Source: Podarcis bocagei (taxonomy: Eukaryota). Taken from it: 64,000 bases of DNA. Under the pieces are notes generated by a model. That model was not told the DNA's origin, did no database searches, and saw only the letters and a list, made by a program, of their open reading frames with translations. The translations under genes were made by a program, and so were the position numbers. The stretch lies in NCBI GenBank assembly GCA_964188305.1, contig OZ076892.1. One strand, written 5' to 3'. How positions within the stretch are numbered: position 1 is the stretch's first letter; each line of letters opens with the position of its first letter. Positions 1 to 64,000 of the stretch are shown piece after piece.

Positions 1-59
1 CAGATGGAACCACTTTGACCCAGAGTTTTTATTCTTGCTGCTGATTCTGCCTCCCTCAG

Positions 60-3000
60 AGAGCTGTTGGAGCAACTGATGGGAGAGCTGAGCCAGTCAA
101 AGCAGCAGCACCAGGCAGCCATGCAAGAGTCCCAGCAGCACCAGAAGGAGGCATCTCGGCTGCAGCAGAAGCTACAGAGCAGCCGGGAAGGGCTGAAGAG
201 CCTGCAGCTGAAGGTGGGGAAGGGGAAAGTGGGAAGGCTTGAAGGGCAACTGCCATCCCAGCCAAGCCAATTGCTTCTGCCTGCGGGAGAGCTCAGCTGG
301 TGGCAGCCTGAAGCCTTCTGGTATGTGCCGCCCACAGGTGCAAGGGAACCAGTCGGTGTTGGATGAGTTGCAGGCAGAGCTGGGCCAGCAGAAGCGCCAG
401 GAGGAGGAGCTGCAGCGGCAGCTGCAAAGGGCCAAGGAGCAGGAGAGCCAGCTGGTACAGCAATGCAAGGAGCTGCAGCATCAGCTCCAGAGCAGCCAGT
501 GCAGGGTGAGCCACTGGGCAGGGCTGCAGGGAGGAGGCGTGTGCCAAGTCTCCCAGGAGCTGACAGCCCCCTGCCTTGCAGTTGCAGGAGGAAGAGTGGA
601 AAGCCCAGAGCCTGCACACCTGCGCCACAGAGCGGGAGACAGAGAGCCGTGTTCTGCGTGAGCAGCTGAAGCAGCAGAAGACGGAGCTGGAGGTGCTCCG
701 CAGAAAGTATGAACACGCCCAGTTGCAGCTGCAGCAGGAGACAGCAGAAGTGAGTGCTGCCATTGCCACCTTCCCTGCCCTTGCCTGCCTTCCTGCAGGT
801 TGACCAGGCTTGCCTCCCTCACCCCACTCCACAGGTGTTGCGCCAGGAGGCCACCCTCTCCCAGCTCCACACTGAGCTGCACACTGCCCAGGAGAAGGAG
901 CGCCAGAGCAACCAGTCCCTGGCTGCAGCCAAGAACATTGCCCAGGACCTCCGGCTGCAAGCCACGTCCTGCCAGGCCAGCCAAAGGGAGGTGGTGGAGC
1001 AGGTAAGGCCAAGCCAAACCTGGGCACCTTTTGGAGGCCAGCCAGCCGGGGAGATGACCTCTACCCTCCCTTCTTGGCAGCTGGAGCAGAGAACCCGGGA
1101 GGTGTCCTGCCTGCAGGCGGAGCTGCAGCTTGCCCAGCACAGGGCAGACCATCTGGAGGAAGAACTGAGCGGCTCCCGAGAACAGCTGCAGCAGCTGCTG
1201 GCCATGCAGAGGGAGAGGGAGCAGGAGGTGAGCACCCTGGCCCAGGAAGGGAGGGCTGGAGGGGCCTTCTTGCTCAGCCCAAGCTCACCCAGTGGGCAAC
1301 TCCTCTGTCTTCACAGGCCTGTGCCTCCGAGGAGCGGCTGAGCGCCCTGGGCAGCCAAGTGCAGCACTGGCAGCAGGAGCACCGGGCGGCCGAGCGGGCT
1401 CTGGCCGAAAAGGACGAGGAGCTGGTGGTGATGAAGGTGGAGCTGGCCTCGCTGGAGGAGAAGTGTCACCAGGCGACAGAGGAGGTGACAAGGGGCTCCC
1501 GGCAGGGTGGAGGGATACACAGCCAAGTCCTCCTCAGGTGGCTGATGCTTTTCCTTTGGTCCTCTCCTGGGGCTGCTTTGGCAGAGAGAAGAGCTGCAGA
1601 ACGAAGTCAACGTCCTCCGGCAGAAGTTTGTGGTTTCCAGCCGGGATGTAAGTAAAGCTTGGGGAGGAGACTCATCCCCCGGACTCCCCAGGGGCACCAT
1701 CCACCTCTGCTGCCCCTAGAGGAAAGCAGATCCCAAGTCATTGGGGAAGAAGGCCCTAAGCGAAGCATCCAAAGAGAGTCCTCGTGGCTTCTGGGTGGCA
1801 CATTCACAAGCTGACAAAGGTCACAGCAGGCTGGGCTGGCTGCTTCAGGGAGTTGTGAAAGCAACAAGCCTGACTAGCCTCAAAGCCAGAGCTGGTTGCA
1901 CCCCATGCACTGAGGTTGCCCAGCATATACTCTCCCCCTCCCCTCCCAACCCTTCGGCCCCTATAAGCCTTGGTTTGTTCTTCTCTCCAGAGTTAGAGCT
2001 CAGCTGATCTCGTTCTTTCTCTCCTTTCCTTCTCTTTGTCGCTCAGCTTCCTCCAGCTTTGTCTTGTCCCTCTCTTCACCTGCTGCTGCTCTCCTCCATC
2101 CTTTCCTCAGGGCCGGTTGCCCTGCCAAGTTCTTGAGCATCTCTGATACTCTCCTTTGCATCCTCTTCCGCTTGTCCACATCCTCTCTAAGGTCTGGTGC
2201 TGTCCTCAAGTGGAACTTGACCAAGGTTGAGGTTTTGCTGGTGGCACAGAGAGACCACCCACTGAGATTGAGGGGCAAGCAAATGAATTTGCAGAAGACC
2301 AAAGAAGGTTCCTTGCCACACAACGTAGAACTCGTTGATGGCACTCACTGCTACAGGGTGTGCCGACGGCTGCCAATTAGAATGGTTTAAATGGGGGAGT
2401 AGACAACCTCAAGGCAAAGAGATGTGCCAATAGATGTTGGCCATAATAGCTTTGTGGAACCTCCTTGTCCAGAGGCAATCTACCTCTGAATACCAGGCCA
2501 GGCACTGGGAAATGTTCTAGACCTGATCCTCTGCCTTTGGGTTTCCTGGCAGCACCTGGTTTGGACCCCCAGATACCGCACCAGGTGGAGCTCTGAGCCT
2601 CTTGGTCTGTGGCTCACCAGAGACCTTGTGGTTGCCATTTGGGAGTCTTGTTTGCATCTGGCTCTGCTCTTCATTCTTTGGCCCTTTCAGAATAGTTTAG
2701 GGGCAAGAGCGGGGAGGGGCCAGTGGAGGTTGCTTTGCGCTTCTGGAACCGTGCCCGGGTGGCCTTCCTAGACTGCCCTCTTCTTCCCTGGCAGGTGGAA
2801 TCCCTGCAGACCTCCCTGGAGACAGCACGGGCCGACAGCTACCGCCTGCATCATGAGAGTGAGTTGGTGGTGACCAACGTCAGCCAGTGGGTGAAGGAGC
2901 AGAAGTGAGTTTGTGCCACCTGGCTGTGGCAGCCGCCTCCTCCTGGGGTGGGTGGGAATGGGCTCTAGCAGTACTGCTTACCACCTTTCCTTGCCCCTTG

Positions 3001-5119
3001 TTACTTCCTCCCAACTGGTGTCTCGTTGCAGGCAGGTGAACGAGAAGTTGGGCGACAAGATCCGGGACCAGATCAAGCAAATTGCTCAGCTGACGGGCGA
3101 GAGGGAGTAAGTGCAGCAGGCTGACACGGGCGGAGGGGGGCCTCCTCCAGGCCTCCCACACTTCTGCTCTTCCTCAAGGGGTGGGCAGTAAGCTCACCTG
3201 CTGGTCCCAACTTCCCCTGCCTCCACCCCACATCTCCAAATATTGTGCAGGACAAGAGGTGTTTTTAAAATTCAGGCACTCCTCCTTTCCTTGTCCTATT
3301 ATCCTCATGTGTGAGTCCAAAGGCTGCTGCATGGCTGTTTGTTACCCTTTGTTAAGGCAGCTTCTTTCCACAGCCACCTCCATGGGCTAATGGAGAGACT
3401 CCAGCAAGAGAATAAACGCTTGAAAAGTGAAGTGGATGAGCGGCGTATTGAGTGTGAGCGCCTCAAGGTGAGTGGAAGGCTCGGTAGTGAAGGGCCAATA
3501 ATCCCAGGGGTCCAGATGGCAGAGAGTGACATCCTGAGGGACTCTCAGTAGGCTGCCTCAGTTTCCCAGCAGGGAAGGTAATGAGTGAGTGGCAAGGTGT
3601 TCTGTGAGCCTGCAAGGCAGGCATTTATTATTTGAAGTAAAGTACTTCTGGAACCCTAAACCCACAAATGCAGAGTGGGCCAATATTGCCATAACAGGAG
3701 ACGTGGCAGAAGATGGGACAACCCCAAGGATTCCCCAGACCACCCACATCATTTAATGAGAAGGCATTGAACAAGTGCTGTTGTGGAGGCTTTTGCAGTT
3801 CTGCAGCAAGAGCACAGAGAAGTAGGCTTCCTGCATCCAACCCACAATGAGTGCCTGGTAGTGACCACAGAGCCTGTGTGTTGGGCAAATCCACTCCTTG
3901 AAAACACAGATCCTCGGGCTGCCGGAGGAGGAACAGCGGATGGTTCACCAACAGAGATGATTACATAGTGATTCATGATAGCCAAAGCCATAAATCTTAG
4001 CTATTGAATTTATTTTGGAAAAATAGTGTGAATTAGAAAAGCTGCTTTCCATGTCTGGAGACTGAGCAGCTGAGAACCCAGATGAAGGTGAGTGACTTAG
4101 AGAAGAATTTTCATCCTGCCCTCAAACCACATAACAGCCCTCAGGGCATAAGGTCAGCAAAGCCTCCCTTTCTCTAATTACCTTCAAGACTGCTATAAAT
4201 TACAACCGAGAGGTTCTCTGTCTGCCAGTTGAAATTTACATCTGGTGTGTGAGCTACCTTCTTAAGAAGAGTTTATCATTTAACGATCAAGGGTGTTCAG
4301 ATTGTTAGAAATCTTTTATTTTTAATTCTGTTTTGACAAAACTGTTGACTTCAAAAGTATTTTTTCTATGTCACTGTGGGAAAGAAATGTGGTTTGATAA
4401 GGAATGCTGTGAAGACCTTAAGGTCTTAAGTTTTTAAAATGCGTATTGAACTGTTAATAAGATTAAGAACACTCAGTATGGCAAATACATTGTTGGACAC
4501 TCCATTGACTGTTGGCATCTTACAGCAATTATTGGATGAGCAGTTAAGAGAGATCAGAGCTGAGATTGATAAAATGGTGAATGAAAATGGACCAGAGAAG
4601 GATGAAATGGAAAATGGTATTAAAGAGGGCACAGAGACTTTGGAGAACAATATCAAAAAAGGATTTCCAGAACAGGAGAGTGAAATGGTAGAGTTGGAGG
4701 TAGCAGATAATGAAATGGAGAAGTCCTATGCACCAGTGTCTAGAGGAATGAAACACCCAAATGGCACGAGTTATGATGTTGAAGGAATGGAATGAAGCCA
4801 TGGACATCCTGAGCTGGCAGAGACAGAAAATCAGAAGTCCCTTTCACATCTCTTTTCCTTTTATATTCCTTCCTCTTTTTTTCCTTTTGTTTTCCTTGTT
4901 GTCCCCTACTCTGGGACATTATTGAGATTATTCTTTCTCTTTTCATTTTTGTTCATTTTGTATTGTATTGTATATTACAAAAAAGCCTTAATGAAATCTT
5001 AAGGGAAATAACACACACACAAAGTCTCCTCTTTCTCGTTGCAGGCTTTCCACAGCAGTGATTTGGACCCAGGTGCTGTACTACCACAGCCTTGGCCTAC
5101 GTTCCCAGCGGATGAGTAA
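60..5119 (+). CDS. PMFBP1: Polyamine-modulated factor 1-binding protein 1 (coiled-coil sperm head-tail coupling protein); 3' portion only, 5' exons lie before the window; last exon uncertain
   Basis: AG/GT-bounded exons in one continuous frame: 60-213, 338-505, 582-749, 835-1002, 1081-1227, 1317-1484, 1585-1647, 2795-2904, 3032-3106, 3374-3467, 5045-5119 (TAA). Alternatively a donor after 5115 could splice to 5187-5223 or 5802 onward. The C-terminal peptide [54 protein letters not shown] resembles the recalled human PMFBP1 C-terminus. The gene is tail-to-tail with DHX38, as in human. Confidence 0.85.
2090..2540. mobile_element. Degraded CR1 LINE fragments in a PMFBP1 intron
   Basis: Minus-strand translation HLRTAPDLREDVDKRKRMQRRVSEMLKNL resembles the CR1 RT C-terminus (FWAPHFKKDVDKLERVQRRATKMIRGL). 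About 2300-2540 resembles the CR1 3' region on the + strand. Confidence 0.5.
3900..5010 (+). mobile_element. Possible L1-ORF1-only (HAL1-like) or decayed L1 remnant in a PMFBP1 intron
   Basis: AT-rich island in a GC-rich gene, with coiled-coil ORF 4439-4795 (QQLLDEQLREIRAEIDKM), a T-rich 3'UTR-like tract at 4850-4975 and an A-rich tail. Boundaries and TSD not resolved. Confidence 0.35.
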
Positions 5120-6492
5120 GTCCTTCTGTTCTCCCCCACTCCTCCCCTTGGACAATGCCAGCACCAAGGAGTTTCCCTGCCTTCAGGGGACTTGCTGACT
5201 CACAACCTCCTTCAGTGACATGAGTTAACTTCCAAGCCAGGGACTGCCTGGACCAAGCTTTTGAGGCAAGGTAGGATGCTTCTGATGACAGGAAGGCAGT
5301 TTGCACAAGCTTGGCTTAAAAAGTTCTTTTCTTGGCTCACACATGCAGGCTGGGGCATCATAGCACCCTACACAAAGCACCAGAAACCTCTGAAAAGCCT
5401 GCAAAAGCACAGTGTGGTGAAGCCTCTGTAAGGAACTGCCTGGTATAGCAGACTATGGGGTTCTGTTATACAGCAATCTTTTTCCAGTAGCCAGTGAGAC
5501 GGGCCCTGGGCATTTGCCTCCCCCCCCCCCAGCTTTCCTGCAAGGGTGGAGAGCTTGTAGTCCTCTGGCTATTGTGAAGTTCTGGCTCCCCTCACTCCTG
5601 GCAATAGTGGCTGGGGCTGATGGAATCTATCATCATCCAGAGGGCCACATGCTTAAAGCCAGGGGCTGGTAGCAGACCAGGCCACAGTTTATCCAACATT
5701 ATGTCTAGAACTGACTTTAGTCCTTGGGTGTACAGAAGCCATTTCCACTCCTGAAGTAATGGCATTCAAATATATGCCATCTTATTTTCAGTCCCCCCTA
5801 GAGATTCCCTGAGCAAATTGTTAGTCAAGTCAAACAGCATGGATGTAGAAAGCCATTCCTGCTGCACCTCCCCCACCCACCCCAAATCATCATCCTTATT
5901 ACCATTTGCAGCTCTCACTGCTTGAGCCGGAAACAAAGCAAAGTGCTGGCTACAAAGTGGAACCTGTCCTAGCCCCACCACGGCTGCTGGATACCTATTC
6001 TTCGCCACACACGCTGGCCCCCTCCCTGCCCAGCAGAGGACACACCTTGGTGCTTGTCGCGCCAGGCTCCAGTGAATATTTGGATGGGGACCGGCCGATC
6101 GACTAATCATGTGACTTCTTACGCAGAAGAAGAAAGAAAAAGAGAGCTTGTGCAGATACTAAGCTAATAAATGGGGAAGTGCTGAGCCACTTTCCCCAAA
6201 AAACCACACGTCGTGCTGTGAGTGTGTATAAGGCAAAAGGGAGGCAGGTGGCAGAAAGCAGGATGTCTTACAGCCCATTCATGGGCCGAGGGAGGGAAGG
6301 GCTCCCCACAGGTACACCCCAAACACACCTTGCACGAAGGAAGAGGCCAAACAAAAGCAACTGCTCAAAATCAGGTCAGGAAGCAGCAACATTTATATAA
6401 ACAATAAAATTATTTTTTCCATGTCCATCCAAGGTGGGCTCTGCCCAACTAAGCACAGCAGGGTCTTCTGTACAGAGCTGGGAGGGCAGGGG

Positions 6493-18662
<12,170 letters not shown>

Positions 18663-18939
18663 TGCAGGGCTCTCTGCGGGGAGCAAGGAGGCACTCGAGT
18701 GAGCGGGACGGGGACCGGGCGGCAAGGGGGGTGGCGCCTAACGGCGGCGGGGGAAATCGGGCTGCTGGAGGGGCTGCTCGGCCGTTCAGAGTCCCGCGAG
18801 ACGCGCTGCCACTGGACGACACACCGCACTGAAAGCGGCAGCGGAAGCAGCAGCGCCGCCCAACCCGCTGGCCCGGCCTCGCTTCGCCTTCGGGACAGAG
18901 ACGGGGACAGAGACGGGGGCAGAGCCCTGCCCGCCTCAG

Positions 18940-19490
18940 CCTCACCCTCCGCCGCCGCGCGGCCGCCGCTTCAAGGCCTGACCCTCCGCTTGCCGGGCGC
19001 CGCCATTGCCCGCCCCACAATGCCCCGCGACGGCAGCTGCGACGGCCTCTCCCCGCGCCATAGAGTCGTTATAGAATGTGCAGCAGCGCGGCTCCTAGAC
19101 CGACCGAGTCCTTGTGCGGAGGCGGGATTTCCGGATTGCAGCCGCCTGGAGGAGGGAACGTAAAAGCAGCCCACAGGAAACTGCGCAAGGAGATACCGGA
19201 CTTCCGCACAGCTGGAGCGGAAGGCGGCAGAACTAGCAGTTTCCCCTCAGAAGAGGAGGGGAATGCCGCTCCCTCAGACAGCGGCGAAAGCAGTTCGAGA
19301 TCATGGGCGGGAACGGGCCTAATGCAGGGATGGGGAGCTGTGCGGGGACATTCATGGTCTTCCAGGTGCTGTTAGAGAGCGCTGCTCCCAGCAGCCAGCG
19401 TGGCCAAAGACGAGGATGGGAATTGTAGTCCATCCCTCCTCTGCTGGGCCGGAAGTTCCCCAGCCATAGATCATGGAATAGTAGAGTCGA
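18940..19490 (-). promoter_or_regulatory. DHX38 CpG-island promoter and probable non-coding first exon
   Basis: CpG-rich. Donor GTGAG at 18945-18941 and acceptor ccccgcag just upstream of 18673. YY1-like AATGGCGGC at about 19007-18999, plus ETS-like motifs. Confidence 0.65.
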
Positions 19491-19507
19491 AAGGGGCCGC
19501 GGGAGTC

Positions 19508-22018
19508 GGGGACTTCCGGGGTGGCGCCATCGGTAATGGCGGACTCCCTCTGAACCAGAGGGACCAGCTCTGCGGGAATCGGGTCTGTTCCGCTGCGGCG
19601 AAGAGGGGACCCTTGGAAAAACCACAGGCGGGTGAAGCCTGTGACCATGGGACTCGGCGGGCACCTTTTGCGCCCCCCCAACTTGCAAAGGAGCCCGATT
19701 ACGGGTTCCGGAGCAGAGCTGGGAAGTGGCGCGGTGCTGTGAGTCAACTGCTTCTTCCGTGGAGTGAAGCCACACAGCCGTTACCGGAGAGCGCTGCCTT
19801 TTTCCTGGGACAATTTGGCTATAAAACAACTATCCATGAGTAGGCTAATTTGGGAAACAAAGGAACAAAGAAGCAATTCGACACCGAAGCGGAGAGGCAT
19901 AAACAGGAAGTCTGCCTTCCGTTCTTTGTAAATAGAGCAATGAACTTGTAAGCAAAAACCTTGAAAGATGTTTGAAAAGGACTGTAATTCTAACATCAAA
20001 CAAGCGATTTCCCCCTTTGATTGCAGGAGAGGAGGGGGGAAAGGTCTGAATTGTATTTCCCTGCAAAAAGAGAGAAAAGGAAGCTAAAATCCACTGCTTA
20101 AAACCTGGGAACGGGTTGCCAGTGAACTGTAAGAATGCCGTACTGTGAATGCACTGTTGGTGAAAGTACTCTTTGACAGCTAACTCTACAAGTGAGATAC
20201 AATATTTCTGGCTGGCTTCTCCTGGTTTTAAAGTAACTGGAAAATAACTGAAATTTAAACTGTCCTCTTTTTTGTGAATTGGGGGATTAAAAGAAAAAAA
20301 GTTAATTATTTTAAGGCAACAATTTTTGACTGCTACTGTGTCCCCCTAGAGGAAGTTTGAAATTGTTACAACAACAGTTGGGCCAGGGGAATTTTCCACT
20401 TCAAAACAAGTTCTGATCGTGGGATTGACCTTGGCCTTATCTAGAGTATTATGGCAGATGGAAAGGAGAAAATAGATTTGCTTCAGGAAAAAACGACAAG
20501 GTCTGGTAGGTCATTTCGTCCAGACGTTGGGCTGCAGCGAAGAGCATCAACATCTGGCCCTCCTGGATTACCAATAGGAGCTGCATTGGCACAATCTAAA
20601 CCCAAAGGAATGGCATCTGAAGATGTTTTGGCTCAGGCATTAGGTAAAATTAATGAATCTTTGGAAAGAATAAGTAAACAAGTAGCTGAAGCATCAGTTA
20701 AAATCGATCAAAATACCACAAGTATTAATAATTTGGGACAGAAGGTAAATACTAACACAGAAACTATTGAGAAATTACTACAGGAATCTACCTCGACCCG
20801 AAAGACAGCTGAAGAAGCAAAGGAAATAGCAACTGCTGTAGAAGAGAGTTCTGCAGAGTTTTGAGAAATTAAAAAACCAAGTGCGAGACTGGCTTCATTA
20901 TTATCAGATAATGGAGGCATACAATTTGGACAAGAAAATTGGCTTCCAGGTGGAAAAATCAAAATTAGAAACAGAACTGCTAGAACCCAAAACTAAGATT
21001 TTGTCAAAGATGTATAACTTGCTGTTGAAAAGGAATACACAGGATGAAACGGTGAAATCTGCTATGATTAAATGGGCACAAGATGTTGGACATAACATAA
21101 TGATGGCTGACTGGGAATAGTTATGGACCACAGGTATGAAGTTTACGGCATGTAATGCCTTAAGAGAGAATATTATGAAAATGATATACAGGTGGTACAT
21201 GACACCAGTCAAGCTTGCAAAAATCATTTGCCCGATAATAAATGTTGGAAATGTAAAGAAACTGAAGGTACATTCTTTCACCTTTGGTGGACGTGCCCAA
21301 GGATTAATGCTTTCTGGGAGATGATTTATAATGAAATGAAAAGGGTATTTAAATATACCTTTCTGAAGAAACCAGAGGCCTTTCTCCTGGGCATGGTCGG
21401 CCAAATGGTGCCAAAGAAGGACAGAACTTTTTTTATGTATGCCACAACAGCAGCAAGAATACTTATTGCAAAGTATTGGAAAACACAAGATCTACCCACT
21501 CTGGAAGAATGGCAGATGAAGGTGATGGACTACATGGAATTGGCAGAAATGACTGGCAGAATCCGAGACCAGGGAGAAGAGTCGGTGGAAGAAGATTGGA
21601 AGAAATTTAAAGACTATTTACAGAAATATTGCAAAATTAATGAATGTTAGAATGATGTCAGAATGAAGTTAAGTGGTTTAAGCAGCAATGTTATAAAGGT
21701 GTATGTAAAAATGGATTGTTAACAGGTGAGAATCCAAAGTTATAATATATTATGTTAAAGGACTAAGATAAAAACAAAGAGGGAAAGAAATTGCTGAATT
21801 AACTAACTGAATTGGAATACAAAAAAGGGAGGTGTGAGGAGGTCAGGGAAACAAGGAAATGAATGTAAGGTATGGAAAGACTGATGTATTTTTTTAAGTG
21901 TTTTTTATCTTTTTTGTCTTTTGTCTTTTTTCTTTTATTTTTACTTTTTCTTTCTTTTTTTAATTCACGTAACTCTTTTCTTTGAAACCTTAATAAATAT
22001 CATTTTTTTAAAAAAAGG
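19508..22018 (+). mobile_element. Internally deleted L1-clade LINE: 5'UTR and ORF1 N-terminus fused to ORF2 C-terminus and 3'UTR
   Basis: 17-bp TSD AAGGGGCCGCGGG(A/G)GTC at 19491-19507 and 22019-22035. CpG-rich 5' end GGGGACTTCCGGGGTGGCGCCATCGGTAATGGCGG. Coiled-coil ORF1 20451 to about 20848, then ORF2 tail with CCHC knuckle CWKCKETEGTFFHLWWTC (21192-21650). AATAAA at 21992 and an A-tail. No EN or RT domain. Confidence 0.88.
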
Positions 22019-22299
22019 AAGGGGCCGCGGGGGTCATCTAGTCCAAGTGGTGGTGGGTCGAGACCCGCTTGTGGGTCACGGCCTGATCCGAGGTGGGTCG
22101 CAACAGCAGCGCCACCGCTATGCAAATATGTGGTAAACAATTAGAAGATTGATCCCCAAATGCATGTTTGGTTAAAGGCGGATCCGGAGACTGAAAAGGT
22201 TGAAGACTGCGGGTCTAGGAGACTTGCAGCCAACAGAGTGGCAAACGCGAGTCCTGTGCTCTCTACCAAAGCGGCTCGGATTGCAGCCGGATGGGTTTT

Positions 22300-22560
22300 C
22301 AGGAGCCCGAAAATCCCGCGCACCAGAAGGGCCACTCTTACCCTTTCTTATGTCTGGGGTGACCTAACCCGTTGCCCCGGCGACAGACGAGCCTCTTCAA
22401 CCGGGGGCGGGGCTTCTCCAGGTCCGCCTCCTCCCGCCCTTCTTACGTCAGAGCCAAATCAGCCCCTCTTCTCGCGGCTGGAGAGTCTGGTGGGGTAACT
22501 TATGCTGTTCGAGGCCTTGCGAGTCACTCCTTGGGCGGGGGGTTCGTCTGACGCCTTTTG
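22300..22560 (+). promoter_or_regulatory. Orphan CpG-rich promoter-like element
   Basis: GC box GGGGCGGGGC 22404-22413, further CCGCC(C) boxes, CRE-like TTACGTCA 22443-22450, donor-like GG|GTAACT at 22495. No recognisable downstream CDS. Confidence 0.45.
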
Positions 22561-23701
22561 CGTCCAGCTGCCTCCCTTTTATTCTGCATGGGCGCAATTC
22601 CTAGGATAACCTCCCAGTCACTGCTGCAAAGCCTGCATTGGGTGCCAGGGCACAACCCCCTTACCACCGAAAGACAAACAAACTGGGTCTTCAAAAGATG
22701 CCCCTCTCCCCTCACCAGAGCTCTCAGGACTCTGCAGATTTACCCCCGGAGCTGGCACCTCTTCCTCAAGCCACGGGTCCGAGGGCAGCTGCAGGGGCCT
22801 TCTCCATGAGAGAACTTCTACCCTTGAGAGGTGCCTGTGCCTGACCGTAGAAGTGAAACAATATGCTCTCCTTTAGATTTACTTTTAATAATTAAAGAGA
22901 AGTCCCACCCACCATTGGCAATGTTTTTTAACCTTTTGCATGCTGATCTCCATCATAAAACAAGTGAAATGCACTTGTCATATGGCATTGTAATAAATAA
23001 ATAAAAACATAAAAAATAAATATTAAATAAAAATAACAAGTTTAAACAAATAAACAAAAGCTTTATTGAAAGACCGCCCAGAAAAAGATCCACCTCCTGC
23101 CGAAGGCAAGGCAGCGAACAAAATCCCACAGCCCCTTAGAGCAATGCTGATTGTGCCCCCATCCTCTTCAGCGTCCTAAGATCAAGAGTGGGGCTCTGGG
23201 ATGAAACAGAAAATATTTCTGCCATACTCCCATTTTACTTAATCCCATCTGAGAGGGACTGAATTACACTGCAGACCTGACTGTTGGGTCTCAGCAGATG
23301 AGGGGAATTCCTTCACTTTGTCCTGGCTGAGGATACACACAGATCCTGATCCTCTGTGTTACTTGATAGTTTCTGATGAAAGAAGCCAGCCCGAGCCCGG
23401 CCTACTTGACTTGTGTCAATGTTTGCTCATCCTGTTCCAGGGACACTTAGTACCTGCTGGACTGCAAAAGTTTGCATTAAGAAGTACACTGTGAAGCTCT
23501 TAAGGGAGGCACTTTTTTGTTCCTTGCTGGAAAAACAATGGACCCAGCTGATCTTGATGGAAGCCCCCCTGCCCTCATGTAGGGGAAGACGAGGGGGCCA
23601 GCAGGACTACAAGCAGAAACATGCTGGATGCTACCACGGCAAACAAGCATCTCTGTGCCCACACAGTGCCTGCTGTCACACTAAGCCCATGTCAGGAGTC
23701 C

Positions 23702-24719
23702 TCAGAGGCCATGATCTGCACCCACAGCATCCTGCACACTCTGGAATCCTTGCTCCCTGCACACAGGAGAAAACAGCACAGAGTGAGTAGACCAGCTAGC
23801 TGTCTCTGGCCCTTTAGTCTTCTTGGCGCCTAGAAAGATAAAACCTCAACCCAAGCAAAGTCCTTATTTGCTTAAGATACCAGCTCCCCACTTGGGTCCC
23901 CATCTCCCTCCCCAACTACAAAAGGTAACCAGAAAAGCTTATGCCTGTAGAGCAGATCCTTGTACATTGTGAGGAGGGGACTTGTGACCTGCAGGCGAGT
24001 CACAGGAAACCAAGGATGTGAAATACCCACAGGATCAAGACCACTTTATCCTCTACGTAGTACATATTTGATTGTTTGGATAAGACAACAGATGCACAGG
24101 TATAAAGAATAGAAAGCAAGGTCTGTTTTACTTGTTTTGGGACTACTGTTGTCCCAGACATCAACTGCTGCAAAGCCGCCAAGGCTCCACAGACCACAAA
24201 ATGACACAAAGGAACTGTAGTGGAGATAAGGTAATTTGTCTTGGTGGAAGTGGAAGGTAGTTTGAGACTGGAGAGAAGGGATAGGTGGAAGAATAGGCGG
24301 CAGCAGGGGCTTCCAAGAGGAGATGTGCCAGGGGCTAGGAAGCAGATCTGGAGGAAAGGCAGGCCGGCTAGCAAGTAGAATGTGGGAGGAAGAGAAGAAA
24401 TGGGTGTAAGAGGCAGAGCGAGAGACACAGAACATCAAGCAAGGAGGACAAGGTACTTGAAGCTGATGTAAAGAGTAGCAGGGATCAGCTTCTTGCAGTG
24501 TAAATGGAGAGCATACATGCAATAAGGAGCCCAGCATGACAACCTAGGTGGGAGACAGACAGTTTTGTGGTCTGCTCAGCTCCCTCTACAGCCTAATCTC
24601 ATGCTGGCAGCAATCTCATTCTGCTGTGCTTTCTAATCAGCACAACTTTGCTTGAATCTGAAGTAACATCATAATGTATCTGCAAAACACAGCTGGATTG
24701 AGGGTCCATTAGGTGCACC

Positions 24720-24796
<77 letters not shown>

Positions 24797-27700
24797 AGTT
24801 TGGGCCATCAAGAAGCTGGGAGCTGGGCCCCGCCTGTTACTCACCTTAACAGAGCCTCCAGCTCCTGTTTCACAACACCCACCACAGGTGGCCCACGGTA
24901 GGTGAGGGCAGTGTACATCTGCACCAAGGAGGCCCCTGCGCGGATCTTGTCCAAGGCATCTTGCCCGCTGGAGACTCCACCTACACCAATGATGGGGACC
25001 CGTCCTGGGGGGCAAGAAGAGGCTGCTAGTGGGAGGGGTTCTGGAGTCCCTCCCACCTACATCCCCTCCCTCCCTCCAGCCCGTCTCCTTACCTTGGGTG
25101 AGAGAGTACATCTCGCTGACCAGCTGAGTGGAGAGCTCTCGCAGGGGAGCTCCGCTTAGACCCCCAGCCTCCCCACGAAGAGCTGCACGCAAGGTGCTGG
25201 GGCGGCTCACAGTGGTGTTGGTGACCACCAGTCCATCAACGCCTAACTGGGAAAAAGGGAGCCCAGTCAAGCCTCAGAGCCACAGCCTCCTCCTATGCGC
25301 TGCCCTCCTTCCCACAGCAGTGGCCCTGAAAGTCTAGCCCTATCCCATTCTCACTTTTATTTAAAGGAAATTCATAAGACCACTTGATCAAAGATCTATA
25401 TATTTCCCAAGTAGCATATAAACATAGCTTAAGTTAAATCACAGCTGAAATCCACAGTTCACTAAAAGCAAAGGTATGTAAAGCCACCTCAATTCAAAAA
25501 AACGATAAATTCAATAAATATTTAAAGCCGATATAGGTGACTAAATTACATGTCTGGGTATGCTTGCCAAATGCAATATGGTGAGGGTGCCTGCCCAGTA
25601 TCAAGAGGCAGGGAGTTCCAAGTGCTGCTATGTTCACAAGATTGCTCTTGCGAGGAGTGCAGAGCGGCAGGTGTAAAAGTGCAAGTTCCACAGATGGAAG
25701 TGATCAAAGAGGCCCACATGGGGCAAGGTGATCTCTTAAGGGAGCTGCTCTAGAACAAGGCATAAAAGGCCAAACCAACCAGGAATAATTGAGGCAGCAG
25801 CCAGACATAACCACTCCTGCCCACCCACCCCTGCATCACCTCAGAGACAACACTAGCAATGTCCTGCTTGTCTTGGGCCGTGAGATCTGGAGCAATTTTC
25901 ACCAGTACAGCCGGCTTGTGCTTGCATGCCAAGGCGTCCCTCTCAGCCAGCACCTGCCAAGAAGCACACAGCCGTTGGCCAAAGATCACGTTCACACTGC
26001 TCAGAAGGGCATAAGTTTCACACTGCCCAGAAGGGCACATTATTACAAGCCATGGAGCGCAGCACAACACACCTAGGAGAGGGGAACTGCCCCTGCTATG
26101 AACTAGGGACAGAAGCGGAGCTCTGCAGAGCAGGAGAGGCTCAACAGCAGGATCCAAAGGGCAGGTATGGAAGGAGGGCGAGATAGAAGCAGCCTCCTGT
26201 TGGTCCACCACCAATATCTGGAGGCAAGGCTGCCATACTTATACAAGGTTCTCAATCAGGCATGCACTCAACTCCTGCAGTAGGATTTCTGAACAATGTA
26301 CCAGCAAAGCCCTGGCTTTCCTTTGCCAGGCACTGTTCAATAAATGTGAAATGGGAGCAGCAGGCTGCTTCTCCTTTGCTCCAAGCAGCTGCTGCCCTCC
26401 GCCCAGAAAGCAGGTGCTTAAATGTGCGTCAGAGGCTGCCCTGGCTGCTTACTGGAGGGGACCGAGAGGACAGGTAATGCTCTTGGGCAAGAGACCCACC
26501 TTGGCCAACAGGAGGCGCAGCTCCGCTTTGCCTTGAAGGGCCCGCAGTCCCGGCGTGTTGGGGCTGGAAACATTCACCACCAGGTAATCAGCCAGCGGGC
26601 CCAGCACACGCACACCTGCCACGTAGTCAGCTGCTGCATCTGCAGAGGCCTTGTTCTTGCCAAGATTTATTCCAAGAGGCATCCCCGCTAGGAAGGGAGA
26701 GGATGCACAAACAGAAGCCAGTCAGACAGGGAGGGCCAGAGCAAAGATGACTACTACGTGAGGAATCCCTGATGAGGGGGCAGACACATAAGAGATTTCC
26801 CCAGGGAGAGCACAGGGCCACGGTGGGCCTGTTAGGGCTGGGCAAAAGGAAGCAGCCACTGGCACTCAGGCAGGCACTGCTCCTGACCAGAGTTGCTCTG
26901 GGAAGGGTTCAGGGCAGGATCCAGAACTCCTCCACTAATCAACTGCAACATTATTTGCTCCTTGCCACTCTTCACGTTCCCTGAAAGCTCCTCTCCAGAT
27001 CTGACTGCCACAAGCATGTACTAGCACAGCAGCAATTGGGTGGGGGGAAGAAGGGGGCTGGGATTTTCCATGGCTCATGGGCAGGGAGGACACAAGCCAC
27101 CTCACCTGAGCTGAGCTGACGCTGAGTTTCTTGTCGGGCTCGAAGTCTGTGCTCCACCACTGCATGCCCGTGGCTGTTGAACCCATACCTAGAAAGTGGT
27201 GGACACAGCTCAGGTGAATACAGCTCAGGTGGACACAGCTCAGGTGAATACCACCACCCCTCTCTTCCCCAATGCATCACCTCCTCCTCCACTGCAGTAG
27301 AGGCTTGTCAAAGGCTCACCCTCGCCACCCACCTCTCTTCCAGCCTCCTACCTGTTAATAATGGCCTGGTCCTCTGGCAGCCGGAAGACGCGGGGCCTGG
27401 GGTTCCCCTCTTGGGGCTCTGGGGTGACACTCCCCACCTCCACAAAGCCAAATCCCATCTTGTAGAGTCCATCTACAGCCTCTCCATGCTTGTCAAAACC
27501 AGCAGCCAGGCCAAGAGGGTTCCGAAACCGGCGCCCAAAGACTTCCACTGCCTGGGAAGCCAATTAAGCACCTGTTAACCAGCAGAAAGCCTTAGGCAGC
27601 AGAAGAGACAGGCAAGGCCCCATCCTGTCCCAGGAGAGAGAGGGCATGCCAGGCCCACAGGAAGGGATTGGGAGCAGTAGGATGAGAGGCAGGGCCCAAA

Positions 27701-29158
27701 GCAGGAGCACAGCAGCCTCTGGCCGCCAGCCACCTGCATAGTTTACGCACCAATGCATCCGAGTCAGCTTGGCTTGAGCAGGGCAGGATCCCCAGAGCCG
27801 CAAAGCGCACAGCCAGCCTGTGGGCTGTCTCAGGGCCCACCACTCTCTGCAGGAGTGGCATCAGCTGCGCAGCGTAGAAGTGCTCATCTCCCTTGACCAC
27901 CAGGTATGAGGTGAAGATCAGGCTGCCCCCACCGAGAATCACTGTTGCCTCCTTAAAGCGTCGCTGGGAGAGCAAAGAGAGTGAGATACACCCCCAAGCC
28001 TACAGCCCACCCAACCCCCGGAGAACGGGAGGAGGAAGGTCTACCACCCTGCTCCACCCTAACACACCCACAGAACTCTGTCTGGAATATCTGGGTTAAA
28101 GCCCAAGTTGGCTTTGGCTAGACCTGGCCAAGCTACGCTGCCTCATCACCCCAGTTGGGATAAATACTGACCCTAAAACTGAGAAAGCAGCTGGTCCGTA
28201 TGGGGCACTCTGAAAGGGCTAAACGCAGCAGGAATCCTGTTGAAGAGCTGCTGGTACTACCTGGGATGGCAAAAGGGGAGGATTTCAGATGCCGAAACAC
28301 AAGGAAGGCATAGCTTCCAATTACTACTGGTTCCTGGCAATGACTGGCCGGATCTGACAGGAGGCCTTTTGGTAGAGGAATCTGCCTCAAGCCCTTCAGC
28401 AGCTGCATGGCAGGCACGAGAACCATTGCTGCTCAGCAAAAGCTGCACCGGCTCAACCTCTGCGTGCCTTGGCTGTTGCTCCAGCCTACCCCAAAGGAGC
28501 AACACACGGTTTGCTCTCACAGCTGGCCACTGGAGCCCTCCCAGCAACTACGTTCAAGCTGCACGGTTCACTAAGGAACGGCAAGGAGCTGCTTCCCCCC
28601 CACCCCCCGACAGATTTTTGGACCACCTAGGTCATGGCCGCTTGCTCTGACTGGCATCGGCTCCTTCCTCTCTCGAAGGCATGATACCTGCCCTGCAAAC
28701 TTCGCTTAGTCCCCTTCTAGCAGTAAGAGGAGTTAAGCGCTTTTATAGGTAGTGAAGGAGTTGCAACTTTCCCCTTGAATTGGAGGCTGGTATCCTATTT
28801 CTGGGCAACAACAGCTGCAAGACAGCATATCGTCCTACAGCGCATCAAGACAGAAGAATCCACTCCGCATTTCCCCATTAGTTGCTTCAAACCAGCAACA
28901 CGGATGGCTAGGTGGGTGCGCGCGCGCAGAGCACTGCGGGAGGCAAATAAGTTGCCCACCGAGTATCGCCTGCGCTGTCTGGCAAAGGCGGGCCTCCCTC
29001 CAGACTCTCCCCGGCAGAGCAAAGGCTCTTTCTTCACAGGGTACCTCGACCTGCAAAATGCCTGCTCTGGCACGAAGCTACGGCCCACCCTTGAGTCCAG
29101 CGCCCGCCCGCTGTGCGACCTTCCTCACCCAGAGCGACGCGCCCGCAGCTCCCGCCAT
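23702..29158 (-). CDS. DHODH: Dihydroorotate dehydrogenase (quinone), mitochondrial, about 398 aa
   Basis: 9 exons, 1197 nt: 29129-29158, 27751-27963, 27352-27551, 27106-27188, 26500-26687, 25840-25953, 25093-25246, 24845-25004, 23702-23756. Motifs [37 protein letters not shown]. Minus-strand AATAAA at 23067-23062. Confidence 0.96.
24723..24794. repeat. Compound (CT)n(CA)n microsatellite in the last DHODH intron
   Basis: Read directly from the sequence. Confidence 0.95.
27198..27251. repeat. 15-bp tandem repeat (GGTGGACACAGCTCA / GGTGAATACAGCTCA alternating)
   Basis: About 3.6 units with a 30-bp higher-order period, abutting the DHODH exon 4 acceptor. Confidence 0.85.
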
Positions 29159-30338
29159 GGCAGCAAAAGGAGGGTGCACATGGGCTCCACTTCCGGCAGA
29201 GAGCCGGAAACTGAGCTACAAAGCGCGCTGCACTATAAACACACAAGAGGCAAAACTTCCGTCTTCTTTTATAGTCTCTCAATTCCCGAGTTTAGGGGCA
29301 GCCTCGATTAGATTCTGCCTTCCCCCCCGAAATGATCCCAGCAGGGCTGCAGATCGAGCGCTCAGGGGCAGCCGAAAGCCGTGTGCATACCGAAAAGTTG
29401 CCTTTTACAGTATTTAAAAACCGCTCGCATTTCCCATGCAAAATAAAACCCTTTTAATGCAGCTTCGCTCTCTTTGGTCCAGTTTGAATAGTTGCCCATC
29501 TTTTTTTCGCAATGTTGTGTCGGGTGCTAAGACTTCGCAGAGTGATATGAAAAGAAAATGATATCAACAACGGAAGAAATATTATGGGCTGCCCGAAAAA
29601 GTCCTTATGGACCCCAGCCCCATATACAACCCGTCTCCCGACCCAGAAATCGCAGGTGGGGCTTTACCCCACCGCCATCATCTCCAAGTCCCTTCCTCCA
29701 GCCAACCAAGCAGGACCGATCTCCGGGACCCCTGTTCCCCAGGCTGCCCCTTCCTGGAAGGGGCGAGGCAGGCCGGACAGACGTGAAGGGAGTTGGCCAG
29801 CATGAAACGAGAGAGGGAGAAACAGAAGCTCCCTTTGATTGGCTGAAGAGGCACAAGAGACAACGCGGGAGCATCTGGCAACTGCTGCAGATGATCCCAC
29901 CCCCCACCCCCCAGCCGTCGGGGCATCTTGATCCCTCCCTCTGGTGACTTCGCACGTGCAGCGCAGCTGCAGCAGCAACCATCACCCTAGAAACCCCCTG
30001 CCAGAGACAGGGGTCTCGGCCCTCGTGTTCCGTCCTCTATCCTCCCCAAGTCCGCTTTCTCTGCCACTGTCTGTTAGAACCTGCCCGGCTGCCCCCTTGA
30101 TTTCCCTGGGCAAGCAGCGCTGCGGCGGAGGGCGAGCTGCCCATAGCCTTCCTTTCCACCCTCTGCACTTTGTGGGCCTCCAGGCAGAGGAGTGAGCAGA
30201 GATCGCCCCGCTGGGACCGGGACGGTGCTGAGACTACAGGGTCCCAGGCTCTGAGCCAGCGCTGCCCTCCGCGCTCCCCGCTCCTGTCCCGCCCACCGAC
30301 TACGTCATCACTTACGCCAACGCCCCCTTCCCGGCGGG
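29159..30338. promoter_or_regulatory. Divergent DHODH/TERF2 CpG-island promoter region
   Basis: 1180 bp between opposing ATGs. ETS CACTTCCGG about 29188, ATTGG about 29838, CACGTG about 29953, GC box about 30289, CRE-like TACGTCA 30301. Confidence 0.7.
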
Positions 30339-33300
30339 ATGGCGCGCGGGAGAGGGAAGATGGCGGGCGGTGGCCGTGGAGCGTCTCTTGCTGCGTCGCC
30401 CGAAGGAGCCGCGGAGGCTCGCGAAAAGGCCTTGGAGGAGACGGTGAACCGGTGGGCCATCCTCTTCTACGCCCAGCGGGCCCTTCAGGCTTTCCGGGCC
30501 GGCCGCAGCCAGGACTTTCGCCAGCTGCGGGACGTCATATACGGTAGGGAGACCAGTTTGTTTTACGAAAGGGGCATTTGGGGAACATTCTCGCTGGGTA
30601 AAGGTATTTCCTGCTAAGGAACGTGAGTGTAAATAACTAATAATAATTTTATTAGTTATACCCCGCCCTTCTGGCTGGGTTTCCTCAGCCACTCTGGGCG
30701 GCTCACAGCACATATCAGAACATACTAAAACATCAAACATTAAAATATGTCACGTAATAGCCCTGGTTCCACTTATGTCACTGTTACTTATTTACATTTA
30801 TATATTACATTTAATAGTCATTAGGTGTTTTCATTTAAGAAATAATGAACCTAAAGCAACTTAAAATATAATACAGCCTGTGTCCCTGGAACGTTTGTCA
30901 TTTGCCTTTAGAAATTAAGGGAAATAATAATAATTTTTTATTTATACCCCGTCCTTCCCGGTTCAGAAAACCGGGCTCAGGGTGGCTAACAAATTTAAAA
31001 CAATTGTGATACAACAAAAAACAGCACAAAATACAGTATAAAAGCATGAATAACAATAAATTCAAAGTTCTAAAATAAATTTGGGGGGGAATCCGTCCAA
31101 TAATGATTTTTAAAGAAAATGCACAAAGTACAACTAACCAACAGCACAGAACCCAGAAGGAAGGTCTGAAAACAGCCAGCTGTGATTCTCAGGAAGATGG
31201 TTAGGATACATACATCCCCCCTTAAATGAATGCTTCCTAAAGCCCATCACAGATGGTCAGGAGAAGGGTTAGGAACACACACACACACACGCCGCCGCCT
31301 TTAGCCTCCTAAGTACCTGAAAACTTCAGAGCCCTCTTGAAATCTATTTCAAATTGGAGAATGTTGATGTGTGTATTAAGAGATTGAGTTTAATCTAGCA
31401 CCTTTGGAGTGTAGTTCTAAGAAACTCAACTACTGTACTTTACCATTCATTTTCTTACAGTAATTACTTCCGTGTGTCTATAAATATTTTAATGTTTCAA
31501 TATTTTAATGTTGTATTTTAATTTTGTTTTTAAGTTGTAATCATTCAACTGGTTTTTATTATTGCTTGTTAGCTGCCCTGAGCCCGGCCTTGGCTGGGGA
31601 GGGCGGGGTATAAATAAAAATTATTATTATAAATAAAATCTGTACATACTGCATTTCTGCCCCACAAAATGGGAGCTCCAGCAAGATCACTCACCACAAA
31701 GATTAAGACACTAAAAAAAAAGTGTGTGTTTGTGTATATACAGATACTAAAGGATATTGTAGATCACACACAAAAAAAACAAGCAAATGCAAAGTGACTC
31801 CTGAGCCAAAGGGCATGTTGGGATGAAGCTGTCTGTCTGTATATGGCCAGGGATACAAGATATGGGACAGGGCTTTGGTGCCCTGGCCCAAACCTCGTTA
31901 CACCTGGTTTGCTGAACTATCTGATTTTGCTTAGTGGCTGTTTTGACTCTCTTGTTCTTCTCCAGCTGTGCTTGCAAGGCCCCTAGTGCTAGAGAAACGC
32001 ATTGGCATTCAGCTGCGGATTATCCAGCTTCTGTCTAGGATTGAAGAAGATTGGACCATTGATACCAAGACCAAGTTAACACCTCTTGAATATGCCCTTG
32101 TTCTTTTGGATAAGATGAAGAATGAATTGGACATAGACATTGATATAATAGAAGAAATAAGAAAAAAAATAAAGGAAGCAGTAAGTGTTAGCATTTCCTC
32201 TTCTGTAGGCACTGATTACTGTTTCTCAGCCTAGTTAGTATGAGGACAGCTGTCTTAAGTTTCAAAATGCAGTATATTTAGGAAAGGGTTTAATTAAGGT
32301 GCTAATTCAATGCCAGGATGAACTCTTGCCTATTTTTCTCCATGCTTAAATTGGACTTTAAAATAAGTTCACAAAAGTTAATAGAAGCAAGGAGGCAAGA
32401 TTCCTATATGCTGGGATGAAATGAGAGAGAAATGTCTCCTCAGAGTGCCTGAGTTTATTGGAACTCAGCATGTTTTGAAAACTTGTTTCCTTCGGGGGCA
32501 ATCCAGGAAAAGCTGGCTTCTTGACTCTCCTGAGGCATACATTATTTCAATGTTGTTAGCCTACAGACTTTAAAGTAACTTGCCTTACTTGAATTTTTTT
32601 TTAAATTCTTTAATAAGTGGTCTAATATTACACAATGAAAACACACTGGGTTGAAAATGTGAAGCAGATCTAGAAAACTGCCAGAGGGATATCTCTCGAA
32701 CAGTATCTTCTTAGATTAGGAACATTCCCCCAAAGTCTTCCTTGCAAACCATTATTTTGTCTTTCTTCTCCAGGCTGTTATAACCTGTCTAAAAAACAAA
32801 GAATATGAACAAGCCAACAAGATCTTGAGGAAACACATGTCAAAGGACCCAAGTTCCCAGGTGAGCTTTCAGCAGGTATGAGTTCATGTCGCTGTTGTTG
32901 AAATGTGCCTCTTATAGGGTCATTTCACTGCAAAGCAGAATCATGGTTTGTCCTTCCCACATTCTCCAATTCAGTGAGTGTCTTAAATACTTGAGAGTTT
33001 ATTGTCCCCCTTACGCAATGAGAAAAATTGCATCCACAAGCAGCCCATGTTGCTACAGATTGTGGTCCACATCTCTAGTCATCATTACTTTCATGCATTT
33101 TTGACATTACCTAGACTGCTCTGGTGGCTTGGCTTGTTTTGTTTAAACTTCTAATGACTGCAAAAAATGCTTTTATCTCTGCCCTGTGCTGCAATTTGCT
33201 TGCAAGTACTGAAAAACATTTCCCCTTGCTTAGAAAATGAGATCGATGTTCCAGAGCATTATCCGAGAAAAAAACTTCGCTCATCCAGCCATCTGGAACT

Positions 33301-36300
33301 TCTCCTATAAAGCTTTCCAGCAGAGAATACTTCTGTATTTAGAAAGCTGCTTGAATGACTCTGAGCCCTTTCTCTTAGAGGTAAGCAAGGGTGTGGAGTG
33401 CTGCTTGATTGAGATGTGGGATGTTGTAGTGGGAGCATAGCTTAGTAGTTGAACATATACTTTGCATGCAGAAGGTCCCAAGTTCAATCCCTGGCATCTC
33501 TAGGTAGGACTGGGAATGTCCCCTGCTTGAAACCCTGGAGAGCCGCTGTCACTCAATGTGTGGTGATAGGAAACTATATGAACCATTGGTCTGGCTTGGC
33601 ATAAGGCAACTTGCTTTCTTCATATATTTCTGTGTGTTGCTGGAGCACTTGATATCACCCACATTGCCACAGCAGAACTCTTGCCGTCTAAACACTGTGA
33701 TCAAAAAAGTACATTCAGCACCTGAGGCTTAAGACAGAAGCCTCCCTGGCCAAACTGTTATGTGTTTGGGAAATATTTTTGTGAAGAGCAAAGTACCCCA
33801 CAGCAGAACAGCACAGGGCTCCAGTGTCACATTTGACATATATCAAGCTTGTAACCTGACAATGTTTTGGACTAGCAATTCCCAACAGCTCCAGCATCAT
33901 GAGGCTGTGCTGACTGGGGCTTAGGGGAATTGTAGGTAAAGCATCTTCAGGGCACCAGCTTGGGCATGGCTGCTGTATATAACTAGAAAAAATAAAATAA
34001 AGTTGAGAAGTGTTCTCTAGTAACTGTGTTCACATTCTCTGTTTAAGATGGCAAAAAGGGATTCGGATGATCAGATAGAGACCAGGCTCAATCCTTTGGA
34101 AATGGCCAGCAAGGAGGAAATGGTGAAAGAAACCTCAGAGGTGGCGGCAGCAGATAAACCTGAATCTGTAGGAAGATCTGATGAGACTTTGGAAGAGCCC
34201 CGGCCTGAGGCAGGGCCTAGAAATACAGTGGAAGAACAGCCAAAGTCTCTGGAGGGAGGCCGTGAGACAGTTGCAAGGCCTTTGATGGAGGCAACGGGAG
34301 CTGTTTTGGAGCTTGCCAAAGTGGTTGATGAGTGCCAGGCAGCTTCAAAGCCAGAAGAAGAAACCAGTGGAGCTGCAGAGCCTGCTGTGGTTGCTGTTGC
34401 CACTTTCTCAGCAGTTTCCAGTGACTCTGACAGGTTAGCAGCCTATGGCCTCTTACAGTTTTGACTCCCTTTGCCATGCTGGGCAGATGTTTTGCCATAC
34501 AACTTCTGGCTCTCAGCACTCAGACTCAAATTGCACCTGCTGCCAGGGGAGCAAGGTCTTGCGGGTGAGGTCAGCAACATAAGTTGGCAAACCTTGTGGA
34601 GCAACCTTCTGATGTTTCTTTATTTTGCAGATGCTCGCCTAAGAGGATGGGTTCGTATGGGTTTTCTACTCTGAGGGATGCTTTCAAGATCCTGTCCAAT
34701 TCCCCAGATGCAGATGAAGAGTTTTCAAAACTGGACAAGTTGGACTGGACTTTCCCCAAGCCATGTTTGGCTTCTGATTTCCACGCAGCCAAGTGCCAAA
34801 CGGAGAAGAACCGTGCTGCCTCCAGGCCGCACCCCAGTGAATGCTCAGTGTCCATAAGCACACTGGTTATGGGGTCAGAGATCTGGAACCCCCCAACTTC
34901 CTGCCGAGTTCCATCCAAGAGACCCGTGGCAACTTTGGTTGTCCGGCCTGCACAGCCCCAAATACCCACCCAGCCTCATGATACCTCCCGATATCCCAGG
35001 TAAGAAGTTATGACTGCTGTGGGGTCTGCTGGGGAACCGGCATAGCATGAGGCATTTGGTGCAACTTTCACCTTTGCAAGGAATCCATTAGAAGGCCTTA
35101 GGCCTCAGCCCAGAAGCTCCAAGGAAGGCAAAAGTGGTTTGCAGTGGTAGGGTTGCATCGCTGTGCATCTTCTCCCCCAGCTAGTAGAAGCAGGTTGCGA
35201 GAGAATCTGGTTCACATACCTTGTCTTAATTTTTATTACTCAGATTGCAAAGATAGCAGAATTGACAATACGGTCTCTGGCCCCATTAAAGGTTGCTAAA
35301 CAAATTTATTGTGGCAGAAACATCTGCGCCGGACTCTGCTTTGTCAGATGCCTAGAATGTTAGCTTCAGTTGCCAGACAGAAGGTAGAAAATGTTATTTC
35401 TCTCCCCCCTTCCTCCTTCCGTCTGTACCAAGGATAAGGGTTTGTGTTTCTGCCACCAGCTATTTGCTCATATTTAAGCTGCCATAGGTCTCTGCAGTGG
35501 TGTGTTTGCTGGGACAAATTAACCTCGCTCCTTGTCTGATACTTAACCCAGCATCTCCATAATCCTGGTTGTGTGTGGCATTAATTGATGCAGCTCAGTC
35601 CAGTCCCATCTCCTTGTGGGGTAGGCCTTCCTCACTTGTGTTTCTCTGTTCCATTCAGATTAGCAAAGAGGAGACTAATTTGTTTAAATGAGGATGAAGA
35701 AAAGGAGGTCTGGAGTGATGAGGATGAACTTTTTGGTAAGCAGCTAGTATCCTGTATACAGTATGCAGAGGGATTTGGGGGCACAGCTCTTGGATCAGAA
35801 AAGTAAAATATTTGGACTGCCTACTCGAAAGTGCACAGCAGCAGCACTGGCAAAATTATTGCCGTTTGCCTCAGACTGGCTTCTTGTTCTGCATGATGCT
35901 CAATTGTTGCTCCACGCACTCTTCTAATTAAAGCACCTGTGCAGTTTTGATGGCTTCTCACATTGCATTACCCAGTGACATCACAATTTGGGGAAAAACA
36001 CTGCCAGCATGGCAAGCAAAGAGAACTGTTAACTGCGGTCCTTCAGGAGGCTTGCTTAGGCAATACCCAGACTAGCTAAAGGCAAAACTCTCAAAACCTG
36101 GTAAACATCTTGCAAAACAAAGTGATCCATTTTGTGAACTGTGCTAGAATGAGATGGCAACTGTGAGTGAACATGGATGACTGTTTGCCACATAGTTTAG
36201 GGTTGCCAGATCTTGAAGAGCAAAAAAGAGGACAGCCTGAGCCAGGGAAGGAAGTGCACCCACATTCTTCTTTTCCCAGCTTGGGCTGGCGGCAGCAGTG

Positions 36301-37551
36301 GTGTGTAGAGTTGGCCAAGCAATAAATGAATAAATAACCCCTCCCTACAACCCCGGACATGTCCTTTAAAATGTAAAAATCCCCCTGGATTGGGCCTGTT
36401 GGCCCCCCAAAAGAGGACATGTCTGGGATGCCCTGGATTTATGGCAACCCTAACATAGTTCCATCAGTACTGTAGTTGACTCTACACATCATGCCAAGGG
36501 CTGGGTGGAATTTGACCACTACCCTGGATTTCTGATGAGGTGCAGTAGTGGTAAAACCTCCCAACTGCTGAGCCAGTAGCAATAACCAGCTTACCGAGTG
36601 GTTCCATCCATCCCATAAAGTTTGTAAATGAATTTGTGTTTCAGAATCAAAGGAAGAAGGCAGCAGCAGCATCAACACTTCCCTCTTTGGTTCGAAAAAG
36701 AAGGTAACCAAGCCTACACCCAGTCTGGAGCTGAGCACTCCAGTGGGGAGAAATAGGCCTGCCTTGACAAGACCCCTCTAAATGGAGGCCAGTTGATGAG
36801 GACCCCCTCCCAAATGAAAGAACTGATGAAATCCCCATTAATGGGAACATAGAAAGCTGCCATATGCTGAATCCTGGTCCGTCTAGCTCAGTATTGTCTG
36901 TGCTACAGGGTTTCAGTCCAGGTGTCTCTTTCGCGGCTCTACCTGGAGATATCACAGGTTTGAAGCTGGGATCTTCTGCATATTCAACCACTGGACTAAG
37001 GGGCCTTTCCTAATTAATTAAATAATCAAGGGTCTTGGATACCCAGGTGTTTCAAAGAAGCCTGGGCAATCTCAACACATTATATCTGCTATCTTTGATG
37101 GCCTCTTCAACCACACTGTAAGGTGGCAGAATTTTATTTTTATTACCCACATATTGCAGAAGAAGGACTAAGTGTTCCACCAAGTTGGGTTTAATGTCTT
37201 GAAATATGGGCTGGATATTTGCCTGCTGTGAGTTACTGAGCTACATCCCATGTCAGTGGCAATCCTCTGTTAGCAACAGCCATGGAACCATCTCCAGAGG
37301 GTGGGGTATCTGTCGTTCTGTCATGGGGACAAGGGGCAAGTTTTGCAGCACTTGATGGTTGCTCATGAGAGCCTATGCCCTCTTCTTTCTAGATCTGGAC
37401 TTCAGAGGAGTCTCAGTGGATTAAGGAAGGCGTGAAGAAGTTTGGGGAAGGGAGGTGGAAAGCCATTTCCCAGGCATTCCCCTTTAAGAACCGCACTCCT
37501 GTGGCGATCAAGGACCGATGGCGGACGATGAAGAATCTGGGGCTCTTGTGA
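30339..37551 (+). CDS. TERF2: Telomeric repeat-binding factor 2 (TRF2, shelterin), about 567 aa
   Basis: 9 exons, 1704 nt: 30339-30543, 31966-32180, 32774-32860, 33234-33380, 34048-34433, 34631-34999, 35659-35735, 36645-36703, 37393-37551. TRFH domain ([25 protein letters not shown]), RAP1-binding-like [12 protein letters not shown]...FSKLD, TIN2-binding-like SISTLVM, Myb/telobox [21 protein letters not shown]...[15 protein letters not shown] at 37876. Confidence 0.95.
30636..30745 (-). mobile_element. L2-like LINE/SINE 3' tail; related copies near 30925-31000, 31570-31630 and 54682-54920
   Basis: Shared TTTATT...ATACCCCGCCC...CTGGCTGGGTTTCC..AGCCACTCTGGGCGGCT...AAAACATCAAACATTAAAA sequence recurring within the window. 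Confidence 0.6.
33430..33620 (+). mobile_element. tRNA-derived squamate SINE (Squam3-like); related copies near 36860-37005 (-), 44635-44800 (+), 56060-56240 (-)
   Basis: A-box/B-box-like head GCATAGCTTAGTAG...AGGTCCCAAGTTCAATCCCTGGCATCTC. Confidence 0.55.
36198..36452. mobile_element. hAT-type MITE in a TERF2 intron
   Basis: TIRs TAGGGTTGCCA / TGGCAACCCTA with a perfect 8-bp TSD ACATAGTT (36190-36197 and 36453-36460). Confidence 0.88.
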
Positions 37552-37929
37552 ACCTGGGGGCAAGTGCCTGAGCTCCAACGCTATGTGGACACAGGGTGGG
37601 CCAGAGGTACTTTTGCAGTGTATTGCATTGGGCCAGCAGGCTGATAGCCACAATCTCTTAGCATCACTGGAGGCTTCTCCCTCTGCTTTCTGACATAGGC
37701 TCTCCCCCTCCCTCCATTTTTTTTTCCTTTTATTTTTCAGTACTGAAAATACAGATTCAACCTTGTGTAAACAATTGCTATGGAAAGTGCACGTTTTACA
37801 GTATAAAAAATACGTCATTTCAATTTTTTATTTTCTTATAAATGTTATTTTTCACTGTAGGTCTGCTGTGATATTAATAAACTGGTATTATGCCATAATC
37901 ATCTGGAGTACAAATGCTATAAATAAGGT

Positions 37930-40700
37930 TAAAGTAAAAAGACAGTAGAATAAGATATATTCTCTCCACAAACAGGATGACATCATCTTATAGTCTCACG
38001 ATAGGCAAACATTCTTATTTACTTGTGGAATCAAGTTACTTCAATTAGTATTAGTAACATACTATATAAAATCCCACCACACTGCACCAAAATCCATAGG
38101 TTGTGCCTCAACTTGAATTAATTGAAAACTAAATGTAATTTTTGCTGAAATTGCAGTGTTGTACATGTTTTTATACCACAAAATATTTCCAGTGTTGGAC
38201 AATAGACCGCCTTGCTACAGTTGGTAAAGTGATGAGTTCTTTAGATAGTACATTTTTATTTGTACCTTGGAACATTGTTAAAATAAAAAGCTATGGAGTG
38301 AATTCAGTTTTCTTTATTAGTGCTGTTAGTTCTATGTGAACCAGGGACCAAACAACTTGTATTCAAGAACAAGTCCACCATAAATGTATATTTGTCCCCT
38401 TAGTGTCACATCCACACCAACATAAGGGGCTTATAGTTGATGTGATGTTGGGATGGAGTCCTATACCATCTGTGGAAGATTTTGAGTGAAAGTTCTTTAA
38501 TATTTGCAGACACTGACTTTAAAGGGTTTCTTCATCCATATGCCTTTCCAAATTGAGTATTCCATTGTTACTTTTACATCATGTTCCCATTTTGATTTTA
38601 GGCTAGACAAGTCCCCAAATTAGTTCTGTATTAAGTAACCATAAAATTTTGATACTATTTCCTTACCTCCATTACCTAGTGGCACCTTGGATCATTCAAA
38701 AGAAGTTGCATGTAATTTAACCATCAGATCCTTTAGTAAATGTTTGATTTGTAGAATTTGAAGTCTTGTTTAAAGTTAATTCCCATTTTTAGTACATTTA
38801 AAGTTACTGGTCTTACTCCTGTAAAAAAAATTCACAGTCTGAAATAACCCAATTTTACCCTTTTCTTTATTTTAGCTTTTAAAGTATCATCTTTCAGACT
38901 GGCATATGTCTGCAGAGAAGTGAGTGGTGAACAACCTGGGGAGAGTCAACTTCCATATCCTCAATTTAGTTTGTAAATATGGGTTATTCATTTGGGTGAT
39001 AATTTTAAGGTTTTTGAAAGATAAAGCACATAGCAGACCTAGGGCTATTTGTTTTTCTTCCAAATTGATCCATTTCTTACCATCCTTCATAATCATGAAA
39101 GCCTGCTGTCTCAATTGGAACGCATCATGGTATACCGAGAGGTTTGGTAAACCCCAACAACTTTGATTTTAAAAAGAAAAGAAAATAAGATTTCATGGGC
39201 AACCTTGAAGACTTATCTTGAAATATGAAACAATTTTAGTTTGCCATTTGGACGTTGGAGAAAAGTAAGGAGGACCTGAAAGAGAGACAGAAAATGGGGA
39301 ATTAACATATGTACTGCTGCAATAGAGCCTAAAATGGAAAGGTTAAATTTGTTCCATTTTTTTAATGTCCATGTTCATTTTTAAAATAATGGGATAATTC
39401 AGTTTAGATTCATGGTTCATGTTTTTTAGAATTGGCACACCCAAGTCTCAGATGCAGAGCAGCACATAGGTGTATTAAGAATATGACAAGTGTGTATTTC
39501 AATCAGTGGTGGAAGACTGAAAAACATCATTGATTTTCCAATGTTTACTTTTAAGCCTGACACTTTAGAAAAAGATTTTCATTCTTCCTTTAATGCACAG
39601 GCTGACCCCTTAGGGCCTTTCATCATCACAACAATATCATCTGCATACATTGTCAATAGATGCTCTTCGCCCTCTCTTGAATATCCTTTTACATTTGGAT
39701 TAAGACGTAAGATATTAGCGAATGGTTCAAAAGAGAAGACGAGGAGCAGTAGCCACAAGGGACAACCTTTTTTGTCCCCCTCCAGATAGCAATTGCTGAG
39801 GAGTCCATGTTATTAATTCTTAGAGTAGCTGAATTATTTGAATAGAGTTTAGCTATTGCTGTAATAAGGTGATAGCCTAGTAGGCATGTCCGCAAAATGT
39901 TAAGAGAGAACACCATTCCAGACCACCAAAGGCTTTGTAAATTTCTAAGGAACATAAATCCAAAAAGAACAGTCTTATGGGATCCAAGATATGCCCAAGA
40001 GGTATGTTTCGTCTGTATGGATTAAATTCCTAATTATTAGATTTAAATGTGCAACTAAAATTGAGAAGAAGATAATCTGGTCCTGATTCAATAAGGTAAT
40101 TCGCCTGTATGAGCACACCTGTGCTTTATCTCTGCCTGGCTTTAGAAGGACAGTTATTCTGGATCAATGCCTATGTATCAGCGCCTGATTGCTCTTGCCA
40201 GATGGATAAAGTTGACAAATATAAAGTGTGAGTAGGTCTCTGTATTTTTTAAAAAATGTGTTGCCAAGCCCATTGGGTCAAGGGCTCATATACAGTATTT
40301 CAGTTTTTTTAATAGCTTGATCAATTTCTTCTGCAGAATGTTACCTTTTGTTGTGCTTTCTTTATGAAAGGTTTGATAACACATCTTCTCACTTAATTTT
40401 TTTCAGGTAAAGGGTTATTTGGGTTATATAGCTCTTTATAAAACTCTATAAACATATTGCTAATCTGATTTTAGTCATGAGTGAGTTCCATATTTAAAGT
40501 AATTATTTAAATACATTGCTTACTTTTGAGAGCCCTGGCTAGCATTTGGAATGTTTATTACCATGTTCATATAACTTTTGACTCACAACAAGCATGGATT
40601 TGCCTATTCTCTCCATATATAACATTTCTAATTCTGACCTTTTGTGTTCCAATTTTCTAAGGATTTAATTAGAACCTGTTTCAAAGTGCATTTCCCCCCC
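37930..40700 (-). mobile_element. Old, heavily decayed L1 ORF2 (RT region)
   Basis: Minus-strand YADD at 39647-39636 and GTKKGCPL (QGCPLSP-like) near 39780-39755. AT-rich with many stops and frameshifts. Boundaries approximate. Confidence 0.75.
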
Positions 40701-42173
40701 CCCCAACCTCTATGTTTCATGTTCCTTTAACAGGCGCTGCTTCCCATGATAGTTACGTAAAAGGAATCTCCACCATGCTATTTAGTTTGGCACTAGCATT
40801 CCATGTGTTCTGAGGCAGGACAAAGGTGTTGCTAGTTGTTCTCCCATTGGGGCAGACTGTTCCCGTCACCACTGTTTTTCCTGTTCCTTTTTTTAGCTGG
40901 TGGTACTGCTTGAACTTCAAATGTGTTGGAGGACATGCTGGCTTATGTGAGTCCAAGAAGCGGTTGATTGTGTAGCGTGGATGGAGCCAGACACCACATG
41001 CAAAATGGGTTGTGGCTGTGCTCTCCCTCTGCCTCACTACCAAAACTACACAGATCTTGAAAGTGGTTAGCTTTTTTTCCATGAGCAGATTTTATCCCAG
41101 AGGTGCCCCCCTCTCTTATCTCAGCTGCTGGGAAAACTTCCTCCTGCGATACACAGTTTGTCCTTCAAGCACCAGCTGCTACAAGCAAGCAGAGTTTGTG
41201 CTTTGAGTAACAAGGAGACAAGAAGGATTTGCGCTGAAGTGGGTGGAATGGAATGCAGCCATACTCTGGGCAAAGAAAAGGACAAACTAGTTAGGGCAGT
41301 TCTTCCCAACAAAGGGCTTTAGTAGGAAAGAGATACTATTTAAATCAAACTGCAGTCTTGGGACTTAAAATGCAGTATGTGTGAGTTGCAGTAATGAAAG
41401 TGTGACCTGCTTACCCTCAAGTATAGCAGATTTGATCGCTCTGTGCTTTTTGCTGTTGGGTAACCTGCCTTCGTCTAAGACAGAATAGATCTAACCATTC
41501 CCTGTTGCCTTTTAGCATAAAAGCATCAGAAGAGCCCTGCAGCAGCTGAATAATCTGGTCAAATAGGGGCCCATCTAGTCCAGGACATGGTTTTCAAAGC
41601 GGCCAGCCAAATGCCCCAACAGGAAACCTGCAGCAAAGAGTACCAGTGTGGTGGTTGAATTAGCCAGAATGTCAGGCTATGAGGGACTGGTTCCAGCCAG
41701 GTTCAAAGCATTGAGCAGGAAAACTCCCTGGGTCAGCCTGGCCACAGGGTGGTGGTTATGAAAAAGATGGTGTTGGAGGAGCCAGGTATGCCACCTGGAG
41801 ATCTTAGGAGGAAAGGTGAGGAATCAATGTTCTGTCTGCCCCTCGGCTGCCTCACCCGTACAGGGCCTAGTGCTCTGCTCAATTGCTGCAAGAGGCTTGT
41901 GCTTGAAGGAACACTTTACCCCTGCCTGCCCTAGCCTCCAGATCTCTTGGACTACAGGTTACATCAGCACAACCATCTGAGACTAGGGCTGATGGGAATT
42001 GCAATCCAAGAAGTCTGGCAAGCAGCAGGTAGGGGGAGGAACTGCTTTCCACTGAGCTCACTCCGCGTGTCCTTAAGGCATTGACTGCTTCCTTGAGGAA
42101 TGAAGAGTTGATTCAGCAGCAAGCTGCACAAACACAGGGCATGAGGGTGGAGTTAATGATTACCAGCTGCTAG

Positions 42174-45996
<3,823 letters not shown>

Positions 45997-46802
45997 GGCT
46001 GCTTCAGAAGGCTATTTATGCCAGGCTGAAAAGCCAAACTGCTCTCTCCTTGCCACCCTCTCAACACCCAACTGACTAAATACCTGCAAGCCGCAAAGGA
46101 GAGCAAGGGCATGTCCACCTGCTGGTGCGGCTTCTTTTTTGGTGGGGGGAGGGGTGTTGGCTGAAAAATCCAAGTATTCTTCCAGAGGGGCCACAGGGGG
46201 GTGGTTGACTTGAAATGAAACTGCCCCAAGTTAAAATAAACATGGCTCAAAATGCAGGAGTCCTGCTGCAACCACAGCATACGTATGTGAGATTTTTACA
46301 TTGAGCAAGAGGTACATTAAGGGCATAGTTAGTAAATGGGGGTGCGCATGCAGACACAGACGATCTCCACCACCACCAAACACAAGATTCCTTCCTCTTC
46401 CTTTAGAGGCAGCCAGCTTGGAAGCAAAGGCAGCTGCAGTAGGGAAGGTGGGAGGAAAAGAGAACTTCTAGCTTTTGGTTCTCCGCGGCTTTGTGAAACA
46501 GCTCTGGTTCCCCAGCCCCAAAGCCCAGGACAAAATAAAAGAGGCTGTAATGCAATCAGTTCCCTGAACACCAGATGAATCAAGACAATGAAAGGAGAAA
46601 AATGAAATAGCTTTACTGTGTCAGAATTGTAGCTGTGTCCCTAGAACTGCCAGGCCTGCAGCTACATCCCAAAGTTTTGTGACTCATACACAGTTGCGCC
46701 TTCCACAGTCTGCATGAAAAGGGGCACAGGCTGGTTGAAAGCCTGCAGCTTCTATCTGAGGAGGGTGGGAAAGTCAGTCTTTGGGGCTTTCTGCCCTGCC
46801 AT

Positions 46803-49706
46803 TTATGTCAGCGTCTCTTCATGCCGTATGTATTCTCCAATATCCGCTTGGTGAAAAACCACGATCGCCATGGGGTCCACTTTCCGGCACTCCTGGGTGG
46901 ACTTGGCTGCCACTCCAAAGCCCTAAGAAGGTCAATTGGAACAAGGAAGGAATTAAGACCTTGGGGGGGAGGCATTGTCTTAACTTCAAATTCACTCAGG
47001 TCCAACCATCCCACCCACCCACTAGGTGTTACTCACCAGGGGGACGTCAGCCATGGAATATACCACCACACCCTGGTACTGGGCAGTGCTCTCTGTGATG
47101 CGCCCCAAGCCAGACTTCAGTATGTGGTTTCCGTAAAGGAAGGACTGCTCTGCCCCAGGCTTCACCCACACTTTGTACTGCATGAGAAAAAAATGAGAGA
47201 TATCCTCTTTGAGTTAGATTTACCACTATACGGGTTCCCTTTCTGTGTCCTCCTTAGATTAGCACAATCAAAAACAATACCCTCCTTCCCAAGAAACAGC
47301 TAGCAGGTCCCCACCCCACACAGCACTACAGGTGTTTTGACATTTTTGGTAGGCTAGGTAAAGGTAAAGGGACCCCTGACCGTTAGGTCCAGTCGTGGAC
47401 TACTATGGGGTTGCGGCGCTCATCTCGCTTTATTGGCGGAGGGAGCCGGCGTACAGCTTCCGGGTCATGTGGTCAACATGACTAAGCCGCTTCTGACGAA
47501 ACCAGAGCAGCGCACAGAAACACCGTTTACCTTCCTGCCAGAGTGGAACCTATTTTGGTACGATAGGTAAAGGTAAAGGTACCCCTGCCCGTACGGGCCA
47601 GTCTTGCCAGACTCTAGGGTTGTGCGCTCATCTCACTCTATAGGCCGGGAGCCAGCACTGTCCGCAGACACTTCCGGGTCACGTGGCCAGCGTGACAAGC
47701 TGCATCTGGCGAGCCAGTGCAGCACACGAAACGCTGTTTACCTTCCCGCTGGTAAGCGGTCCCTATTTATCTACTTGCACCCGGGGGTGCTTTCGAACTG
47801 CTAGGTTGGCAGGTGCTGGGACCGAACGACGGGAGCGTACCCCGCCGCGGGGATTCGAACCGCCGACCATGCGATCGGCAAGTCCTAGGCGCTGAGGTTT
47901 TACCCACAGCGCCACCCGCGTCCCCTATTTTGGTACGATAGTGCCTCTCAAATCAGTGTTCCTCTGTGCCATCTTTACCTTGGCGTAGGGAGCAAGGTAA
48001 TCGAGGGCAGTGATGTGGAGTCGGAACTTCTGGCTCTTGGTGAACTTTCCAAAGCAGGTGCCGAGAGATACCAGATTCTCCCGGGGGATGTTTGTAGCAA
48101 GCTTCAGAATCCTCTCACTAAGAAACAGAAAGCAAAGACTTATCATTGGGACTCGGTCTCTCCAGATTCAGAAGCTCCGAAGTCACCATCAGAGCATCAC
48201 TGAACCATGCTGTGGCCTGAGGCACACTTCAAGTACCTGCAGCCAATATTGTGGCTTTTTGGTCATATGCTTCCATAGGGGAGAGAAGAAGCTTTAAGGT
48301 ACCTAAACCAAATTGGGGATACTGAGATGATGGAAAGGCAGGTTTGGGGATTTAATCCAAGCAACCCTAAAACAAGAAAGACCTTATAGCCACTCCTGGT
48401 CCCCAAATACAATGTGGTGCACTTGCACTGGAAGTGATAAAATGTGCCAAAAACTGGATCAGACAAAACGGGAGCTCAGAGTTAAATTATGAGACCAAGT
48501 CCCTCCTCTCTGTCCTTCATTTGCATATGAAAGACTGTCCATGAGTACAGCTTCCCTTAGTTCAGTTCTGCTCCTTTTACATCTTTTACTCTTCTGCTGC
48601 TAAAAACACAAGGGAAGCAAGATCTCTTTCCCAGCACCTTGCAGCTCTGTAGTGAAAACAAGCAGCATCTTACAAAAGAAAACAGGCCCTTTCCTTTCCC
48701 TCACAGAAGCCTCTACTCTTCTCCCCACCCACAAAGACGTGGGTACATTCTGGAAGAGGAAGAGAGCCTTACACATGTTCAAAGATCCATCCTATTATTT
48801 TTACTTAATGTGTGTTATGGATGAGGGTATAAACATTAATAACATGCCCCAGGGTGAATGTAGGCCCTCCTCACCTGAGATAGTAGACACGGTCCTTGTG
48901 CAGGCGGAAGCAGTAGGCACCATCTGGCCGGTCAACCAGGAGCTGGATGTTCTCACCAATACTTAAAATGGTTGGAACAAAGAGACACACTGTCAGCCAG
49001 TCCCCACAAAACATGAGAACAGCCCTCTTACGCTAGATTTGACCAAATGCCCAATTAGTTCAGCCTCCTGCTCCTGGCAAAAGCAAGTCAAATGCCTGCA
49101 GGGAGCCAGCAAGCAGGGGTGGAGAACAGCAGCCATTTCTAAGACATACTGCCTCTGTATATGAAGACTTCAATTTTAAACTATTGTACTGACTTCCCCA
49201 TAACCCCTGTAATTATTTTTCTGCATTAAACACGACCCATCTAGTTCTCCTGCTCTTGTCTCCCAGCTAGTGGTATTCCGGGGAAGATTAAGAAGATTAA
49301 GAAGAGCTATTCCACACTGGTACAGTCTGTCTAGGAAGGTGGGTGCCCCCTTCCTCGCAGCAGAGCATGGGTTGCTGCTTGCCTATAATGTTGTGATTCT
49401 CTACATCCATTGGGGTGGGCTAGAGGACCTTTACGGTATCTTCCACCGCTATGGTTCAATGACGCTTCCACTTTACTTTCTGGGCCAACAGCAAGAGACA
49501 AACTTCCCCTCCTTCACTGATTTCTCTAATTCCCTCTGGAAGTCCATTGGGTGGGGATCCAGGTATCTTGTGTCAGTGAGTTGCATGGGTTAATCATAAA
49601 GCCTTAATGAACCCCGAGAACACAAGTGCCGCCACCTCCACCCCGCTTACTATTTGGAGAGCTTCTCGAAGAGCGCACGCGTTTCTTCCTCCGTGAGGGG
49701 CCGCAT
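46803..49706 (-). CDS. NIP7: 60S ribosome subunit biogenesis protein NIP7 homolog, 180 aa
   Basis: Exons 49651-49706, 48875-48961, 47979-48117, 47037-47177, 46803-46922 (543 nt). [33 protein letters not shown]...GTCFGKFTK...[15 protein letters not shown]...HEETLT. Confidence 0.97.
47357..47549 (-). mobile_element. Sauria SINE, 5'-truncated
   Basis: (ACCTTT)n tail read as GGTAAAGGTAAAGG; body homologous to the adjacent full-length copy. Confidence 0.8.
47567..47924 (-). mobile_element. Sauria SINE, full-length, young
   Basis: Head GGGACGCGGGTGGCGCTGTGG (A box) and GGTTCGAATCC (B box), (ACCTTT)n tail, high CpG retention, perfect TSD CTATTTTGGTACGATAG at 47550-47566 and 47925-47941. Confidence 0.9.
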
Positions 49707-50049
49707 CGCACCTTCCGAGACAGACGCCGGACACCCGCGTGGTTCCAATTCAAGGAAGCCTCGGATCAAAGACGTGAAGCGGAAGTTGCAACATCAAACT
49801 AAGTTCGGGTGTCCTACACGCATAGGCTCTTCCCGCTCTAGGCTGACACCCAGAAATATGTCTATGGTCACAATAGAGTGCAAGTGTTGGAGCGTCGTTG
49901 CGTGACGTCCAGGTCGCGTCATACGAACACAGAGGCTTCGGGCAGAGCGGCACCCGGATTTGCCACGGAGGACTAGCCTCCGCCTCTGGCTAGCGCGGCC
50001 TCCCGGTTGCCATAGCGATCACTTCCTGGTCCACGTCGAGGGAAGCCCA
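49707..50049. promoter_or_regulatory. NIP7/COG8 bidirectional promoter
   Basis: 343 bp between divergent ATGs, CpG-rich. ETS CGGAAGT about 49780, CRE-like TGACGTC about 49903, X-box-like GTTGCCATAGCGAT 50006-50019. Confidence 0.8.
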
Positions 50050-53000
50050 ATGGCGGCCCCGGAGCCTTCGGCGGACCTAGAGGAAGCGAGCCTGCTGGCA
50101 TGGCTGTTCCGCGGGGCGACCTCGCCGCTGCCTCCGCCCCTGGCGGCGGGGGACGCGGAGCTGGCGACCTACCTGTCGGCGCTGGCTGGGCTGGGCCTGG
50201 AGGCCTTGCGGAGGGAACCCGGCCGGTTGGCGGAGGAACGAGCGCAGCTCGGGGCGCAGACGCGGGCCTTGGCCTTTGCCCACTACAAGACCTTCATCCG
50301 CTCCGCCGAATGCACCGCTGAGACGCGTCGCGGCTTCGGTGGCATCGAGCAGGGCCTCGACCGCCTCTTGGGCCGCCTCCCACCCTTCGCCGAGGCCTGC
50401 CGGTGAGCAGGAGGAGTTGGAGGCCAAGGCTGCCGCCACACTCCTTTTGGGGGCAGGAATAATCCTGGGGCGCCCCACCGTTAACTTATGGAACTCACTG
50501 CCATTGGAATGGGTGGGTTAGAGGGGGCTGGCTGGCTTCCCCTTTTGCTTTTCCTGGCTTAACTTGCTTTCTTCTTCTTCTTTTGCTCCTGCCTCTAGGA
50601 ACTTCATGCAGGAGGCTGAACAGATCACTCAGAACCGCCGTATGAACAGCTTGACCCTGAACCTCCACACAGAGATCCTGGAAGTGCTGGAGATCCCCCA
50701 GCTGATGGACACCTGCGTTCGCAACAGTTACTACGAGGAGGCCCTGGAGCTGGTGTCCTATGTCCGCCGCCTGGAGAAGAAGCACGCCACCATCCCTGTC
50801 ATCCAGGTGCAGACATGTTCTGAGCCTGACAGGTGCCAGAGCTGCCTTAAGCCATACGGTGATAGTAGGTCCCAGCCATTTGCTACTAGAGTTTCAGGAC
50901 CTGAGCAAAAGCTTAGTGAAGAAAGGCATCTCCAACCCTTTGCATTTGTTTTCTCTGCCATGGCTCACAGAGGCAGAGGTGGGGTGGCTTCTGTTCTGGT
51001 TTCCTAAGTTTGATCCAGGTTGTTTGACTGCCTAAGGATACCCGAGACCCACAATGGACCATCATGAGCTGTCATGTTCTGTTTGTAGAAGCCAGAATAT
51101 TTCTGGATTTGAGGCTTCTTCTCTTGTTGCTTTTTTCTTGACCAAGTGCTTATGTTGCTTATTGCAGCCAGGGTTTGTGCATGTGCTGTAGCGATCTATT
51201 TCTTTGACTTTCAACAAGAGCAGGATATAAGCCACTGAACTCTTAAGTGCTGTCTGTAAAGCAGGGATAGATAGAAGGTAGACCACACCCCATCACTGAC
51301 TAATGACTATTGGCTAATGTCTAATTTGCTAGTTGCAGGGATTCTTGTACAGAAAGCTGAGATGAGGCAGGCCCTGTTCTGATCCAGTTAAAGGCCTTCT
51401 TCCATCTGCAAAGAAGAACGCATTCTTAAGGTCACAACACTTTATTTATTTACCACATTTATATCCCACTCTTCCTCCCAAAGGAACTCAGGACGACAGC
51501 AAGTGAAACCTCTTTAAAAGTTCCCAAAAGTACACATCATTATAAAATGTAGTTACCTCATACCAGGTTTGACTGTGCACTAAGCCCAGTATTGTCTACT
51601 CTGGCAGCCAGAGTATATCTAGTATATCAAGCAGGTATATCTACCACTGACCTATAGACCCTCTCATAAGTGATCACATGGATGGACCATAAGGACTGTA
51701 GTGAAAATAAAATAGTTTGTGCAGTATTGAGATCAGCTTGGTTTGGGTACCATGGGTAACAGAAGTTTATTTTGTCTCTCTTCTCCTTCCCAGGGCATAG
51801 TGGCAGAGGTGCGCCAGTCCACACAGCTCATGCTTACGCAGCTGATCCAGCAGCTTCGCACCAACATTCAGCTGCCAGCCTGCTTGCGCATCATTGGCTA
51901 CCTTCGCTGCATGGATGTCTTCACTGAGGCTGAGCTACGAATTACTTTCCTGCAGGCACGGGACATCTGGCTACGTTCTATCCTTGCTGCTGTTCCTGGT
52001 GACGACCCCTATGTGCATATTACCAAGACCATTGAGGCCTGCCGCGTGCACCTCTTTGACATTGTCACGCAGTACCGTGCCATTTTTGCTGACGAGGAGC
52101 CGCTGGTGCCTCCACCTGGGCAGGACACCCTCAATGAAAGTGCCATCTTCCATGGGTGGGTCCTGCAGAAGGTCTCCCAGTTCCTGCTGGTGCTTGAGCG
52201 TGACTTGCAGCGCGGTGTGGGCAGCCGCCTGGACTCCCTGCTGGGCCAATGCATGTACTTTGGCCTCTCGTTCAGCCGTGTTGGAGCGGACTTCCGGGGC
52301 CTGCTCATCCCCATATTTCAGCGGGTGGCACTGGTCACCTTCAAGAGAGCCATGCAGGAAGCTGTGAACAAATTCCAGGAGGAGATGAACTCCTACACGC
52401 TAATCTCTGTGCCGACTGCCTTGGGCAGCAGCAGCACCATCCCTGTAGCAGTGGCTCCTTCTGCCCAGCCAGGCACCCTCCAGCCCCCCATGGTGCTGCT
52501 AGATTTCCCACCACTCGCCTGCTTCCTCAACAACATCCTGGTAGCCTTCAACGACCTCCGCCTCTGCTGCCCTGTGGCTCTTGCCCCAGACGTGGCAGCT
52601 ACCCTGGAGGATGCACTTGGCCAGGTGGGGCTCTCTGTTGCTCATGTGCACCAAGAGGCTGGATTAAAAATGCTCCAGATGTCTAGGTGACAGGACAGAA
52701 ATTTGCTAGCAGCAGAGTCTTAGCTGCTTGCAGCCTTATCTTTAGTTATACTCCTTGGAGTTTCCTAGCCCTTTTCAGCAACTTGGCAGGTCATGTTTGT
52801 GAGTTTATGCTTGTTCCCTCTGATGTTGCTGCTGTCTGTCTTTTCAGGGATGGGCCTCTGGCTTATTTCAAGAAGCCCTTTGCAAGCAACCAGTTCAGGC
52901 ATCTGACAACAGCAATCAGTGCTTGCTTTGGGTGGGCTGGAAGAGAGAGAGAGAGGAGAGAAAGAGAAAGTGGTTGACCTCGCCTGTTTTGGCTACTGAA

Positions 53001-54032
53001 CCTGCTCACCACTAGCTCTAACCTCACCCATAGTCAGCAAATGGCCCCTGCTGGATTTCCTGCCAGGAGACTGTGGCACTTGAGAGATCAAAGTTTCTTA
53101 GTCCCTGTTCTATAAGGTAGTATGTGACATCTTGTCACTCAGCTTCTGGGTGTGTCCCTGACCGATTAGCTGGGCTTTTATTTTGACCATTTGATGAGGC
53201 TAGCATGCTGAGAAGTACTGCAGTCCCTTCCTTCCACTTGGACACCAAACCAAGAAATTCTAGCTTCTCTTTTTCTCTTTGCAGGTGACAAAGGTCATTC
53301 TGGTTTTCCACCGGGCAGAGGCTGTGGCCTTCAGCAGCCGAGAACAAGAGCTGTTCATTCACTTCTGCATGGCATTTCTGGAAGACTTGGTACCCTACCT
53401 CAACCGTTGTCTGCAGCTCCTCTTCCCCCCAGCACAAATTGCACAGACTTTGGGTATGGCTGCTTGAACTCTTTTGATGGGAAAGGAGCTTGCAGCTGAG
53501 CCCTGGTCTGTGGTGGATGAGTGGCTCCTGCTTGTGACTTTGTGAACAGCACATTGGTGGGGTGGGGTTGCTTGGTGGTGGTCCTTGTAGGCTTGCAAGT
53601 CATTGAAATCAGTGCTCAACAGCTCAGGCTACTGCCCGGGGAAGGGAGAGAGAGAGAATTGGCAGTAGTACAAGGAATGTTCTCTTGCTTAGGGTTGATG
53701 TAAGATTTTAACTTCTCATTTTAATATATTTTCTTTTTTTACTGCTAGGTGTTCCCCCAACACAGCTGCACAAATATGGCAGTCTTGGCTGTGTGGATGA
53801 GCAGCTGATTCAGGAGCTCCTGGCCTCAGTCCTGCCGGAGAAAGAGACTGTCTATCCCTTGTCTGAGGAGAAAAGGCTGACTGAAGAAAGCCTAGCACCT
53901 CCTCCATTGGACTTGGAACTCCCTGATGCCAGGCAGGAAGCAGATCCCAGTGCCCCAGCCCCTGTTCTGGAAGCAGAAGAGAGCAGTGCAGCTTCTGGTG
54001 ATGCCTTGCTGCTGAGTGCTCCTCTAGAATAA
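50050..54032 (+). CDS. COG8: Conserved oligomeric Golgi complex subunit 8, about 614 aa
   Basis: Exons 50050-50402, 50599-50806, 51794-52624, 53285-53453, 53749-54032 (1845 nt). [67 protein letters not shown] at 54244 and 54455. Confidence 0.96.
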
Positions 54033-54679
54033 TTTTCACTGGATTTGCCTGTTTTCCGGGGTTCCATGATACTTGAACCTGACTGAGGAGAGACTCATTC
54101 CTGCGATGGGCAGGCACAGCTCTTGGTTTTGGGTTCTACTTCAGCACTTCAAGGACAGACTGAGCTTTCATTGCTCTGGTGGGAAGGAAGTTGGGTGTGG
54201 ACACTGGGAGGAAGGAATTTTGGTGAAGGTGGATCAGGGTTTGAATAAACTTGATTGCTTGTTTGGTTCTCTGTGTTGTACCTCAGTATGCTGTACTGTA
54301 AAGAGAGTGGGCCCCTGAATCTTCTCTCCCGAGGCTAGTTGCTTTAGGTATCAGTCAGTACCAGTTTTTTCTGGGCCTCCCCATTCACCAAAAATGCTCA
54401 TGTGTCATCCTTATCTTCCTCTCCTCTGGAATTGCCTGGTGCCTTAAGCTGCAGAATAAAATGTGTCTCTGCCAGTTTTCCCTTGATATCTCAGACTAAG
54501 TATGAATTTCTTCTTTGGTAAGTCCAACTTGCTGAGTGTGGGAATCCCACTGTTCTTACCAACTGCTTTGGGTTGTAGCTGGCCCTTCAGAAGAGGGTAA
54601 TTACTCTAGTTGGTGCTACAGGAAGAGGAAACCTGCTAGCCAAGACCAAGATCATCTGCAGTTGAAGCCCAAGAAATGA

Positions 54680-54681
<2 letters not shown>

Positions 54682-54733
<52 letters not shown>
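54682..54733. repeat. (TAA)n microsatellite forming the tail of an L2-like element
   Basis: Read directly from the sequence; followed by the L2-like tail sequence also seen at 30636. Confidence 0.9.
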
Positions 54734-54734
<1 letters not shown>

Positions 54735-55449
54735 TTTATTTATACACTGCCCATCTGGCTGGGTTTCCCCAGCCACTCTTGGCAGCTTATAGCATATAGA
54801 AAACATAGTAAAACATCAAACATTAAAAACTTCCCAATACAGGGCTGCTTTCAGATGTATTCTAAAAGTTCTGTAGTTCTTTTATCTCCTTGGCATTTGA
54901 AGGGAGGGCATTCCACAGGGAGAAGAGTTTAGATCCTGGTTTGAGCTTTAGCAGATGAGAAATAAATTTAAAACAACAGCTCCATCACCAGGGCAAGTTA
55001 AAATGGCCCAGGACAGCAAGTGAGTGAGATTTTGAATGCTTCAAAATCCTCCCTTTTTTGGGGGGGGATATTAAGCAAAGTGGACAGGAGGCAGGGAGAG
55101 AACGGTGGACTGTGTCTAGGAGTCCTAAAAAGGTAGCAGGTAAGTGTGAGGGAGTCTTAATTGGAGTAAGTCTCTGCATAGAAAAGGATAGAACAATTTT
55201 TGTCTAGAAAGGTTGAAAGGATTTTCACCCCCTAGCTGGTAGTTGAGGGGTGCATGTGTGGAAATGCAGCAAGTATTCAGGGCCAAAACTTGCTGGCGTT
55301 GACTTTAGCAGCAGGGCTGAGGTAAAGCAGATGAGCCTGAGGCAGCTGCATCGCTACCAATGATATGATGGGGAAAACCTGTCACTTCAAGAGGGATCTT
55401 ATTCTCCCCTTTGCTACACAACTGCTTCCTCTTATGGAAGAAGCTGACC

Positions 55450-55620
55450 TAAAGCGTCTGCAAGTACGCCGCCTGCCACGGAGTGGTGCCGTTCTTTGTT
55501 TTGAGAACTACATTTCCCAGCATCCACGGGCACTTCCGGTTTCCTAGCTTCGCGTGGCTTGTCAAGACAGGAAGTTGGGCAGCTCCATTGAAACTTGAGA
55601 CTTGGAGTCAGGTAGGGCTG
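55450..55620 (+). promoter_or_regulatory. Probable PDF promoter and non-coding first exon
   Basis: ZNF143/THAP11-type ACTACATTTCCCAGCATCC 55507-55525, ETS CACTTCCGGT 55531-55540, donor CAG|GTAGGG after 55611, acceptor ttctttggacag ending at 56394. Confidence 0.6.
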
Positions 55621-56419
55621 AGGTCCTGGTTGCGGGGGGGGGGGACCAACATTTTGAAACCCTCCTCGATGTTAAAACAAATTAGAACGAGCCTCCCTGC
55701 GAGTAGAAGCCCAGCAGCAGAGTTCTGGCGTTTTGCTGGTCAAGAGTGCATTGGGAGAGCTGAGTTCAAGTTCACCGCTCATTCCCATGATGCTCACCGG
55801 ATGACCTTGGACCCTTCATTTTCCCGCAGCATATCCCTACCTCACCGGGTTATTGGGAGAATTAAAATATCGGTGGGAAGGAACCATGTGAGCTGTTTGG
55901 AGGGAAATAAATAGATGATAATATATACAAGAGAGGTATCCAAAATTTAATTGGAAGGGGTACAGAACATTCCGCCTCCTAATTTTGCTGCTGCAAATCT
56001 TAGAATCTTTCTGTATTGCTTTTGCAGAGAGGCCTGCTTTTTCCATCTCTGCAGAGTCACAGGAAAATGCCATACAGAGTAGACAGATCCTTGGTCCATC
56101 TAGCTCAGTACTGGCTATGCTGATGGGCAGTAGCTCTCCAGGGTTTCCTATTGGGTCTCTGTGTGTCTCTTCCAGCCCTTACTTGGAGACACTGCTGGGT
56201 ATTGAACCTGGGACCATGCAAAAGCCAAGCGGATGCTCTGCCCGAACGCCAGCCTCCAGCCCTTCCCCTCCCAGTGATCTTAGCTAGGCCACCCTTTGAC
56301 TCTAGAAACTTTCCAGCAGTAACCCTTGGGAGTGCTTGCACCTGTTGTCTTTGCATTATTTTTATTTTCTCATATTTATTTGTTCTTTGGACAGATGGCT
56401 TTGTGGCTGAAGCACAATT

Positions 56420-57808
56420 ATGGCAGTTTGTAGGCTAAGGCCTGGCTTGGCCTGGATGCTGGACAGACTCCTTTGGAACAGAGCTTTCCTGGCACCTTTA
56501 CCATGCAGAAGTTGCAGCCACACTTGTTCCTCTCCGGCAGAGAAGCAGCGCACCTATTGGCAATATCTGCGGCGCAAAGTCTTGAAACCTCCCACCCCAC
56601 CCTACAGCCACGTCTGCCAGGTGGGGGACCCCATTCTGCGCTCCCTGGCTGCCCCCGTGGAGCCCTCACAGATTGCCAGTGGTGAGGTGCAGACCCTCAT
56701 CCGTACTCTGGTTCGTGTGATGAGGAAAGAACAATGTGTGGGTCTCAGTGCTCCCCAAGTGGGCGTGCCACTCCAGATCTTTGTGGCTGAGTTCTCCGAG
56801 AGGCTCTTCCATGAGCACACCCCCAGCATGCGCCAGGCTTGCCAGATGGCCCCCTTCCCCCTGCATGTGGTAGTGAACCCATCCCTAAGGGTGCTGGACT
56901 CCCAACTGGTCTCTTTCCCCGAGGGCTGTAAAAGCATCAGTGGATTCTCTGCTTGCGTCGCCAGATACCAAGCCGTGGCAGTTTCCGGTGAGCTGGCAAT
57001 GTTATTCCTTGTAGCTTTAACACACTTGGATGAGGTGTGAGTTTTGGAGCTGGTATAGGTGTGTGGCAAGCCTCAGGTGTTCAAACTTGGCTCTGTGTTG
57101 ATCTTATGAGGTGTTATTAATGCAAACGGGAATCTACATTATGCATTCCAATTGTGGGAACGTAGCTAAGTACAAACTCATGGCACCAAACAACTTTTCC
57201 CCACACTGCCTGTCAAAATGCGCATGTTTTTTATCCCAAAGCCTTTCATCAGTAGCACACTCATGTTGCTTTTCTGTTATTTGGTGTGACTGTGGACAGG
57301 AGGTGTAGCAAGGGACAATTTATGTATGAAAAATGGAATGGGGAGAGTGGGTGGGTAGAACATCAGGGGCATCAGTTTCTCCTGCTTATGCTGTCCTGCT
57401 GTGGAATCTTTCAGAAGTCTTACTTTTCTAATTTTTGACAGGGCTGAGGGGCACAGCTGGTTTCAATAAGTACCAGCAAAAAGCAGGGACAGGTAGATAT
57501 TCTCTGGGCACAGGGAGCCTGCACTGGGCCTACAGCTTGGGGAAAGTTCAGTCAGATATACATGTTCCTACAAGGGGAGTGATTCATTAAGGTATGACAG
57601 GACCCCAGAGCTGCATTTCTCACTGGAGTTCCTCTTTTTCCCTTCCCCAGGTCTGAATGAAGTTGGGGAGCAGTTTAGCTGGCCGGCAAGTGGCTGGGCA
57701 GCCCGCATCATCCAGCATGAGATGGACCATCTGCAGGGTGTGTTGTATATTGACAAGATGGACAGCAGGACTTTTGTGAATCTGCAGTGGGAACAGCTAA
57801 ATGAATGA
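56420..57808 (+). CDS. PDF: Peptide deformylase, mitochondrial, about 241 aa
   Basis: Exons 56420-56987 and 57651-57808 (726 nt). Motifs [22 protein letters not shown] and an Arg-rich transit-like N-terminus. AATAAA at 58442. Confidence 0.95.
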
Positions 57809-60448
57809 AGCAGGACTGGGCCCAGGGGGGCGGGGGGAGAGAGGCCTGTTTTTCTCTGCCTGCTGTTCCTAAGTATGTCCAAACCAGTGAAAGGGGCAAT
57901 AGAAAGAGAAGGTGGACACTTCCAATGTGAGGGGGTTCAATGATGTTTTTACTGCTTGACATCTTTACTTTCCCTATTTGTGGCATGAGGAGAGGAAGCT
58001 GGGCAGGTAAGCTGGGCATAAGCATGCCCTTTCCCCACCCCACATGGTGCTGCAGGAGTTTTTTTTTTGGGGGGGGGAATACTAAGAAAGCAGAAGCTGT
58101 TAAAGGGTAGCAATTCAGTATCTTTCAACTGCTGCACGGCATTCTCTTGGCCAGTGCACTGTACAGTACCTTAAAGGAAAATGGCTTTGTCCAATTTCAG
58201 CCAGTGGAAGCTCCAAACAGAACCCCTCCAAAGCAACCCTAAAAAACTTGATCATCTACTAATGGAGCCTATCTCCAGCCGCTCATTGAGGTTGGGGGGG
58301 GGGCAAAATTCAAGACGAAAAAGCAGTGAGATGGCCTTCTCCAACTTCTACCTTGACTAGTGAAGTAGGCTAACATGCGGGAAGGTGAGCAAACACTTGT
58401 TAAAACCAACAGACACCAACTAAAACTGCATAGCAATTCACAATAAAAAGGCATTGACGACCTCTTCACCTGTAATACCTCGCCATGTTTTACTTCACAA
58501 CATAATACGTAACTGTATTTTAGTAATGTTTTAAGTTGTCTGTTTTTGCTTCAGTCTTCTGTACACCGCTTACATATATTTTTAATAGATTAAGCAGTAT
58601 AGAAATTAAACAATCAACTCATAAAATAAACCTCTTGATTTTAATAAAACCTCTTAAAGAGATTTACAGATTAAATGCACCCACAACCCCCTCCTAGCTA
58701 GCTAAATTGTGCACAGAGCTGCTGGCCTCAACGCTCTAGCACCTTCAGCTTGTAGGGATGTGGATTGCATCTGTGGTGTGGGAAGGAGATAAGACTAAGC
58801 AGAATAAAGGAGACTGCCTCTTCCTTCATCTCCTGTGGAGAAACTGTGAAACAAATTGTACCATTGTATGTTGCTTGTAAAAAATCAGCTGAATATATAA
58901 GAGACAAATAGTTCAACACTTTATTCTTCCATAAACTGTCCCTCCCCACACTGGAATCAACTCAAAATTATGTACACGTGACAAGAAAGGGGGCAGGGGG
59001 TGTACAGGCCGCTAAACCCCTTGACAGTTAAGAGGTTCTCACAGCTATTCACTTGAATTTCACCAAGAGCTCCCACCCTCCCCTACATGCCTTCCTCAGT
59101 AGTACTAAGACAAGAAGACTAAAGCTCAGGAAAGTAGCTTTAGTGGCAGAGAAAGGTGGATTTGTTGAATTAGGAATCAGCAGTTACCTTCAGGGAAGCA
59201 AAAACCCTGCTGTAAGTAGAAGCCTATGCTTAAGCATTGCCAGCCTCCTCCACTTGTGGCACAAGAGCCATTGCCTAGAGCCAATGGGGTGGAATAAATG
59301 AGTCCTTTGCCTCCCCATGGCATGGATTTTTAAAAAAGACACTCTAGAGCCCCAGATTGCAGCAGAGACACACCAGCAGAGGCCCAACCATGAGCAAAGA
59401 AGCCATGGGGGGGGATGGGGGGCAGATCTCCCACATGCTGCAGCTGCAAAGGCGGGAAAGCTCCATCTCATTTGCAGGACTTTGCCAGCACCTGTGTGCT
59501 GACAGGTGCCCAGTTTGCATTCCTTAGTACCGTCACCTCTTGTGCCACAGCTGGAAGAGCAAAGACGTCATCCCTTTCTGAGAAGGAGCAGGCTTGCTGG
59601 GTTGAGCCACAGTGCCAGGATAAGACCGAGGGGCTTGGAGCTGCAGCCCTCCTCATCCCTTTTCTGCTCCCCTTCTGCTTTTTCTGTGCCACACATGCAA
59701 AACGCTACAGAGCTGAAGGGCAACAAATTCTGCAGCAACACAGCATCCTGTGGGGCAGAGCACATTTTCAGATACCTTACCTCAAGCCATGCCAGGCCTT
59801 GGCAGGGTAAGCTTCTTGGACAGCACTTCCAACATGAGTACCTCAACTCCAGGAGAGAGCTGAGCATTAGTTAAGCCTTGGAGTGTATTTCTCACTGGGG
59901 AGCTTCCTGCCACTTTGGCTGAGCCAGAAGAAGGCCACACTCTTCAAAGTTCAGATCAAGCTTGGAAGTGCAGCATTTCAGATTTCAAGGAGTAAGCAAT
60001 GGCCTTAGGTGAAGCCAGTTCGGTTTTCTCTTTGGGGTGGCACCAGGTGTTGCTTCCACAGGAGCTGGAAGGGGTCTCAGGAAAAAAGGGTTGCGGTATA
60101 GTGGAAGTTTTGGATTGTTTTTATTTGTATATAAACAAGCCAAGCAGCGTTAGAGGGGGGGAAATGAAAGAGCAACCATGAAGGCAGGGATGTCTGGATG
60201 GGGAAAAACCAGAGCGGGCTGGGCTCAGCCTTCTCCCCTTTGTGTCCATCTCCCAGAGTAGCAATGGAGGCTGTGTCACCTCATCCTCTTCCTTCCCCAG
60301 CCAAGTGCCCCAAGCAGAGACAGATTCAGTAGTAAGCTGGATGCTAACCTCTGCCTGGCACAGTCCACTGTCAGCACAAAGGGCCTTGTCTACACACATG
60401 TCCATGGTAAAATGCCCCCCATCACCGCTGCTCCTCATAGGCACAGCA

Positions 60449-63916
<3,468 letters not shown>

Positions 63917-64000
63917 CTGAAGAGAGAGAGAGGCATCAAATGATATGGGGTGGGCAGTGCCATGAGGGGCAGGAGGACTCCCCAACTCATGCCTACTCCA

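Follow-up and report, generated by a model that had tools for sequence, protein, structure and literature searches.

TRF2 binds several accessory factors through a docking loop of its TRFH domain, and experiments that uncouple it from Apollo, SLX4, MCPH1 and NBS1 have relied on one residue of this loop, F120. The window analyzed here (one 64,000-nt stretch from the lizard Podarcis bocagei) raises the question of what has become of this docking site, since its TERF2 gene encodes the region in a single 215-nt exon whose product is four residues shorter than the human sequence and carries Ile at the position of F120. An earlier note on this DNA had explained all of this by one imprecise intron loss in this lineage, and had suggested a rewired docking interface. 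We asked whether the exon is genuine, how the four residues and the intron were lost, and what the change could mean for docking.

The TERF2 gene of the window

The features that we identified are collected in Table 1. The translation of exon 1 agrees with TERF2 of P. muralis (P0001). The 215-nt exon is bordered by the acceptor ctccAG and the donor GTAAGT, is open in frame from 31968 and encodes 71 residues (VLARPL...KEA). In a phmmer search against PDB chains, all 71 residues aligned with human TRF2's TRFH domain (3bua, 1h6p and 4m7c; E ~4e-8), and the sole gap was one of four residues after RIEE, facing human GENL. The best match of this product was P. muralis TERF2 (P0001, UniRef A0A670IM68; 100% identity, E 5e-33). 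Over residues 1–218, the TERF2 of the window differs from that of P. muralis at five positions and from that of P. lilfordi at eight, as befits a Podarcis-like lacertid near to, but distinct from, the sampled P. muralis.

The TRFH domain was recognized by Pfam PF08558 (E ~1e-14) in P. muralis TERF2 (P0001) and in P0139, the Rap1-binding motif by PF16772 (TERF2_RBM; E 2.7e-16) at 34584-35003 of the window, and the C-terminal Myb/SANT telomeric DNA-binding domain by PF00249 (E 7e-15). Upstream of the Myb domain, ORF 35585-35803 holds an acidic motif around a conserved Trp that was matched by eye only to the iDDR, as defined by Myler et al. 2021 (PMC8653790). About 2.4 kb upstream of TERF2, a DHODH exon occupies the opposite strand, which places the two genes head to head, and a TMED6 exon lies downstream. 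The TRF, TERF2_RBM and Myb domains, together with DHODH upstream and TMED6 downstream, thus identify the gene in the window as the syntenic TERF2.

Two further observations concern the TMED6 region. The Sceloporus TERF2-TMED6 read-through models, to which the TMED6 exon was compared, are named TMED6 isoforms by NCBI; ORF 42198-42599 resembles, by eye only, the signal-peptide/GOLD start of TMED6, and had neither a Pfam match nor a match to the Sceloporus TERF2-TMED6 model. A (CA)n/(TG)n microsatellite is located at about 44040-44080, between TMED6 exons.

Table 1. TERF2 features, RNA joints and neighboring exons in the window. Read counts are given for the two RNA-seq runs (X23 + X24).
Feature	Position	Strand	Details
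DHODH exon	27351-27563	-	Pfam DHO_dh, E 3e-23
TERF2 coding exon 1	30339-30543	+	ATG at 30339; 68 codons + 1 nt; donor GTAGGG; RNA joint
RNA joint	30543>31966		GT..AG; 8 + 29 reads
Fused 215-nt exon	31966-32180	+	Squamate exon 2 (84 nt) + exon 3 (131 nt); product is TRFH helix 3, loop L34 and helix 4
Former exon-exon junction and loop codons D-W-T-I-D	32049-32063	+	Human D117-C118-S119-F120-D121
RNA joint	32180>32774		GT..AG; 18 + 16 reads
87-nt exon	32774-32860	+	Sequence and RNA joints
RNA joint	32860>33234		GT..AG; 13 + 17 reads
147-nt exon, TRFH domain end	33234-33380	+	Sequence and RNA joints
RNA joint	33380>34048		GT..AG; 5 + 15 reads
Hinge exon	34048-34433	+	RNA joints 33380>34048 and 34433>34631
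RNA joint	34433>34631		GT..AG; 6 + 19 reads
Rap1-binding-motif exon	34631-35003	+	Start is RNA joint; 35003 is the ORF end, not a mapped exon end
Myb DNA-binding domain coding stretch	37393-37548	+	Pfam Myb_DNA-binding; exon limits unmapped
TMED6 exon	44278-44409	+	61% identity with Sceloporus TERF2-TMED6 read-through models over their TMED6 part

DNA and RNA reads across the 215-nt exon

We compared positions 30200-35100 with the DNA contigs of two studies (X1 and X7) and with two stranded RNA-seq runs (X23 and X24). The contigs span the 215-nt exon with 0 gaps (X1 over 31861-32216, X7 over 31671-32636), and inside the exon, at RNA depths of 20 and 34, no joint, indel or base difference was present among the rows listed in the comparison. 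The 215-nt exon is therefore genuine and expressed, with neither an assembly collapse nor a hidden intron. In these respects the earlier note read the DNA correctly: its intronless exon is spliced as predicted in both RNA-seq runs and lies in gap-free contigs, the reads across 32040-32060 show no collapse among the rows listed and no gap in the contigs of either study, the fusion point that it placed at 32049/32050 falls within the Asp codon 32049-32051, and the 87- and 147-nt exons that it listed next agree with the RNA joints.

The idea that the exon stems from a collapsed assembly, from a retrocopy of processed type or from a pseudogene, and is not part of a working TERF2, deserves mention because extra TRF2-like copies do exist in lacertids (see below), but we give it next to no credence: the flanking introns are present and are spliced in the RNA-seq data, the frame is open, all domains are there, the gene occupies its position between DHODH and TMED6, the DNA contigs of the two studies agree, and three other assemblies display the same structure.

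A common set of coding positions sets all four read sets apart from the window (30441, 30476, 32817, 33242, 33355, 34065-34156 and others), which indicates that the assembled individual belongs to another lineage or species than the sampled runs. The differences in exon 1 include T35A and Q46H, and at 30441 and 30476 the reads show the P. muralis residues.

In one of the RNA-seq runs (X24), 14 reads leave exon 1 at the donor 30543 and run on as CTGTGCTTGCAAGGCCC, departing from the exon 2 sequence (..ACTGTTCTTAAA). This continuation had no convincing match within the window, and the reads may stem from a paralogue transcript or be noise due to short overhangs. Contig depth reaches 1e4-1e6, with many loose ends, at 30528-31675 and 33316-33643; these stretches are interspersed repeats within the TERF2 introns, and a tRNA-like head (..GCTCAGTGGCAGAGCA..) suggests that the repeat near 33460-33500 is a SINE.

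The docking loop across vertebrates

A phmmer search of the full library with the 215-nt exon product gave 17 matches, of which nearly all align without the four-residue gap; among them, the human-type loop was seen in the green turtle only. Among the representative matches, the 1494-residue repeat protein P0004 was set aside as a low-complexity chance match. For a wider comparison, named TRF2 proteins were drawn from ~190 clusters (two word searches with alignments), and alignment columns were counted for 29 squamates, comprising geckos, skinks, a cordylid, a teiid, an amphisbaenian, lacertids, anguimorphs, iguanians and snakes, and for 12 turtles, birds and mammals.

Residues G113-L116 were absent from all 29 squamates and present in all 12 turtles, birds and mammals. 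At position 118, Trp was found in 29/29 squamates and Cys in 12/12 of the others, while position 120, which was Phe in each of the 12, was occupied in squamates by Ile (21), Thr (5, with Thr in geckos), Val (2) or Met (1). The motif GENLDC[TS]FD was shared by the 12 turtles, birds and mammals, and G-x-x-L-D-C-x-F-D was kept in the tuatara (P0156; RIAEGENLDCTFD), the frog Phyllobates (VEEGDDLDCTFD) and the coelacanth (INEGQNLDCCFD). Tuatara, frog, coelacanth, turtles, birds and mammals all keep the loop motif, which is thus conserved across sarcopterygians. As judged from these alignments, the short loop is a squamate synapomorphy that arose after the split from the tuatara, and its presence in 29/29 squamate species compared speaks against the earlier note's placing of the change in this lineage.

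All species compared share one phase-1 starting position of exon 3, which makes the W/T/I of the window unambiguously homologous to human C118/S119/F120. The loop codons are colinear (turtle G/AT TGC ACC TTT GAT, skink G/AC TGG ACC ATT GAT, with a slash marking the exon boundary here and below), and TGC to TGG (C118W) and TTT to ATT (F120I) are single-base changes at the same exon 3 positions. Relative to human, turtle and bird, then, the alignments and the phase of exon 3 bear out that exactly GENL is missing and that the three residues read W/T/I, as had been proposed.

Two sets of gene models with unusual loops were discarded. An Anolis-like model with an extra DENK (P0049, MetaClust; EEDENKDWTVD) was treated as a faulty old gene model, this insertion being absent from the Anolis locus (L001), and the Varanus Ensembl models (P0011/P0067, UniRef; GECGE, EEGECGEPTEQ) are contradicted by the NCBI Varanus model, which reads DWTID. 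The odd loops of P0049 and P0011/P0067 are probably due to mis-predicted splice sites at the exon 2/3 junction. In our searches of the literature, no paper describing the squamate TRF2 loop turned up, and the text of a shelterin survey that places the docking site in vertebrates only mentions no squamate exception (PMC8653790).

Loss of the intron between exons 2 and 3

We fetched ten TERF2 loci to compare the junction across squamates, turtle and kiwi. In the turtle Terrapene (..GAG GAG GGA GAG AAC CTA G/GTACGA; AT TGC ACC TTT GAT) and the kiwi Apteryx (..GGT GAG AAC CTA G/GTGGGT), a long loop is encoded by exons of 96 and 131 nt with the intron present. These are the ancestral exon sizes that the earlier note had put forward for human; we saw them in turtle and kiwi instead, the human side of our comparison consisting of PDB protein chains and papers. 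The outgroups also behave as that note would have them, with Terrapene and Apteryx keeping the intron and tuatara, turtles, birds, mammals, frog and coelacanth keeping the long loop.

Gekko, Tiliqua, Elgaria, Anolis and Crotalus display a short loop with the intron still in place (0.47-1.19 kb; ..GAA GAA G/GT..; AT or AC TGG ACC ATT GAT). Their exon 2 measures 84 nt and their exon 3 measures 131 nt, and the intron is of phase 1, within the Asp117 codon. Their coding sequence over the junction and their short loop are as in the window; the difference is that they keep this 0.5-1.2 kb intron, whereas lacertids and Rhineura lack it. The window, Lacerta agilis, Rhineura floridana and the Zootoca TRF2-like copy all combine the short loop with an absent intron (..GAA GAA GAT TGG ACC ATT GAT..), and the junction of the window, GAA GAA G/AT TGG ACC ATT GAT, equals the joined exon ends of Tiliqua, Elgaria and Crotalus with no indel.

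Since five squamates with an 84-nt exon 2 still have the intron, the 12-nt loss is older than the intron loss, and since 84 + 131 = 215 exactly, the intron loss was precise. A single deletion in this lineage that took the intron and 12 coding nt together, thereby deleting GENL, would satisfy the sum 96 + 131 - 12 = 215 and would explain why the missing residues adjoin the former junction. However, the shorter exon coexists with the intron in five lineages, and the fused exon is the exact sum of the two squamate exons, which makes such an imprecise loss very improbable. What stands of the earlier note on this point is that the intron of other amniotes is absent here; the imprecision does not, as the intron was still there when the 12 nt disappeared. 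On the evidence of these junctions, the loss of the intron is a real and precise event that antedates the species, and the loop change is independent of it.

The loss is common to lacertids and to one amphisbaenian (Rhineura). Its node is only bracketed, at the ancestor shared by Lacertidae and Amphisbaenia or possibly deeper in Lacertoidea, the squamate DNA compared being that of lacertids, Rhineura, Gekko, Tiliqua, Elgaria, Anolis and Crotalus. Lacertids and amphisbaenians are usually placed as sister groups, and intron loss is rare in vertebrates. Two independent losses, one in Lacertidae and one in Rhineura, are improbable by parsimony, given this placement and this rarity, and all other sampled squamate lineages retain the intron. 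On the other side, a single amphisbaenian and no teiid were sampled, and the identical junction is not evidence of common descent, because precise losses leave identical junctions.

As in precise intron losses known from other eukaryotic genes, the junction in the window equals the spliced mRNA of its relatives, the coding sequence is unchanged and the adjacent introns are kept; here a single internal, 5′-proximal intron is gone, not a 3′ block. Precise intron loss can proceed by cDNA-mediated recombination or by microhomology deletion between ..AG/GT and ..AG/, and the sequence of the window is compatible with either.

Fusion and loss in the TRF2-like paralogues of lacertids

Paralogues annotated as "TRF2-like" occur in Zootoca (P0006, locus L008; XP_034956995), P. 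muralis (P0163; "TRF2-like X2"), P. lilfordi (P0002) and Lacerta (P0221). The copies that cover the region (P0006, P0163 and P0002) also have the fused exon and the short loop, which implies that they were duplicated after both losses, or converted. The Zootoca copy P0006 differs in that it has Phe in place of the Trp and lacks another two residues farther along, and it gave no Pfam match to the Rap1-binding motif.

Order of events

We propose that the locus was shaped in two steps. The first took place on the squamate stem, after the tuatara split and before crown squamates, when the 12 nt that closed ancestral exon 2 (codons G113-E114-N115-L116) left the mRNA and the intron stayed. Either the 5′ splice site moved to a latent GT within the Gly113 codon, or 12 nt beside the donor were deleted. 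C118 to W and F120 to I (T in geckos) arose through single-base changes. In the second step, which we place in the last ancestor common to Lacertidae and Amphisbaenia or possibly deeper within Lacertoidea, the 84-nt and 131-nt exons were joined by the exact excision of the intron that had separated them, producing the 215-nt exon with its coding unchanged. We hold with high confidence to the two events, their order and taxonomic spread, the expression of the exon and the retention of the TRFH fold (see below).

To compare the two routes of the first step, we examined the intron starts. The exon tail of the kiwi reads GAG GAG G/GT GAG AAC CTA G/GT, in which the Gly113-Glu114 codons, G/GTGAG, constitute a latent donor. 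GTGAG begins four of the five squamate introns, and when the start of the Tiliqua intron is set against the kiwi exon tail, 9 of 12 positions agree. The GTGAG starts weigh little in favor of a donor shift, because GTGAGT is also the donor consensus. Intron starts set against turtle and kiwi exon tails at two alignment offsets gave a mixed picture, with Tiliqua and Elgaria favoring the shift and Anolis, Crotalus and Gekko not doing so. A splice-site shift and a 12-nt deletion thus appear about equally likely.

Fold and docking groove

We modeled the TRFH domain of P. muralis with AlphaFold2 (pLDDT 85, pTM 0.81); in the model, helix 3 ends at RIE and is followed by a 12-residue loop, with helix 4 starting from PLE. 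The top matches of this model in Foldseek were complexes of the human TRF2 TRFH (TM 0.90, rmsd 2.0 A, 55% identity), with TRF1 ranking below them (TM 0.63-0.79). In the model, the TRFH fold is kept despite the short loop, and it is the fold of the human and mammalian TRF2 TRFH structures (3BUA, 3BU8, 4M7C, 5WQD and 7C5D), which represent the same gene by domains and synteny.

In human TRF2, F120 stacks on the proline of Y/H-x-L-x-P peptides (PMC7672075, PMC4334113), L101 and R102 flank the motif tyrosine, which hydrogen bonds to S98 and E94, and R109 and D81 form further bonds (PMC7672075). F120A abolishes the binding of SLX4 and MCPH1 (PMC4334113, PMC7672075). These papers support the earlier note in assigning the docking residue F120 to the loop. 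Of its groove residues, human TRF2 shares D81, E94, L101, R102 and R109 with squamates: L101, R102 and R109 are found in 29/29 squamates, D81 in 28/29 and E94 in 26/29, and all five are kept in the window. The loop-flanking D117 and D121 are kept as well. What sets the squamate domain apart is that loop L34 is without G113-L116, that C118 is an invariant Trp, that F120 is Ile (Thr, Val or Met elsewhere) and that S98 is not conserved. An aromatic residue at position 120 is missing from the window, where the homologous codon 32058-32060 encodes Ile, and Phe occurs there in 0/29 squamates. The squamate pattern is [DN]-W-x-[ITVM]-[DN], with the Trp two residues before the lost Phe position.

The retention of D81, E94, L101, R102 and R109 leads us to infer that the groove still works. 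We regard it as an even call that squamates possess a working groove under a lid four residues shorter, with the Trp probably taking over the stacking on proline. Because S98 is not kept and geckos have Thr120, docking may have become weaker or different instead of being preserved. Carried further, squamate TRF2 might have lost Y-x-L-x-P docking at this site altogether, with Apollo or PNUTS reaching telomeres by another route or surface. In human, the F120A change is enough by itself to abolish binding (PMC4334113, PMC7672075), and all squamates compared lack the Phe and have the lid four residues shorter, with S98 not kept. Even so, D81, E94, L101, R102 and R109 hardly vary, and the strong conservation of the new loop D-W-x-[IVT]-D over ~200 My speaks for a function that was retained. 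We consider a complete loss of docking rather unlikely, though it is the leading functional alternative.

With respect to binding partners, Myler et al. 2021 (PMC8653790) place the docking motif in Apollo and PNUTS of amniotes, and in NBS1 of placentals only, MCPH1 of primates and SLX4 of haplorrhines. On that account, the motif is specific to mammals or primates in SLX4, MCPH1 and NBS1, and Apollo and PNUTS alone would be relevant in a reptile; among the loop partners that the earlier note had listed, Apollo stays and the other three drop out.

Implications for squamate telomeres

A functional rewiring of the squamate interface is plausible on the residues compared here. Our more specific proposal is tentative, and we would put it somewhat short of even: that squamates re-engineered the docking lid for TRF2 accessory factors by removing four residues on the stem, perhaps through a splice-site shift, and by replacing the stacking Phe with an upstream Trp. 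If this is true, the recruitment of Apollo and PNUTS to telomeres in lizards and snakes would use another binding geometry, together with a co-evolved motif or another set of partners. The intron loss, for its part, is an ordinary event, yet it offers a clean phylogenetic marker uniting lacertids and amphisbaenians. Squamates number ~11,000 species, and a whole order without F120, with a shorter lid and with the groove kept, would represent a natural experiment on the TRF2 docking site and on the evolution of the contacts between shelterin and its accessory factors.
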